A DNA stretch of 64,000 bases from Alphaproteobacteria bacterium. Its GTDB lineage: Bacteria > Pseudomonadota > Alphaproteobacteria > Bin95. The notes beneath the pieces are model-generated. The model had not been told where the DNA came from and did no database searches. It saw nothing but the letters and a program-made list of their open reading frames with translations. Shown here one piece after another: positions 1 through 64,000 of the stretch (positions are counted from its first letter, which is position 1; each line of letters begins with the position of its first letter). The DNA is taken from assembly GCA_963665325.3 (NCBI GenBank), contig OZ224045.1, forward strand, positions 96,001 through 160,000, written 5' to 3'. The translations under genes and the position numbers were made by a program.

Positions 1-2
1 AA

Positions 3-710
3 CGCCGCCTCAATTGCCTGAGCGGCGCGACGGCGCAAGCCTTCGCCGATGCCGTGAATGCGTATTCCGGGCGCAGCGACCTTCGGGTCGTGGTGGTGAC
101 CGGCAACGGCCCCAAGGCCTTCATGGGCGGGGCGGACCTGCGCGAACTGGGCGGCCTTGATCCGGTGTCAGGCCGTGCGTTCATCAGCCGCATCCACGCC
201 ATGTCGAAGGCGCTTCGGGACTGCCCGGTTCCCGTGATCGGGCGGATCAACGGCTATTGCCTGGGCGCCGGACTCGAGGTCGCGGCGGCCTGCGACATGC
301 GCGTCGCCTCCGACAATGCAGTGCTGGGAATGCCGGAGGTGAAGGTCGGCCTGCCTTCGGTCGTGGAAGCCGCGCTTTTCCCGCAATTGATCGGATGGGG
401 CAGGGCGAAGCTGCTCTGCTACACCGGCGAGAACATCGACGCGGCAGAAGCGCTCTCCTGGGGGCTGGTCGAGAAGGTGGTGCCCGCGGATGCACTCGAC
501 GATGCAGTGGAGCAGTGGGTCGGGCAGATTCTCGAAGGCGGCCCGCGCGCCATCCGGCTCCAGAAGGAGCTGATCCGCGAATGGGAGGCCATGCCGGTAA
601 ACGACGCCATCCAGGCCGGCATCCGCAGCCTCGTACGCGCCATGGAAACCGACGAGCCGAAACGCATGATTGCCGAAACGCTGGAACGCCTGGCGAAACG
701 CAAGGGCTGA
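3..710 (+). CDS. Enoyl-CoA hydratase/isomerase (crotonase) family protein, 5'-truncated by window edge
   Basis: Crotonase motifs AFMGGADL, INGYCLGAGLEVAAACD, GMPEVKVG; frame stays open upstream of the track start (RRLNCLSG...) to the window edge. Confidence 0.9.
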   Translation, partial: RRLNCLSGATAQAFADAVNAYSGRSDLRVVVVTGNGPKAFMGGADLRELGGLDPVSGRAFISRIHAMSKALRDCPVPVIGRINGYCLGAGLEVAAACDMRVASDNAVLGMPEVKVGLPSVVEAALFPQLIGWGRAKLLCYTGENIDAAEALSWGLVEKVVPADALDDAVEQWVGQILEGGPRAIRLQKELIREWEAMPVNDAIQAGIRSLVRAMETDEPKRMIAETLERLAKRKG

Positions 711-822
711 GCGCGCGTTTCGGGTCCAAGCCTGAAATCGCCGGCCCGGTCCCGGAAGAAGGTTGCGTCTGTGGTCTTCTGTGGTTTGTTCCACTATACC
801 AGAAAAAAATCCGCCAATGGGC

Positions 823-849
823 TTGATCCTGAAATTTCTGTGTTAGAAT
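823..849 (+). promoter_or_regulatory. Putative sigma70-type promoter (TTGATC ... extended -10 TGT-TAGAAT)
   Basis: TTGATC 823-828, TGn + TAGAAT 841-849 in an AT-rich patch; spacer only 15 nt; no convincing ORF downstream. Confidence 0.4.
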
Positions 850-891
850 GATGCAGAAGGAGGCGGCTTCCGGAGGCCGCCCCGCCTTCCA

Positions 892-918
892 CGCCGGCGC
901 CGGCGCCGGCGCCGGCGC
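892..918. repeat. (CGCCGG)x4.5 tandem hexamer
   Basis: cgccgg cgccgg cgccgg cgccgg cgc read directly. Confidence 0.9.
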
Positions 919-1316
919 AAAGAAATCCAATTGGAACCCACGGGAGACGTGCGCCTTGCATTTGCTTTGCGCGCGCAGGCGCAATCAGGCGCGCGAACCG
1001 CGCCGCCGCGAAACGCGCCCGCCCGCGCCCGTCCGCGATTGCGCGCGGAAATAGGGTTCCGCCGCAACGGGGCTGGCGGAAGGAAGACCGGAACGAAAGG
1101 GAACGAAACGGGATGAGGGCACGATGGTCGGACGCAGACAGACGCAGGCCTCGCGGGGGTGGGTGCTCATGACATTTTGCAGGAGGTTCCGCTGCTCGGG
1201 GAGCAGGCCGCCGGCGCGGAGGACAAAACGAAGACGGATCGAGAGGACAGACCCTTGCCGAAAGAACGGCTTCATGCCGGAAGAGACAACAGCTCATGCT
1301 CTATCCGTATGGGGAT

Positions 1317-1379
1317 CATGACAAAACATGACACTTCATGACACTCCACTGGAGTGGGCCCCTGGGCGGAGTGGGCCCC
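1317..1379. repeat. Three CATGACA direct repeats at 10-bp period, CACTCCA-C-TGGAGTG palindrome, GGAGTGGGCCCC x2
   Basis: CATGACA at 1317, 1327, 1337; palindrome 1342-1356; 12-mer at 1351-1362 and 1368-1379. Confidence 0.85.
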
Positions 1380-1459
1380 GCTGCAAGGCCCCTGCCGGAA
1401 GCCGGCGATAGGCGGTGCTGCCGCGTACGACCGCCGATTCATCCGGATCGGACCGCGTT

Positions 1460-2557
1460 CTAATCCGCCGCTCGCTCCCGGACGATCCAGCCGCCGCCGA
1501 GCACGCGGCCGCTCTCGTAGAACACGGCGGCCTGTCCGGCGGCGATGCCGTACTCCGGCTCGTCGAGAAGGACTTCAACGGTGTCGCCGCGTGGGTAGAG
1601 GGATGCGGACCGGGGCTCTGCGGTCGAGCGGATGCGGACTGCCGCCCTCTGGCCTTCCGTCGGCGCCTCGCCGTCTCCGAGCCAGTTGACCTCGCGTACC
1701 CGGAAGCGGTGGCGCCCGAGCGCCTCGCGTGGGCCCACGACGACCCGGTGGCGGTCCGGATCGAGAGCCAGCACGAAGAGCCGCTCGCCATCGGCGGCAT
1801 TGCCGAGGTCGAGCCCGCGCCGCTGGCCGACGGTGAAATTGACGATGCCCTCGTGACGGCCGAGGACGCGGCCGTCCCGGTCCACGATCTCGCCCGGCTC
1901 CAGCGCCCCGGGCCGCAGGCGTGCGACGATATCGGCATAGCGGCCATCCGGCACGAAGCAGATGTCCTGGCTGTCCGGCTTCTCCGCCACCGGCAGGGCC
2001 AGCCGCGCGGCTTCCTGCCGCACCCGGTCCTTGGGCATGCCGCCGAGCGGGAAGCGCAGGAAATCGAGCTGCTCGCGGGTGGTGGCGAACAGGAAATAGC
2101 TCTGGTCCTTGCCGGCGTCCTCGGCCCGGTGCAATTCCGGGCCCGGCAGGCGCTGCACATAATGGCCGGTAGCGAGCGCGTCCGCTCCGAGGTCCTTCGC
2201 TGTCGCCAGCAGGTCGCGGAACTTCACCGTCCGATTGCACTGCACGCAGGGCAGGGGCGTTTCCCCGGCGAGGTAGCTGTCGGCGAAATCGTCCATGACG
2301 GCGGCCCGGAACCGGCTCTCATAGTCCAGCACATAGTGCGGGATGCCGAGCCGGTCCGCGACCGCGCGCGCGTCGTGAATGTCCTGCCCGGCGCAGCAGG
2401 CGCCCTTGCGCTGTATCGCCGCGCCGTGGTCGTAAAGCTGGAGCGTGATGCCGACGACCTCGTAGCCCGACTCTGCAAGCAGCGCGGCGGTGACGGAACT
2501 GTCCACACCGCCGGACATGGCGACGACCACGCGGGAAGATGTCGGAAGATCGAGCAT
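1460..2557 (-). CDS. mnmA: tRNA 2-thiouridine(34) synthase MnmA
   Basis: [11 protein letters not shown]-loop, [37 protein letters not shown]. Confidence 0.97.
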
Positions 2558-2643
2558 CGGCAGACCTGTGGGGAACCGGCGGGAAACTGGTTCAGCGCCC
2601 GCTATCGGTCAACCGCTCATGCACGTTCGAACGGAAAGTAACC

Positions 2644-4959
2644 TCACGCCTCGATGATGGACGGGGGCGTAAACGCGGTGATTGCGGGCGCGTCGCCCTC
2701 GAACCGTTCGACCTCCACCAGCGCGGTCTGGGCCGCGCAGCACTGGGTAAGCGTCGATGTCGGCTTGTCGTTGGTGAGCACGTTCGGATTGCCGTGCTTC
2801 TCCAGGCTTCCCGGCACTGCCGGATCGACGGGATCGAACCAGGCGCCGGTCGCAAGCTCCACTACGCCACGTCGGATCGCGTCGCTGACGACGACGCCGG
2901 CGAGGCAGGCGCCGCGATCATTGAAGACGCGCACGATATCGCCGTCCGCGATGCCCCTTCGGGCCGCATCGTCCGGGTTCATCCGCATCGCCTCGCGCCC
3001 GGCGACCTTGGCGGCTCGGCTGACCGAACCGCAGTCGAGCTGGCTGTGGAGCCGTGCGCGTGGCTGGTTCGAGAGCATGTGGAGCGGAAAGCGCTCCACC
3101 TTGTCGCTGCCGAGCCACTCCACCGGCTCCACCCAGGTCGGATGACCCGGAGCGTCGTCATAGCCGAAACCCGCGATGGTTTCCGAGTAGATCTCGATTT
3201 TTCCCGAGGGGGTCTTAAGCGGCGAGCCGTCCGGGTCCTGCCGGAAGTCGGCGAAGGGAATTGGAGGGCTGTCGGGCTGCGGGAGTTCGAAATGCCCGGC
3301 CTCCCAGAAGCTCTCGAAGCCCGGCATCTCGATGCCGTCCTTCGCGACGCGTTGGCGATAGAGATCGTAGAGGTGGCGAAGCCATTCCATCTCGCTGCGG
3401 CCCTCGGTGAAGGCCTCGGCAAAACCGAGCCGGTCGGCCAGACCGCTGTAGATGTCGTATTCGCTGCGCGCTTGGCCGACAGGATCGATCGCCTGCTGGC
3501 TCGCCAGAACGAAGCGGTCGAACTGGGACGCTGCAATGTCGTTCCGTTCGAGCGTCGTCGTGCAGGGCAGCACGATGTCCGCCCGCTTCGCCGCCGGCGT
3601 CCACCAGGGCTCGTGGATGATGATGGTGTCCGGTTTGGCCCAGCCCTTGAGCAGGTTGTTCAGGTCCTGATGCTTGTGGAACGGGTTGCCGCCGCACCAG
3701 TAGATCAGCCGGATATCGGGGTAGTGGCGGTCCTCCCCGTTGAAGCTGTATGGCGCGCCGGGGTTGAGCAGCATGTCCGCCAGCCGCGCGACAGGAATCG
3801 TGGTGGCGACATCGTTCTTTCCCGTGAGAAGCCTGGGCGGCGCCACCTGCCGGGTTGCCGCGCCGATGCCGTGCATGGCGCCGTATCCGAAGCCGAACCC
3901 GCCGCCCGGCAGGCCGATCTGGCCCAGCATCGCCGCAAGCGCGATGGTCATCCAGTAGGGCTGCTCGCCCCGGTCGGCGCGCTGGACCGACCAGCTCACC
4001 CCGATCATGGTGCGCGAAGAGGCCATCCGGCGGGCGAGGCTGCGGATCGCTCCGGCCGGCATCCCGGCGATTCCGGAGGCCCAGTCGGCGTCTCTGGCGA
4101 TCCCGTCCGCCGCGCCGAGGAGATAGGCGGCAAGCCTGTCGAACCCGGTGCAGTAGCGGGCGAGGAAATCGGCATCGTGCAGGTCTTCGCTGAGGAGCGT
4201 GTGCGCGAGCCCCAGCATGACGGCGAGGTCGGTGTTGGGCCGGACCGGGTGCCATTCGGCTTCGGCCTCGTCTCCCGTGTCGTCGCGGATCGGGCCGATG
4301 CAAACGAACCGGGTCCCGGCTTCCACCGCGCGCCTGTGCCAGTCGGCGGACTCATGTGCGCCGACACCGCCCTGATTGACCATGGAGTTCTTGGGCGGCA
4401 TGCCGCCGAATGCCACCATCAGCTCCGTGTGCTCGACGATCACGGGCCATGTGTTGACCGGCCCGAACACCGGCTGCATCGAGCCGACGATGCGCGGGAC
4501 GATGACGCTGGCTGCGCCGACGCTGAAACTCGTCACCTGGTCGATGAAGCCGCCATGGAGGTTGAGGAAGCGGCCAAGCTGGCTGCGCGCATTGTGGAAG
4601 TTGCCGGCGCTGCCCCAGCCGGAACTGCCGTAGATGGCTTCGTTGCCGTATTCCTTTGCGACCCGTTGGAGCTCGCCCGCCACCAGGTCGAGCGCGCGGT
4701 CCCAGCTCACCGCGACGAAAGGCTCCGTCCCCCGCGCGGCGGCGTTGGCGCCCGGTCCGCCTTCCAGCCACGACTTCCGCACCGCAGGCGTCGCAATGCG
4801 GCACTCGGCATGAACTGCGTCCGGCAGCGCCTGGATGAAAGGCGCCGGGCTCGGGTCCATGCCGAACGGCTCAACGCCGACCAACCGCCCGTCGGTCGCC
4901 GTCGCCGTGAAGGCGCCCCAATGGCTCGCCCCGAATGCGCTCCGCGTTCCGTCAGGCAT
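2644..4959 (-). CDS. Molybdopterin (bis-MGD) S/N-oxide reductase, BisC/TorZ/DorA family, no Tat signal
   Basis: SHWGAF N-terminus, FSVGAA Ser-ligand region, GGNPFHKHQD, ADIVLPCTTTLERND, RLHSQL, C-terminal GNPNVLT molydop-binding domain. Confidence 0.9.
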   Translation of the reverse strand: MPDGTRSAFGASHWGAFTATATDGRLVGVEPFGMDPSPAPFIQALPDAVHAECRIATPAVRKSWLEGGPGANAAARGTEPFVAVSWDRALDLVAGELQRVAKEYGNEAIYGSSGWGSAGNFHNARSQLGRFLNLHGGFIDQVTSFSVGAASVIVPRIVGSMQPVFGPVNTWPVIVEHTELMVAFGGMPPKNSMVNQGGVGAHESADWHRRAVEAGTRFVCIGPIRDDTGDEAEAEWHPVRPNTDLAVMLGLAHTLLSEDLHDADFLARYCTGFDRLAAYLLGAADGIARDADWASGIAGMPAGAIRSLARRMASSRTMIGVSWSVQRADRGEQPYWMTIALAAMLGQIGLPGGGFGFGYGAMHGIGAATRQVAPPRLLTGKNDVATTIPVARLADMLLNPGAPYSFNGEDRHYPDIRLIYWCGGNPFHKHQDLNNLLKGWAKPDTIIIHEPWWTPAAKRADIVLPCTTTLERNDIAASQFDRFVLASQQAIDPVGQARSEYDIYSGLADRLGFAEAFTEGRSEMEWLRHLYDLYRQRVAKDGIEMPGFESFWEAGHFELPQPDSPPIPFADFRQDPDGSPLKTPSGKIEIYSETIAGFGYDDAPGHPTWVEPVEWLGSDKVERFPLHMLSNQPRARLHSQLDCGSVSRAAKVAGREAMRMNPDDAARRGIADGDIVRVFNDRGACLAGVVVSDAIRRGVVELATGAWFDPVDPAVPGSLEKHGNPNVLTNDKPTSTLTQCCAAQTALVEVERFEGDAPAITAFTPPSIIEA

Positions 4960-5059
4960 GTCGGCCTCCCCGTGAATGGCGGTTATCGTAGCGTAAGCGG
5001 CAGGGCATTGAACTCAGGGACGGGCGCGCGGAACCGGGCCGGCCGCTTCGGCTCCGGCT

Positions 5060-6271
5060 TCACGCGACCGCGCCGGAAGCCCTCAGAGCGGCGACGTCTT
5101 CCGGCGTACGGCCCAACTCGGCAAGAATCTCGTCGGTGTGCTGCCCCGTTTCGGGAGCCGGGCCGGGTGCGGTCTTTTCCTCTCCCTCGACCCAGACGGG
5201 CGCGGCGACCGTGTGGCTCGAAAGGCCGGACGGGTCCTCGTGGGGAACGACGATTTCCGCAGCGTGCATCTGCGGGTCGTCCGGAATGTCCTCGGTCTTC
5301 CCGACGACGCCGAATGCCAGCCCCTCCGCCTCCAGCCGTTCCCGCCAGACGGGCCAGGGCTCGCGGATGAAGACCTCGTCCAGAACCGCGATCAGCTCGC
5401 GGGCATGGCGGTGCCGGGCCGGCTTCTCGGCGAAGCGCGGGTCCGTGCCGAGGTCGGGCCGATCGAGCGCCCGCAGCAGGTTGGGCCACTGCTTGTCCTC
5501 GTTGACGAGGCTCAGAATGAACCAGCGCCCGTCCGCGCAGCGGTAATGATTGGCCACGCCCGTCGCCCAGTTCTCGCGCTTCGGCCGGGTCGGGATATCG
5601 AGCCCGCAAAGCGCCGCCTGGGCGTAGAACGCATTGAACCAGACGCCGTTCGCCATGAGATTGGTGTGCGCCTTGCCGCCTTTGCCCGTCATCTGGCGGC
5701 GGTAGAGCGCCATCATCACGGACGCGAACAGCGCCACGCCAGTGGGATGGTCCCCCATGCCAGGAAGCGAACGGGCCGGAGAACCCTCCGGGTCGGGGCG
5801 CACGAGGTCCATCAGTCCCGTGCGCGCCCAGAGCGCCGTCGAATCGAAGCCGGTCTTGCCGGCTTCCGGCCCGGCCTCGCCATAGGCCGACAACGAGGCG
5901 TAGATCAGCCGGTCGTTGAGCGGCGCGATGTCCTCGTAGCGCAGCTTGAGCTGTTCGCGCACACGCGGCGGATAGTTGGTGATGAACACATCGGCCGTCG
6001 AAGCCAGCTCCCGCAGGACAGCGCGCCCGGCCTCCTGTCGCAGATCGAGCGCAAGCCCCCGCTTCGAGCGGTTGTCCACCATCCAGGAATAGTCCACATG
6101 GGACGAGGGGAAGCCCGGAAACGCCGACAGTCCGCGATAGGAATCGCCCGTCGGCGGCTCGACCTTGATAACGTCCGCTCCGAAGTCGGCGAGCATGGTC
6201 GCCGCCACCGGAGCTGCGATGAAGCTGGCCACATCGAGGACCTTGAGGCCCGCGAAAAGAGACTCCGCCAT
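5060..6271 (-). CDS. CoA-transferase family III (CaiB/BaiF)
   Basis: LKVLD..FIAAP, LADFGADVIKVEPPTGD, NRSKR, APETGQHTDEIL; ATG at 6271 preceded by GGAGG. Confidence 0.92.
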   Translation of the reverse strand: MAESLFAGLKVLDVASFIAAPVAATMLADFGADVIKVEPPTGDSYRGLSAFPGFPSSHVDYSWMVDNRSKRGLALDLRQEAGRAVLRELASTADVFITNYPPRVREQLKLRYEDIAPLNDRLIYASLSAYGEAGPEAGKTGFDSTALWARTGLMDLVRPDPEGSPARSLPGMGDHPTGVALFASVMMALYRRQMTGKGGKAHTNLMANGVWFNAFYAQAALCGLDIPTRPKRENWATGVANHYRCADGRWFILSLVNEDKQWPNLLRALDRPDLGTDPRFAEKPARHRHARELIAVLDEVFIREPWPVWRERLEAEGLAFGVVGKTEDIPDDPQMHAAEIVVPHEDPSGLSSHTVAAPVWVEGEEKTAPGPAPETGQHTDEILAELGRTPEDVAALRASGAVA

Positions 6272-6292
6272 GGCGGTTCCCTCCGGGTGCAT

Positions 6293-6622
6293 TCAGTTTT
6301 GGTAGTAGGGAAGAGGCGCGTAGTGGCCGTTCTCGTATTCGCCGAACATTTCGTCCACCTGCGGATGCCGGCAAGGACGGCCGGAATGGTCTTCGAGAAG
6401 GTTCTGCTCGGAAACATAGGCGATATAGGTGGTTTCCGCGTTCTCCGCGAGTAGGTGGTAGTAGGGCTGATCGCGGCGCGGCCGCGTCTCCGCCGGGATC
6501 GATTCCCACCATTCTTCCGTGTTGGAAAAGGTCGGATCGACATCGAATATAACGCCCCGGAACGGGTAGCGGCGATGCCTCACCACCTGGCCGATACCGA
6601 ACTTGGCTTCCCGCATTTCCAT
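6293..6622 (-). CDS. hspQ: Heat shock protein HspQ (YccV-like)
   Basis: AKFGIGQVVRHRRYPFRGVIFDVDP...QPYYHLLAEN...YVSEQNL. Confidence 0.95.
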   Translation of the reverse strand: MEMREAKFGIGQVVRHRRYPFRGVIFDVDPTFSNTEEWWESIPAETRPRRDQPYYHLLAENAETTYIAYVSEQNLLEDHSGRPCRHPQVDEMFGEYENGHYAPLPYYQN

Positions 6623-6729
6623 GGGCTTCCGTCTTCATCGTGCGAACGGTTGGTCCGCGCAGGCGATGCCCGCGCTTCGTGTCCTAGAGCATATCGCGGC
6701 GGACGCATCCGGCAAGCGGCCGGCCCGCC

Positions 6730-7902
6730 TCAAGACCTGCGGGGCCGTTCCGCGGATGGAATGAAGGCGATGGCGCAAGCCGCCGCGGCGGCGCAAAGGG
6801 CAACGGCAAAGAACGGCCACTCGTAGCTGCCGAGTTCATCATAGGCCAGACCCGCCAGCGGCGGACCGAAGAGGGTGCCGATGCCGACGCTCGAATAGAG
6901 CAGCCCGATAAGCGCGCCTACGGAGCGCAGCCCGAACAGGTCCGCCGTTACCGACGGCGCAAGCGCGACAAAGCCGCCATAGCAGAGGCCGAATATGGCG
7001 GCCACGGCCGCCAGATGCCAGAACGGTCCGGCCAGCATCCAAGCCGCCAGTGCGGCGCCCATGCCGGCGTAAAGCAGCGACAGGCAGAGCTTTCGTCCGA
7101 TGCGGTCGGCTATCGGTGCCAGGACAAACCGTCCCACCGTACTGCCGACGCCCACAAGGGGAATCAGCGCGTTCGCTTCGACCACGGAAAAGCCCCGGTC
7201 GAGCGCGTGGGGGACCGCATGCACGAAAGGGATGAAAATGCCAAAGGCGAGCACCAGGGTTGCCGCGTAGAGAATCCAGAATGTGCGGCTGGACAGCGCC
7301 TCGCTGACGGTGAAGCCCGACAGTGCGGGACCGGAAGCCGCTCCGGTCGGCGGCGCGGTTACGAAATGCGCGGCGCCACCCCCGAGCACCAGGACGCCGA
7401 GCGCTAGTGCAAGATAGGCGAAGCGCCAGTCGGCGGCCTCGATCAGAACCACGGCAATGAGCGGCGCCACAAGCGTTCCCACACCGATGCCGGCAACGGC
7501 GAAACCGGAGGCCATGCCCCGCTGCGTCGTGAACCATCGCTGTACGGCGCCCACTGCGGGCACATAGGCAAGCCCGACTCCGAACCCGACACCGAGCCCG
7601 TATCCCAGGCAGATCTGCCAGAGTGTAGTCGCATGGGCAGCGAAGAGGAGGCCGGCGCCGGCCACGACCATGCCTGCGATACACAGTTCGCGCGGCCCCA
7701 AGACATCGGCGATCCGGCCGGAGATGGCGCCGAAGCCGAAATAGAGAAACGCCGCCAGCGAAAAGACCAGGCTCGTCTCAGCTCGGGTCGCTCCGAACTC
7801 GCGCTCAAGCGAGGGAAAGAAAGTCGAGAAGGTATAGGCAGCACCGAATCCGACGAACAGGACGAGGAAGGTCGCCCCGACGACGCCCCAGCCGCCTCTC
7901 AC
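6730..7902 (-). CDS. MFS transporter (monocarboxylate/OFA-like)
   Basis: About 12 hydrophobic segments, GRIADVLGPR and IADRIGRK motif A; likely GTG start at 7902 overlapping the upstream TGA. Confidence 0.88.
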   Translation of the reverse strand: MRGGWGVVGATFLVLFVGFGAAYTFSTFFPSLEREFGATRAETSLVFSLAAFLYFGFGAISGRIADVLGPRELCIAGMVVAGAGLLFAAHATTLWQICLGYGLGVGFGVGLAYVPAVGAVQRWFTTQRGMASGFAVAGIGVGTLVAPLIAVVLIEAADWRFAYLALALGVLVLGGGAAHFVTAPPTGAASGPALSGFTVSEALSSRTFWILYAATLVLAFGIFIPFVHAVPHALDRGFSVVEANALIPLVGVGSTVGRFVLAPIADRIGRKLCLSLLYAGMGAALAAWMLAGPFWHLAAVAAIFGLCYGGFVALAPSVTADLFGLRSVGALIGLLYSSVGIGTLFGPPLAGLAYDELGSYEWPFFAVALCAAAAACAIAFIPSAERPRRS

Positions 7903-8759
7903 GCGGCGGTTGGCCCGAGCCCGGCGACGGTCGTGCGGTGCATCACCCGGCGGTATTTCGCCTTGTTCCAGGGGCGGCCGCGATGCAGGCAACAGCGGTT
8001 GTCCCACATGACCAGATCGCCTTGCTGCCAGCGGTGGGTATAGATGTAGCGCTCCTGCACAATGCGGTCGGTAAGACTGCGCAGAAAGGCGCGGCTCTCT
8101 TCGATATCCCGCCCGCGAATGTGGCTGGCATGGGCGCCGGCGTAGATATTGCGGCGACCGTTCGCCGGGTTGCGGCGGACCACGGCCTGCGGCACTGGCG
8201 GCGTTTCCCGGCGCTGCGCCTCGTCCACCAGGTCCTTGCGTATCAGCCCGCGCGAATAGGCGAAGTCGTGAATGGCCACCAGGTCTTCGAGCTCCTCCTT
8301 CAAGGGGTCCTCCAAGTCTTCCCATGCGGCGCGCCCGGTCGCGAACTCGGTTTCGCCGTCTTCCGGAGGCACTTCACGCCCCGACAGCAGCGAAGCCGTA
8401 GCCGGCACCCGCTTGAAGGAACTGTCCGTGTGCCACATCTCGTTGCCCGAGTTGTACACATTGCGCCAGTCGTCCGACGGCAGGATCGTATCGGTCTCCG
8501 GATCGACATTGGAAATCATCGCAATCTCCGACCCGGCGCCGACATTCGAGCGCACGGTGCCTTCCAAAGGTCCGAAACGCTTCGAGAAAGCGATCTGCTG
8601 TTGGTCGTCTATGTACTGACCCCGGAACACGAGAACCGAATAATCGTTGAAAAGGCGCGCGATTTCGGCAAAGTCGGAATTATCCACGCCCTCAGCGATG
8701 TCGACGCCTGATACTTCGGCGCCGAACGCCGGGGTCAGTTGCTTGAAGGTGACAGCCAT
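7899..8759 (-). CDS. TauD/TfdA family Fe(II)/2-oxoglutarate dioxygenase
   Basis: FGAEVSGVD, WHTDSSF (HxD), WDNRCCLHRG, MHR; ATG at 8759 with GGAGG RBS (the 638-aa track ORF is over-extended). Confidence 0.92.
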   Translation of the reverse strand: MAVTFKQLTPAFGAEVSGVDIAEGVDNSDFAEIARLFNDYSVLVFRGQYIDDQQQIAFSKRFGPLEGTVRSNVGAGSEIAMISNVDPETDTILPSDDWRNVYNSGNEMWHTDSSFKRVPATASLLSGREVPPEDGETEFATGRAAWEDLEDPLKEELEDLVAIHDFAYSRGLIRKDLVDEAQRRETPPVPQAVVRRNPANGRRNIYAGAHASHIRGRDIEESRAFLRSLTDRIVQERYIYTHRWQQGDLVMWDNRCCLHRGRPWNKAKYRRVMHRTTVAGLGPTAA

Positions 8760-8813
8760 GGCGTTTCCTCCCGGTAACGATTGAACCAGTCTCGAGAGCG
8801 CTTGAAAAGAAGC

Positions 8814-11102
8814 ATGGACCCGGAACGCCTTGCAGCCTTGGAAGCGCTTGAGCGCAAAGTGCTCTGGTTGTCTTCCTGGATGATCCATAACGCCAACCAC
8901 CTTCGCGAGAACCGCGACGGGCTGAAGGTCGGAGGACACCAGGCGTCCAGCGCTTCGGTCGCGACGATCCTGACGGCGCTCTATTTCGATACGCTGAACC
9001 TCGGCGACCGGGTGGCGGTGAAGCCCCACGCAAGCCCGGTCTATCACGCTATCCAATACCTGCTCGGGCGGCAGTCCCGCGAGAAACTGGAGCGTTTCCG
9101 CGCCTTCGGAGGCGCGCAGAGCTACCCCTCGCGCACCAAGGACAGCGACGATGTCGACTTCTCGACCGGCTCCGTCGGTCTTGGCGTGGGCATGACCACC
9201 TTCGCTTCCATCATGCAGGATTACGTGCGCCTGAAAGGCTTGGGCAACGACAGCCCGCCTGGGCGCATGGTAGCGGTGATGGGCGATGCGGAGATCGACG
9301 AAGGCAATGTCTTCGAGGCGATGCTCGAAGGCTGGAAGCACGATGTCCGTAACCTCTGGTGGATCATCGATTACAACCGCCAGAGCCTCGACTCCGTCGT
9401 TACGGACCGCCTGTTCCGGCGGCTCGACGGCCTGTTCCAAGCTATGGGCTGGCAGGTTCATATACTGAAGTACGGCAAACGCCTGCAGGCCGCATTCAGA
9501 AAGCGCGACGGTAAGGCCCTGGAACGCTGGATCGACGACTGCCCGAACTCCCGCTACTCGGCCCTCGTTTACAAGGGAGGGGCAGCGTGGAGAGAGGCGC
9601 TGCAGGAGGATCTCGGCCATCTCGGTGGCATCCGCGCACTGCTGAAACAGCACGACGACGAGCGGTTGCACAGCCTCATGACCAATCTCGCCGGCCAGGA
9701 CATGGCTGCCCTGCTTGATGGGTTCGAGGCGGTTGAGGATGATCGGCCGACCTGTTTCATCGCATACACCATCAAGGGCTATGGCCTGCCCTTCGCAGGC
9801 CACAAGGACAATCACGCCGGCCTCATGAACCCCGGCCAGATGGAAGCCTTCCGAGCATCAGTGGGTATCCGCCCAGGCGAGGAATGGGAAGCCGACGCCG
9901 GGTTGGATATCCCGCCGGAACAACTGCAGCTCATCATCGAAGGATCGCCCTTCTACCGCAGCCCGCCGCGCCGCCAGAATGCAGCTCCTGTCGAACTGCC
10001 CGCCGTTTTGCCGGTGCCTGCCGGCGCGCGCATGTCCACACAGGAGGCCTTCGGCCGGATTCTGGTCGAAATCGCCCGTGAGGGAGGGCCGCTGGCGGAC
10101 CGCATCGTGACTGCGTCGCCCGATGTCACGGTTTCCACCGGTCTGGGCGGCTGGGTGAACCGTCGCGGCATATTCGCGCGCGAAGTAGTGGAGGACGTTT
10201 TCCGGGAAGAGAATGTCGTATCGGCGCAGCACTGGCTCCAAGGTCCGACCGGCCAACATGTCGAGCTCGGTATTGCCGAGAACAACCTATTCCTTTGCCT
10301 GGCCGCTCTCGGACTTTCGGCGGAGCTGACCGGCGAGCGCCTGTTCCCGGTCGGAACGCTCTACGACCCGTTTATCGCCCGGGGCCTGGATGCGCTGAAC
10401 TATGCCGCCTACCAGGACGCGCGCTTCATGGTCGTGGCGACGCCATCAGGAGTCACGCTTGCGCCGGAGGGCGGTGCGCACCAGTCCGGCGCTACCCCCA
10501 GCATTGGCCTCGCCCAGCCGGGACTTACCGCATTCGAGCCAGCCTACGCGGACGAACTTGCGGTGATCATGCATTGGGGCTTTGTTCATATGCAGGCCGA
10601 AGATGGGGGCTCGGTTTACCTGCGCCTGTCGACCCGGCCGCTGGAACAGCCGCGGCGGGAGTTGGATGTCTCGGCCGCGATAGCCGGAGGCTACTGGATC
10701 GAACCGCCGGCTGACGGGTCGGAGTTGGCTATCGTCGCGATGGGCGCGGTGCTGCCGGAAGCGCTGGCAGCGCTGACGCTTGTTCGCGAGGACATGCCGG
10801 AAGCAGGCTTGTTGGCGGTTACTTCGGTCGACCGTCTGCACGGCGATTGGCTGGCGCACGGCGAGGGCAGCCAGGCGGCCCGGCTACTGGCGCCGATTTC
10901 GCGGCGCGGCGGCTTGGTGACGGTTCTGGACGGCCATCCGAGCGCGCTTGGATGGCTTGGTTCGGTTGCCGGGCATCGCGTCGAAGCGCTTGGCACGACG
11001 AGCTTCGGACAGTCGGGCGACATTCCCGATCTTTACCGGGCGCACAGGCTGGATACGGACGCTATCCTGGAAGCATCGGCACGTTTGTCGCTGCGCTCTT
11101 GA
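8814..11102 (+). CDS. AceE-like TPP-dependent enzyme (pyruvate dehydrogenase E1/transketolase-like)
   Basis: KVGGHQASSAS, KPHASP, QSYPSR, STGSVGLG, GDAEIDEG TPP motif, DYNRQSLD, ELGIAENN, PEGGAHQS. Confidence 0.88.
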   Translation: MDPERLAALEALERKVLWLSSWMIHNANHLRENRDGLKVGGHQASSASVATILTALYFDTLNLGDRVAVKPHASPVYHAIQYLLGRQSREKLERFRAFGGAQSYPSRTKDSDDVDFSTGSVGLGVGMTTFASIMQDYVRLKGLGNDSPPGRMVAVMGDAEIDEGNVFEAMLEGWKHDVRNLWWIIDYNRQSLDSVVTDRLFRRLDGLFQAMGWQVHILKYGKRLQAAFRKRDGKALERWIDDCPNSRYSALVYKGGAAWREALQEDLGHLGGIRALLKQHDDERLHSLMTNLAGQDMAALLDGFEAVEDDRPTCFIAYTIKGYGLPFAGHKDNHAGLMNPGQMEAFRASVGIRPGEEWEADAGLDIPPEQLQLIIEGSPFYRSPPRRQNAAPVELPAVLPVPAGARMSTQEAFGRILVEIAREGGPLADRIVTASPDVTVSTGLGGWVNRRGIFAREVVEDVFREENVVSAQHWLQGPTGQHVELGIAENNLFLCLAALGLSAELTGERLFPVGTLYDPFIARGLDALNYAAYQDARFMVVATPSGVTLAPEGGAHQSGATPSIGLAQPGLTAFEPAYADELAVIMHWGFVHMQAEDGGSVYLRLSTRPLEQPRRELDVSAAIAGGYWIEPPADGSELAIVAMGAVLPEALAALTLVREDMPEAGLLAVTSVDRLHGDWLAHGEGSQAARLLAPISRRGGLVTVLDGHPSALGWLGSVAGHRVEALGTTSFGQSGDIPDLYRAHRLDTDAILEASARLSLRS

Positions 11103-11140
11103 GCCGGACGAAGTTTCGATATAAGTCTCCGCCCCTCCCG

Positions 11141-11226
11141 GCGGGCGTGGCGGAATTGGTAGACGCGCCGGATTTAGGATCCGGTGGCTTGCGGCCGTGG
11201 GGGTTCAAGTCCCTCCGCCCGCACCA
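11141..11226 (+). tRNA. tRNA-Leu(TAG)
   Basis: Acceptor GCGGGCG/CGCCCGC, anticodon arm CCGGA-TTTAGGA-TCCGG, long variable arm, GTTCAAGT, encoded CCA. Confidence 0.96.
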
Positions 11227-11278
11227 GGGGTCGTCCTGGCCGGAGACCAACGACCGTAACCAGTTGAAGCCTTAACAT

Positions 11279-12631
11279 ATGCAGATTACCGAAACACTCG
11301 CCGACGGGCTCAAGCACGATTTTCGCGTTGTCGTGCCTGCCGACGACCTGCACGCCGACATCGACCGGAAGCTGGCGGAATATGGCGCCGGCATGCGGCT
11401 TCCGGGATTCCGACCCGGCAAGGCGCCGATGAAGATCCTGCGCCAGCGCTTCGGCAGGGCGGTCGAAGGAGAAATCCTTGAGGCAACGATCAATCGCGGC
11501 ACGCAGCAAGCGATAGAGGAACGGGGCCTGAAGCCGGCTGTCATGCCGCAGATCGATATGGTCTCCGACCTTGAGAACGGTCTGCCGGCCGGGGTGGATC
11601 TCGAATACACGATCAGTGTCGAGGCGTTGCCGGAGATCGAGCCGATCGACTTCGGTTCTCTGGAACTCGAACGCCTTGAAGCCGAGCCGGCCGAAGAGAC
11701 CGTCGAAGAGGAGATCGGCCGCATCGCCAATGCCACCGCCGAACTGGTGCCCGTGGAGGAAGACCGCGGTGCCGTGGATGCCGATACTCTTACGATCGAT
11801 TTCGAAGGCAAGATCGATGGCGAAGCGTTTGCCGGCGGCGCTGCGGAAGACTATGAGATCGAACTCGGCTCGGGCGAGTTTATTCCTGGTTTCGAAGACC
11901 AGCTTACCGGGGTGCGCGCAGGAGAATCGCGCGATATCGAGGTGGTATTTCCCGAGGACTACAACGCTGCGCATCTGGCGGGCAAGACCGCCGTATTTTC
12001 GGTCAATGTCAAGCAGGTCCGGGAACGTCGCTCGAGCGATCCGGACGACGAGTTGGCGAAGCGGGTCGGTTATGATGATCTGGCATCGCTGCGCCAGGGT
12101 GTCGTAGACCGGGTGAAGGGACAGTACGCCAATGTCTCCCGGATGATCGTCAAAAGACATCTGTTCGACCGTTTGGAGGAAGTGCACGACTTTCCTCTGC
12201 CGGAGAGCATGGTCGAGCAGGAGTTCGGGTCAATCTGGGGCGAGATCGAGAAGCGCCTGGAAGGCCCCGACGCCGAAGAGGTCCGCGAAGGCAAGACCGA
12301 CGAAGAACTCCGGGACGAATACAGGAAGGTTGCCGAGCGGCGTATCCGGCTGGGCCTTTTGCTGGCGGAGGTCGGTCGGCAGAACAATATCGAGGTTGGC
12401 CAGGAAGACCTGCAGCGGGCCATGGCCGCCCAGGTGCAGCGGTTTCCGGGTCAGGAACAGGTCGTGCTGGACTTCTACCGGAACAACCCGTCGGCGCTGT
12501 CGCAGTTCGAGGGGCCGATTCTGGAAAACAAGGTAGTCGACTATATCCTTGAACTTGCCCAAATCACGGCCCGCCAGGTAAGCGCCGAGGAGTTGATCGC
12601 GGCGTCGGAAGGCGTTTCCGAAGAGGAGTAA
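11279..12631 (+). CDS. tig: Trigger factor
   Basis: GFRPGKAP signature, FKBP domain (FIPGFEDQL), next to clpP. Confidence 0.97.
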   Translation: MQITETLADGLKHDFRVVVPADDLHADIDRKLAEYGAGMRLPGFRPGKAPMKILRQRFGRAVEGEILEATINRGTQQAIEERGLKPAVMPQIDMVSDLENGLPAGVDLEYTISVEALPEIEPIDFGSLELERLEAEPAEETVEEEIGRIANATAELVPVEEDRGAVDADTLTIDFEGKIDGEAFAGGAAEDYEIELGSGEFIPGFEDQLTGVRAGESRDIEVVFPEDYNAAHLAGKTAVFSVNVKQVRERRSSDPDDELAKRVGYDDLASLRQGVVDRVKGQYANVSRMIVKRHLFDRLEEVHDFPLPESMVEQEFGSIWGEIEKRLEGPDAEEVREGKTDEELRDEYRKVAERRIRLGLLLAEVGRQNNIEVGQEDLQRAMAAQVQRFPGQEQVVLDFYRNNPSALSQFEGPILENKVVDYILELAQITARQVSAEELIAASEGVSEEE

Positions 12632-12640
12632 ACGACCGCC

Positions 12641-13273
12641 ATGCGCGATCGGAACGAAGTTTATATGAACACACTCGTGCCCATGGTCGTGGAGAGCACG
12701 AACCGAGGCGAGCGGGCCTATGACATCTATTCCCGCCTGCTCAAGGAGAGGATCGTCTTCCTCACGGGACCGGTCTTCGACCAGGTGGGCGCGCTGATCG
12801 CAGCACAGCTGCTGTTCCTGGAGGCGGAAAACCCGAGCAAGGATATTTCCTTCTACATCAACTCGCCTGGCGGCGCGGTGACTGCAGGCCTCGCGATCTA
12901 CGACACCATGCAATACATCCGCTGCGATGTATCGACAGTGTGCATAGGGCAGGCGGCCTCGATGGGATCGCTGTTGCTGTCCGCCGGCGCCCCGGGCAAA
13001 CGCTATGCGCTACCCAATGCCCGGGTGATGGTTCATCAGCCCTCCGGCGGGTTCCACGGGCAGGCCAGCGATATCGAAATCCACGCGCGCGAGATCCTGA
13101 CCTTGCGCGGCCGGCTGAACGAAATTTACGTGAAGCATTGCGGCCAAAAGCTGGAGAAGGTGGAAGAAGCGCTGGACCGCGACCGCTTCATGGATCCGCA
13201 GGAAGCCAAGGAATTCGGCATCGTGGATGAAGTGGTCGAACACCGGGCTCCCGGCGAATCGGAAGACGGTTGA
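12641..13273 (+). CDS. clpP: ATP-dependent Clp protease proteolytic subunit
   Basis: [31 protein letters not shown]. Confidence 0.98.
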
Positions 13274-13314
13274 AGCGGCGGCGGCCTCAATGAAGCTTTT
13301 CACTGCCGAAAGCG

Positions 13315-13343
13315 TTGGCCCGGCGGGCGAACCCGGCTAACAT
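13315..13343 (+). promoter_or_regulatory. Putative sigma70-type promoter for clpX
   Basis: TTGGCC-N17-TAACAT about 50 nt upstream of the clpX ATG. Confidence 0.4.
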
Positions 13344-13391
13344 GCCGGTGTGGCTCCCGGGCTGCGGCTTCGCGGAATGTTGGGATCGAAG

Positions 13392-14654
13392 ATGAGCAAA
13401 TCGAGCGGTGATTCCAAGAACACGCTCTACTGTTCGTTCTGTGGGAAAAGTCAACACGAGGTCCGGAAGCTGATTGCGGGGCCAACCGTGTTCATTTGCG
13501 ACGAGTGCGTCGAACTGTGCATGGATATCATTCGCGAGGAGAATCGAAGCTCCCTCGTGAAATCCAGGGATGGCGTTCCGACGCCGGCTCGGATCTGCAA
13601 GGTCCTCGACGACTATGTTATCGGTCAGGACCGCGCCAAGCGCGTCCTTTCCGTGGCCGTGCACAACCACTACAAGCGCCTCGGCAGCAACGCCAAGGCC
13701 GGCGATGTCGAAATCGCCAAGTCGAACATCCTGCTGATCGGCCCGACCGGATGCGGCAAGACGCTGTTGGCTCAGACGCTGGCCCGCATTCTCGACGTGC
13801 CGTTCACCATGGCCGATGCGACGACGCTCACCGAAGCCGGTTATGTCGGCGAGGATGTGGAGAACATCATTCTGCGCCTGTTGCAGGCCGCCGACTACAA
13901 TGTCGAACGGGCCCAGCGCGGAATCGTCTATATCGACGAGGTGGACAAGATTTCCCGCAAGTCGGACAACCCGTCCATCACGCGCGACGTATCGGGCGAA
14001 GGCGTGCAGCAGGCACTTCTGAAGATCATGGAGGGGACGGTTGCTTCGGTGCCCCCGCAGGGCGGGCGCAAGCATCCGCAGCAGGAATTCCTCCAGGTGG
14101 ATACGACAAACATCCTCTTCATCTGCGGCGGCGCGTTTTCGGGGTTGGAAAAGATCATCTCGCAGCGGGGCAGGGGATCGTCGATAGGCTTCGGCGCCGA
14201 TGTGAGCGCACCCGAGGACCGTCAGACGGGCGAGGTTCTGAAGGGAATCGAACCGGAAGACCTTTTGCGGTTCGGGCTCATCCCGGAGTTCGTCGGCAGG
14301 CTGCCGGTCATCGCCACGCTAGAGGACCTCGAGGAAGGCGCGCTGATCGAAATTCTCACGCGGCCCAAGAACGCCCTGGTCAAACAGTACCAGCGCCTGT
14401 TCGACATGGAAGACGTACGGCTGACATTCGCCGAGGATGCGCTGAAGGGCATCGCCGGCAAGGCGATTTCGCGCAAGACGGGCGCGCGCGGCCTCAGGGC
14501 GATCATGGAGAGCATCCTTCTCGACAGCATGTTCGAGCTGCCGAGTATGGAGGGCGTCGAGGAGATCGTTATCAGCCGCGAAGTGGTGGAAGGGCGCGCG
14601 CAGCCTTTGCACATCTATGTCGAGCGCGGTAATGAGACCAAGGCCGGCGCTTGA
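13392..14654 (+). CDS. clpX: ATP-dependent Clp protease ATPase ClpX
   Basis: CSFCGK..ICDEC zinc finger, [25 protein letters not shown] loop; ATG at 13392. Confidence 0.98.
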
Positions 14655-14678
14655 ACGGGTCGGGGCCTCTTCCCAGAT
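14650..14678 (+). promoter_or_regulatory. Putative RpoH (sigma32) promoter for lon
   Basis: CTTGAA-N16-CCCAGAT overlapping the clpX stop; lon is a classical heat-shock gene. Confidence 0.5.
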
Positions 14679-14755
14679 AAAGGACCGAGCGAGGCGGTTG
14701 TGAACGATGTCATCGAGGCAGCCTTGCCACTCACGAAGCCTCCCGAGGATGCATC

Positions 14756-17164
14756 ATGAATAGTTCCAGCGGCGACCTCTATCCCGTTCTCCCACTGCGG
14801 GACATTGTGGTTTTTCCCCACATGATCGTGCCGCTTTTCGTCGGGCGCGAGAAATCCGTGCTGGCACTCGAAGAGACGATGAAGAACGACAAGCAGATTC
14901 TATTGGTCACGCAGAAGGATGCTGCAACCGACGAGCCGGGACCGGACGATATCTTCCGAATCGGCACGATAGGCTCCGTGCTTCAACTCCTGAAGCTGCC
15001 GGACGGCGCCGTGAAAGTGTTGGTCGAAGGGCAGGGCCGCGCCGAAATCCTAGATTATACCGACCGGGATGAGTTCTTCGAAACGTCGGCCCGGGATGTC
15101 CCGGAAGGCGGTGAGGGGGACCCGCAGGAAATGTCGGCGCTGGTCCGTTCGGTGGTTTCGCATTTCGAGAACTACGTAAAGCTCAACAAGAAGATTCCGC
15201 CCGAGGTCATAGCCACGGTAGGCCAGATCGAGGATCCTTCCAAGCTCGCCGACACCGTTGCGGCCCATCTGAGTCTCAAGATTGCCGAGAAGCAGGAACT
15301 GCTTGAAACGATACCCGTCTTCCAGCGTCTGGAGCGCGTTTACGCGTATATGGAAGGCGAGATGGATGTGCTCGAAGTTGAGAAACGGGTCCGCTCGCGC
15401 GTCAAGCGGCAGATGGAACGCACGCAGCGAGAGTACTATCTGAATGAGCAGATGAAGGCGATCCAGAAGGAGCTGGGCGACGGCGGGGAGGGCCGCGACG
15501 AGCTCTCGGAGATCGAGGAGGCGATCAAGAAGACACGTCTCTCCAAAGAAGCAGCGGAGAAGGCAACCGCGGAGCTCAAGAAGCTGCGTAGCATGAGCCC
15601 GATGTCGGCCGAGGCCACGGTCGTGCGCAACTATCTCGACTGGATGCTCGGCATCCCCTGGAAAAAGCGAACCAGAGTGAAGAGGGACGTGCGCGCCGCA
15701 GAGATTGTTCTCGACGAAGACCACTACGGTCTGGAAAAGGTCAAGGAGCGGATCGTCGAATATCTGGCGGTCCAGAATCGCGTGCGGAAGCTGAAGGGTC
15801 CGATCCTCTGTCTGGTCGGGCCGCCCGGTGTTGGCAAGACTTCGCTCGGCAAGTCGATCGCACGGGCCACGGGGCGTAATTTCGTGCGCATGTCGCTGGG
15901 CGGGGTACGCGACGAGGCCGAGATCCGCGGACACCGTCGCACCTATATCGGATCCATGCCCGGCAAGGTGGTCCAAGGCATGAAGAAGGCAAAGTCGTCC
16001 AACCCGCTTTTCCTGCTGGACGAGGTAGACAAGCTTGGTGCGGACTGGCGCGGCGACCCGTCATCGGCACTTCTGGAAGTGCTCGACCCCGAACAGAACA
16101 GCACTTTCAACGATCATTACCTGGAAGTGGACTACGACCTGTCGGATGTGATGTTCGTCACGACGGCGAATACGCTCAGGCTGCCTCAACCCTTGCTTGA
16201 CCGTATGGAAGTGATCCGTATTCCCGGATACACCGAGGACGAGAAGGTCGAAATCGCCCGCCGCCACTTGATTAGCAAGCAATTGACGGCGCACGGGCTG
16301 AAGAGCGAAGAATGGTCGATTTCGGATGGCGCTCTGCGCGACCTTATCCGGTACTACACGCGCGAGGCCGGCGTCCGAAACCTGGAGCGGGAGATCGCGA
16401 ACCTGCAGCGCAAGGCGGTGAAGGAGCTGGCGACCAGTGAAACCGGGGCAGTTAGCGTCGAGAGCGACAATCTCGAAACCTATGCCGGTGTGCGCAAGTT
16501 CCGCTACGGACAGACGGAACTGGAAGATCTTGTCGGGGTCACGACGGGCCTTGCATGGACAGAGGTAGGCGGCGAGATCCTTTCTGTCGAGGCCGTCGTC
16601 ATGCCGGGCAAGGGCAACGTCAAGCATACCGGCAAGCTCGGCGATGTCATGCAGGAGTCGGTGGAGGCGGCGCGCAGCTTCGTTCGTTCCAGGATGCTGC
16701 GGTTCGGAATCGTTCCACCGGAATTCGACCGCCGGGACATCCATGTTCATGTGCCGGAAGGGGCAACGCCGAAGGACGGACCCTCCGCCGGCGTCGCCAT
16801 GTGCACGTCGATCATTTCCGCGCTTACGGCTATCCCGGTTCGGCGCGATGTTGCGATGACCGGGGAAATCACGCTGCGCGGCCGTGTTCTGCCGATCGGC
16901 GGGCTGAAGGAGAAATTGCTTGCGGCTTTACGGGCCGGCATCACCACCGTGTTGATCCCCGAGGAAAATATGAAGGACCTTGCGGAGATACCTGACACTG
17001 TGACGAACAGCCTTGAGATCGTTCCGATCGAAACCGTCGATGAAGTGCTGAGCCGGGCGTTGACCAATATTCCAACGCCGATAGACTGGCAACCTCCGGA
17101 GGCGGTGGAGACCCCTCCGTCGGCCGTAGAAGGGGCAACTTTCGGAGGGATGGTTACGCACTGA
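14756..17164 (+). CDS. lon: Lon protease (endopeptidase La)
   Basis: [36 protein letters not shown]. Confidence 0.98.
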
Positions 17165-17274
17165 TATGCAATCGGGTTCTATATAGTTCCCGATTGTGTA
17201 TGGTTTCTCTGGACGTTTGCAGTGAATCCGGTTAGCAACTGCATCATCCTCAGCGAAGACGGGAGGGAGAAAGA

Positions 17275-17547
17275 ATGAACAAGAACGATCTGGTTGGAGC
17301 TGTTGCGGTATCCGCAAACTTGCAACGGGCCGAGGCCACCCGGGCCGTGGAGGCTGTTTTCGATACCATCAGCAAGGCGCTTGCCGACGGTCAGGATGTG
17401 CGCCTGATCGGTTTCGGGACCTTTTCGGTAGCCCACCGGCCGGCATCCAAGGCGCGGAACCCCAGGACGGGTGAAACGATCGATGTTGCTCCGTCGAACC
17501 AGCCGAAGTTCAGGGCCGGGAAAGGCTTGAAAGACGCCGTGAATTGA
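17275..17547 (+). CDS. hup: DNA-binding protein HU
   Basis: MNKNDL, GFGTF, RNPRTGE, PKFRAGKGLKDAVN. Confidence 0.97.
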   Translation: MNKNDLVGAVAVSANLQRAEATRAVEAVFDTISKALADGQDVRLIGFGTFSVAHRPASKARNPRTGETIDVAPSNQPKFRAGKGLKDAVN

Positions 17548-17574
17548 CGGCAGGTCGGGCGAGCCTGAGCCTGG

Positions 17575-17650
17575 GGGCGATTAGCTCAGCCGGGAGAGCA
17601 CCTCGTTTACACCGAGGGGGTCGGCGGTTCGATCCCGTCATCGCCCACCA
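17575..17650 (+). tRNA. tRNA-Val(TAC)
   Basis: Acceptor GGGCGAT/ATCGCCC, anticodon arm CCTCG-TTTACAC-CGAGG, GTTCGAT, CCA. Confidence 0.96.
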
Positions 17651-17829
17651 CTAATGTTTCTGGATAACCAATTGACAGTTTTGTTATCTGGCCGTCCTGC
17701 GTGCTCAGAGTGAATTGGCGTTTTGTCCGGTTTGTTCCAAGAATAGCTGCGGCATAGAAGAAATTATCTCGCCTTTTGGTGCTAAGCCAGCAAGGCAACG
17801 ATGTCAGTTCAAGTCTTGGCTTTTGCAGC

Positions 17830-18018
17830 AAGCACCCAGGCCACTTGATCGACCGGGACCCGGCGCGAGGAGGCTTTGCCCAGACGGCGGTCGAACAGAC
17901 CCTCCAGCCCGTCCTCCTCCCAGCGCCGCCGGTAGCGCCGGAACGTCCACTCCGACATCCCCAGAAGCTCCGCCGCGTCCAGCGCCGAAAGACGCCGTGA
18001 CCCGAAGCGGCCCAGCAC
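17830..18018 (-). pseudogene. N-terminal HTH fragment of an IS transposase (ISNCY-like)
   Basis: RLSALDAAELLGMSEWTFRRYRRRWEEDGLEGLFDRRLGKASSRRVPVDQV resembles ISNCY transposase N-termini; about 60 codons, no DDE domain. Confidence 0.75.
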
Positions 18019-18041
18019 ACCCTCAGAATTGGGCCGCGTCC

Positions 18042-18070
18042 TTGACTGATCGGCAGGTCTCGGCTAGACG
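18042..18070 (+). promoter_or_regulatory. Putative promoter for tRNA-Asp
   Basis: TTGACT-N17-TAGACG, 17 nt upstream of the tRNA. Confidence 0.55.
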
Positions 18071-18087
18071 GTCGCAGTTGCGTCTGC

Positions 18088-18164
18088 GGGGGTGTAGCTC
18101 AGTCGGTTAGAGCGCTGGCCTGTCACGCCAGAGGCCGCGGGTTCGAGTCCCGTCACTCCCGCCA
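18088..18164 (+). tRNA. tRNA-Asp(GTC)
   Basis: Acceptor GGGGGTG/CACTCCC, anticodon arm CTGGC-CTGTCAC-GCCAG, G discriminator, CCA. Confidence 0.96.
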
Positions 18165-18281
18165 CTAACCCCTGTCGCTGGCCGCATGTCCGGAGGGCCT
18201 TGTCAGGGCTTTGCAGCCGTATCTTCGGCCACTATGGTGCGCCGGGATCAGGTTCGAGAAAAGGGAGGCGGGCCCAGGACG

Positions 18282-18647
18282 ATGGATGCGCTTCTGGCGG
18301 AGTATGTACCGATATTGATCTTCACGGCTGTTGCCGGAGCGCTGGCGGCAGGCGCCGTGATCGCTTCAATGGTCATTGCGCGGCAAAAGCCGGACTCCGA
18401 AAAGCTCTCGACCTACGAATGCGGCTTCGAGGCTTTCACCGACACCCGGGGGCGCTTCGATGTGCGCTTTTATCTGGTCGCCATCCTGTTCATCATCTTC
18501 GATCTTGAAGTGGCGTTCCTGTTTCCCTGGGCGATTTCGCTTGGCGGTATCGGCATGCTTGGTTTTTGGTCGATGGTGATTTTCCTTGGAGTGCTGACGG
18601 TCGGATTCATCTACGAATGGCGCAAAGGGGCGCTTGAATGGGAATGA
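18282..18647 (+). CDS. nuoA: NADH-quinone oxidoreductase subunit A
   Basis: [31 protein letters not shown]; ATG at 18282. Confidence 0.97.
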
Positions 18648-19174
18648 TCGGCCAGCCGGTGCTCGGGCCGGGAGTGGAGCAAGACGCATTGCTGCGCGGG
18701 GTCAACGACGAACTCCAGGACCGCGGCTATGTGGTTGCACAACTGGACAAACTGGTGAATTGGGCACGTTCGGGGTCGTTGTGGCCGATGACTTTCGGGC
18801 TTGCCTGCTGTGCCGTGGAAATGATGCACACGGCCTGCTCGCGTTACGACCTCGACCGCTTCGGCGTCGTGTTTCGTCCGAGCCCGCGACAGTCCGATGT
18901 CATGATCGTGGCTGGTACGCTTACCAACAAGATGGCGCCGGCGCTTCGCAAGGTTTACGACCAGATGGCCGAGCCGCGCTGGGTGATCTCCATGGGCTCG
19001 TGTGCCAATGGCGGCGGCTACTACCACTATTCCTATTCCGTGGTCCGGGGCTGCGACCGAATCGTGCCGGTCGATGTGTATGTGCCAGGTTGTCCGCCGA
19101 CCGCCGAAGCGTTGCTCTACGGCGTGCTGCTGCTTCAGAAGAAGATCCAGCGTACCGGCACGATAACACGCTGA
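18638..19174 (+). CDS. nuoB: NADH-quinone oxidoreductase subunit B
   Basis: [21 protein letters not shown]. Confidence 0.98.
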
Positions 19175-19187
19175 ACCGGACCCATAG

Positions 19188-19787
19188 ATGGACGAAGCCC
19201 TGCAAGACCTCGCCGAGCATGTCGAGGCGGCGATAGGCGAGAAGGTTGTGCTCGAACCCGGAGCCTCGGAATTGGTGTTGCGGGCCGGACGGGATGCTCT
19301 GCTTGAGGTGCTAACCTTTCTGCGCGATGACGCAAATTGCCACTTCAGATGCCTCGTCGATCTTTGCGGTGTCGACTATCCGGAGCGTTCGGAGCGGTTC
19401 GAGGTTGTCTACAATTTGCTGAGTCACCGCCACAACCTTCGGATTCGCGTCAAGACAGCGACGGACGAAGATATGCCGGTGCCTTCCGCATCGGGGCTCT
19501 TCAGTTCGGCAGTCTGGCTCGAGCGGGAAGCCTGGGACCTCTACGGCATTTTCTTTTCAAACCATCCGGACCTGCGCCGACTGCTGACCGACTACGGATT
19601 CGAAGGCTACCCGATGCGCAAGGATTTCCCGCTCACCGGGTATGTCGAAGTCCGGTACGACGACGAACAGAAACGCGTGGTCTATGAGTCGGTGGAACTG
19701 ACACAGGAGTTCCGTTCCTTCGACTATCTCAGCCCGTGGGAGGGACCGCTGCCTGGTGACGAGAAGGCGGAGGCGCCTGATGGCTGA
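19188..19787 (+). CDS. nuoC: NADH-quinone oxidoreductase subunit C
   Basis: [27 protein letters not shown]. Confidence 0.97.
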
Positions 19788-20958
19788 GGCCCAGATCCGG
19801 AACTACACATTGAATTTCGGCCCCCAGCACCCGGCCGCTCATGGTGTATTGCGGATGGTCATGGAATTGGACGGTGAGGTTGTGGACCGCATCGACCCCC
19901 ATATCGGCCTCCTGCACCGCGGAACCGAGAAACTCATCGAGCATAAGACCTATCTCCAAGCGGTACCTTATTTCGATCGACTCGACTATGTCGCCCCGAT
20001 GAATCAGGAACACGCCTTTGCGCTTGCAACCGAGAGGCTGCTTGGCATCGACGTGCCGGAGCGCGGTCAGTATATCCGCGTCTTGTTCTCCGAGATTTCG
20101 CGTATCCTGAACCATCTGTTGAACCTGACGGCTTTTGCTTTGGATGTCGGCGCCATGACGCCCATGCTTTGGGGTTTCGAGCAGCGCGAATTGTTGTTGG
20201 AGTTCTATGAACGCGCGAGCGGCGCCCGCTTTCACGCCGCCTATTTCCGACCCGGTGGTGTCCATCAGGACCTCCCGGAAGGGATGCTCGACGACATTGC
20301 CGAATGGTCCGCGGCATTTCCCAAGTTCGTTACCGATATGGAAGCGCTGCTAAACGAGAACCGTATCTTCAAGCAGCGCACCGTCGATATCGGACGCGTA
20401 TCGGCGGAGGATGCGTTGGACTGGGGATTTTCGGGGCCGATGCTGCGGGCGTCGGGCGTTCCTTGGGACTTGCGCAAGGCTCAGCCCTACGATGTGTATG
20501 ACCGGATCGATTTTGATATTCCGGTGGGCAAGAACGGTGACTGCTACGACCGCTATCTGGTCCGCGTCGAAGAGATGCGCCAGTCGCTCCGCATCATTGA
20601 CCAATGCGTGCGGGAGATGCCGGATGGCCCGGTCGTCACCGAGAGCAACAAGGTGGCCCCACCCAAGCGTGGCGAGATGAAGCAGTCGATGGAGGCGCTG
20701 ATCCATCATTTCAAACTCTACACCGAGGGTTATCGGGTGCCGCCCGGGGAAACCTACACGGCAGTGGAGGCACCGAAGGGCGAGTTCGGCGTCTATCTGG
20801 TCTCGGACGGCACCAACAAACCATACCGTTGCAAGATTCGGGCTCCCGGTTTCGCGCATCTGGCTGCCATGGACTTCCTGTCGCGCGGCCATATGCTTGC
20901 CGACAGCGTTGCGATTCTGGGCGCCATGGACATCGTGTTCGGAGAGGTCGATCGATGA
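19780..20958 (+). CDS. nuoD: NADH-quinone oxidoreductase subunit D
   Basis: [30 protein letters not shown]; ATG at 19780. Confidence 0.98.
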
Positions 20959-21554
20959 GCGGGGGTGCAGAAACAGCCGAGAACTTCGCCTTTACGGCCG
21001 ACCATCTAGAGACTGCGAAGGCCGTGGTCGCAAAATATCCCGAAGGTCGGCAACAAAGCGCTGTAATGCCGTTGCTGGACCTGGCTCAGCGACAACTCGG
21101 GTGGACATCCCCCGCCGTGATCGAATACGTAGCCGACTTCCTAGGTCTGCCTGCGATCCGCGTGTGGGAGGTCGCCAGCTTCTACACGATGTACTACCGC
21201 GAGCGGGTGGGGCAATACCGCCTGCATGTCTGCACGACGACACCGTGCTGGCTGCGCGGGTCCGATGAAGTCGTTCGGGTCTGCAAGGAAAAGACAGGGC
21301 TCGAATTTGGAGAGACCGACAAGAGGAGGCTTTTCACGCTGCTGGAAGTCGAATGCCTCGGAGCGTGCGTCAATGCGCCAATCCTCCAAGTCAATGATGA
21401 CTACTACGAAGACCTTGACGCTGCCCGGACGGCATCGCTGCTCGAAGCCTTGGCCGAAGGCCGACCGCCGGCCGCCGGAACTCTGAGGGAGCGGCTGAAT
21501 TCCGCGCCGGAAGGCGGCAAGACGACGCTGCTGGAGGCTGACGCCCGATGCTGA
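20955..21554 (+). CDS. nuoE: NADH-quinone oxidoreductase subunit E
   Basis: [27 protein letters not shown]; ATG at 20955. Confidence 0.97.
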
Positions 21555-22831
21555 GCGACCGGGATCGTATTTTCACAAATCTTTACGGCGAACTTGACTG
21601 GACGTTGAAGGGCGCCCGCGCCCGCGGCGACTGGGACGGCACGGCCGATCTGATTGCCAAAGGACGCGACTGGCTGGTCGAAGAGGTCAAGGCATCGGGA
21701 TTGCGCGGGCGTGGCGGCGCGGGATTTCCCACTGGCCTCAAATGGTCCTTCATGCCGAAGCAAAGCGATGGACGCCCCGCCTATCTGGTGGTCAACGCCG
21801 ACGAGGGAGAGCCCGGCACGTGCAAGGACCGCGACATGATGCGCTGGGACCCGCACAAGCTGGTCGAGGGCTGCCTTATCGCTTGCGCGGCGATGGGAGC
21901 TGGCGCCGCATACATCTATGTGCGCGGCGAGTTCTACAACGAGGCGCGACACCTGCAGTACGCCATCGACGAGGCTTACGAGGCAGGCCTTATCGGCCGT
22001 AATGCCTGCGGTTCAGGCATCGATTGTGACATTTTCGTGCATCGAGGCGCCGGCGCCTATATCTGCGGCGAGGAGACTGCCCTCATCGAGAGTCTGGAGG
22101 GCAAGAAGGGACAGCCGCGACTGAAACCCCCATTCCCGGCCATGGCAGGGCTCTACGGCTGTCCGACGACCGTGAACAATGTTGAGACCATCGCCGTGGT
22201 GCCAACGGTCCTGCGCAGAGGCGCGTCGTGGTTCTCCGGCTTCGGGCGCAGCAACAACACCGGCACCAAGGTGTTCTGCATTTCGGGTCATGTAGACCGC
22301 CCTTGCAATGTCGAGGAGGCGATGAGTATCCCGATGAGGGAGCTTATCGAGAAGCATGCCGGCGGTGTGCGGGGCGGCTGGGACAATCTGAAAGCCGTCA
22401 TTCCCGGAGGTTCTTCAACGCCGATCCTGCCGAAAAGCATCTGCGACGAGGTGCTGATGGATTTCGATGCGCTTCGCGACGTACAGAGCGGGCTCGGTAC
22501 AGCTGCCGTGATCGTGATGGACCGTTCCACGGACGTCGTGCGCGCGATTGCGAGGCTTGCACGCTTCTACGCTCACGAAAGTTGCGGGCAGTGCACGCCT
22601 TGCCGCGAGGGAACCGGCTGGATGATGCGCGTAATGGAGCGGATGGCGTCAGGCCGTGCCCGTGTCGAGGAGATCGACATGCTGCTTGATGTATCCAAGG
22701 AAATCGAAGGGCATACGATCTGCGCGCATGGCGACGGTTCCGCGTGGCCGATCCAGGGGCTGATCCGCCATTTCAGGCACGAAATGGAGGACCGTATCCT
22801 TACTCACCGTATCCGGGCCGCGGCGGCCTGA
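21548..22831 (+). CDS. nuoF: NADH-quinone oxidoreductase subunit F
   Basis: [39 protein letters not shown]. Confidence 0.98.
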
Positions 22832-22851
22832 TTCGGGAGAGGGGGGAGCCG

Positions 22852-24891
22852 ATGCCGAAGCTTACCGTCGACGGAATAGAGGTCGAGGTCGCGCCCGGTA
22901 GCACCGTCCTTCAGGCGATAGAGGCCGCTGGTAAGGAGGTGCCGCGGTTCTGCTATCACGAACGTCTTTCGATTGCGGGCAATTGCCGTATGTGCCTCGT
23001 CGAAATCCGTCCAGGACCGCCGAAACCGGCCGCCTCATGCGCTATGCCCGCCGGCGACAATATGGAAGTGCTGACCGCCAGCCCGATGACGCAGAAGGCA
23101 CGCAAGGGTGTGATGGAGTTCCTGCTCATCAACCACCCGCTCGATTGCCCGATCTGTGACCAGGGTGGCGAGTGCGACCTACAGGACCAGGCCTTGTTCT
23201 ACGGCGCGGACACGAGCCGCTTCGAGGAAAACAAGCGCGCGGTGCCGGACAAGGACATGGGACCGCTCATCAAGACGACAATGACGCGGTGTATCCATTG
23301 TACCCGGTGCATTCGGTTCGCTGAGGAAGTCGCGGGCGTGTCGACGATCGGTGCGATCGGGCGCAGCGAGCAGTTGGAAATCACCACGCTCGAACACGCC
23401 GTGGCAAGTGAGCTTTCCGGAAATGTCATCGATCTCTGCCCGGTTGGTGCGCTTACCTCGAAGCCTTATGCCTTCAATGCGCGCCCATGGGAGTTGCGCA
23501 AGACGGAAGGCATCGACGTGTTCGATGCGCTTGGCGCGAATATCCGAATCGATTCGCGCGGCCCGGAAGTGCTGCGCGTTTTGCCGCGCCTGAACGAAGA
23601 GGTGAACGAGGAGTGGCTCGGCGACAAGTCTCGCTTCGCGCATGACGGCCTCCGCCGCCAACGTCTGGACCGGCCTTATGTGCGTCGGGAGGGCCGGCTG
23701 CACCCGGTCAGTTGGGGCGAGGCCTTTGCAGCTATCCAGGCAAGGCTCAGGGGTCGTTCCGGCATGAATATCGGCGCAATCGCCGGCGATCAGGCCGATG
23801 CTGAGGCAATGCTGGCGCTCAAGGATCTGATGAAGGCCCTTGGTTCGCCGAATCTGGATTGCAGGCAGGACGGGGCGGCTGCGATTCCCGGCCAACGAGC
23901 CAGTTATCTGTTCAACTCCACCGTCCAGGGCATCGAAGAGGCAGACGCGCTGCTGTTGATCGGTTGCAATCCGCGTTGGGAGGCCCCGGTGCTCAACGCG
24001 CGGATCCGCAAACAATGGCTTGCCGGCGGCATGCAGATCGGCATGATCGGCGAGCGGCAGGATCTCGGCTATCGCTACGACCATCTGGGCGAAGGCGGGA
24101 AGGCTTTGCGGGGCGTGGCTGCCGGAAGAAACCGTTTCTGCGCCGTGCTGAAGAATGCATCGCGTCCGATGCTGATCCTCGGCACCGGCGCTCTCTCGCG
24201 ACCGGACGGCGCGGCGGTGCTGGCTGCAACCCAGCGCATAGCTGAACTGAACGGCCTAATCCGCGAGGATTGGAACGGCTTCAACGTGTTGAATCGGGCG
24301 GCGTCGCGGGTTGGGGGCCTGGACCTCGGATTCGTGCCCGGCGAGGGCGGAACGGATACCGCAGGCATGTTGTCCGGCGCCGTCGATACGCTTTTTTTGC
24401 TCGGCGCCGATGAGATAGAACTGTCCGGCCTCGGCGATGCATTCGTCATCTATCAGGGGCACCATGGCGACGCAGGTGCTGCGCGGGCCGACGTCATCCT
24501 GCCGGGCGCGGCCTATACCGAGAAATCGGGCACCTGGGTCAACCTGGAAGGACGCGTGCAGCGCAGCGAACGGGCGACCTTTCCGCCGGGGGAGGCGAGG
24601 GAGGACTGGGCGATCCTGCGCGCCCTATCGGATGTGCTGGAGAAGCCGTTGGCATACGATTCGCTGCCGGCATTGCGCGCCCGCCTGGGCTGGACGAATC
24701 CCGTATTCGATACGCAGGACGATGTCGCGCCGGCGCAATGGCACCGCACCGCTCCGACCGGCCGGATAGACGATGCGCCATTCACCAGCCCGATTTCCAA
24801 CTACTACATGACCGACCCGATTTCGCGCGCCTCCGAAACGATGGCGGTTTGCACGGAAACTTTTCTCGCAGCGGAAGCCCGCAATGGTTAG
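22852..24891 (+). CDS. nuoG: NADH-quinone oxidoreductase subunit G
   Basis: [33 protein letters not shown]; ATG at 22852. Confidence 0.98.
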
Positions 24892-25927
24892 CTTCTGGAG
24901 CGCCTACGTCTGGCCGGCGGCTGCGATCGTCGGCTACATCCTGCTCATCGTTCTGCCGCTGCTTGGCTGCATTGCCTATCTCATTCTAGCCGAGCGTAAG
25001 GTCATTGCATCCATGCAGATGCGCAAGGGACCGAATGTGGTCGGGCCCTTCGGTTTGCTCCAGCCGGTGGCCGACGGCCTGAAGCTGTTGACCAAGGAAA
25101 CGATTATTCCCGCCGGCGCCAATCGCGTCGTCTTCATGCTGGCGCCGATGCTGACCTTCGTGCTGGCGCTCGTCGCCTGGGCCGTGATTCCCTTCGACCT
25201 TGGCTGGGTATTGGCGGACATCAATGTTGGGGTGCTCTACCTCTTCGCCATCTCGTCCCTCGGCGTCTATGGCATCCTGATGGCGGGGTGGGCCAGCAAC
25301 TCGCGGTATGCGTTTCTCGGCGCATTGCGGTCCGCAGCGCAGATGGTCTCCTATGAAGTCTCGATCGGCTTCGTCATCGTGACGGTGCTGCTGTGCACCG
25401 GCTCCCTGAACCTTTCGGTCATCGTCCAGGCGCAGCAGGGGCCTGCCGGGCTGTTTTCCTGGTTCTGGTTGCCGCTGCTGCCCATGTTTGTCGTGTTCTT
25501 CGTGTCTGCGCTGGCCGAAACCAATCGCGCGCCCTTCGACCTGCCGGAGGCCGAGGCCGAACTTGTTGCCGGCTACAATGTCGAATATTCGGCAATGACG
25601 TTCGCTCTCTTCTTTCTGGGCGAGTATGCGAATATGATCCTGATGAGCGCCATGACTGTTGTGCTCTTTTTGGGGGGCTGGCTTTCGCCGGTCCCGTACG
25701 AGCCGTTTACATGGATTCCTGGCATTATCTGGTTCGCGTTGAAGACGGCCTTGGTCCTGTTCGCCTTTCTCTGGGTAAGGGCGACTTTCCCGCGTTACCG
25801 CTACGACCAGTTGATGCGACTCGGTTGGAAGGTGTTTCTACCGCTGTCCCTTCTCTGGGTGGTCGTAACGGCCGGTGTGCTGGTGGCATTCGATTGGGTG
25901 CCTGAGCCGGTCGCGGCGCAGTCGTGA
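24884..25927 (+). CDS. nuoH: NADH-quinone oxidoreductase subunit H
   Basis: [32 protein letters not shown]. Confidence 0.98.
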
Positions 25928-25947
25928 ACGACAGGGAGTATTGAGCG

Positions 25948-26436
25948 ATGGCAGCTTTCGACCGCAGCATGCGCAGCTTCCTGCTGGCAGAACTGGTCTC
26001 CGGCATGTGGCTCACCTTGAAATACATGTTCAAGCCCAAAGTGACGCTGAACTATCCTTATGAAAAGGGTCCTCTAAGCCCGCGCTTTCGAGGCGAACAC
26101 GCGCTGCGCCGGTATCCGAACGGCGAGGAGCGCTGCATTGCCTGCAAGCTGTGCGAGGCCATCTGTCCGGCCCAGGCAATCACCATTGAAGCGGAGCCGC
26201 GCGAAGACGGCAGTCGGCGAACCACGCGCTACGATATTGACATGACGAAGTGCATCTATTGCGGCTTTTGTCAGGAGGCCTGTCCCGTCGATGCCATTGT
26301 CGAGGGCCCGAATTTCGAATTCGCGACCGAGACGCGCGAAGAGCTGATGTACAACAAGGAAAAGCTTCTGGCGAACGGCGACCGCTGGGAGGCCTCGCTC
26401 GCAGACAATCTCGCCCTAGACGCGCCTTATCGCTGA
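25948..26436 (+). CDS. nuoI: NADH-quinone oxidoreductase subunit I
   Basis: Two CxxCxxCxxxCP motifs. Confidence 0.98.
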
Positions 26437-26451
26437 GACAGGGAGGAGGCA

Positions 26452-27060
26452 GTGATCGTTCAAGCCTTGGCGTTCTACGTCTTCGCGGCGGTTGCGACCG
26501 CGGCCGGAGTCATGGTGATCTCCGCCCGCAACCCAGTGCATTCGGTCCTGTTCCTTATTCTGGCCTTCTTCAATGCGGCAGGCTTGTTCGTCCTGTTGGG
26601 TGCAGAGTTCCTAGCGATGCTTCTGGTGGTGGTCTATGTCGGCGCTGTGGCGGTCCTGTTCCTGTTTGTGGTCATGATGCTCGACATCAACTTTGCGGAG
26701 TTGCGCGAGGGGTTCCTGCAATACCTTCCCATCGGTGCGCTGGTCGGGGTCGTCCTGCTCGCCGAACTGGCGCTGGTCGGCGGCAGCTGGGTTCTTTCCG
26801 AGGGTGCCGGGGCGACATCCCTGCCGGTTCCCGATGAAAAAATGACCAACACGCACGCTCTGGGCCACGTCCTGTACACGGACTACATCTATCTCTTCCA
26901 AGCGGCCGGTCTGGTGCTGCTGGTCGCCATGATCGGCGCGATCGTGCTGACGCACCGCAGGCGCACAGGGGTGCAAAGGCAAAGGATCGTCACCCAGATC
27001 AACCGGCGCAGAGAAGACACGATCGAGGTCGTCAAGGTTCCGGCCGGGGAAGGCCGGTGA
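26452..27060 (+). CDS. nuoJ: NADH-quinone oxidoreductase subunit J
   Basis: [24 protein letters not shown]; GTG start with GGAGG. Confidence 0.97.
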
Positions 27061-27371
27061 TGCTGGAAGTCGGCCTTGCGCACTACCTCACGCTCGCAGC
27101 GGTTCTTTTCACACTCGGCATCTTTGGCATTTTTCTCAATCGCAAGAATGTCATCATTATCCTGATGTCGATCGAGCTTATGTTGCTTGCGGTCAATATC
27201 AATCTGGTCGCGTTTTCGCGGTTCCTCGAAGACATGACTGGCCAGGTCTTTGCCATGTTCGTGCTCACGGTCGCGGCGGCCGAGGCCGCAATCGGCCTTG
27301 CGATCCTGGTGGTCTATTTCCGCAATCGCGGATCGATCGCCGTCGAAGACATCAATTTGATGAAGGGCTGA
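27060..27371 (+). CDS. nuoK: NADH-quinone oxidoreductase subunit K
   Basis: [24 protein letters not shown]. Confidence 0.97.
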
Positions 27372-27391
27372 GGCAAGGCAGGCAAGCGCAC

Positions 27392-29329
27392 ATGTTGCAT
27401 CTGGCCGCAATATTTCTTCCGCTTTTGGCAGCGGTTGTCGTCGGTTTGTTCGGGCGCCTTATGGGGGACCGTCCATCGCAACTGGTGACGTGCCTTGCGG
27501 TGACCGTTGCGGCCGCCTGTTCGGTCGTCATCTTCATCGACATCGCCTATGGCGGTGGCGGTACCGAGACACTGCATGTTCTAGACTGGATCCGGTCGGG
27601 CGGATTCGAGGCGCACTGGACACTTCGCTTCGACACGCTTTCGGCGGTCATGCTGGTGGTTGTCAACGGCGTGGCGGCCTGCGTCCACTGGTATTCGATC
27701 GGCTACATGAGCCACGACCCGCACAAGCCGCGCTTCATGGCCTATTTGAGCCTCTTCACCTTCTCCATGCTGATGCTGGTGACCTCCGACAATCTGATTC
27801 AGCTTTTCTTCGGCTGGGAGGGGGTCGGGCTTTGCTCCTATCTCCTGATCGGTTTCTGGTACGACCGGCCGGCGGCCAATGCGGCGGCCATCAAGGCGTT
27901 CATTGTGAACCGCGTCGGCGACTTCGGGTTTGCGCTCGGTATTTTCGGCATCTGGCTGGTATTCGAAACGGTCCAGTTTTCGTCGATTTTCGTGGCTGCT
28001 CCGGACCATGTCGGCAAGAGCGTCAGTTTCCTCGGCATGGAACTGCCGGCCATCGAACTGCTGTGTTTCCTGCTGTTCATCGGCGCGATGGGCAAATCGG
28101 CGCAAATCGGCCTGCATACCTGGTTGCCCGATGCCATGGAGGGCCCGACGCCTGTTTCCGCGTTGATCCATGCCGCGACCATGGTGACAGCTGGCGTTTT
28201 CATGTGCGCCCGCCTGTCGCCGCTGTTCGAGTTCGCTCCCGACACCCTGACCTTCATTACCTTCATCGGTGCTACGACGGCCTTTTTCGCCGCGACCTGT
28301 GCGTTGACGCAAACGGACATCAAGCGAGTCATCGCGTATTCCACATGCAGTCAACTCGGCTACATGTTTTTCGCGATCGGGGTTTCCGCCTATCCGGCCG
28401 CAATCTTCCACCTTATGACCCATGCCTGCTTCAAGGCGCTGCTGTTCCTCGGTGCCGGCAGCGTTATCCACGCAATGTCGGGAGAACAGGATATGCGCCG
28501 CATGGGAGGCATATGGCGGCAGGTCAAGCAGACCCATGTCCTGATGTGGATCGGCTCGTTCGCCCTTGCCGGGCTGCCTGCCTTCTCAGGTTATTTCTCG
28601 AAAGACTCCATCCTAGAAAGTGCTTGGGGGGCGCATAGCAGCATTGGTGACTACGCCTTTACTTTCGGGGTCCTCGCTGCGGTGATGACCGCTTTCTATT
28701 CCTGGAGACTGCTGTTCATGACCTTCATGGGCGCGCCGCGCGCGGACGAGAAGGTCATGGCGCATGTCCATGAATCGCCGGCCGTCATGCTGATTCCACT
28801 CTATATCCTGGCGGCAGGAGCCGTAGTAACAGGGTTCGTATTCGTGGACGCTTTTGTCGGCGAAGATTGGGACCGTTTCTGGGGCTCATCCATCCTGATT
28901 CTCGAGCAGAACTCAGCAATGACGGAGGGACACCATGCACCTTGGTACATAAAGAAGCTGCCGCTAGCGGCGGCGTTGGTCGGCATTCTGGTTGCCTGGT
29001 ACATGTATATCCAGAAGCCGGACGCGCCCGCCGCTCTCAGAAGACATTTCGAACCGGTGTACCAGCTTTCCTTGAACAAATGGTGGTTTGACGAAATCTA
29101 CGACGTCGTCTTCGTACGACCCGTGAGGTACCTGGCCCGGTTATGCTGGAAGGGTGGAGACGGATTTGTCATAGATGGCTTCGGTCCCGACGGGCTGGCG
29201 GCGGTTACACGTGCGCTGGCTCGTCGCGCCAGTATTTTCCAGTCCGGTTACATTTACCATTACGCGTTTGCGATGATGGTGGGCGTGGTTGCCCTGGTTT
29301 CCTGGTATCTGTTTTCGGTGGGGTTCTAG
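27392..29329 (+). CDS. nuoL: NADH-quinone oxidoreductase subunit L
   Basis: [42 protein letters not shown]. Confidence 0.98.
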
Positions 29330-29333
29330 AAGC

Positions 29334-30863
29334 ATGAGTTCGGGGGTCGGCCTGCTTTCGATCGTCACTTTTTTGCCTCTTGTTGGCGTGTTGGCGATCC
29401 TGCTTCTTTGCCGCGGAACTGGTGAAGATGCAATTCGAAATGCCCGCATGGCAGCACTATGGACCACGTTAGCGACTTTCGTCGTGTCGCTCTTTCTCTG
29501 GTTCCGGTTCGATACTGGGACTGCTGACTTCCAATTTGTCGAGCATGTCGAGTGGTTGCCTGAATTCAATATCGCGTACCGCATGGGTATTGACGGGATC
29601 TCCCTGTTCTTCGTTTTACTTTCAACATTTTTGACACCGATATGCATTCTCTCGAGTTGGACCGCAGTCCAGGTTCGGGTGAAAGAATACATGATCGCAT
29701 TTCTTGCTCTTGAAACGCTCATGGTTGGAATGTTTTGTGCCCTAGATCTTGTCGTTTTTTATGTCTTCTTCGAGGGTGTGCTGATCCCGATGTTTCTGAT
29801 CATTGGGGTTTGGGGAGGCGCGCGTCGTATCTATGCGGCGTTTAAGTTCTTCCTCTTCACACTGCTGGGCTCAGTGTTGATGCTTCTTGCCCTCTTGGCT
29901 GTCTATTTGGAAGTCGGTTCTACAAGTATTGTTCAAACATTAGCTTATTCTTTTGCACCGGACCTGCAGATTTGGCTTTGGCTTGCATTTTTCGCCAGTT
30001 TCGCGGTCAAGATACCGATGTGGCCTGTACATACCTGGTTGCCGGACGCACATGTCGAAGCGCCAACAGCCGGTTCCGTGATCTTGGCAGGTGTACTGTT
30101 AAAGATGGGCGGCTACGGGTTCATCCGGTTTTCGCTACCTATGTTTCCGGAAGCTAGTGAGTTCTTCACGCCGCTTGTCTTCGTGCTCAGCTGTGTGGCG
30201 GTGATCTACACCTCGCTCGTGGCGTTGGCCCAGGAGGATATGAAGAAGCTCATCGCCTATTCCTCCGTTGCGCATATGGGCTTCGTGACCATTGGTATCT
30301 TCACAGCTACCAACCAAGGCATAGCTGGCGCTATCTTCCAGATGCTGAGCCACGGCATTGTGTCCGCTGCGCTTTTCCTGTGCGTCGGTGTCGTTTACGA
30401 CAGGCTGCATACCCGCGAAATCGCTCGCTACGGAGGGCTCGTGCATCGTATGCCGGCCTATGCGGCGGTGTTTATGGTGTTCACCCTGGCATCTGTCGGA
30501 CTACCCGGCACCAGCGGGTTCGTGGGCGAGTTCCTGGTGTTATTGGGTGCGTTCGAAGTCAACACCTGGGTCTGCTTCCTTGCCGCGACAGGCGTCATCC
30601 TCGGTGCTGCCTACATGCTGTTTCTCTACCGTCGCGTAATTTTCGGCAAGCTGGAGCGGGCGGAACTTCAGGCGATGCTGGACCTCAATCCGCGTGAGAT
30701 CGCTGTATTCGCTCCGCTCGTGGTACTGGTCCTGTGGATGGGCATCTATCCGTCCTCGTTCCTCGATCCGATACAAATGTCGGTCCAGAACCTGGTGGAC
30801 CAGCACCAGGCAGCGATGCTTGCAATGGACGAAACGACGGCCATTGCGGCCAAAGGGCACTAA
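29334..30863 (+). CDS. nuoM: NADH-quinone oxidoreductase subunit M
   Basis: [26 protein letters not shown]; ATG at 29334. Confidence 0.98.
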
Positions 30864-30866
30864 GCG

Positions 30867-32303
30867 ATGGAGATGACCTATGCCCCCGCTGTGCCGGAAA
30901 TCGTTCTCGCATGCCTCGCCATGGCATTGCTCATGGCCGGTGTCTTCGGGATGGAGCGGAGCCGAACGGTTTCCTGGCTGAGTGTGGTTTCTCTGGCTGT
31001 CACACTCTTGCTTGTGCTGGCCGGCGGAGCGGACCGCGTCGTCGGTTTGGGCGGGCTCTTCGTAACGGGCGCGTTCGCGGTCTACGTGAAGGCCCTGGTA
31101 CTGCTGGGCAGTGCGCTCGCCATTGTCATGTCTCTGACGTTCAACGAACGTGAAGCGCTCGACCGGTTCGAGTTTCCGATTGTGGTCCTGTTCGCCACGC
31201 TCGGAATGCTGATGATGGTATCCGCCAACGACCTGATTGCATTATATTTGGGTTTGGAGCTACAGAGCCTGTCACTCTATGTACTGGCTGCTTTTCGCCG
31301 AGACACCCTGCGTTCGAGCGAAGCCGGCCTGAAATATTTTGTACTTGGCGCACTGTCTTCGGGCATGTTGCTTTACGGTTGCTCGATGATCTACGGCTTC
31401 GTCGGGGCAACAGGCTTCGATGCAATTGCCGCGGCGGTCGGCAATGGGGGCGAGCCCTCTCTCGGTCTTGTGGTCGGATTGGTATTTCTCTTGGCCGGGC
31501 TCTGCTTCAAGGTATCCGCGGCGCCGTTCCACATGTGGACGCCGGATGTTTATGAAGGCGCCCCGACGCCGGTGACGGCGCTCTTTTCGGTAGCCCCGAA
31601 AATCGCAGCTCTGGCCCTGTTCGTCCGTGTGCTGATGGAACCGTTCGGTGATCTGGCCGACAAGTGGCAGCAGATCATCGTCATGGTTGCGATTCTTTCC
31701 ATGGTGATCGGTGCCTTTACGGCGATTGCACAAGAAAACATCAAGCGACTGATGGCGTATTCGTCCATTGGACATATCGGCTATGCTCTTGTGGGTGTTG
31801 CAACGGGCACTGAAGAGGGTGTCCGTGCGGTGCTGATTTATCTTGCCATATATCTTTTCATGAATGTCGGTGTTTTTGCGTGCATACTAGCGATGCGTCA
31901 GAAGGGTAATGCGGTCGAGAACATTTCCGATCTTGCCGGGTTTTCAAAGTCCCGGCCATTGATGGCGGGCATCTTCGCTGCCCTGATGTTCTCAATGGCG
32001 GGTATTCCGCCGCTCGCCGGCTTCTTCGGCAAGTTTTACGTGTTCATGGCGGCGATCAATGCCGGGCTGGTAGCGCTGGCTGTCTTCGGCGTGCTCGCAA
32101 GCGTTGTCGGCTGCTATTACTATCTGCGCATCGTGAAGGTGATGTATTTTGACGAAGCGGGAGAAGATATGGACCGCCCGTTGCCTTCGGAAATCGGAAT
32201 CGTAGCGGGTTTGAGCGCCACGGTGGTCATCTTCTTCGTTGTCGTTCCGTGGACGATTACCGATTTTGCGGGTGTCGCCGCCAGCACACTCTTCGCCGGT
32301 TGA
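30867..32303 (+). CDS. nuoN: NADH-quinone oxidoreductase subunit N
   Basis: [30 protein letters not shown]. Confidence 0.98.
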
Positions 32304-32308
32304 ACTAA

Positions 32309-33031
32309 GTGGTGGGCGCGGCGGACATCGACCTGTTCGCCTACTCGATTCTCGGCAGTACGAACGACGAAGCCAAACGTTTGGCTGGGTCGAAAACGCG
32401 CGGACCGCTCGCAGTCTGGACGGCTGAACAGCCGGGCGGCCGGGGCCGAAGCGGACGCAATTGGACTGGGATCCGCGGCAACCTGATGGTGAGTCTGTTG
32501 CTCCATCCCGACCGGGCGCCTGGCGAAGCCGGTTCCATGGCCCTTGTGGCCGGTCTTGCGGTCGCAGACTGTGCGTGGAGCTGGGGAAAGAACGCACGAA
32601 TCAAATGGCCGAACGATGTTCTGCTGGAAGACGCCAAGCTGGCTGGCGTCCTGGTGGAAGCCGGTTCGAATGGCGGCAAGCTTGACTGGATGATCTTGGG
32701 CATCGGACTCAATGTGGCCGAGGCGCCGGCGCTCGACCGCCCGACCGCGTGCATTGGCGCCGATGTTCCGGTCGAAGCGGCGCTGGAGCAGGTCGTCGAA
32801 GCTGTGTTGCGGCGATACCGGGAGTGGCTGTACGGCGGCTTTAGAGCCGTGCGTGAAGAGTGGCTGGAGCGGGCGGCATGGCTTGGCCGGACCGTTCGGG
32901 TCGGGGAGGGGCAGGGGGCGGTCGAGGGGATCATGCGGACAGTGGATCCGGACGGCTCGCTTGTCGTTTGTGACGCCACTGGAGTAGAACGCCGCCTCGC
33001 CGCCGGGGAAGTTTTCCCGCTGGAGGTCTGA
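32309..33031 (+). CDS. birA: Biotin--[acetyl-CoA-carboxylase] ligase (no N-terminal HTH)
   Basis: [24 protein letters not shown]; conserved position after nuoN. Confidence 0.94.
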
Positions 33032-33807
33032 TGCTGCTCGCGATCGACGCCGGCAATACCAATATCGTCTTCGCGGTCTACGACGGCGAGGAGCGCAAAG
33101 GCCTTTGGCGGGCCGGCAACGATCCACACCGAACGGCGGACGAGTACGCTGTTTGGCTGATGCAGTTGATGGAAATCGAAGGCGTCGATCCTCAAGCGGT
33201 AGAGGCCGCCATAGTGGCGACCGTCGTGCCTGCCTCTCTGTTCAATTTGCGTCGCTTGTGCCAGCGCTATTTCGGTGCTGTGCCGCTCATCATCGGCGAT
33301 CCGGAGATCGATCTGGGCATGACCGTGCGGGTGGACAATCCGGCAGAGGTCGGGGCTGACCGGATCGTAAACGCCGTTGCGGCGCACAGCGCCTATTCCG
33401 GCCCGTTGATTGTCATAGATTTCGGCACTGCAACCACATTCGATGTCGTCGATATCCGGGGCGATTACCGCGGTGGCGTGATCGCCCCGGGTGTGAATCT
33501 GTCGATGGAAGCGTTGCACCGGGCCGCCGCCAAACTGCCTCTGATCGCGGTTTGCCGGCCTGAGCGGGTGGTCGGCAGCAACACCGTAGCTGCCATGCAG
33601 TCGGGTATTTTCTGGGGCTATGTCAGTATGATCGAAGGTGTTGTGCAACGGATTGAACGGGAAACCGGCGAGTCGATGACGGTCGTTGCCACAGGCGGGT
33701 TGGCTCCCCTCTTCGCAGGCGCAACGGACGCCATTGGCCATATTGACAGCGATCTGACCCTTCGCGGCCTGCTTGAAGTCCACCGACGGAACGGGAGTGC
33801 CCCGTGA
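33031..33807 (+). CDS. coaX: Type III pantothenate kinase
   Basis: [23 protein letters not shown]. Confidence 0.96.
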
Positions 33808-35489
33808 CGCGACTGCCGGTTCCTGCCGGGGATGAAATTCTGTTCGTCCCGCTCGGCGGCGTTGGGGACATCGGCATGAACTGCGCCCTCTACGGACACG
33901 CCGGACACTGGATTCTGGTGGACCTTGGCGTCATGTTCGGCGACGAGACGACACCCGGCATTGAGGTGATCGTTCCCGATACCGCCGCGGCGGAGGCGGT
34001 TCGGGACCGCCTTGACGCCATCGTCATCACCCATGCGCATGAAGACCATATCGGAGCCGTTCCGCATCTCTGGCCGGAGTTGGGAGCGCCAGTCCATGTC
34101 ACGCCGTTTTCCGCGGCATTCCTCCGGCGCAAGCTGCGGGACGAACGCGCGGAGGGGGAAGTGCCCATCGTCGAGCACAGGCCGGGCGAACGCTTTTCGG
34201 TCGGCCCGTTCGAGCTCGAATATCTGCCTTTGGCGCATTCGATCCCGGAACCGAACGCGCTGGTAATACGCACCGGGGCGGGCACGGTCTTCCACACCGG
34301 AGACTGGAAGCTGGACCCCGGACCGGTCGTCGGCGAACCGGTGGACGAAGGGATCTTCCGCCGCCTCGGTGACGAAGGCGTGGCAGCGATGATTTGCGAC
34401 TCGACCAATGCCACGATAGATGGCGCAAGCGGTTCCGAGGCCGACCTCCTGAGCAGTCTCACCGACCTGGTCGCCTTGAAGGGCAACCGGGTCGTATTCG
34501 CCTGTTTTGCGAGCAATGTAGCGCGGCTCGATACTGTGGCACGGGCCGTCGCCGCCAATGGCCGGTCTGCAGCGCTCGTGGGGCGCTCGTTGAAGCGCAT
34601 GGACGAGATAGCCCGCCAATGCGGCTATCTGGCAGATATTCCCGCCTTCGTCTCCGAGCAGCATGCCGGATACTTGCCGCGCTCGAATGCGGCAATGATT
34701 TGCACGGGAAGCCAGGGGGAACCGCGCGCCGCACTTGCGAGGATTGCGTCGGGGTCGCATCCGCATGTCGAACTGGAAAGCGGCGACACGCTTGTCTTCT
34801 CTTCCCGCACGATACCGGGCAATGAGCGGGCCGTGGCCAGGCTTCAGGAGCGTTTCGTGCGGATGGGTGTGGAGATCGTAACGTCGAAGGACGCATTCGT
34901 GCATGTGTCGGGACATCCGGGCCGCGATGAACTCCGCCGCATGTACGAGTGGATAAGGCCGAAGTCGGCAGTGCCGGTCCACGGCGAGTTTCACCATCTC
35001 CGCGCCCATGGTCGACTTGCGCGCGAATGCGGCGTCGGGACGGTTGCCGAGATCGAGGACGGTGTCCTGTTACGGATTTCAGAGGACAAGGTGGAACGTG
35101 TCGGGGAAATCCCGGTGGGGCGCCTTGGCCTCGATGGCGGTCGCCTTGTGCCCCTCGATTCCGAGCATGTCCGGGCGCGCAAGCGTCTATCCGAGCAGGG
35201 TTTCGTTACGGGGTCGATTGTGCTGAACGGCCGGGGCAAGGTCCTCGCTGCGCCGCGTGTGTCCAGCCGGGGCATTGTGGCCGATGACGAGGTTCAGGGT
35301 CTTACCTCGGAGTTGGCAGACCGCGGTGCCCATGCTCTCGAAAGGCTGAGCGCCAAGCAGCGCCGCGACGACGACACCGTGGAGGACGCGGTAAGGACGG
35401 CCATGCGCCGGCATGTCCGGGCAAACTACGGTCGCCGGCCGCTTGTTGAAGTCCATGTCATGCGTATCGATGGAGGACAATCCGGATGA
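33804..35489 (+). CDS. rnj: Ribonuclease J
   Basis: [37 protein letters not shown]. Confidence 0.96.
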
Positions 35490-35890
35490 TCGGCCGTTTG
35501 AACCATGTCGCCATCGCGGTGCCGGACCTGGACACTGGCGCACGCGTATATCGCGGGTCGCTCGGAGCGCACGTCTCGGCTCCCCAAGCCCTTCCGGAGC
35601 ACGGCGTCACCGTTGTCTTCGTCGAACTGCTCAACGCCAAGATCGAACTGCTGGAGCCGTTGGGGGAGAAGTCGCCGATTGCGGGTTTCCTGGACAAGAA
35701 TCCCGCCGGCGGCATGCATCACATCTGTTATGAAGTGGACGATATCCTGGCTGCGCGGGACCGGCTGACGGAAGCCGGCGCCCGGGTTCTGGGAACCGGT
35801 GAGCCGGCCATCGGCGCGCATGGCAAGCCGGTCCTGTTCCTGCATCCGAAGGATTTCTGCGGCACGCTGATCGAGATCGAGCAGGCCTGA
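35486..35890 (+). CDS. mce: Methylmalonyl-CoA epimerase
   Basis: RLNHVAIAV, KIELLEP, GGMHHICYEV, FLHPKD. Confidence 0.95.
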   Translation: MIGRLNHVAIAVPDLDTGARVYRGSLGAHVSAPQALPEHGVTVVFVELLNAKIELLEPLGEKSPIAGFLDKNPAGGMHHICYEVDDILAARDRLTEAGARVLGTGEPAIGAHGKPVLFLHPKDFCGTLIEIEQA

Positions 35891-36126
35891 TGTCCTGGCT
35901 CTCCGGTGTTGTTGTCTTTGTCATCGTCTGGTGGCTGGTGTTCTTCATGACGCTGCCGGTCGGCGTACGGCGGGCGGGGGAGGTCGAGCGAGGCAACGAC
36001 CCCGGGGCGCCGGAGAGGGCCAGGCTCGGCCTCAAGGCGGCTGTGACCACGGTGATCGCCAGCCTGCTTACTCTTCTCGTTTTCCTGCTAATCGACAGCG
36101 AATGGTTTACATTCCGCAAGTTGTGA
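35890..36126 (+). CDS. DUF1467 family small membrane protein
   Basis: WWLVFFMTLPVGV..G.DPGAP; usual position after mce in alphaproteobacteria. Confidence 0.85.
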   Translation: MSWLSGVVVFVIVWWLVFFMTLPVGVRRAGEVERGNDPGAPERARLGLKAAVTTVIASLLTLLVFLLIDSEWFTFRKL

Positions 36127-36133
36127 TGCCGCG

Positions 36134-36688
36134 ATGAGCTATTGCACGACTGCCCCCGGCCATCCTTGGCATGGCCCCTACCACGACGACGAATACGGCT
36201 TTCCGACGCGCGACGACGCCGTGCTGTTCGAGCGGCTGGCGCTGGAGATCAACCAAGCGGGCCTTTCCTGGTTGACGGTGCTGAAGAAGCGGGAGGCTTT
36301 CTTCGACGCATTTCGCGGCTTCGACCCCAAGATGGTCGCCAGGTTTGACGACGACGACCGGGAGCGACTGCTCGGTGACGCGAGCATCATCCGCAACCGC
36401 CTGAAGGTGGCTGCCGTCATCGAGAACGCGCGCCGGGTCGTGGCTATTCAAGACGAGTACGGCTCCTTTGCCTCCTGGCTTGATGAACACCATCCGCTTC
36501 CGAAGGAAGACTGGGTCAGGCTTTTCAAGAGCAGTTTCAAGTTCATGGGCGGAGAGATCGTGGGCGAGTTCCTCATGAGCACGGGCTATCTGCCCGGCGC
36601 GCACGAACCAGGCTGTTCGGTGCATGCCCGGATTGCCGGTCTCGCCCCGCCCTGGATGCGCAAGACCGGCGTTCCAACAGACTGTTGA
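36134..36688 (+). CDS. tag: DNA-3-methyladenine glycosylase I
   Basis: YHDDEYG, LFERLALEINQAGLSW, IIRNRLKV, C-terminal H..C. Confidence 0.93.
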   Translation: MSYCTTAPGHPWHGPYHDDEYGFPTRDDAVLFERLALEINQAGLSWLTVLKKREAFFDAFRGFDPKMVARFDDDDRERLLGDASIIRNRLKVAAVIENARRVVAIQDEYGSFASWLDEHHPLPKEDWVRLFKSSFKFMGGEIVGEFLMSTGYLPGAHEPGCSVHARIAGLAPPWMRKTGVPTDC

Positions 36689-36751
36689 ATGCCCGAGCGG
36701 ACGCGGTAGATTGGCGCCGCTTTCCGCGACCGTGAATCGAGCTTCCTGCCC

Positions 36752-38068
36752 ATGCGCCGCACCCGCCTTTTCCTGCCGACATTGAAGGACGTGCCCGCGG
36801 AGGCGCAGATCGTCTCGCACCGCCTCATGCTGCGCGCGGGCATGGTCCAGCAGGCTTCTGCCGGCATCTATTCGTGGCTGCCGCTCGGTTTTCGTGTCCT
36901 GAAGAAGATCGAACAGGTCGTCCGCGAGGAGCAGGACCGGGCGGGGGCCCAGGAAGTGCTGATGCCGACGGTGCAGTCGGCGGACCTCTGGCGCCGCTCG
37001 GGCCGCTATGACGACTACGGCCCGGAAATGCTGCGTATCCGGGACCGGCACGATCGCGACATGCTGTACGGGCCGACCAACGAGGAACAGATCACTGAAA
37101 TCTTCGCGACCCATATCCGCAGTTACCGCGACCTGCCCAAGATGCTCTACCACATCCAGTGGAAGTTCCGGGACGAGGTCAGGCCCCGTTTCGGCGTGAT
37201 GCGCGGGCGCGAGTTCCTGATGAAGGACAACTACTCCTTCGACCTCGACTTCGAATCCGCGCGTCTCTCCTACAACAAGATGTTCGTCTCCTATCTCAGG
37301 ACCTTCGCCCGGCTCGGCCTGAAGGCCGTGCCGATGGAAGCGGAGTCGGGTCCCATCGGCGGCAATCTCAGCCACGAGTTCCTGATCCTCGCGGACACCG
37401 GCGAAAGCAGCGTCTGGTGCGACCGCGACTGCGTCGAGTTCGACATGCTCGGCCGCGCCGTCGATTACGAGGACCCGGACGCCGTCGGGGCCGTGGTCGA
37501 GGAGTTCACCCGACCCTATGCGCGCACGGACGAAAAGCACGATCCCGCCGCCTTCGAGGCCGAAGTGCCGGCCGAGCGGCGCTATGTCGGGCGTGGCATC
37601 GAGGTCGGCCATATCTTCTATTTCGGCGCCAAATATTCCGAGCCGCTCGGCGCCAGCGTTACAACCGCCGGGGGCGAAGAGGTTCCGGTGCATATGGGTT
37701 CCTACGGCGTCGGCGTTTCGCGGCTGGCGGGCGCGGTTATCGAGGCGAGCCACGACGACCAGGGCATCGTCTGGCCGGAGTCGGTTGCGCCCTACGGGGT
37801 CGGGATCGTCAATCTGCGCCAGGGCGATGCGCGCTGCGACGGCGCCTGCGAAGACCTTTACGCCAAACTTGTGCATCGGGAGCCGCTCTATGACGACCGC
37901 CCGGAGCGGGCCGGAGTGAAGTTCGCCGACATGGACCTGATCGGCCTGCCCTGGCAGGTGATCGTCGGCCCGCGCGGCCTCGACAAGGGAAGCGTCGAGC
38001 TCAAATGCCGCGCCACCGGCGAGCGCGAGGAGATTTCGCTGGAGTCGGCATTGGCGCGGCTCGCCTGA
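36752..38068 (+). CDS. proS: Proline--tRNA ligase (short type, no editing insertion)
   Basis: [47 protein letters not shown]. Confidence 0.97.
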
Positions 38069-39315
38069 TGTTTTCGGCGTTCGAGCGGACCGTCGCTTTC
38101 CGCTATCTGCGCGCCCGGCGGCAGGAAGGGTTCATTTCGCTGATTGCGATCATCTCCTTGATCGGGATTGCGCTCGGCGTGGCGACCCTGATCGTCGTGA
38201 TGTCGGTTATGAACGGCTTTCGCGCCGAACTGTTCGAGCGCGTGCTGGGCCTCAACGGGCATATCGCGGTGATGGCGATAGATCGCGGCCCGCTCGGCGA
38301 TTTCGACAAGCTCACCGGAGAGGTGCGGTCGGTCGACGGGGTGACCAGCGCTCATCCTTCGGTCGAAGGGCAGGCGATGATCGTGCGCGACGGCAATGCC
38401 TCAGGCGTGCTTGCGCGCGGCATCAGGGCGGAGGATCTGCGCTCGCTTACCATCATCACCGACAATCTGCGTTCCGGGGCACTCGATGCTTTCGGAGACC
38501 TGTCGGGCGTTGTGCTCGGCGACCGCCTGGCCGCCCGACTCGGAGTCGGGCCTGGCGCCCGAATCTCTATGGTGGCGCCGAAAGGCAATGCCGGACCGTT
38601 CGGCGCCATGCCCCGGACCAAGGCATTTCGCGTGCTCGCGACCTTCCATGTCGGCATGTACGAATACGACAACACCTATGCCTATATGCCGCTCGAAACC
38701 GCGCAACGCTTCTTCAAGCTCGGCGACGGCGTCACCAATATCGAGGTGTCGACGGCCGATCCGGAGAACGTGCGGGAGGTGGGCGCGCGCATCCTCGCGG
38801 CAACCGATCCCGGCGTGCAGGTGTTCGACTGGCGCCAGTCGAATGCGAGCTTCGTCAACGCTCTGGAGGTCGAGCGGAACGTCATGTTCCTCATCCTCAC
38901 CCTCATCATCATGGTGGCGGCGTTCAACGTGCTTTCCAGCATGATCATGCTGGTGAAGGACAAGGCGCGCGATATCGCGATCCTGCGCGCCATCGGTTCG
39001 ACGCGCGGCTCGATGATGCGCATTTTCTTCCTCACCGGGTCGTCCATCGGCGTGATCGGCACCGGCGTCGGCTTCGGACTCGGCCTCGCCTGTGCGACGA
39101 ACATCGAGCGCCTGCGCCGGTGGGTCGAGAGCTTCACCGGGACGGACCTGTTCCAGGCGGAGATCTATTTCCTTTCCAGATTGCCGGCCAAGGTGGACTC
39201 GACCGAGGTGGCGGCGGTGGTCGCGATAAGTCTGGTGCTTTCGGTCCTGGCGCCGCTCTATCCTTGCTGGCGGGCGGCGCGGCAGGACCCGGCGGATGCG
39301 CTGCGCTATGAGTAG
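38068..39315 (+). CDS. lolE: Lipoprotein-releasing ABC transporter permease LolC/E
   Basis: GIALGVATLIVVMSVMNGF, FtsX-like C-terminus, DPADALRYE; ATG at 38068. Confidence 0.93.
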   Translation: MFSAFERTVAFRYLRARRQEGFISLIAIISLIGIALGVATLIVVMSVMNGFRAELFERVLGLNGHIAVMAIDRGPLGDFDKLTGEVRSVDGVTSAHPSVEGQAMIVRDGNASGVLARGIRAEDLRSLTIITDNLRSGALDAFGDLSGVVLGDRLAARLGVGPGARISMVAPKGNAGPFGAMPRTKAFRVLATFHVGMYEYDNTYAYMPLETAQRFFKLGDGVTNIEVSTADPENVREVGARILAATDPGVQVFDWRQSNASFVNALEVERNVMFLILTLIIMVAAFNVLSSMIMLVKDKARDIAILRAIGSTRGSMMRIFFLTGSSIGVIGTGVGFGLGLACATNIERLRRWVESFTGTDLFQAEIYFLSRLPAKVDSTEVAAVVAISLVLSVLAPLYPCWRAARQDPADALRYE

Positions 39316-39997
39316 GGCGGCGCTGGAGCTCGATGGCGTGCAGCGCACTTTCGTGCAGGGCGATACGAGGCTGCCGGTGTTGCGGCGCATCGACCTCACC
39401 GTGTCGGAGGGCGAAACCGTCGCGCTGATCGGGCCTTCGGGTTCCGGCAAGACGACGCTGCTCCAGATCGCCGGCCTGCTGGACCCGCCCGATGCGGGCG
39501 AGGTGCGGATCTGCGGCGAGAGCGCCTCCGGCCTCAGCGACAGGAAGCTGAGCGCCATGCGGGCGCGCCATCTGGGCTTCGTCTTCCAGTTTCACCAATT
39601 GCTGGCCGAGTTCTCGGCCCGCGAGAATCTGGTGATCCCGCAGCTGGTCACCGGGCGGTCGAAGCGCGAAGCGCGGAGGCGGGCAGACGCGCTGCTCGCC
39701 ATGGTCGGCCTGTCGAACCGGGCCAGCCACCGTCCGGCCCGGCTCTCGGGCGGCGAACAGCAGCGCGTCGCTATCGCGCGGGCCACAGCGAACGGGCCGC
39801 GCCTCCTGTTGGCCGACGAGCCGACGGGCAACCTCGACGAAGCCAATGGGCGCCTCGTCATCCGGACCTTTCTGGAACTGGCGCGCGAAGCCGGCGTCGC
39901 CGCTCTCGTCGCCACACACAATATCGGCCTCGCCCGCCAGCTCGACCGCATCGTCAGGCTGGAGGACGGAGCGCTGCATGAGGACTCAGCCGACTAG
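39308..39997 (+). CDS. lolD: Lipoprotein-releasing ABC transporter ATPase
   Basis: GPSGSGKT, GFVFQFHQLL, LSGGEQQR, DEPTGNLD. Confidence 0.93.
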   Translation: MSRAALELDGVQRTFVQGDTRLPVLRRIDLTVSEGETVALIGPSGSGKTTLLQIAGLLDPPDAGEVRICGESASGLSDRKLSAMRARHLGFVFQFHQLLAEFSARENLVIPQLVTGRSKREARRRADALLAMVGLSNRASHRPARLSGGEQQRVAIARATANGPRLLLADEPTGNLDEANGRLVIRTFLELAREAGVAALVATHNIGLARQLDRIVRLEDGALHEDSAD

Positions 39998-40822
39998 GGC
40001 ACGGTGCATGACCCGCTCCCGGGCGGGGTCGTAGTCGTGCCGGACCATGTGCATCGCCTGGGCATTGTCCCAGATCAGCACGTCGCCGGGGCGCCAGCGG
40101 TGGCGGTAAACGAACCGGTCCTGCTCGCAATGCGCGACCAGCCGGTCCATCAGCGCCTGCGAGGAGGCGGCGTCCATGCCGTCGAAGCGCTCGATGCGGA
40201 TCGGGTTGAAGTAGAGAGCCTTGCGGCCGCTGGCCGGATGGGGCCGAACCAGCGGATGGCGCGCGCTCGGCGCCTCGCGTTCCTCGTCCGGCGTCATCGT
40301 CGCCATGCGGCGCGGCGCATAGCGGCTGTTATAGACATGGTGGCCGACAAGCGGGTCCACCTCCCGGCGCGCGGCGTCGTCCAGCGCCTCATAGGCGGCG
40401 CGCTGGTTCGTGAAACTCGTGTCGCCGCCTTTGTCCGGCAGCCGGATCGCGCGCAGGATCGTGCCCCGGGGCGGGGCGGGCAGGTGCGAATGGTCGGTGT
40501 GCCAGGTGCCGCCGACATTGAGTGGCTTGTTGTCTCCCAGCGTGTCGCGGTGCCGGTTGGAAAGCAGGCGGATGAGCGGGAATCCCTCGACCCGGTATTC
40601 CGGCCGCTGCACCGGTTGCGGGACGTTTTCGCCGAAGAGGCCCGCAAGCCGCATGAAGCCCGCCTCGTCCATGACCATGTCGCGGAACACCAGCACGACC
40701 CGGTCGGTCCAGGCTTCCTGCAACCGCCGGCGTGCTTCTTCGTCCGCGCCGTCGCGCGCAATGTCGAATCCCAGCACCTCGGCGCCGATCACCCCCGGCA
40801 GCGGGCGTATCTCGAAAGACAT
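39986..40822 (-). CDS. TauD/TfdA family Fe(II)/2-oxoglutarate dioxygenase
   Basis: IGAEVLG, WHTDHS (HxD), GGDTSF, HPLVRPHP, WDNAQAMH, MHR; AAGGAG RBS. Confidence 0.92.
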   Translation of the reverse strand: MSFEIRPLPGVIGAEVLGFDIARDGADEEARRRLQEAWTDRVVLVFRDMVMDEAGFMRLAGLFGENVPQPVQRPEYRVEGFPLIRLLSNRHRDTLGDNKPLNVGGTWHTDHSHLPAPPRGTILRAIRLPDKGGDTSFTNQRAAYEALDDAARREVDPLVGHHVYNSRYAPRRMATMTPDEEREAPSARHPLVRPHPASGRKALYFNPIRIERFDGMDAASSQALMDRLVAHCEQDRFVYRHRWRPGDVLIWDNAQAMHMVRHDYDPARERVMHRALVG

Positions 40823-40844
40823 GGCAGCCATTCTCCTTTCCGGG

Positions 40845-41633
40845 TCAGATGCCCCTGATGTTCGGCGTGCGTCGTTCCCGCCAGGCGCTGTGGGCTTCTT
40901 CCTTGTCTTCGGTCAATTCCAGCGTCATGAACCGGTAAAGGTCAACGAGGGCGGCGTCCTTGAGGTTCGGGATGTCCATGCCGCGGTTGAGCGATTCCTT
41001 GGTGAGCCGGACGGCCAGCGGCGGCAGCGCGGCGACATGCTCGGCCACTTCCATCGCCTTGCCCATCAGCTCTTCATGCGGAACCAGCCACTGGGCAAGG
41101 CCGATGCGGTGCGCCTCTTCGCCGTCGAGCGGAAAGCCCATGGCAAGCCGCATGGCGAGGCCCTTGCCGACAAGCCGCGCCAGACGCACCGAGCCGCCAT
41201 AGGCGGGCAGGATACCGAGCGCCGTCTGCGGCAGGCGCCATTCCGCCCGGTCGCCGGCCACGACGAGGTCGCAGCAGAAGGTCAGGATGCAGCCGATCCC
41301 GATGGCGTAGCCGTTGACCGCGGCGACGATCGGCTTCGGGAAGTCCATGAAGACATCGAACGGAAAGCGCTCCCGCTTCGACAAATTCTTGACGAACTCG
41401 GCAACCGGCGGCATCGCATGAGTGTTCGGGTCCTTCAGGTTGGCCCCGGCGGAAAAGGCGCGCCCGTCCTCGTCGCCGGTCACCACCACCGCGCGTACGC
41501 TGTCATCGTCCGCCCATCGGGGAAAGCATTCGGCGATGCCGTCGTAGAAGTCCTGCCCCCAGGCGCTGCGGGCCTCCGGGCGGCTCAACGTCGCAAGTGC
41601 GACATGACCGTGTTGTTCGACGATAAAGGGCAT
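40845..41633 (-). CDS. Enoyl-CoA hydratase/isomerase family protein
   Basis: AFSAGANL, AAVNGYAIGIG, LPQTALGILP; ATG at 41633 with GAGGAG RBS. Confidence 0.9.
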   Translation of the reverse strand: MPFIVEQHGHVALATLSRPEARSAWGQDFYDGIAECFPRWADDDSVRAVVVTGDEDGRAFSAGANLKDPNTHAMPPVAEFVKNLSKRERFPFDVFMDFPKPIVAAVNGYAIGIGCILTFCCDLVVAGDRAEWRLPQTALGILPAYGGSVRLARLVGKGLAMRLAMGFPLDGEEAHRIGLAQWLVPHEELMGKAMEVAEHVAALPPLAVRLTKESLNRGMDIPNLKDAALVDLYRFMTLELTEDKEEAHSAWRERRTPNIRGI

Positions 41634-41769
41634 GCGGGTTGTCTCCTCGGGGCCTGCTTTCATGCTACGGGGCGGCTGGCGCGGCAGCAATGCGCGCTTG
41701 CCGTGAGGGGCGCCGGGTGGCGGACGCCGACTCCGCCGCCGTCGCCGACCGCCGGCATTACGCCCGCGC

Positions 41770-41802
41770 TTGACATTCCTCTCGTAAGTTCTATATATGT
41801 TC
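41770..41802 (+). promoter_or_regulatory. TTGACA promoter overlapped by an alphaproteobacterial LexA (SOS) box
   Basis: TTGACA 41770-41775; GTTC-TATATAT-GTTC 41788-41802 exactly fits GTTC-N7-GTTC and covers the -10 region. Confidence 0.75.
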
Positions 41803-41996
41803 TCATAAAGCCCCAACGGAGCGAAAGAGGCATGATCTGGACCTGACAGGCTATCGGAGCCGCGCAAGCCGCCTTTTCCTGACCTCCGCCGTGAACCGGC
41901 CGCTCCGCGGCGACAAGAGGCGAGGTCGGCCCGGCGGCCGGCTGTCGCGGTCTGCCTGACCCGCCGGAGGACCGGAAAATCGATCTCGGGTTGAAC

Positions 41997-42048
41997 GTTT
42001 ACGGAGGCCGCGTGGGCGCGGTTGTTTACGGAGGCCGCGCAGGCGCGG
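41997..42048. repeat. Tandem duplication GTTTACGGAGGCCGCG(nn)GGCGCGG, 27-bp period
   Basis: Copies begin at 41997 and 42024; 16-mer core identical. Confidence 0.85.
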
Positions 42049-42061
42049 CGCAGGAGAAGCG

Positions 42062-42496
42062 ATGGCGAGGGAATCGGCAGGCGGGCCTGCGGGCGCGCTT
42101 CGGCGGCCGGGGCAGGGCCGTCCGGTCGGCGAGGAGCTGCGAAGCCGGGCGGTGGCGGCGGTGTTGGAGGAGGGCATGAGCGCCTCCGCTGCGGCCCGGC
42201 GGTTCGGGATAGCGAGAACCAGCGTCTGCCGCTGGGTGAAGCGCTTTTGCGAGCACGGCCATGTGCGGCGCGAGCGCATGGGCGGCAGCGCCTCGCGGAT
42301 CGAGCCGGAAGGGGAGCGGATCCTTCGCATCCTCGAGGCGCGCCCGGCGATTTCCATGTACGGGCTGCGCGACGCGCTCGCCGCCGAGGGCCTATCGTTC
42401 CACGCGGCCACGGTGCAGAACTTCCTCAAGCGCCACGGACTGGAGCGCGAACGCCGCCTCGCCCGTCGCGGGCGGAAGCGGTGGACCGAACGATAG
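42062..42496 (+). CDS. IS630-transposase-like HTH protein without DDE domain
   Basis: ELRSRAVAAV..GMSASAAARRFGIARTSVCRWVKR and LRDALAAEG..TVQNFLKRHGL match the two HTHs of IS630 OrfA; AGGAG RBS; no catalytic ORF follows. Confidence 0.75.
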   Translation: MARESAGGPAGALRRPGQGRPVGEELRSRAVAAVLEEGMSASAAARRFGIARTSVCRWVKRFCEHGHVRRERMGGSASRIEPEGERILRILEARPAISMYGLRDALAAEGLSFHAATVQNFLKRHGLERERRLARRGRKRWTER

Positions 42497-42615
42497 CGTC
42501 CCGCTCCCCTCCCGCCCGGCGGACTACCGCATGCACGCATCCCGTTCGAGCTTGAGCCCGGTGCGCCCGTTGCCCCGGCAACGCCGCGAAGCCGGGGCCG
42601 CCCTGGTACCCCTGT

Positions 42616-42697
42616 ATCACCCCAGTCCCCCGAGCCGGTGTCCAGCCCCGCCGGAGCGGCCTCTTGCTGCAGTGCGAAGCTGGGGCCCGGATCAAGT
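42616..42697. repeat. Degenerate REP doublet, second hairpin truncated
   Basis: CCCCCGAGCCGG (42627-42638) is the reverse complement of 44600-44611; CCCGGATCAAGT resembles the hairpin arm and loop of the 46.3/46.9-kb repeats. Confidence 0.55.
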
Positions 42698-42722
42698 GTA
42701 AGCGTCCGGCCTCACCGCACCG
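42698..42722 (-). mobile_element. IS66-like terminal inverted repeat (solo end)
   Basis: GTAAGCGTCCGGC..., the GTAAGCG start typical of IS66 ends; no tnpA/B/C seen. Confidence 0.45.
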
Positions 42723-42826
42723 GCGCGATTTGGCGTTAGCTTCACGGTCTTCCAGGCGGCGGATGCGTTCGCGTCTCCACCAATGCACATCCGCCCGCTG
42801 GCCACAGGCGGGGCGGTGTGCGCGAG

Positions 42827-43927
42827 TCAGTGGGGCGACCTCGCAGAGCGCAAGGTCAACGCCGTCCCGCCGTCCCGTTCCCCGATGAGGGACTCGAAGG
42901 GATACCCGGCGGCCCATGACGGGGTGTCGATCGTCCACGACAGGCGCCGGCCGTCTTCCGTGGGCTCCGAGACGACGTGGCCGCTGGCGACGGGCTCTTC
43001 AGGGTCTAGCAGGACGGAAAATCGGCTGGCCGCGGGCGGAGCCGGACCGGTTAGCGGCAGGGCCTCGTCCAACGATATGAAGAGGCGGTGCCCGCTCACT
43101 TCGTGGCGGTATCGTTCAAGGGCGCCCTCGGAATTCAGCTCGATCGTGCTGCGGTTCTGATAACCCGGCAGGTCCGCGACGAGAGCGATGCCTTCCGTCC
43201 GCGCCTTGACGTTGAAGGAGAGGCCGGCCCCATCGTCGCTGAGGCGTGTTTCGCCGGCCGCGAAGGACCACTGGCGGAAGGGAAAGACCACGATCTGAAT
43301 CCCGGCGCTGTAGGCCGCCATGAATCGATGCTTCCCCTCGGGGTCGTCTCCGGCGCGGAAGGAGAAGTCTTGACCACCAATTGCCACTTTGTTGCGTGCG
43401 GCCGTCGCGTTGCGCTCCCTGTGGAAGAGCAAGACCAAGAGATCGGCCGAGTGGCCGGATTGATCCGTCAGACCGGCACCGGCCTGTGTCAGCGGCACGT
43501 TTTCGGCATTGATTTCGAGCTCGACGAGGGCGCCCTCAAGGTCGGTGAACGACACAGACACGCTTTGTCCTCCCTCCGATCCGCCCGTGCGCCGATAGTC
43601 GATCTGCCGGTAGTGGAAGTCATCGACGCCTTTGGCGATTCGGCGATCGTCCATGAAGTGGTGCTGGCGCTTCGCGCCCTCGCGCTCGGTGAAGAAGACC
43701 CAGACGAGCCTGTATGGATTGGACGGCGTGTCGATGGACATGACCTCAACAGCTTCGTAGGTCGGATGGCGAGGAAGCCAGACATACCAATGATGGTCGA
43801 AGTAGTGGTGCTCGCTGACCAGGGGAACGGCGGGCGCCGCCTCGCCGCGGCCGCTGGTCGCGCAGGCCACGACGGCTAGCACCAGCACCGCGCCGACCAA
43901 CAGCCGTGAGAGGGATAGAGCAAGCAT
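42827..43927 (-). CDS. Hypothetical secreted protein / putative lipoprotein
   Basis: Long clean ORF with hydrophobic signal peptide and lipobox-like LAVVAC; no family recognised. Confidence 0.7.
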   Translation of the reverse strand: MLALSLSRLLVGAVLVLAVVACATSGRGEAAPAVPLVSEHHYFDHHWYVWLPRHPTYEAVEVMSIDTPSNPYRLVWVFFTEREGAKRQHHFMDDRRIAKGVDDFHYRQIDYRRTGGSEGGQSVSVSFTDLEGALVELEINAENVPLTQAGAGLTDQSGHSADLLVLLFHRERNATAARNKVAIGGQDFSFRAGDDPEGKHRFMAAYSAGIQIVVFPFRQWSFAAGETRLSDDGAGLSFNVKARTEGIALVADLPGYQNRSTIELNSEGALERYRHEVSGHRLFISLDEALPLTGPAPPAASRFSVLLDPEEPVASGHVVSEPTEDGRRLSWTIDTPSWAAGYPFESLIGERDGGTALTLRSARSPH

Positions 43928-44598
43928 TTTTCTGTCTCCCGAAGTTTCTTGGTCCTTGCACGGGCGCGTCATGTCCTGGGCCCGCTCGGCACTATTGGCA
44001 GTTGAACCAGGTAAGCCGCGCAGTGGTGTCCGGGTTGTCGAGTTGCTTCCGCGCCATCAGCGAGTAGGGAGAGTCCGGGAGCTCGTCGATCCGGTTCGCC
44101 CCAGGGGATTCGCTGTTGTCCCCGCGGAGCGCCGCCGCCATCGACACCAGGGCGCCCGCGGCGCGCCGTCCCAGCTCGTTGGGGAGCATCGAGAAATCTC
44201 AGTAGACCGTATCGCCAACGTCCGGCCCGGCCCGCACCGGCAGGTCGAACTCGAGCCCTTCGCTGACCGACATGCTGCATGTGCAGCCCGCATACGTCCT
44301 GTTCGGCCCCTCTTTGGTGGGCGGCGTCACAACAACAGCGCGTATGACTGCACCTCCGGCATGCCATCCGGAACACAGGCGAACGGGAAGTGCCGGCCCC
44401 GCCGCCTGACATTCCTGCCACTCCCCTCCAGCCACTAGCGAGCCAGGGCGGAAAAGAAAAATGCTGCTTGGATCAAGATCCATGCCGCAGCGGAATAACC
44501 GTTCAATTCCTCGTCATGGCCGCTGTCGAAGGCGACGGGCCGAGCGTTGGCCCGGGCAGCTCACTATCGCGAGAGCGGACCTAACCCCCGGGGCCTGC

Positions 44599-44623
44599 TC
44601 CGGCTCGGGGGCCGGACATGACG
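44599..44623 (-). repeat. CGTC-tagged REP hairpin (variant loop)
   Basis: Minus strand reads CGTCATG-TCCGGC-CCCCGA-GCCGGA; a CGTCATGGCCG half-site at about 44513 faces it. Confidence 0.6.
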
Positions 44624-44649
44624 GAAAGAGGGTCGGGACGCCAGCCGGC

Positions 44650-46200
44650 TCAGGGGCGGATGGCGAAGCGGGAGGGGCCGCATTGCGTCTCCAGCCGCTG
44701 CTGGTTCCATTCGATCCATTCGCACAGCATGGCGCGGGTCTCGCAGGGGTCGATGAGTTCGTGCATGGAGAAACTTTCCGCGCGCCGCGCCGGAGAGAGC
44801 GTCGCCGCCATGCGCGCCTCGATCTCGGCGCGTTTCGCCTCGGGGTCCTCAGCGGCGGCGATCTCGCGTCCGAAGGCGACCGCGACTCCGCCTTCGAGCG
44901 GCAGCGTGCCCATTTCGGCCGAGGGCCAGCCGAGGACATAGGCGCCGGGGCCGTAATGCGCCGCCTGGGCGACGCCGTACGACTTGCGCACGACGATCGA
45001 GGCCCAGGGCGACCGGCAGGTTGCCGCCGCCAGCACGGCGGACGTGCCGGCCCGGATGGCGCCCTCCTGCTCTGCCTGGCTGCCGATCATGAAGCCCGGC
45101 TCGTCCACGAAGCTGACGATCGGCAGGTTGAAGGTTTCGCAGAACTCGATGAAGCGCCGCGCCTTGCGCGCGCCGTCCGCGGTCATGGCGCCGGCATAGA
45201 AGCGGGAATCGTTGGAAAAGATACCGACGGGATAGCCATTCAGCCGCGCGAGCATGGTCACCTGGCCGGGCCCGTACTGGCGCGACATCTCGAAGACGGA
45301 GCCTCGATCCACGATCATGTCGATGGCGCGGCGCATGTTGAAAAACTTGCGCCGGTTTTCCGGCACGATGCTGCGCAGCGCCTCGTCGGCGCGGGCCGGG
45401 TCGTCGTCCGTCTCGGTGCGGGCCGGGACCTGCCAGACGTTTTGCGGCAGGTACGAAAGGAAGCGCCGGATCTGCGCGAGCGCGTCCGCTTCGTCCTCGG
45501 CGATATTGTCGATGGCGCCGCTTCTTGCATGGACCTGGGCGCCGCCCAGCTCTTCCTTGGTCACGTCTTCGCCGAGGGCCCGCTTGACGACCGCCGGACC
45601 GGCAATCAGCACCTGGGCCGTTTCCTTCGTCATCACCGCGAAATGCGCCGCGACAAGCCGGGAGGCCGGCAGGCCCGCGACCGGGCCCAGCGCCGCCGTC
45701 GCCACCGGCACCGCGCCCATGCACTCGGCCACCGAGGCAAAGCGGCGCGGCGCATGCGGGGGTTCGCCGACCGGGCCGCCGCCGCCGGCGCCGGTGACGC
45801 TGCCGCCGCCGCCCTCATGCAGGCGGACCAGCGGCACGCGGTATTGCAGGGCCAGGTCCTCGATATAGACGCTCTTGCGCAGGCCCGCCGCATTCGGCGA
45901 ACCGCCCCGCACGGTGAAGTCCTCGCCGCCGACCACTGCGAGCCGTCCGTCGATACGGCCCATGCCGACTATGAAATTGGCGGGCGTGATGCTCTTGAGC
46001 GTCCCGTCCGCATTGCGCTCGACCCCGCCCGCACCGCGCCCATGCTCGCGGAAACTGCCCGGATCGACCAGTCCGTCGATGCGTTCGCGGACGGTCAGCC
46101 GCCCCTGCGCATGCTGGCGGGCCACCGCCTCCGCGCCGCCCTGTTCCAGCGCCGCCTTGCGCTTGGCGTGAATATCCTCGATCTCGCGGGACCAGCCCAT
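44650..46200 (-). CDS. Acyl-CoA carboxylase, carboxyltransferase (beta) subunit
   Basis: GRLTVRERIDGLVDPGSF, DFTVRGGS, EELGG, FVDEPGF, RKSYG. Confidence 0.92.
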   Translation of the reverse strand: MGWSREIEDIHAKRKAALEQGGAEAVARQHAQGRLTVRERIDGLVDPGSFREHGRGAGGVERNADGTLKSITPANFIVGMGRIDGRLAVVGGEDFTVRGGSPNAAGLRKSVYIEDLALQYRVPLVRLHEGGGGSVTGAGGGGPVGEPPHAPRRFASVAECMGAVPVATAALGPVAGLPASRLVAAHFAVMTKETAQVLIAGPAVVKRALGEDVTKEELGGAQVHARSGAIDNIAEDEADALAQIRRFLSYLPQNVWQVPARTETDDDPARADEALRSIVPENRRKFFNMRRAIDMIVDRGSVFEMSRQYGPGQVTMLARLNGYPVGIFSNDSRFYAGAMTADGARKARRFIEFCETFNLPIVSFVDEPGFMIGSQAEQEGAIRAGTSAVLAAATCRSPWASIVVRKSYGVAQAAHYGPGAYVLGWPSAEMGTLPLEGGVAVAFGREIAAAEDPEAKRAEIEARMAATLSPARRAESFSMHELIDPCETRAMLCEWIEWNQQRLETQCGPSRFAIRP

Positions 46201-46273
46201 CGATCCATCCTTGCGTTTTGGGGCTTATATACATGACACGGCCGAAGGAGGGCTTGTTCGAATTCGGTCCGTT

Positions 46274-46370
46274 ATGCCCTCTTCCCGTCATGCCCGGACT
46301 TGTTCCGGGCATCTCTCTCGGGCCGGTCGCAGCGGCGGAAATGGATGGCCGGAACAGGTCCGGCCATGAC
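46274..46370. repeat. REPIN-like unit 1: inverted pair of CGTC-tagged hairpins
   Basis: CGTC-ATGCCCGGA-CTTGT-TCCGGGCAT (46286-46312) ... ATGGCCGGA-ACAGG-TCCGGCCAT-GAC (46345-46370). Confidence 0.93.
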
Positions 46371-46500
46371 CAAAGGGAAGGGGACGGAAGACGCCGCGTG
46401 CCTCCGGAACCTCCGCCAGACTCCCGTTCGGCATCGCCCGATAGCCAGCCCGGACAGCAATGGGCTTGTTCCGGGCATCCACAGGTTGCAGCATGGCCGC

Positions 46501-46788
46501 ATGAGCGGGGGCTGGGTCTATATCATGACCAATCGACCCTACGGCACGCTCTATCTCGGCGTGACCGGCAATATCGCGCGCCGGGCTTGGGAACACCGCG
46601 AAGGCGTTAGTGAAGGGTTCACCAGGCGGTACGGTCTCAAGCGGCTCGTCTTCGCGGAACGCCACGAAGACATCCGTTCCGCCATCCAGCGGGAAAAGAC
46701 CATGAAGCACTGGCCGCGCGCATGGAAGATCAACCTCATCCTCCGGCGAAACCCCGATTGGAACGACCTTTACGAGACCCTGCAGTAA
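46501..46788 (+). CDS. Small stand-alone GIY-YIG nuclease (Ssn-like)
   Basis: WVYIMTN..GTLYLGVT..IARRAWEH, AIQREKTMK, WPRAWKINLI..NPDW.DL; 95 aa from ATG 46501. Confidence 0.92.
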   Translation: MSGGWVYIMTNRPYGTLYLGVTGNIARRAWEHREGVSEGFTRRYGLKRLVFAERHEDIRSAIQREKTMKHWPRAWKINLILRRNPDWNDLYETLQ

Positions 46789-46838
46789 GCTGCCTGTCGG
46801 TCGCGGATGCCACGATCGGGTCCGTTCCTCTTCCCGTC

Positions 46839-46935
46839 ATGCCCTCTTCCCGTCATGCCCGGACTTGTTCCGGGCATCTCGCTCGGGGCCATCGCGGCGG
46901 CGGAAGTGGATGGCCGGAACAAGTCCGGCCATGAC
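46839..46935. repeat. REPIN-like unit 2, direct repeat of unit 1
   Basis: 97 bp, 7 mismatches to 46274-46370 by hand alignment, none in the hairpin stems. Confidence 0.93.
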
Positions 46936-47006
46936 GGAAGGGGGCGTCCGGGCATGACGGAGGGGACGTTCGGCAATGAGGGGGCGGGGGGTCGGGGCGC
47001 CAGGCG

Positions 47007-47516
47007 TCAATCGGTGCGCTCGATCGCGGAGCGCAGCATTGCGAGGGCGCGTTCGACGGCGGCGCGGCGTATCTCCGCGCGGTTGCCGTCGAGATTGTGC
47101 CTCAAGATCACGGTATCGCCCCCGGCGGACGCGACTGCCAGCCAGACGGTGCCGACCGGCTTTTCAGCAGAACCGCCCCCCGGGCCGGCCACGCCCGTCA
47201 CCGCGACGGCAAGGTCTGCGTCCCGACCGGCGCGGGCGAGCGCGCCTGCGGCCATTTCCTGCGCCGTTTCGCCGCTGACCGCGCCGTGGGCGGCGAGGGT
47301 TTCGGCACTGACGCCCAGCAGTTCCTGCTTGGCTTCGTTGGAATAGGTGACGAAGCCGCGCCCGACGACATCGGAGGATCCCGGTATCTCGGTCAACAGG
47401 GAGGCGATGAGGCCGCCGGTGCAGGATTCGGCAGTGGTCAGCCTCAGTCCCTTCGCGCGGCAGGACTCGAGAAGGCCTTTGGCCGCATCCAGCAGTTCAT
47501 CCGAAAAGAACGCCAT
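47007..47516 (-). CDS. cinA: CinA family protein (NMN amidohydrolase domain)
   Basis: TAESCTGG, PGSS, YSNEAK, GAVS, TGVAGPGG, KPVGTV. Confidence 0.93.
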   Translation of the reverse strand: MAFFSDELLDAAKGLLESCRAKGLRLTTAESCTGGLIASLLTEIPGSSDVVGRGFVTYSNEAKQELLGVSAETLAAHGAVSGETAQEMAAGALARAGRDADLAVAVTGVAGPGGGSAEKPVGTVWLAVASAGGDTVILRHNLDGNRAEIRRAAVERALAMLRSAIERTD

Positions 47517-47967
47517 GTCCCAGCCCCCAGTCAGCAAGGTGAAGCAGTGCGGCCGCGCAGGCCGCCGCGGCCACGTCGTCGGCCATTACGCCCGGCCCTC
47601 CGGCGACCTTCCGCTCGATCCATCCTATCGGCGGCGGCTTGAGGATGTCGAAAAGGCGGAAAGCGGCAAAGCCGAAGCCGTATGCCAGGGGATCGAGCGG
47701 CAGGGTGGCCAGCACCAGCCATTGCCCCACGACTTCATCGACCACGACCGCGCTGGAGTCACGTTCGCCCGACTCCCGTTCGTACTGCGCGGCCGCGCGG
47801 CAGCCGACGATGCCGACCAGCACGGCCGCAGCCCCCAGCGCCCAGGGCCCGCCCGCCCAGACAATCGCCCAGGCCGGGGGCAGGGCGGCGAGCGAAGCCC
47901 AGCTGCCCGGCGCCGCCGGAAGACGACCCAGCCCGAAAACGGTGGCGACGGGAAGCTCCCACCTCAC
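47497..47967 (-). CDS. pgpA: Phosphatidylglycerophosphatase A
   Basis: APGSWAS, VVDEVVGQ, FRLFDILKP, GVMADD. Confidence 0.94.
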   Translation of the reverse strand: MRWELPVATVFGLGRLPAAPGSWASLAALPPAWAIVWAGGPWALGAAAVLVGIVGCRAAAQYERESGERDSSAVVVDEVVGQWLVLATLPLDPLAYGFGFAAFRLFDILKPPPIGWIERKVAGGPGVMADDVAAAACAAALLHLADWGLGHGVLFG

Positions 47968-49088
47968 GGCAACGCGAGGGTCGCGGTCGCCTGGGCGGCG
48001 ATGCCTTCACCGCGCCCGGTGAAGCCCAGCCTTTCCGAAGTCGTTGCCTTGACCGACACCCGGTCCACCGGAATTGCCAGGATTCGGGCGAGTTCGGCGC
48101 GCATAGCGGCGCGGTGTGGGCCGATCCTCGGCGCCTCGCAGACCAGCGTGACGTCGCAATGCAGGATGCGCCCGCCGCGCGCCGCCGCCATGTCGCGCGC
48201 ATGGCCGAGGAAAACCTCCGAGGCTGCGCCCTTCCATTCCGCGTCGCTCGGCGGGAAATGCTGTCCGATATCGCCTTCGGCCAATGCGCCGAGGATCGCG
48301 TCGGTGAGCGCGTGCATGCCGACATCGGCATCGGAATGGCCGGCCAGCGCCATGTTGTGCGCAATACTGACGCCGCAGAGCGTGACGCTCTCGCCGGGCA
48401 CGAGCCTGTGGACATCGAAGCCGTGGCCGGTGCGGATGTCGGGCCCTGCCAGCCGGGCAACATCGCCGGGCTCCGTGACCTTTTCGAGCCGGGCGTCGCC
48501 CTGCACCACGGCAATGTGCAGCCCGGCGGCTTCGGCGAGCGCCGTGTCGTCGGAAAATGAGGCGGGAGCGGCCTGTCTGTGCGCTTCGAGCAACGCCGGA
48601 TACCGGAACCCCTGAGGCGTCTGGATGCGCCAGAGGCCATCTCGCGAGACGGTGCCGACCGACCGGCCCTCCTCGACGCGCTTCAGCGTATCGGCGACCG
48701 GCAGGCCCGGCGCGGCGCCGTCATGCGCCGCCAGCGCCTCCAGTATCCGCCGCACGACCGCGGCAGGAAGGTCCGGCCTCGCGGCGTCGTGGACCAGGAC
48801 GTATGCCGGCGGGTTGTCGGCGAGCGCCTCCAGGCCGTTGCGGACGCTCGCCTGGCGGTCCGGGCCGCCGAAGATTGGCGCCAGCAGGTCGAGGCCGGCG
48901 GTCGCCGCTTCGTATTGCGCGCAGTCGTCGGGGTGGATGACGCAAGCGACCGGCATGAAGGGGCGCAGGGCCATGGCGGCGGCGCCGAGGACCGTCGTGT
49001 CGCCGAAAGGCAGATACTGTTTCGGCGCCGGGCCGCCGAAGCGCGTTCCCCGGCCTGCTGCGACGATGAGTGCGATACGGTCCTGCAT
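47964..49088 (-). CDS. ispDF: Bifunctional IspD/IspF
   Basis: AAGRGTR..KQY, VHDAARP, QTPQGF, GFDVH, GHSDADV, GDIGQHFP, KATTSE. Confidence 0.96.
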   Translation of the reverse strand: MQDRIALIVAAGRGTRFGGPAPKQYLPFGDTTVLGAAAMALRPFMPVACVIHPDDCAQYEAATAGLDLLAPIFGGPDRQASVRNGLEALADNPPAYVLVHDAARPDLPAAVVRRILEALAAHDGAAPGLPVADTLKRVEEGRSVGTVSRDGLWRIQTPQGFRYPALLEAHRQAAPASFSDDTALAEAAGLHIAVVQGDARLEKVTEPGDVARLAGPDIRTGHGFDVHRLVPGESVTLCGVSIAHNMALAGHSDADVGMHALTDAILGALAEGDIGQHFPPSDAEWKGAASEVFLGHARDMAAARGGRILHCDVTLVCEAPRIGPHRAAMRAELARILAIPVDRVSVKATTSERLGFTGRGEGIAAQATATLALP

Positions 49089-49152
49089 GACGGCGGAGCA
49101 TATTCCAGAACCGGGGAGGCGGCGCAACGGGCGGGTTGCTGCAATCCATGGT

Positions 49153-49196
49153 TGATTACCAATTAAGCAATCTCTATTCAGGCGATAAAGTAGGCA
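49153..49196. promoter_or_regulatory. Two putative NtrC-type binding sites
   Basis: TGATTACCAATTAAGCA (49153-49169) and AGGCGATAAAGTAGGCA (49180-49196) resemble TGC-N11-GCA sites, directly upstream of ntrB. Confidence 0.45.
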
Positions 49197-49208
49197 ATTC
49201 GAGGACTC

Positions 49209-50285
49209 ATGACGGGCCCGGGGGCAATATTATCGGCTTTGAACGCAGCGGTGCTCACAGTGGACCGTGCCGGCGCGGTGACCTCGTTCAATCCTGCTGC
49301 CGAGGGCCTTCTCAATCTTGGCGCGCCGCAAGCGTTGGGGCAGCCGCTTAGCAGGATTCTGCCGGAGGACCATCCGCTTTTCGGCATGATCGACGTCGTA
49401 CGCGAACAGGGCGTCAACCTCACCGAATACGAGGTCGCCATCGAGACGCAGCGCGTGAAGTTGCCCGTAGTGTTGGCGCAATTGTCGCCCGTTGGCGACG
49501 GCCCCGACAGCGTTGCGGTCATGCTCGTGCCGATGACGCTTGCCCGCGAGATCGACAGGCATCTCGCGCATCGCGGCGCGGCGCGGTCCGTTGGCGGCAT
49601 GGCGGCGGTACTCGCCCATGAAATCAAGAATCCGCTCGCCGGAATCCGGGGCGCGGCGCAGCTTATCGAGGCGAATGTGGATGCCGGCGACAGGGAGCTG
49701 GCGGCGCTTATCCGCGACGAGGCGGACCGGGTCGCGGCGCTGGTCAACCGCATGGAGGCGTTCGCGGGCCCCGACGGGCTGGAGCGCAAGCCGGTCAATA
49801 TCCACGAGGTTCTGAACCGGGTGCGTAAAGTGTCCCAGACAGGATTCGCTTCGGGAATCGCCTTTGTCGAGGAATACGACCCGTCGCTGCCTCCCGTTCC
49901 GGGCGACCACGACCGGTTGGTGCAGGTGTTTCTCAACCTGGTGAAGAACGCTGCCGACGCCTGCCCCGAAGAGGGCGGCGAGATCCTGTTGCGCACAGTC
50001 TATCGCCACGGGGAGCGGCTGGCGGTTTCGGGAAGCGGCAGGCGCGTGCACCTGCCGCTGGAGGTCTCGGTCCAGGACAATGGCGCCGGTATTCCCGAAG
50101 AGTTGCACAGGACGCTCTTCGACCCGTTTGTGACCGGCAGGCAAGGCGGGCAGGGGCTCGGCCTCGCGCTTGTCGCCAAGATCGTGGACGAGCATGCAGG
50201 CGCCGTAGCTTTCGAGAGCGAGCCCCGACGCACTGTCTTTCGCGTTCTGTTGCCTATAGACACCGAGGAAGGAGGTGCACGGTGA
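49209..50285 (+). CDS. ntrB: Nitrogen regulation sensor kinase NtrB
   Basis: PAS domain, [35 protein letters not shown]. Confidence 0.95.
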
Positions 50286-51730
50286 GTGCCACCGTTCTTG
50301 TCGCCGACGACGACCGCGCCGTGCGCACCGTGCTGAGCCATGCGCTCGGACGGGCAGGCTACGAAGTGAAGGCGACCAGCAACGCCGCGACCCTGTGGCA
50401 CTGGGTTCAGGACGGCGAGGGTGACCTGGTGATAACCGACGTGGTGATGCCCGACGAGAACGGCCTCGACCTCGTGCCCCGGATTCGCCGGCGAAGGCCG
50501 GAGCTGCGTGTGATCGTGATGAGCGCCAGATCGACCCTGCAGACCGCCGTCACGGCGGCGGAGCGCGGTGCTTTCGAATATCTGCCCAAGCCTTTCGACA
50601 TTACGGAGCTGATCGGAATTGTGAAGCGGGCCCTGAGCGCCCCGCTTGCGGAGCCGCCCGCCGACCTGGAGGAGGACGAGGCCGACCGCCTGCCGTTGAT
50701 CGGCCGTTCGCCGGCCATGCAGGAAATCTACCGGGTCGTTGCCCGCCTGGTCGGCGTGGACCTCACGGTGACGATCACGGGCGAGTCCGGGACGGGGAAG
50801 GAGCTGATCGCGCGCGCCCTGCACGATTATGGCAGCCGGCGCAACGGGCCGTTCGTTGCGATCAACATGGCCGCGATCCCGAAGGACCTCATCGAAGCCG
50901 AACTGTTCGGGCATGAGCGCGGCGCCTTCACCGGTGCCTCGCAGCGCATGGCCGGACGCTTCGAGCAGGCCGACGGCGGCACGCTGTTTCTGGACGAGAT
51001 CGGCGACATGCCGATGGAAGCGCAGACCCGGCTCCTGCGCGTGTTGCAGGAAGGCGAATACACCCGCGTCGGAGGCCGGCAGCCGCTCCGCGCCAATGTC
51101 CGGATCGTGGCGGCCACCCACCGCGACCTGCGCCTCTCCATCCGGCAGGGTCTGTTTCGCGAAGACCTGTTCTACCGGCTGAACGTGGTGCCGCTGCGCG
51201 TGCCGCCGCTGCGCCAGCGCCGCGAGGACATCCCCGAACTCGTCGCCCATTTCCTCGCCGTTGCGCGCCGCGAAGGGCTTGGAGCCAAGACGATCGACAG
51301 TGAGGCGATGCGCCGTCTCCGCGCCTGGTCCTGGCCGGGCAATGTTCGCGAGCTCGAAAACCTGATCCGCCGGGTCGCAGCCCTTTATCCCCAGGACACG
51401 GTCGGCGTCGATATCGTCGAGGCGGAACTGGCGGAAATCGCCGGGGAGCCGTCCGATGAATCGCCGGTGCGGGCGGAACAAGCCGAGTCGCTCAGCGAAG
51501 CGGTGGACATCCACCTGCGCAACCATTTCCGGCTCCACGGCGACAGTCTCCCGGAACCCGGCCTCTACGAACGGATCCTCCGCGAGGTGGAACGCCCCCT
51601 GATCCAGCACTGCCTCGCCGCGACGAACGGCAACCAGATCAAATCGGCCGAGATCCTGGGCCTCAACCGGAATACGCTGCGCAAGAAAATCCGGTATCTG
51701 GAGATCCCGGTGGTCCGCGGCCTGCACTGA
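50282..51730 (+). CDS. ntrC: Nitrogen regulation protein NtrC
   Basis: Receiver, [14 protein letters not shown], Fis-type [14 protein letters not shown]. Confidence 0.96.
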
Positions 51731-53916
51731 TGTTCGCGCGCTTCGGGAACCATCCGGTCATGCGGAGGTGGGCCGCCTTCGCGTTTGCCGGCCTCGCGGC
51801 GTTTTCCGGTGTGCTCACCTACCTGGTGATGACCGGCACGGTGCCCGTCATTCCGCCGACCGTCCAGAATGTCGTCACCCTGCTCGTCATCGACCTCGTC
51901 CTGCTGGTGCTGCTGGCGACCGTGGTCGGATACCGGGTCGTGGCGCTCTGGCGCGCGCGGCGGCGTCGGCGGGGCGGCTCCCAGCTTCATGTGCGGCTCG
52001 CGGTGCTGTTCACCGTCGTTGCGGTCGTGCCGACGGCGCTTGTTGTGCTGTTTACCGTGCTTTTCTTCCACTACGGGCTACAGGGGTGGTTCAACCAGCG
52101 GGTCCAAACGGCGCTGGACCGCTCGCTGATCGTCGCCCAGGCTTATCTGGAGGAGCACCGGCGCGTGCTCGTCGCCGATGCGCTCGCCATGGCGAACGAC
52201 CTGAGCCGTGGCGGCCCTCTGTTGTTCGCCAATACCGACGGCCTGGAAAATGTCCTCGAGGCGCATGCGAGCGCGCGCTCGCTGTCCGATGCGCAGGTCC
52301 TGCAGGCCGGAGGGCGCGTTCTGGCGCGCTCGATGTTTTCGTTCGGAGCTATCTTCTCTCCCGTTCCCGAGTGGGCGCTGAATGCGGCCCGGCGCGGGGA
52401 AGTCGCGATCGTCGAAGACCGGGAAGGGGACCGCCTGGGGGCGTTGCTGCGTATCGCCGGCCTGGACGAAACCTTCCTCTATATCGGGCGGTATGTGGAC
52501 CCCATCGTCGTCAACCAGGTGACGCGGGTCCGGTCAGCAGTCGCCGAATACGCCGCCTTCGAAGGACGGCGTACGCAAGTCGAATATACCTTCGCAATGA
52601 TGTTCGCGACCGTGGCGGCCCTGTTCATCTTCGCCGCGATCTGGGTGGGCTTCAACTTCGCCGCACAGCTGGCGGAGCCGATCATGAACCTCATCTCGGC
52701 AGCTGACCGGGTGCGCGGCGGCGACCTGACCGCGCGGGTTCCGCTGAATGTAAGGGAGCGCGGGGAGATCGATGCGCTCGGCATTGCCTTCAACCGCATG
52801 ACCGGCCAGCTGGACCGCCAGCGCACCGCGCTCATCGACGCGAATCTTGAGCTGGAAGAACGGCGGCGCTTTACTGAGGCAGTGCTCGCCGGCGTCGCGG
52901 TAGGCGTGGTGGGACTGGACGCATTGCGCCGCGTCCATTTGCCGAACAGGGTCGCCTCCGACCTGCTGGGCGTGGACCTGATGGAAAACCTCCAGCGTCC
53001 GGTGACGGAGCTCGTTCCCGCATTCGGCGCGGCTCTGGACGCGGCGGCGCGGCGCCCGGACCGGTCGGTGGAAACCGAGATCCAGATCGAGCGCAACCGC
53101 GAACTGCGCACGTTCCAACTGCGCATAACGGCTGAGCTTTCGCCCGACGGGCTGGGCGGTTTCGTGCTGACATTTGCGGATATCACGGACCTGCAGCTGG
53201 CGCAACGTGCCGCGGCCTGGTCCGATGTAGCGCGCCGTATCGCCCACGAAATCAAGAACCCGCTTACACCGATCCAGCTGGCTGCAGAGCGGCTTGGCCG
53301 GCGCTATTCGAAACAGATCCGGGACGACCCGGAGACCTTTTCGCTATGCATCGACACCATCGTGCGCCAGGTGGACGACATGCGCCGTATGGTCAATGAG
53401 TTCGCTTCCTTCGCCCGCATGCCCGCTCCGGCGCCGGCGGAGGCGGATCTTGCCGATATCGTGCGCCGGGCGGTGTTCCTGCAGGAGGAGACGTCTGCGG
53501 ACGTCCGCATCGAAATGCGCCTGCCGGACGGGCCTGTCATGCAGATCTGCGATGCGCAACTGCTCGGACAGGCGATAACCAACCTCTTGCTCAACGCGAT
53601 GCAGGCCCTCGAAGGCGAAGGCGGGCGCGTGCTGGTTGGGCTTACCGAACTGTCCGACCGGACAGAGATATCGGTAGAGGACGACGGGCCCGGCTTTCCG
53701 GCCGAACTGCGTTTTCGATTGACGGAGCCTTATGTCACGACCAAGGGCCGGCGCGGCGCCGGCCTCGGACTTGCCATCGTCCAGAAGATCGTCGAGGATC
53801 AGGGTGCGGCGCTTCATCTGGAGGATGGCGAGGCTGGCGGCGCCCGCGTCCGGATCGTTTTCCGGCGCGGCGAGACTGCCGAGGAGCCGGAACGAGGCCG
53901 ACCTCACGATGCATGA
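51730..53916 (+). CDS. ntrY: Sensor histidine kinase NtrY
   Basis: TM segments, [28 protein letters not shown]. Confidence 0.94.
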   Translation: MFARFGNHPVMRRWAAFAFAGLAAFSGVLTYLVMTGTVPVIPPTVQNVVTLLVIDLVLLVLLATVVGYRVVALWRARRRRRGGSQLHVRLAVLFTVVAVVPTALVVLFTVLFFHYGLQGWFNQRVQTALDRSLIVAQAYLEEHRRVLVADALAMANDLSRGGPLLFANTDGLENVLEAHASARSLSDAQVLQAGGRVLARSMFSFGAIFSPVPEWALNAARRGEVAIVEDREGDRLGALLRIAGLDETFLYIGRYVDPIVVNQVTRVRSAVAEYAAFEGRRTQVEYTFAMMFATVAALFIFAAIWVGFNFAAQLAEPIMNLISAADRVRGGDLTARVPLNVRERGEIDALGIAFNRMTGQLDRQRTALIDANLELEERRRFTEAVLAGVAVGVVGLDALRRVHLPNRVASDLLGVDLMENLQRPVTELVPAFGAALDAAARRPDRSVETEIQIERNRELRTFQLRITAELSPDGLGGFVLTFADITDLQLAQRAAAWSDVARRIAHEIKNPLTPIQLAAERLGRRYSKQIRDDPETFSLCIDTIVRQVDDMRRMVNEFASFARMPAPAPAEADLADIVRRAVFLQEETSADVRIEMRLPDGPVMQICDAQLLGQAITNLLLNAMQALEGEGGRVLVGLTELSDRTEISVEDDGPGFPAELRFRLTEPYVTTKGRRGAGLGLAIVQKIVEDQGAALHLEDGEAGGARVRIVFRRGETAEEPERGRPHDA

Positions 53917-55291
53917 CATCCTGATCGTCGATGACGAGCACGACATCCGGCAACTGATTACCGGCGTCCTGGAAGACGAGGGCTTTGAAGCGCGCAGTGC
54001 AAGCAACAGCGACAAGGCGCTGGAAGAGTTGCAAAAGCGCCAGCCAAGCGTGCTGTTGCTCGATGTGTGGCTGGAGGGCAGCCGCCTGAGCGGCATGGAC
54101 CTGCTGCGCCATGTTCGGAAACGGCATACGGACCTGCCGGTTCTGATGATAAGCGGCCACGGCAGCATCGAGACCGCCGTCGCGGCGATCCGGAACGGGG
54201 CATACGATTTCGTCGAGAAGCCGTTTACCACCGACAGGCTGCTTCTGGCGCTTTCCCGCGCGATGGAGGCGTTCCGGCTGCGGCGTGAAAATGCCGAACT
54301 GCGATTGCATGCAGGCACTGTAACGGAACTGGTTGGCAGATCGGCGGAGATTACGCAAACACGGAGCTTGATCGAGCGCGTTGCCCCGACCGGAAGCCGC
54401 ATTCTTATTCAAGGGCCGCCGGGCAGCGGCAAGGAGGTAGCTGCACGGATGATCCATCGCTGCTCGCGCCGCAGCGAAGGGCCTTTCGTCGTGGCCAACT
54501 GCGCCATCATGGCTCCGGCGCGGCTCGAGGAAGAGTTGTTCGGCAGCGAAGAGGGCGCCGGCAAGACCGGCCTGCTGGAGCGCGCCCACGGCGGGACCCT
54601 GCTGCTGGACGAGATTGCGGACATGCCGCCCGAGACGCAGGACAAGATCGTCCGGGTTCTTCAGGAACAGACGTTCCTGCGCGTCGGGGGATCGCAAAGG
54701 GTCAGCGTCGACGTGCGCGTCATTGCAACTTCCAATCGCGATCTTGCAGCGGAAGTGGCGCAGGGCCGGCTGCGCCAGGACCTGTTCTACCGGCTCAACG
54801 TCGTCCCGCTGGAGATCGCCCCCTTGCGCCGACGCCGGGATGACATTCCTCGTCTTGTCAACTATTTCCTGGAGTTGTACGCTAGGCAGACCGGGTTGAA
54901 CCCGCCGGTCGTTGCCGAGGACGCAATGGCGGTGCTTCAGGCATATGACTGGCCGGGAAATGTCCGGGAGTTGCGCAATATCGTGGAGCGCCTCTCGATC
55001 CTGGCGCCGGGTGAGGGCGCCGGAACCCTGCGCGCCAGCGCGCTTCCTCCGGAACTTTGCAAGGATGCGCCCATCATCTCGCAATTCGAAAAGGGCGACG
55101 CGATGATGTCGCTGCCGTTGCGGGAAGCGCGAGAGATGTTCGAACGCGAATATCTGCTCGCCCAGATGCGCCGCTTCGGCAACAATATTTCGCAAACGGC
55201 GCAGTTCATCGGCATGGACCGCTCGACGTTGCACCGCAAACTCAAGGCTTCCAACGCCTCGCCCGCCGACGAGCGCGACCGGCCGCTGTGA
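53909..55291 (+). CDS. ntrX: Response regulator NtrX
   Basis: Receiver (ISGHG), AAA+ lacking GAFTGA, IGMDRSTLHRK; ATG at 53909. Confidence 0.94.
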   Translation: MHDILIVDDEHDIRQLITGVLEDEGFEARSASNSDKALEELQKRQPSVLLLDVWLEGSRLSGMDLLRHVRKRHTDLPVLMISGHGSIETAVAAIRNGAYDFVEKPFTTDRLLLALSRAMEAFRLRRENAELRLHAGTVTELVGRSAEITQTRSLIERVAPTGSRILIQGPPGSGKEVAARMIHRCSRRSEGPFVVANCAIMAPARLEEELFGSEEGAGKTGLLERAHGGTLLLDEIADMPPETQDKIVRVLQEQTFLRVGGSQRVSVDVRVIATSNRDLAAEVAQGRLRQDLFYRLNVVPLEIAPLRRRRDDIPRLVNYFLELYARQTGLNPPVVAEDAMAVLQAYDWPGNVRELRNIVERLSILAPGEGAGTLRASALPPELCKDAPIISQFEKGDAMMSLPLREAREMFEREYLLAQMRRFGNNISQTAQFIGMDRSTLHRKLKASNASPADERDRPL

Positions 55292-55301
55292 TGCCCCGGC
55301 C

Positions 55302-56678
55302 ATGCGTGTGATCGTCTGCGGCGCCGGGCAAGTGGGCGTGAATATCGCCCGCTACCTGGCGGCGGAGCACAATGACGTTACGGTCGTGGACCAGTCGTCG
55401 GAACTAATCGAACAACTGGCCGAGACCCTGGATATCCGGGCAGTCGCCGGCCACGCTTCCAGTCCCGACGTGCTGGCCCGGGCGGGGGCGGAAGACGCGG
55501 ACATGCTGATTGCCGTTACGCTCGTCGATGAGATCAACATGATCGCGTGCCAGGTTGCGCATTCCCTGTTCAACATTCCGACCAAGATCGCCCGAATCCG
55601 TCGCCCGTCCTATCTCGACGGGCACTGGGCCGACATGTTTGCGCGCGAGGGGATGCCGATAGACACGATCATCTCTCCCGAGCGCGAGGTCGCCAGCGCG
55701 ATCATGCGGAGGTTGTCCCGGCCGGGCGCCACCGAAATGCTGCCGTTCGCGGACGGGCGGGTCCGGCTCATCGGGGTCCGCCTCGAAGACACCTGCCCGA
55801 TCGTCAACACGCCGCTGCGCCAGTTGACGGCGCTGTTCCCGGACCTGAGCATCAATGTCGTCGGCATCGTGCGCGCGGAGCGGAACTTCGTTCCCAAGGC
55901 GCGCGACCAGATGCTGGTCGGCGACGAAGTCTATTTCGTCGTGGACAACGCCCATGTGGCGCGGGCGATGGCGGCGTTCGGCCACGAGGAAAAAGAGGCC
56001 GACCGCGCGGTCATCATCGGGGGCGGCAATATCGGCCACAGGCTGGCGAGCCTGATAGAAGCGGAACTCCCGCATGTGCGCCTGCGGCTGATCGAACGCG
56101 ACCGCGCGAAGGCCGCCGAACTGACCGATACATTGCGGCGAACCACAGTGTTGCAGGGCGATGCGCTTTCCGAAGAGCTTATGGAAGAAGCCAATTTCGA
56201 GAATGCGGACCTGACGATCGCGTTGACCGATGACGACGAGACAAACATTCTCGCCTCTCTGCTTGCCAAGCGGGCCGGGTCGTCGCGCACCGTTGCGCTT
56301 ATCAACAAGTCCGCTTACAGCGCACTGATAAGTCCGCTCGACATCGATGTCGTCATCAATCCCCGCGCGATCACCGTCTCCCAGATTCTGCAGCATGTAC
56401 GCCGCGGGCGCGTCCTGGCGGCGTTTTCGATAGGGGACGATTTCGGCGAGGCGCTGGAAGTGGAGATCCTCGAAACCTCAGTCGTGGCAGACAAGGACCT
56501 GAGAGTTCTCAAGATGCCCGCCGGCTCCATTGTGGGGGCTATTCTGCGCGGCGACGATGTTATTATTCCCCGCGGACGCACCCTTATCCGCGCGGGGGAC
56601 CGGGTCGTACTGTTCTCGATGGCGGGTGTGCTCAAGCGGGTTGAACAGATGTTCGCCGTGCGCCTCGAATTCTTCTAG
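55302..56678 (+). CDS. trkA: Trk potassium uptake protein TrkA
   Basis: Two RCK domains (GAGQVG, GGGNIG). Confidence 0.96.
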   Translation: MRVIVCGAGQVGVNIARYLAAEHNDVTVVDQSSELIEQLAETLDIRAVAGHASSPDVLARAGAEDADMLIAVTLVDEINMIACQVAHSLFNIPTKIARIRRPSYLDGHWADMFAREGMPIDTIISPEREVASAIMRRLSRPGATEMLPFADGRVRLIGVRLEDTCPIVNTPLRQLTALFPDLSINVVGIVRAERNFVPKARDQMLVGDEVYFVVDNAHVARAMAAFGHEEKEADRAVIIGGGNIGHRLASLIEAELPHVRLRLIERDRAKAAELTDTLRRTTVLQGDALSEELMEEANFENADLTIALTDDDETNILASLLAKRAGSSRTVALINKSAYSALISPLDIDVVINPRAITVSQILQHVRRGRVLAAFSIGDDFGEALEVEILETSVVADKDLRVLKMPAGSIVGAILRGDDVIIPRGRTLIRAGDRVVLFSMAGVLKRVEQMFAVRLEFF

Positions 56679-56698
56679 GGACAGCGAAGGAAGCTGGA

Positions 56699-57562
56699 TT
56701 GGCCAGAATCGCTTATGTCAACGGTCGCTATGTGCCGCATCGCGAGGCGGCGGTGCATGTGGAGGATCGCGGCTACCAGTTCGCCGACGGGGTTTACGAG
56801 GTCATCGCCGTGCGCGCCGGCCGGTTCGTCGATGCCGGCCCGCATCTCGACCGGCTGGACCGCTCGCTAGGCGAGTTACGGATAGCGCCGCCGATGGAGC
56901 GCACTGCGTTGCATCATGTGTTGAACGAGGTACGGCGGCGCAACCGCATAGAAAACGGCATTGTCTATCTCCAGGCGACGCGCGGCGTTGCGCGCCGAGA
57001 CCATCCTTTCCCGGCAGAGGCCGATACGGCCCTGGTGGTGACCGGCAGCCGCAAGCCGCCGCCCAATCCGGGAATCCTGGAAACCGGGGTCGATGCCGTC
57101 TCGGTGCCGGATAACCGCTGGAAGCGCTGCGATATCAAATCGGTTTCCCTGCTGCCCAATATCCTGGCCAAGCAGACGGCGCGCGAGGCCGGCGCCTATG
57201 AGGCCGTGTTCGTGGACGAGCAGGGCTTCGTCACCGAGGGCAGCTCGACCAATGTCTGGATCGTGACCTCGGGCGGCGAGTTGCTCACTCGGGAGCTCGA
57301 CCACGGCATTCTGGCGGGCGTCACGCGCGGAACCGTCGTCAAGCTGGCCGAGAGCCTGGGCCTTTCTTTCGCCGAACGCCGCTTCACGATCGAAGAGGCG
57401 AGACGCGCCCGCGAAGCCTTCGTCACCAGCGCGACATCCTATGTGACGCCCGTGGTGCGGATTGACGAATCCACGATCGGAAACGGCAAGCCCGGCTCGA
57501 CCGCCCACGCCCTGTTCGAGGTCTATGCGCGCTATATGGAGCGGGGAGACGCCGCTGCATGA
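56699..57562 (+). CDS. dat: D-amino-acid transaminase (PLP fold IV)
   Basis: EDRGYQFADGVYEV, DIKSVSLL, EGSSTN, ILAGVTR; TTG start. Confidence 0.92.
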   Translation: MARIAYVNGRYVPHREAAVHVEDRGYQFADGVYEVIAVRAGRFVDAGPHLDRLDRSLGELRIAPPMERTALHHVLNEVRRRNRIENGIVYLQATRGVARRDHPFPAEADTALVVTGSRKPPPNPGILETGVDAVSVPDNRWKRCDIKSVSLLPNILAKQTAREAGAYEAVFVDEQGFVTEGSSTNVWIVTSGGELLTRELDHGILAGVTRGTVVKLAESLGLSFAERRFTIEEARRAREAFVTSATSYVTPVVRIDESTIGNGKPGSTAHALFEVYARYMERGDAAA

Positions 57563-58191
57563 CGCGTCCCGTCGTCCTCTTCGACTGGGACGGGACGCTG
57601 GTGGACAATTGGCCGGTCATCCATGAGGCGCTCGGCATAGCCCGCGAGTCTTTCGGATTGCCGCCCTGGGCCTTCGCCGAGACCATGCGCCATGTATCCC
57701 GCTCGGGCCGCGAGAGTTTCCCGAAGATGTTCGGCGAAGAATGGCGCCGGGCGAGCGACATGTTCTATGCGGCGTTCGAAGCGCGCCATCTGGACGCGCT
57801 GATACTTCTGCCCGGCGCCGAGGCCTGCCTCGACCGTCTCGAAGCGGCAGGCTTTCCCCTTGCCGTCGTTTCCAACAAGAACGGCCTCTTTCTCCGCCGC
57901 GAAGCCGAGCGTCTCGGCTGGACCGGCCGGTTCGAAGCCCTGGTCGGGGCCGGCGACGCGCGCCTCGACAAGCCGGACGCTGCACCTGTCAGGATGGCCC
58001 TGGGCGGGCGGGCGGGATTTTGGCTCGTGGGGGATTCGGACACCGACATCCGCACGGCGCGCAATGCGGGCCTGCGCTCGGCCGTCGTGCCCTATGCCGG
58101 CGGACCCGCGTTGAGCCTGAATGCCGATGCGCTCTGCGACAGTCTGGCTGCGATCCCGGACCTTGTCGCCTTCTCGCACGGCATCAATTAG
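57559..58191 (+). CDS. HAD family hydrolase (Gph-like)
   Basis: FDWDGTLVD, VSNK, KPD, VGDSDTD. Confidence 0.9.
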   Translation: MTRPVVLFDWDGTLVDNWPVIHEALGIARESFGLPPWAFAETMRHVSRSGRESFPKMFGEEWRRASDMFYAAFEARHLDALILLPGAEACLDRLEAAGFPLAVVSNKNGLFLRREAERLGWTGRFEALVGAGDARLDKPDAAPVRMALGGRAGFWLVGDSDTDIRTARNAGLRSAVVPYAGGPALSLNADALCDSLAAIPDLVAFSHGIN

Positions 58192-58260
58192 AACTGGGAA
58201 GCTGTGGCGCTCTCCTTTACGGCCGGGCAGCCTTCCTTATGCGAGCCGGGGTCAACGCCG

Positions 58261-58509
58261 ATGTCGTCTGCCCAGAAAAACAGGAACCTCCAGGACCTTT
58301 TCCTCAATCGCATCCGGAAGGAGAAGGCGCCGGTTACGGTGTTCCTCATCAACGGGGTTAAACTGCAGGGCCTTGTGGTTTCGTTCGACAACTTTTCGGT
58401 GCTGCTCCGCCGCGACGGCCATTCGCAACTGATCTACAAGCACGCGATCTCGACCATCATGCCCTCGACGTCGATCAAGATCTTCGACCCGGAAGACGAG
58501 CCGGCTTGA
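58261..58509 (+). CDS. hfq: RNA chaperone Hfq
   Basis: [24 protein letters not shown]; ATG at 58261. Confidence 0.97.
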
Positions 58510-59774
58510 GCGAAGCCGCGCTCGTCATCCACCCGGTTGTCCGCAAGGACGCGCTCAGGGCGCCTGAGGCCCGTCTCGCGGAAGCCGTCCGGCTGACCGG
58601 GTCCATCGGTGTAGAGGTTTCGGCGACCCGCATCGTGCGTCTTGCCCGCCCCCGGCCGGCGACCTTGCTCGGCAACGGCGCGATCGACGATGTGAAGGAG
58701 GCGCTGGCCGGGGAAGAAGCGGGCCTCGTTGTCGTGGACGGCGCATTGACGCCAGTGCAGCAACGGAATCTGGAGCGGGCGTGGGACGCCAAGGTCATCG
58801 ACCGCACGGGCCTCATCCTGGAGATATTCGGCGCCCGGGCCCGCACGCGGGAAGGCGTGCTGCAGGTGGACCTCGCTGCGCTCAGCTACCAGCGGACCCG
58901 CCTGGTCAGGTCTTGGACGCATCTCGAGCGCCAGCGCGGCGGAGCGGGCTTCCTCGGAGGGCCGGGCGAAGCCCAGATCGAGATTGACCGCCGGCTGATC
59001 GACGAAAAGATCGTCAAGCTGAAGCGCCAATTGGAGGATGTCCGGCGCACGCGCGGCATCCAGCGCCGGGCCCGCAGGCGCGTGCCGTTCCCGGTCGTCG
59101 CGCTCGTGGGCTACACCAACGCGGGCAAGTCCACCCTGTTTAACCGCCTGACCGACGGCGACGTTCTTGCGCAGGACCAGCTCTTCGCCACATTGGATCC
59201 GACCATGAGGGGGCTCGACCTTCCGTCCGGCCGGCGGGCGATCCTGTCGGACACGGTGGGCTTCATCTCGGACCTGCCGACGCAGCTCGTCGCAGCCTTC
59301 CGCGCGACCTTGGAAGAGGTGGTCGAAGCGGACCTCATCCTGCATGTCCGCGACATTGCCGACCCGGACACCGCCGCGCAGAAGCACGATGTCGATCTCG
59401 TGCTCGACGAACTCGAAGCGCACCTCACGCCCCGGATGGAGCTGTGGAACAAGATCGACCTGCTCGATGCGCCGCCTGCGATGAATGGCGGGGTCCCGGT
59501 CTCGGCAGTGACGGGGCAGGGCGTCGAGGACCTGCTCGAGGCCGTGGACGCGGAGCTCTCGCGCTCCCGGAGCGTCTGCGACTTCGTCTTGCCTCCCGAT
59601 GACGGAGCGGCGATCGCCTGGCTCTATCGGCATGGCGATGTGCAGCGGCGCGAAGACGGCGACGACGGGGTGTCGCTGACGGTCTCGCTCGACCCGGCGG
59701 ACCGGGCGCGGTTCGAACGGCAGTTTCAGCCGGAACGCAACAGCCTGACCCCGGCATCGCGCTCGAAGAGATAG
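58506..59774 (+). CDS. hflX: GTPase HflX
   Basis: [24 protein letters not shown]. Confidence 0.96.
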
Positions 59775-61810
59775 AGCAGGATTCTGAGCGCATCGCTGCG
59801 CGGGCCCGACAGGGACGGGTCGCGGTCCACGATCAGCCGCGCCTCGTCGCGGGCCATCCGCAGCATGTCTCCGTGCTCGTCGAGATCGGCGACCCGAAAA
59901 TCCGGCAATCCGCTCTGCCGCGTGCCCAGCAGTTCGCCCGCGCCCCGCAGTTCGAGGTCAGCCTCGGCGATGCGGAACCCGTCGTCGGTCTCCCTGAGCA
60001 GTCTGAGGCGTTTTTCCGCCGCGTCTCCGAGCGGCTCTCCGTAGAGCAGCAGGCAGGCGGCTGTCTGTCCGCCGCGACCGATGCGGCCGCGAAGCTGGTG
60101 CAGTTGCGCGAGGCCGAACCGTTCCGCCTGCTCAATGACCATGATGTCCGCAGCCGGGACATCGACGCCAACCTCGATGACGGTCGTGGCCACCAGCAGG
60201 CTTGCCGTTCCCTCCGTAAACGCCTTCATGGCAAGCGTCTTGCGGTCCGTCCCCATGCGGCCGTGTATGAGCGCCACGCGGTCGCCGAACGCCGGCTGCA
60301 GCGCCTCGAAGCGCGCTTCCGCGGCTGCGGCATCGGTCTTGTCGCTTTCTTCCACCAGCGGGCAAACCCAATAGGCGCGCCGCCCGTCATCCATCGCCAC
60401 CCGGATTCGCTCGACCACCCGCTCGATCTGCGCCATGCGCAGGACGCGCGTCTCGACCGGCTTGCGCCCGGGCGGCTTCTCGTCGAGGCGGGATGTGTCG
60501 AGGTCTCCGTAAGCCGTCATCAACAGGGTGCGCGGAATCGGCGTTGCCGTCATCGCAAGCGTGTGGACGTCCCTGCCCTTGTCGGTCAGCGCCAGCCGCT
60601 GCTCTACGCCGAACCGGTGCTGTTCGTCGATGACGGCAAGGCGCAAGTCGGCAAAGGAGACCGCCTCCTGGAACAGGGCGTGGGTTCCGACGGCGACCGG
60701 CAGCGCGCCGGAAGCCAGCGCCGCCAGGGTCATGCGACGCGGGCCGGCGCGGCCGCGGCCCGTCAACAGGCCGACCTCCATGCCCGCGGGGGCCAGAAGG
60801 GCGGACAGCGTTTCGAAATGCTGCTGGGCCAGGATTTCCGTGGGCGCCATGATCGCCGCCTGCCCGCCGGCGTCGTGTGCGGCTGCTGCGGCCAGTGCGG
60901 CCACGACCGTCTTGCCGCTGCCGACATCGCCCTGGAGCAGGCGCATCATGCGTTGGCCGGAGGCAAGGTCGCCGCCGATCTCCGCCAGCGACCGGCGCTG
61001 CGCGCCCGTCAGCGCGAAGGGCAGATGCGTTTCGACGGCCTCGAATGCGGTTCCGCCGAGCGGGTAGGGCCGGGCGGCGCTGCGGCGCTGATGGTGGCGC
61101 ACCAGCGCCATCGCCAGCTGGCTCGCCAGCAATTCGTCATAAGCCAGCCGGCGGCGGGCGGGGTGCCCGGCCAGCACGCCGGCCGCGTCTTCGGGGCGGT
61201 GGACGCTGCAAAGCGCCTTGCGAAAGGTAGGCCAGGCCTCGCGGGCCAGCACGGACGGCGATTGCCACTCCGGCGGCTCCGGGGCCGCATCGAGCGCCGA
61301 GTCGACGGCGCGGCGGTATATCCGCGGACCGAGCCCCTGGGTCGATGGATAGACCGGTTCCACGGCCATTGCCGGCGTCCATCTCTCTGGCCGTTCGATG
61401 ACGTCGGGATGGGCGATTTGCGGGGTCGAGCGGTACCATTCGACAAGCCCGCTCACCACCCGGGTCTCGCCGACCGGGAGTGCGGACGCCAGATAGTCGG
61501 CGCGCGCATTGAAGAACACGAGCTCGAGCATGCCGGTATCGTCCCGGCAACGCACCTTGTAGGGCAGGCGGGTACGGGGCGGGGGCGGGTTGTGCGCCTC
61601 GATGAGAAGGGTGAACGTGGCGATGCGGCCGTCCGGCGCCTCAGACACGGGAGGCGCGAAACGCCGGTCCACGAGCCCGGTCGGGAGCTTGAGGCACAGA
61701 TCGATCTTCCGCGGCCCCGCGACCCTGCCGATCAGGCTTGCGATTCGCGGCCCGACGCCTGCGATCGTCGTGACAGGCTCGAACAGGGGAAACAGGATTT
61801 CGGGTCGCAA
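59726..61810 (-). CDS. recG: ATP-dependent DNA helicase RecG
   Basis: LQGDVGSGKT, DEQHRFG, TATPIPRT, QLRGRIGR. Confidence 0.97.
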   Translation of the reverse strand: MRPEILFPLFEPVTTIAGVGPRIASLIGRVAGPRKIDLCLKLPTGLVDRRFAPPVSEAPDGRIATFTLLIEAHNPPPPRTRLPYKVRCRDDTGMLELVFFNARADYLASALPVGETRVVSGLVEWYRSTPQIAHPDVIERPERWTPAMAVEPVYPSTQGLGPRIYRRAVDSALDAAPEPPEWQSPSVLAREAWPTFRKALCSVHRPEDAAGVLAGHPARRRLAYDELLASQLAMALVRHHQRRSAARPYPLGGTAFEAVETHLPFALTGAQRRSLAEIGGDLASGQRMMRLLQGDVGSGKTVVAALAAAAAHDAGGQAAIMAPTEILAQQHFETLSALLAPAGMEVGLLTGRGRAGPRRMTLAALASGALPVAVGTHALFQEAVSFADLRLAVIDEQHRFGVEQRLALTDKGRDVHTLAMTATPIPRTLLMTAYGDLDTSRLDEKPPGRKPVETRVLRMAQIERVVERIRVAMDDGRRAYWVCPLVEESDKTDAAAAEARFEALQPAFGDRVALIHGRMGTDRKTLAMKAFTEGTASLLVATTVIEVGVDVPAADIMVIEQAERFGLAQLHQLRGRIGRGGQTAACLLLYGEPLGDAAEKRLRLLRETDDGFRIAEADLELRGAGELLGTRQSGLPDFRVADLDEHGDMLRMARDEARLIVDRDPSLSGPRSDALRILLYLFERDAGVRLLRSG

Positions 61811-61881
61811 CGCCCCGCCTCAGTGGCTGACATAGCTCGGCCGGCAATTTATACCACCCGGCATATCCAGGGGGCGAAGCG

Positions 61882-62139
61882 TTGAGGGACGATCTGGAAT
61901 ACCGGCGCAAGCGGCTGCGGTTCCGGGCCTGGCATCGGGGCACGAAAGAGGCTGACCTGCTGCTGGGCCCCTTCGCCGACGCCAGTCTGGACAGCCTGGA
62001 CGAGGACGGCCTCGAGTGCTTCGAGGCGCTTCTGGCCCGTTCCGACCCGGAGATCATGGCCTGGATGACCGGGGCGGCCGAGCCGCCTGACGATCCGGTC
62101 GTCGCGCGTCTTGTAGCCTCGGTGCCCAAGGCCGGATGA
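61882..62139 (+). CDS. sdhE: Succinate dehydrogenase assembly factor 2 (SdhE/Sdh5)
   Basis: RKRLRFRAWHRGTKEADL (RGxxE); conserved position between recG and mfd. Confidence 0.92.
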   Translation: MRDDLEYRRKRLRFRAWHRGTKEADLLLGPFADASLDSLDEDGLECFEALLARSDPEIMAWMTGAAEPPDDPVVARLVASVPKAG

Positions 62140-64000
62140 TTTCGCCGCTCCGCCATGCGGGCCGGGTTCGCCTGGGCGGTGCGCCGCCGGGCCACGATGC
62201 GCGCGTGCTTACGTCGCTGGCCGGGGGCGGAGGGCCGATCATCCACATATCCCGCGACGATGCGCAAATGGCGCGGATGGCAGATTGCCTCGGCTTCTTT
62301 GCCCCGCATCTCGCACTGTCGCGGTTCCCGAGCTGGGATTGCTTGCCCTATGACCGCGCCTCGCCGCGCAACGACCTGGTGTCCGAGCGCCTCGCGACTC
62401 TGGCGGCGCTCGCGGACGGGGCGCGGCCGGACATACTGCTGACCACCGCCAATGCCTTCCTTCAGCGTGTGCCGCCGCGGGCAGGACTTGCCGGGAGCCG
62501 CTTCTCCGGCGAGGCGGGCGGCGCCATGGATACGGAGGCGCTGCTCGCCTTTCTGGAGCGGCATGGCTACCAGCGCGCCGAAACCGTGATGGAGCCCGGC
62601 GAATATGCGGTCCGGGGCGGATTGATCGACCTGTTCCCCGCCGGTGAGGCCGCGCCGCTGCGAATCGACCTGTTCGGCGACGAGATCGACGAAATCCGCC
62701 GGTTCGACCCGATTGACCAGCGCAGCACGGACCGGTTGGAACGATTCGACCTGGTGCCGGCCAGCGAGGTCGTCCTGACCGAGGAAAGCATCGCCCGCTT
62801 CCGGGAAGGATACCGCGCGGCCTTCGGCGCCGTGACGGCCGACGACCCACTTTACGAAGCGGTGTCGGCGGGGCGGCGAGCCGCCGGGATCGAGCACTGG
62901 TTGCCGCTCTTCTATGCCGGGCTGGAAACACTTGCCGACTACCTGCCCGACGCCGCGGTTGTCGAGGACGAGCAGGCGGACGCCGCACGGGACATCCGCT
63001 TCGAAGCCATTGCCGACCATTACGACGCGCGGCTCGACCCGCCTTCCGGCGAAACGCCGTACCGGCCGCTGCCCCCGGACAGCCTCTATCTCGATGCCTC
63101 CGGATGGGACGCCTGCCTCCAGGACCGTCCGGTAGCGCTGCTGCTGCCGGCGGCGGCACCCGAAGGACCCGACGCCGGTGGTCGGCCGGCGGTCGATTTC
63201 TCGGAGGCGCGGGCGCGCCCCGATATCGACCTCTACGGCGCCGTTGCCGACAGGCTGGCGGTTCATGCGGCGGTGGGCAGGCGGGTGCTGCTCGCGGCCT
63301 ACAGCGAAGGCTCCCGGGACCGGTTGGCCGGCTTGCTGGAGGAGCAGGGCGTTGCAACCCAAACGGTCGAGACCGCCCCGGAATTAGACGGGCTGCCGCC
63401 GGACCGGCTGACAACGGTCGTGCTTCCGCTCGAAGGCGGGTTCGAGACGGCGGACCTGGCGGTCGTTACCGAACAGGACATTCTGGGCGAACGCCTGTCG
63501 AGCCGGGCGCGGGGCAGGCGCCGGGCGCAGGACTTCCTGCAGGAACTCTCCGAAATCGCCGAGGGCGACATCGTCGTCCATGTGGAGCACGGCATCGGGC
63601 GGTATGAAGGGTTGGAAACGGTGACCGCCGCCGGCGCGCCGCACGATTGCCTGCGCGTCCAGTATGCCGGCGACGGGCGCCTGTTCGTGCCCGTGGAGAA
63701 CATCGAGACGCTGTCGCGTTTCGGCGCTTCCGACAGCGTCGTGACACTAGACCGGCTGGGCAGCGTCCAGTGGCAGGCGCGCAAGGCGCGCATGAAGGAA
63801 CGCATCCGCGAACTTGCCGAGCAGTTGATCCGGGTCGCGGCGGAACGAACCCTTCGGCCGGGCGAAACGCTGCAGCCTCCCGCCGGGCTCTATGACGAGT
63901 TTGCGGCGCGCTTTCCCTTCCCGGAAACGAACGACCAGCTGAAAGCCATCGAGGATGTGCTCGAGGACCTGTCCGCCGGCAGGCCGATGGACCGGCTGAT
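62136..64000 (+). CDS. mfd: Transcription-repair coupling factor, 3'-truncated by window edge
   Basis: Own translation from ATG 62136: FPSWDCLPYD, EYAVRGGLIDLF, GDIVVHVEHGIGRY, FPFPETNDQ, PMDRL; absent from the ORF track because there is no stop. Confidence 0.96.
   Translation, partial: MISPLRHAGRVRLGGAPPGHDARVLTSLAGGGGPIIHISRDDAQMARMADCLGFFAPHLALSRFPSWDCLPYDRASPRNDLVSERLATLAALADGARPDILLTTANAFLQRVPPRAGLAGSRFSGEAGGAMDTEALLAFLERHGYQRAETVMEPGEYAVRGGLIDLFPAGEAAPLRIDLFGDEIDEIRRFDPIDQRSTDRLERFDLVPASEVVLTEESIARFREGYRAAFGAVTADDPLYEAVSAGRRAAGIEHWLPLFYAGLETLADYLPDAAVVEDEQADAARDIRFEAIADHYDARLDPPSGETPYRPLPPDSLYLDASGWDACLQDRPVALLLPAAAPEGPDAGGRPAVDFSEARARPDIDLYGAVADRLAVHAAVGRRVLLAAYSEGSRDRLAGLLEEQGVATQTVETAPELDGLPPDRLTTVVLPLEGGFETADLAVVTEQDILGERLSSRARGRRRAQDFLQELSEIAEGDIVVHVEHGIGRYEGLETVTAAGAPHDCLRVQYAGDGRLFVPVENIETLSRFGASDSVVTLDRLGSVQWQARKARMKERIRELAEQLIRVAAERTLRPGETLQPPAGLYDEFAARFPFPETNDQLKAIEDVLEDLSAGRPMDRL

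Follow-up and report, generated by a model that had tools for sequence, protein, structure and literature searches.

In eukaryotes the domestication of DNA-binding domains from transposases is well documented, with PAX, CENP-B and SETMAR as examples. IS1 InsA and the OrfA proteins of the IS3 family are end binders without a catalytic domain that inhibit their own IS, and they are made inside an intact IS, by frameshift control. PICI and SaPI elements use their own TerS, which acts with a pac site and a helper TerL, and tisB/istR, dinQ/agrB and symE/symR are toxin genes of the SOS response that have a long leader and a partner RNA. The gene described here, and the family of cassettes to which it belongs, resembles PAX, SETMAR and CENP-B (PDB 1k78, 6pax, 7s03 and 1hlv) in that a transposase DNA-binding domain is selected after the loss of catalysis, but the cassettes are bacterial, multi-copy and fast-turning, carry LexA boxes and changing recognition helices, and have a non-coding module attached. 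They are like InsA and OrfA in encoding catalytic-domain-less end binders that could repress transposition; in contrast to those inhibitors, they are separate genes under what is predicted to be host-type damage control, with no fixed parent IS (one genome, G009, holds 6 copies and no DDE_3 match). With SOS toxin genes and type III toxin-antitoxin systems they have in common a LexA box, a long leader and, in a sister clade, a convergent promoter-bearing non-coding unit, but neither a toxin family match nor a repeat array was found, and the sense orientation of the module in the main clade rules out antisense pairing as a common mechanism. As to PICI and SaPI elements, the cassette protein gave no TerS match; TerS-like genes occur only in a second mini-element family, considered below. 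A literature search found no such bacterial, LexA-boxed family of dozens of copies, although supplementary tables of LexA sites could hold such genes.

The locus lies in a 64-kb window (the whole stretch of DNA analysed, 64,000 nt), and its parts are summarized in Table 1. The first-pass annotation had listed a TTGACA hexamer, a perfect GTTC-N7-GTTC, an AGGAG ribosome-binding site and an intact 144-aa ORF with its stop codon, all of which are present where it placed them. It had also described a GC-rich leader of ~250 nt; the length is borne out by the 259 nt between box and start codon, but at 68% GC compared to 67-68% for the genome the composition is not distinctive. Absent from that annotation were the start-stop mini-ORF, the second motif of the leader and the paralogues. 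Comparison of paralogues places the left edge of the duplicated unit just upstream of the TTGACA hexamer, which adjoins it, and paralogue similarity begins ~60-75 nt 5' of a start-stop mini-ORF (motif 1). Each of two 25-nt repeats ahead of the gene bears a GCCGCG..CGCGG hairpin, and repeat copy number differs among orthologues. Elsewhere in the window, a 381-aa ORF with a signal-peptide-like start (42827-43972, minus strand) is without a Pfam, NCBIfam or PADLOC match and was not seen at the corresponding site of G011 or G013. A GIY-YIG nuclease gene (46300-46788, plus strand) has similar palindromic repeats on both sides, and repeats of this type also flank many cassettes.

Table 1. Features of the locus (window coordinates) and of the GTA-like cluster of the source genome
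Feature	Position	Strand	Remarks
Divergent enoyl-CoA hydratase gene	40845..41633	-	outside the cassette; marker of the orthologous site elsewhere
-35 hexamer TTGACA	41770..41775	+	read from the sequence
LexA box GTTC-N7-GTTC, GTTCTATATATGTTC	41788..41802	+	over the -10 region
Likely -10 element TATATA	41792-41797		16-nt spacer to TTGACA
Motif 1, start-stop mini-ORF ATG ATC TGG ACC TGA (M-I-W-T-stop)	41832..41846	+	
Variable spacer of the module	41847..41913	+	short GC hairpins; block-swapped between G013 paralogues
Motif 2 (family consensus ACRGGRRAGGTGCGCGCGCC)	41914..41935	+	weak variant at the locus, 14.3 bits
Two tandem 25-nt repeats	41997-42021, 42024-42048 (span 41997..42048)	+	
Ribosome-binding site AGGAG	42052..42056	+	
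144-aa paired-type double-HTH ORF from IS630 OrfA	42062..42496	+	C-terminus RRLARRGRKRWTER-TAG
HTH1 recognition helix codons (IARTSVCRW)	42209..42235	+	hypervariable among paralogues
GTA-like cluster	L403:6590-19000 and L405:765-2670 (G000:C4, about 512.6-525.7 kb)		

The encoded protein comprises HTH1 (residues 24-65), HTH2 (residues 81-125) and a basic C-terminal helix (residues 129-139). An AlphaFold model of the 144 residues (mean pLDDT 70, pTM 0.39) shows two three-helix units plus a basic final helix, and its top PDB matches are paired domains, namely PAX paired domains, SETMAR and Mos1, in agreement with the double HTH that had been read from the letters. Profile searches matched HTH models alone, with no likeness to a terminase and no match to a PADLOC or toxin family. 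Residues 29-134 align to positions 3-117 of the 299 in NCBIfam model NF033545 (IS630 transposase), whose IS630 relatives here we take to be ISRm2011-2-like frameshifted elements. No longer relative was found, which is weak evidence. In a tree with quick search supports and a midpoint root, long-leader ('core') copies and a sister clade of short-leader copies (the 'short' clade) form a single group with one of the genus's IS630 lineages (SH-aLRT 99), apart from other IS630. Several short-clade proteins reach 190-313 aa with extra tandem HTH units (L139, L171, L230, L232 and G000:C1:1072342).

The catalytic domain is missing throughout the core clade. With at least 1326 nt searched downstream of each core locus, in frame or after a frameshift, DDE was found at 0 of 125, and the same test flagged 20 intact IS630 loci; its absence, noted at first for the locus, extends to the core loci. 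Likewise, there is no slippery A-run at the end of this gene or of any of the 121 core genes inspected, compared to A5-A8 in 7 of 7 IS630 checked. The accompanying claim that IS630 ends are lacking fared less well: neither a right end nor a TA duplication was found, but positions 41826-41846 resemble the repeat at the left end of elements of the closest IS630 lineage. Motif 1 matches that repeat, TAGAGCATGATCTGA, at 8.8-15 bits (genome fraction ≤3e-5), and three other IS630 ends score negative against it. Motif 1 is probably a relic of an IS630 end that now serves as mini-ORF, operator or both.

The alphaproteobacterial LexA consensus, GTTC-N7-GTTC / GAAC-N7-GAAC, agrees with PMC6473078. The genome's own lexA has a perfect GAAC-N7-GAAC and recA a box with one mismatch. 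Six further regions with perfect boxes in an AT-rich context were inspected: one box each leads to mmcB, to an operon with an IMS-family polymerase and to a phage-like cluster, and the other three to no known SOS gene. Within the window the number of perfect boxes, 1 found versus 1.79 expected, is at chance level, so that the box at the locus carries weight because of its position and conservation rather than its rarity. Boxes with at most one mismatch are present in 66 of 112 core promoters (3.6% of shuffles), and in 62 of these the box sits between -42 and -49 relative to the mini-ORF. The other 46 promoters have at least two mismatches; in 16 of them a G[T/G]AT-N7-GAAC in reversed form lies close to the start site, and 18 have a TGTTC half-site. 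The short clade has the box in 20 of 22 loci. The LexA box is thereby retained in two clades and at two positions. LexA binding and damage induction of the cassettes are predicted from these boxes.

The leader contains two conserved motifs. The first, [A/G]TGA[C/T]N TG[A/G], occurs in 112 of 125 core loci, ~28 nt past the likely start site, and always reads as a tiny ORF: 76 of the 112 stop at codon 3, and the remaining 36, which have TGG at codon 3, all stop at codon 4 or 5, one with TAG. These 36 forms are not 36 independent events, because many are a 6-nt tandem duplication. The ribosome site of the mini-ORF is weak (-5.0 kcal/mol; main ORF, -9.0; leader controls, -3.8). Fusion of the mini-ORF to the main ORF by read-through or frameshifting was considered and is ruled out by the frames (49/32/31) and distances (97-423 nt). 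The second motif is found in 111 of 126 modules, 58-115 nt after motif 1 (2.4% in shuffles). One IS (copies 99.7% identical, IS110-like by eye) is inserted at motif 2 in two different paralogues of one genome (L090 and L099, G005), and in one copy of the source genome an IS21 separates promoter from gene (L382, G000:C1:1485000-1489200).

The module can be uncoupled from its usual place. In the short clade it lies 3' of the gene with its own promoter-like site, convergent at 12 and tandem at 3 of 22 loci by pattern search. A profile built from core loci alone finds it 3' of 12 of the 22 (11 convergent, 1 tandem), with controls of 0/22 upstream regions, 0/220 shuffles and 0/112 core downstream regions. 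Five strong module matches (L265, L266, L267, L268 and L269), selected for the lack of a neighbouring gene match, are orphans, consisting of an intact promoter and module with no HTH gene in the stretch inspected. In G013, three clade-A paralogues (L211, L212 and L215) hold a clade-B stretch, 94-100% alike, which starts at motif 1 and ends at motif 2. Judged from these arrangements, the leader is a separable, promoter-bearing module that is tied to the gene in three ways.

The 5.58-Mb source genome has 10 core copies, 3 short-leader copies and 6 intact IS630, and core copies are present in 13 of the 17 genomes of the genus at 1-37 per genome. The loci analysed are the best 30 in each of five genomes (of 57, 41, 42, 51 and 43 matches), together with all copies of the source genome and 15 further loci. 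Outside the genus, 26 of 250 alphaproteobacterial genomes have a protein match, all far weaker, and the best loci in 25 of these 26 carry DDE and are plain IS630. The module model gave one weak match (E 6.6e-4) in 120 non-genus genomes, which the HMM did not confirm. Among 45 pattern matches in metagenomes one is a true cassette, and viral contigs returned no close relative, only 10 weak single-HTH matches. Across the genomes searched, the cassette family is restricted to one genus.

Within a genome, similarity between paralogues runs from just 5' of the -35 box to about the stop codon, giving a unit of about 700 bp and one gene; the closest unit-length paralogues are 88-92% alike. The unit has no integrase, att sites or replication module, and no mobilising enzyme for it was identified. 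Both flanks are adjacent in the source genome for 43 of 135 foreign loci. By eye, those among them that are listed are clean intergenic insertions, often where other genomes hold other cargo, and neither a TA duplication nor paired ends were seen among them. At the start of the repeat TA is outside the six commonest dinucleotides, which cover 111 of the 112 listed, and GCTCTA lies within 600 nt downstream in 5 of 125 core loci. Beside the enoyl-CoA hydratase gene, 7 genomes have an orthologous gene and three (G003, G009 and G016) have none; the G012 site keeps the module, followed by an insertion and another paralogue. In G016 (L285) a CATGAC element end and a transposase-like ORF occupy this place, and in G009 (L286) other mobile DNA, so that the site is an insertion hot spot. 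Elsewhere in G012, two HTH genes form direct repeats of 363-368 bp (98-99%) around 3-4-kb islands (L282:626-5253 and L283:494-3904); cassette copies therefore also serve as integration points. The ORFs of these islands resemble restriction-modification genes by reading of the sequence.

Membership in known element classes was weighed against these data. In contrast to IS630, whose OrfA they resemble in the paired-type double HTH and in motif 1, the cassettes lack DDE, the A6-8 slippery run, paired ends and a TA duplication, have a LexA promoter inside the copied unit, and are 50-90% alike and inherited at fixed sites, whereas IS copies are nearly identical. Against a MITE assignment stand the lack of both ends, of a target duplication and of near-identical copies, and the 6 copies in G009, which has no DDE_3 match. 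The cassettes thus appear to act like a domesticated transposase DNA-binding domain and to fall outside both IS630 and MITEs. They are nevertheless not the stable single-copy genes of a domesticated regulator. The suggestion of one such regulator at this locus was right as to transposase descent and selection but not as to number, since the locus is a member of a fast-turning, multi-copy family with 0-37 copies per genome.

We then asked how the protein evolves. Compared with its 6 orthologues, the gene at the locus has a dN/dS of 0.19-0.33, and the ratio is below 1 in 64 of the 65 pairs of orthologues, as the first-pass annotation had anticipated; copies inherited vertically at fixed sites are by these ratios subject to purifying selection. 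Because of its IS630 origin, the loss of DDE, the conserved LexA box and this selection, the locus is not plain IS debris. On the same sequence evidence it is very probable that the cassettes form a DDE-less, LexA-boxed and selected family with an attached module. The two recognition helices depart from the rest of the protein: pN/pS is 1.43 and 1.34 there, compared to 0.46 elsewhere (50 disjoint close pairs), although the positions were picked after their variability had been seen and a GC3 of 0.90 inflates all the values, so that the excess may reflect relaxed constraint. The recognition helix differs even among orthologues of the locus gene. The covariation of helix residues with DNA of the same cassette, measured over 98 loci, is below that of other variable residues, an indication that the targets lie elsewhere. 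Recognition of the cassette by its own helices was rejected for this lack of covariation.

We tentatively favor the view that the family is a panel of DNA binders, induced in the SOS response and unable to cut, whose role is to block mobile DNA, a reading that we hold to be possible, short of probable. By sequence comparison, a cassette of ~700 bp, made up of a LexA-boxed sigma-70 promoter, the non-coding module and a DDE-less IS630 paired domain, has been copied to many intergenic sites in the genus and is afterwards inherited and kept. Following DNA damage, LexA would be cleaved and all 1-37 variants transcribed together, each presumably yielding a small non-cutting DNA-binding protein with its own recognition helices. 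The panel would act in trans on mobile DNA, occupying element ends or promoters when damage wakes them, much as end binders of the OrfA and InsA type do with their own IS. The module would be the cis handle of the cassette, the mini-ORF and motif 2 gating read-through or translation, and may also mark the unit for copying by the same route that spreads small-terminase mini-elements. The terminal repeats of IS630 have a variable interior across the class and are thus a plausible moving target for such a panel. The loss of DDE, the conserved LexA boxes, the selection at fixed sites and the variable recognition helices also speak for this reading. Against it, no target was found, and 46 of 112 core promoters have two or more mismatches to the box. 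Copy number shows no clear link to the load of IS630-type DDE (cassette copies versus DDE_3 matches are 6 versus 0 in G009, 0 versus 30 in G016 and 37 versus 32 in G005), which weakens a narrow anti-IS630 version. Moreover, since part of the module is common to a second mini-element family and copies turn over, selection at the level of the element rivals domestication by the host.

That the cassettes are ordinary host regulators, domesticated SOS-induced factors for host genes such as those of growth arrest or repair, comparable to the PAX and CENP-B domains of eukaryotes, is unlikely, though it is the best placed of the alternatives. Purifying selection at fixed loci and the paired-domain fold fit this explanation, as does the match of motif 1 to a terminal repeat, the expected binding site of the ancestral protein; the module would then be an attenuating leader or an operator for autoregulation. 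Set against it are the range of 0-37 copies with frequent gain and loss inside one genus, a recognition helix that is not constant even between orthologues, and a module that is also found downstream of genes and alone. Neither a common downstream regulon motif nor an enriched target motif was found. A dispersed ATGACCTGA regulon was examined as a candidate and rejected, 27 sites in the genome (9 of them in modules) versus 17 expected being at chance once the modules are set aside.

The mobile-DNA panel is not the only reading in which the module has a role beyond its own gene. The second mini-element family that carries part of it consists of small-terminase elements with phased CATGAC repeats, 65 near-full leaders of which are present in the source genome. 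One such leader lies in the window (803-1026). A motif-2 matrix learnt solely from HTH loci of other genomes gave 30 matches of at least 18 bits in the source genome versus 5.5 in shuffles, and these fall in 9 HTH cassettes, 15 CATGAC elements and 6 sites that are neither. Motif 2 is present in 62 of the 65 CATGAC leaders, and a LexA box with at most one mismatch in only 8. The CATGAC leader folds into a consensus, yet shows few two-sided changes. CATGAC elements are multi-copy in 14 of the 17 genus genomes, including 13 of 13 with HTH cassettes, kin that are not independent. The two families are alike in a left-edge promoter, a leader hairpin with motif 2, the lack of a target duplication and the set of genomes they occupy; CATGAC elements differ in their Terminase_2 HTH protein, the phased repeats at the far end and a longer conserved leader.

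Two perfect LexA boxes of the source genome lead into a cluster of head, tail and terminase genes: an S24 repressor, portal, scaffold-like gene, capsid, two tail tubes and large terminase. Its portal is found in 16 of the 17 genus genomes and the cluster is syntenic in 9 of 9 examined. A LexA box precedes the portal in 8 of 8, and dN/dS is 0.14-0.41 over capsid, portal and TerL. Close relatives of its large terminase are labelled Skermanella, Azospirillum and Magnetospirillum. On account of this pattern of genes, synteny, box and selection we term the cluster GTA-like. A Bartonella-type GTA is described in 10.1101/2022.06.10.494566 and 10.1101/2024.11.20.624540. A helper of the RcGTA type was considered and rejected, with no HK97 capsid match in the 17 genus genomes. 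A separate prophage-like region has its own large terminase and portal (L404:1-14500; G000:C1, about 476-490.5 kb).

Under an explanation that we rate slightly below that of host regulators, and likewise unlikely, cassettes and mini-elements are co-induced with the GTA-like cluster and selfishly steer the terminase to their own site, spreading between cells by biased transduction with occasional landing at new sites. Motif 2 is common to the HTH cassettes and the CATGAC elements, all 5 Terminase_2 matches of the source genome are in CATGAC elements and none in the cluster, and the cluster itself is conserved, LexA-boxed and under purifying selection. Known GTA small terminases are without a DNA-binding domain according to PMC11841831, which leaves a gap that such elements could fill. 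However, the HTH protein has no likeness to a terminase, no self-site covaries with its helices, and it has no close relative on viral contigs; moreover, the cluster is present in G003 and G014, which have neither element family, and its TerL is interrupted by an IS in the source assembly. A more specific proposal, that the two unrelated families of chromosomal mini-elements, from below 1 kb to 1.5 kb in size, supply the missing DNA-binding head of the GTA terminase and so bias packaging to their own sites, is more doubtful still. If true, the cassettes would be part of a gene-drive-like GTA parasite that lacks an integrase, a transposase and a replicon and employs a co-opted transposase end-binding domain as packaging adaptor.

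Equally doubtful, in our judgement, is an RNA-protein unit in which the module would act as a ~130-nt RNA and bind or guide the HTH protein that belongs to it, in the manner of a type III antitoxin or a guide. As a cognate RNA, the module would travel with the gene in any orientation, and its position 3' of 12 of the 22 sister-clade genes, with its own promoter-like site, and the stop at codon 4 or 5 in all 36 TGG variants are consistent with this. The first-pass annotation had raised an RNA-plus-protein unit, of which the separable, promoter-bearing module in three arrangements was confirmed, but conserved RNA structure was not found. Using alignments based on sequence only, the folding z-score was 0.75 for the leader of the locus and averaged -0.1 over 52 modules, the covariation term was about 0, and 45 modules yielded no consensus pairs. 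The two motifs of the module were not found to pair with each other, nor did any Rfam family match. Moreover, the G013 swap between protein clades and the 5 orphan modules argue against strict cognate pairs. As to transcripts, one RNA-library run holds a 163-nt contig on 41817-41979 and a related contig that bridges leader and ORF; both are of low depth and without strand, the runs giving neither condition nor expression level, and as evidence of transcription these two contigs from one run are a weak hint. Three further runs (X1, X2 and X4, of which X1 and X2 look like one data set) have contigs on the neighbouring gene only.

Explanations of the family's job other than those discussed here are together improbable. 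Least probable of all is neutral or near-neutral IS debris spread by duplication and gene conversion, which would suit the polymorphic insertions at hot spots that hold other elements elsewhere, the broken and partial copies and the real conversion between paralogues, but which appears largely refuted by a LexA box kept in two clades and two positions, by the preserved frame of the mini-ORF and by dN/dS well below 1 at fixed loci, comparable to that of the conserved TerL (0.41, same method).

New to this family are the separable module with its swaps, the ties of the module to the terminase elements and to an IS end, and the cluster with LexA boxes. Should the panel block mobile DNA, as we tentatively propose, it would represent a damage-induced defence of a new type and, at the same time, a natural collection of small binders with paired domains. 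Through the shared leader the cassettes are linked to another element family as well as to the conserved GTA-like cluster with its SOS boxes, and this link makes the spread of transposase-less units a testable question.

Follow-up and report, generated by a model that had tools for sequence, protein, structure and literature searches.

Introduction

The RAYT/REP and REPIN systems pair a Y1 HUH transposase with repetitive extragenic palindromes, and the intergenic mosaic elements of Neisseria are made up of dRS3-bounded repeat modules. A second kind of association, between a small nuclease and the tagged hairpins around its gene, has been described for the Ssn proteins.

The Ssn family comprises single-domain GIY-YIG proteins of about 94 amino acids, with Nm SsnA as the type member and cd10448 as the CDD entry (Chenal et al., Nat Commun 2025, PMC11893778). 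These proteins bind a tagged hairpin (the NTS, more generally the SRM) exclusively in single-stranded DNA and make their cut a few nucleotides upstream, cutting depending most on the three nucleotides before the palindrome and binding most on the C that follows (PMC11893778). Residues Y6, Y17 and E64 have been mutated in Nm SsnA, and changing the palindrome while keeping the structure abolished the activity of the Neisseria enzyme (PMC11893778). The same paper takes E < 1e-10 to Nm SsnA as its family criterion, gives the SRM pattern HGTCWYN(0-2)YYVSBRHN(0-5)WNVSBRGN(0-2)RNCYNB for the 5' and 3' flanks, reports the association of hairpin and ssn statistically with cleavage demonstrated for four pairs, and describes the relation between dRS3 and NTS (PMC11893778). 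Pathogenic Neisseria hold hundreds of NTS copies, and transposon-like spread of the repeats by Ssn is raised, without a test there, in the Discussion of that paper (PMC11893778). Our search of a literature collection for bacterial Ssn nucleases found no paper beyond this one.

We have analysed a locus of this kind in a window of 64,000 nt, C1:96001-160000 of a 5.58-Mb genome (G000; five contigs, 67% G+C). The original prediction, made from the letters of the window, was of an Ssn-type nuclease gene between repeated hairpin pairs, with a target of its own and possibly mobile. On the evidence of sequence, this is a real Ssn nuclease gene with hairpin repeats, a further member of a known family, with a distinct stem.

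Results

Paired-hairpin units and relics around ssn

The ssn gene and its repeats form a short insert between a carboxyltransferase gene and a CinA-family gene (Table 1). Base-by-base comparison confirmed that the ORF lies between two 97-nt units that differ at seven positions, none of them in a stem. The differences are at 46316, 46323, 46325, 46326, 46331, 46341 and 46357. Six of them fall in the 32-nt spacer that separates hairpins A and B, and the remaining one is in the loop of hairpin B; the direct repeat as a whole spans 109 nt at 91% identity. Hairpin A consists of a CGTC tag on the + strand, a 9-bp stem ATGCCCGGA/TCCGGGCAT with the loop CTTGT, and then a C. Hairpin B has the stem ATGGCCGGA/TCCGGCCAT followed by GAC(G), which is the tag on the - strand. 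The compensatory change claimed between the two stems is present as a double change from C:G to G:C at stem position 4. The description of the units as inverted hairpin pairs tagged CGTC/GAC stands for the layout, but in hairpin B of unit 1 the tag is GGTC (GACC on the + strand). Folded as single-stranded DNA, each unit lies well below its shuffles (z about -6).

Table 1. Features of the ssn locus, in window positions
Feature	Position	Strand	Remarks
Carboxyltransferase gene	44650-46200	-	start faces insert; Pfam of neighbour
Whole insert	46225-46998		~774 nt relative to empty site of congeners
Paired-hairpin unit 1	46269-46377 (97-nt core 46274-46370)	+	repeat search
Degenerate tag and partial arm	46270-46278		inside unit 1; degenerate copy of the element at 46827-46843
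Unit 1 hairpin A	tag 46286-46289; stem 46290-46298 / 46304-46312; C at 46313	+	
Unit 1 hairpin B	stem 46345-46353 / 46359-46367; tag 46368-46371		tag on - strand, GGTC
Leader module	46378-46461	+	between unit 1 and proximal hairpin relic; by-eye comparison
3' half hairpin (loop, 3' arm, C)	46462-46479	+	upstream of ssn
ssn, single-domain GIY-YIG nuclease, 95 aa	46501-46788	+	ATG 46501 to TAA 46788; PF01541
Tandem partial copy (linker, CGTC tag, first 5 nt of 5' arm)	46827-46843	+	immediately 5' of unit 2 hairpin A
Paired-hairpin unit 2	46834-46942 (97-nt core 46839-46935)	+	repeat search
Unit 2 hairpin A	tag 46851-46854; hairpin 46855-46877	+	
Unit 2 hairpin B	hairpin 46910-46932; tag 46933-46936		tag on - strand, CGTC
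5' half hairpin (tag and 5' arm), exact	46946-46960	-	upstream of hairpin B in - strand sense
5' half hairpin, degenerate	46966-46980	-	upstream of hairpin B in - strand sense
CinA-family gene	47007-47537	-	stop faces insert; Pfam of neighbour

The half hairpin predicted just before the gene is likewise present and is the relic of the canonical gene-proximal tagged hairpin. Its counterpart in the congener G010 is intact and lies about 25 nt before the start codon. The full hairpin upstream of ssn in G010 is preceded by an array of six tandem repeats with a period of ~24-26 nt, each made up of linker, tag and 5' arm, and shorter arrays of the same parts are found in the G000 window and in G008, G011 and G013. 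By-eye comparison shows the leader module (~85 nt) recurring in reverse beside hairpin halves in G013 and G010. The half-hairpin arrays and the occurrence of the leader module in two orientations suggest breakage or recombination at the hairpins.

The ssn product as a GIY-YIG protein

The ssn product matches PF01541 (GIY-YIG) with E 7.3e-11, and the match covers residues 3-77 in the 94-aa translation of 46504-46788; no other Pfam family matched it, and the NCBIfam search returned no family. Six residues (Y7, Y18, R28, H32, E65 and N84) are conserved in 19 of 19 rows of the homologue alignment, and three of these, Y7, Y18 and E65, correspond to Y6, Y17 and E64 of Nm SsnA. The product also has the Ssn-specific C-terminal motif W-R-x-WK-x-x-LI-x-x-x-N-x-x-W-x-DL. 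The alignment further shows LIL in place of the otherwise conserved LIE in the clade formed by G000, G010 and G011. An AlphaFold model is a compact single domain (pLDDT 91.4) whose best fold matches are GIY-YIG proteins, namely UPF0213, Slx1 and the N-terminal domain of UvrC. One close copy of the nuclease gene is present in the host genome. PF01541 also matches two longer ORFs there, of 661 aa on C1 and 301 aa on C5, and a small protein on C3 that is distinct from the ssn product.

The closest solved structure is UPF0213 BH0048, both by sequence (E 0.0015) and by fold (E 8.5e-4), and proteins of this group are of similar size to the ssn product. These matches would suit a YhbQ/UPF0213-type nuclease of the DNA-damage response that lacks sequence specificity, a reading to which we give hardly any credence. 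UPF0213 is the nearest small GIY-YIG protein among solved structures and comes out on top because the PDB set searched contains no Ssn structure. E. coli YhbQ has 25% identity to the ssn product (E 2e-5), against 47-63% (E 1e-28 to 1e-42) for the Ssn-like proteins, and the presence of the Ssn-specific C-terminal motif also speaks against a YhbQ-type protein. In a maximum-likelihood tree 20 Ssn-like rows form one group, set off by a long branch of 3.27 with support of 85/86 (rough values, from a bootstrap that had not fully settled), and on the far side of this branch lie E. coli YhbQ and the small C3 protein of G000. The predicted grouping with Ssn rather than with YhbQ/UPF0213 was thus recovered, the Ssn side being represented by NTS-flanked Ssn-type proteins as stand-ins for Nm SsnA.

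Tagged hairpins accompany Ssn homologues

These stand-ins are homologues from NTS-bearing genomes, through which the whole comparison with Nm SsnA was made. A search of 401 genomes of the phylum with the canonical NTS pattern matched 90 of them, and the reversed control matched none. All of five genomes with 19 to 558 NTS matches carry homologues of the ssn product (E 4e-16 to 1e-34). At seven of the nine homologue loci that we read, the gene lies between canonical NTS hairpins, plus-tagged upstream and minus-tagged downstream. The intact NTS-flanked homologues (in G075, G122, G106 and G228) have 47-53% identity to the ssn product, with E values of 1e-24 to 1e-31, well inside the published family cutoff as applied to these stand-ins, while in G154, whose 558 NTS matches are the most in the phylum sample, the NTS-flanked ssn is broken by a stop codon.

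Hairpin A beside ssn fits the published description of the Ssn target. The SRM pattern matches it on both sides of the gene, at 46286-46316 and 46851-46881 (C1:142286 and 142851), whereas hairpin B, the GG variant, falls outside the strict pattern. Hairpin A retains the GTC that precedes the stem and the C that follows it, the elements critical in the published assays, while its stem differs from that of NTS. The raw, uncorrected genome-wide count of the pattern is 61 matches.

The link between gene and hairpin extends well beyond this locus. Protein matches were found in 18 of 41 related genomes, including 6 of 16 congeners, and at 18 of 20 homologue loci (10/11 and 8/9) perfect stems of 8 bp or more with a GTC tag occur no farther than 700 nt from the gene. 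The background is 21 tagged hairpins in 569 kb of G000, or 0.05 per 1.4 kb, and the expectation that homologues would be flanked by tagged hairpins is thereby borne out. Among these loci there are at least 13 different stem sequences. The stem therefore differs between protein lineages, whereas tag and trailing C are constant, and such co-variation of stem and protein would be the pattern that a nuclease-target pair should show.

We assign the ssn product to the Ssn family because it groups with the NTS-flanked homologues, lies far from YhbQ, and is accompanied by a CC-variant hairpin that fits the SRM pattern; the predicted class membership agrees with this relationship to NTS-flanked relatives and with the retained catalytic residues. 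That the product has a distinct target of its own is plausible. Its recognition of the stem at its own locus is assumed from co-location, given that the Neisseria enzyme lost its activity on a changed palindrome.

The repeat in the host genome and across the genus

We searched for the tagged hairpin with a pattern that allows one mismatch, using the reversed pattern as a control, which gave no match in any of the 17 genomes of the genus. The host genome has 17 matches at about 11 places, and congeners have up to 262 (Table 2), in keeping with the prediction that the repeat is found beyond this locus. Besides the two window sites there are full paired units at C4:457090-457183, C5:46610-46695 and C5:55965-56050 and a partial one at C5:45565-45637. 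The two full units on C5 bracket 9.4 kb with oligopeptide-type ABC transporter genes, an amidase gene and a gene for a metallo-beta-lactamase-fold protein. The C4:457090 doublet sits at a synteny break, where comparison with congeners gave no clean empty site. A count of half hairpins by a 10-mer gave 178 matches, mostly in coding sequence of this GC-rich genome, and was discarded as too loose.

Table 2. Tagged-hairpin matches in the 17 genomes of the genus, by Ssn content
Ssn content	Genomes and number of matches
This Ssn type	G000 17, G011 20, G010 214
Second Ssn type (55-59% identity)	G007 30, G009 1, G016 0
Distant GIY-YIG only	G005 16
No Ssn-like gene found	G008 262, G004 138, G012 124, G015 76, G013 74, G006 49, G002 4
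Neither	G001 0, G003 0, G014 0

Hairpin copy number does not track the presence of ssn, and hairpins outlive their nuclease. Six congeners with 49 to 262 matches (G004, G006, G008, G012, G013 and G015) gave no Ssn-like gene either by single-protein search or with a profile of 19 homologues that scores 1e-46 in three positive genomes. Three of the six assemblies (G008, G012 and G013) consist of 1-5 contigs, and G004 and G015 are fragmented, with 97% and 93% completeness. The abundance of hairpins in genomes that lack ssn implies that the repeats persist, and perhaps spread, without a resident nuclease, and it argues against any need for the nuclease in keeping or spreading them. As G000 has only 17 matches, any genome-wide role there would be small.

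This abundance apart from ssn is also what would be seen if the hairpin units were generic intergenic repeats, REP- or MITE-like and structural or regulatory, between two of which a nuclease gene had landed by chance. All unit copies checked in G000 are intergenic, as such repeats would be. G000 contains two further tagged hairpin families (11 matches), one of which also flanks the second-type gene of G009, and 16 of the 17 genomes of the genus have these families in few copies, irrespective of their Ssn type. A chance landing is nevertheless very improbable in our estimation. The homologue loci with adjoining tagged hairpins come from several families and classes and far exceed the background, and their stems follow the protein lineage around a constant tag and trailing C; the association is further supported by the published statistics and by the four pairs with demonstrated cleavage (PMC11893778). 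A scan of the locus for terminator-like and promoter-like sites and for Rfam families, which might have indicated a regulatory role, found none. The Rfam matches returned at the locus were miRNA hairpin models far under their gathering scores, and were dismissed. An Ssn gene placed among its own kind of hairpin is the reading that we carry forward.

Filled, empty and repeat-only states of the insertion site

When the 17 genomes of the genus were searched with the locus and its surroundings (2.8 kb), empty sites for the cassette came to light. In ten genomes (G001, G002, G003, G005, G006, G009, G010, G014, G015 and G016) the flanking genes are adjacent, with a gap of 2-44 nt by match coordinates; the distance between the anchors is 807 nt in G000 against about 29 nt in the six of these ten that we read base by base. 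The site in G011 is filled as in G000, with the insert in the orientation seen there and 89% identity across 2.8 kb. In G010 the site is empty and a 94%-identical gene lies on another contig. At this short intergenic site G008 and G013 have inserts made up of repeats only (334 and 518 nt), and G004, G007 and G012 give no site state, their flanks being on different contigs or at different places. The comparison shows the cassette to be an accessory insertion, which the G000/G011 lineage has gained at one site and which is present elsewhere in G010. Since the left junction of the G008/G013 inserts differs from that of G000/G011, the site seems to have been hit independently, as the sequences suggest.

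One contig of a public run (X3) joins 46211 to 47035 (depth 5.8, 30 letters on the shorter side, 90% likeness threshold) and may derive from a relative whose site is empty. Joints between the end of one unit and the start of another were also seen in the public runs, with 27 letters between, and are most simply explained as tandem units at other loci, not circles. Neither observation is counted as evidence of excision.

Possible modes of movement of the cassette

These insertion states raise the idea that the cassette is an autonomous element, in which Ssn would cut the tagged hairpins and so excise or copy hairpin-bounded segments in the absence of a conventional transposase, much as a RAYT does for REPINs. 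The layout, with inverted tagged hairpins around a single ORF, is IS-like; filled and empty sites alternate across the genus and the G010 gene is at a different locus; and an intergenic site of ~29 nt has been hit at least twice with different junctions (G000/G011 and G008/G013). A search for the Y1 transposase (PF01797) over the 17 genomes, whose control matched in 6 of 14 genomes, found only a fragment in G016, which has no hairpins, and none in G000 or the other repeat-bearing genomes; a RAYT as mobiliser was rejected on this ground, and the same result leaves room for an element without such an enzyme. The sequence (T/C)(T/C)GGGGC is present at both insert ends and could be a short duplication of 5-7 nt.

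Other observations are difficult to reconcile with an autonomous element. The six hairpin-rich congeners have no Ssn-like gene, two of the three carriers of this Ssn type hold just 17 and 20 matches, and the NTS-richest genome of the sample, G154, has a broken ssn only. The apparent duplication lies in G-rich sequence and may have arisen by chance. As far as we are aware, DNA hydrolysis by GIY-YIG nucleases involves no covalent intermediate and these enzymes lack a joining activity, so the joining step would require another factor. Likewise, no excised or circular form was seen in the public runs, which are Logan contigs of mixed samples in which rare excised forms are invisible.

We therefore regard an autonomous element as unlikely, even though the idea is among those raised in the Discussion of PMC11893778. 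The fuller version of it, in which a self-mobilising ssn cassette would seed paired units that outlive the gene as orphans and the 5' half-hairpin arrays would be footprints of cutting and repair, we hold to be just as doubtful, though if true it would explain the two insertions in a 29-nt site, the G010 locus and the missing Y1 transposase. Most likely the cassette moves passively, either by homologous recombination at the dispersed repeats or through horizontal transfer, rather than by Ssn-catalysed transposition. Of the predicted mobile unit that spreads its repeats, the part that holds is insertion relative to empty sites; its counterweight is the set of six hairpin-rich congeners with no Ssn gene.

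Discussion

The ORF very probably encodes an Ssn-family endonuclease, site-specific and acting on single strands only, that sits inside a mosaic of its own recognition hairpins. The mechanism that we propose is taken from the four Ssn proteins assayed in other genera (PMC11893778). Single-stranded DNA, arising from incoming transforming or conjugative DNA, from replication or from repair, would allow the tagged hairpin to fold. The 95-aa protein, as a monomer, would then bind the hairpin stem together with the C that adjoins it, and its cut would fall a few nucleotides 5' of the GTC tag. A paired unit would present one cuttable hairpin per strand, and because each unit tags one hairpin on each strand, both strands would have sites on both sides of the gene. 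Single strands that bear the hairpin would then probably be shortened and recombine less efficiently. G000 has ComEC and DprA, which makes imported single strands a possible substrate, although both genes are near-ubiquitous in the control genomes and too common to weigh much.

The genus offers a compact natural experiment on whether Ssn spreads its repeats, the question left by PMC11893778. It includes three genomes with this Ssn type, three with the second type, six that are hairpin-rich with no Ssn of any kind, and four with neither the hairpin nor this Ssn type (among them G016, which has the second type), together with one short intergenic site that is empty in some genomes, filled with the gene in others and filled with repeats alone in yet others. 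As the evidence stands, the repeats need no resident nuclease to persist.

The likeness to RAYT/REPIN loci lies in the dispersed, intergenic, tagged hairpins, often arranged as inverted doublets about 60 nt apart, in the single small gene that they flank and in the recognition of hairpins in single-stranded DNA, which for the ssn product is proposed by analogy. The enzymes differ, that of the ssn locus being a GIY-YIG hydrolase and that of the RAYT systems a Y1 HUH transposase. With the mosaic elements of Neisseria the locus shares short spacer modules bounded by tagged palindromes, in the order hairpin, spacer, hairpin; the sequences and the host lineage are different, and the modules described here include a nuclease gene and its ~85-nt leader. 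The YhbQ/UPF0213 proteins (PDB 1ZG2 and 1YWL), as the closest solved structures, share the stand-alone GIY-YIG fold of ~100 aa, but YhbQ stands apart through its low identity, its separate branch of the tree and its lack of the Ssn C-terminal motif.

The closest system remains Ssn/NTS. Both have a single-domain GIY-YIG protein of ~94 aa whose catalytic Tyr, Tyr and Glu agree. In both, the gene is bracketed by hairpins that consist of HGTC, a stem of 8-9 bp, a short loop, the second stem arm and a C, and the hairpins are dispersed and intergenic. In the ssn locus the stem is instead ATGSCCGGA / TCCGGSCAT with a loop of 5, the gene is flanked by a directly repeated two-hairpin unit as opposed to one inverted pair, the proximal upstream hairpin has decayed, and LIL takes the place of LIE; the repeat has 17 matches in the host genome, compared with the hundreds of NTS copies in pathogenic Neisseria (PMC11893778). 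The locus thus adds one more nuclease-hairpin pair, with a stem unlike that of NTS, which may interest collectors of tools for cutting single-stranded DNA.

The ssn product and its relatives

Alignment of the protein encoded by ssn, the 95-aa GIY-YIG reading frame of the window, with its homologues singles out residue 81 (window 46741-46743), where 16 of the 19 sequences read LIE and those of the source genome (G000) and two of its congeners, G010 and G011, read LIL. The LIL proteins are the three paired with the ATGSCCGGA stem, and on this alignment residue 81 may be a specificity position. A 172-aa open frame in the source genome holds a second small GIY-YIG protein, with a PF01541 score of 58 bits. 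Its identity to the ssn product is only 31%, and the tree places it near E. coli YhbQ, outside the Ssn group.

Canonical Neisseria NTS hairpins reach their highest count within the phylum sample in a single genome, G154, with 558 matches. The sole ssn of this genome (L034/L038, contig C87) is interrupted by a TAG and was found as two pieces.

Repeats in and around the ssn locus

Directly upstream of full tagged hairpins, 5' half hairpins, each comprising a linker, the CGTC tag and the 5' arm, occur in tandem with a period of ~24-26 nt. The longer array has six copies, and others are shorter and decaying; such arrays may be traces left by successive rounds of break and repair at the hairpin. 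The ~85-nt leader between the first paired unit and ssn also recurs, and its reverse-oriented copies adjoin hairpin halves both in other genomes and elsewhere in the source genome. It looks as if the inter-hairpin modules are capable of inversion or reshuffling.

In one public sequencing run of a mixed sample, a single contig (depth 5.8) links window position 46211 to 47035, skipping 823 nt; this is the empty-site form. It possibly derives from a related organism within the same sample.

Two more GTC-tagged hairpin families, with stems ACCCCGGA and GTCCCGGA and the loop CTTGA, are present in the source genome, where they give 11 matches; 15 of the 16 congeners hold 1-39 per genome. One of these families also flanks the ssn of the second type in G009 (L008); the source genome has no gene of that type. 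An unrelated repeat, which surfaced because it contains the 10-mer of a loose pattern search, has ~27 near-identical copies on four contigs of the source genome and is probably an insertion sequence.

Positions of repeats and related features (C, contig; L, locus)
Feature	Genome or locus	Position
Leader	window	46378-46461
Leader copies	G013 (L018)	insert
	G010 (L040)	about 7700-7816
	G000	C1:433447
Half-hairpin array, six copies	G010:C276 (L040)	about 6090-6260
Shorter, decaying half-hairpin arrays	window	46827-46843; 46946-46980
	G008 (L021)	insert
Further GTC-tagged hairpins	G000	C1:437025, 1484865, 1485321, 1489059; C3:955950; C4:512333, 512438, 735100, 735166
Unrelated repeat, example copies	G000	C1:506212, 705617, 1293623, 1629475; C3:177035; C4:214208
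Second GIY-YIG protein	G000 (L025)	C3:359128-359343
Paired units with the stretch between them	G000:C5 (L043)	3612-13050 of the locus

Paired units around transporter genes

A 9.4-kb stretch of the source genome has a paired-hairpin unit on either side and contains oligopeptide-type ABC transporter genes, an amidase gene and a metallo-beta-lactamase-fold gene. This repeat-genes-repeat layout resembles the arrangement around Neisseria genes described in Chenal et al. (2025; PMC11893778).
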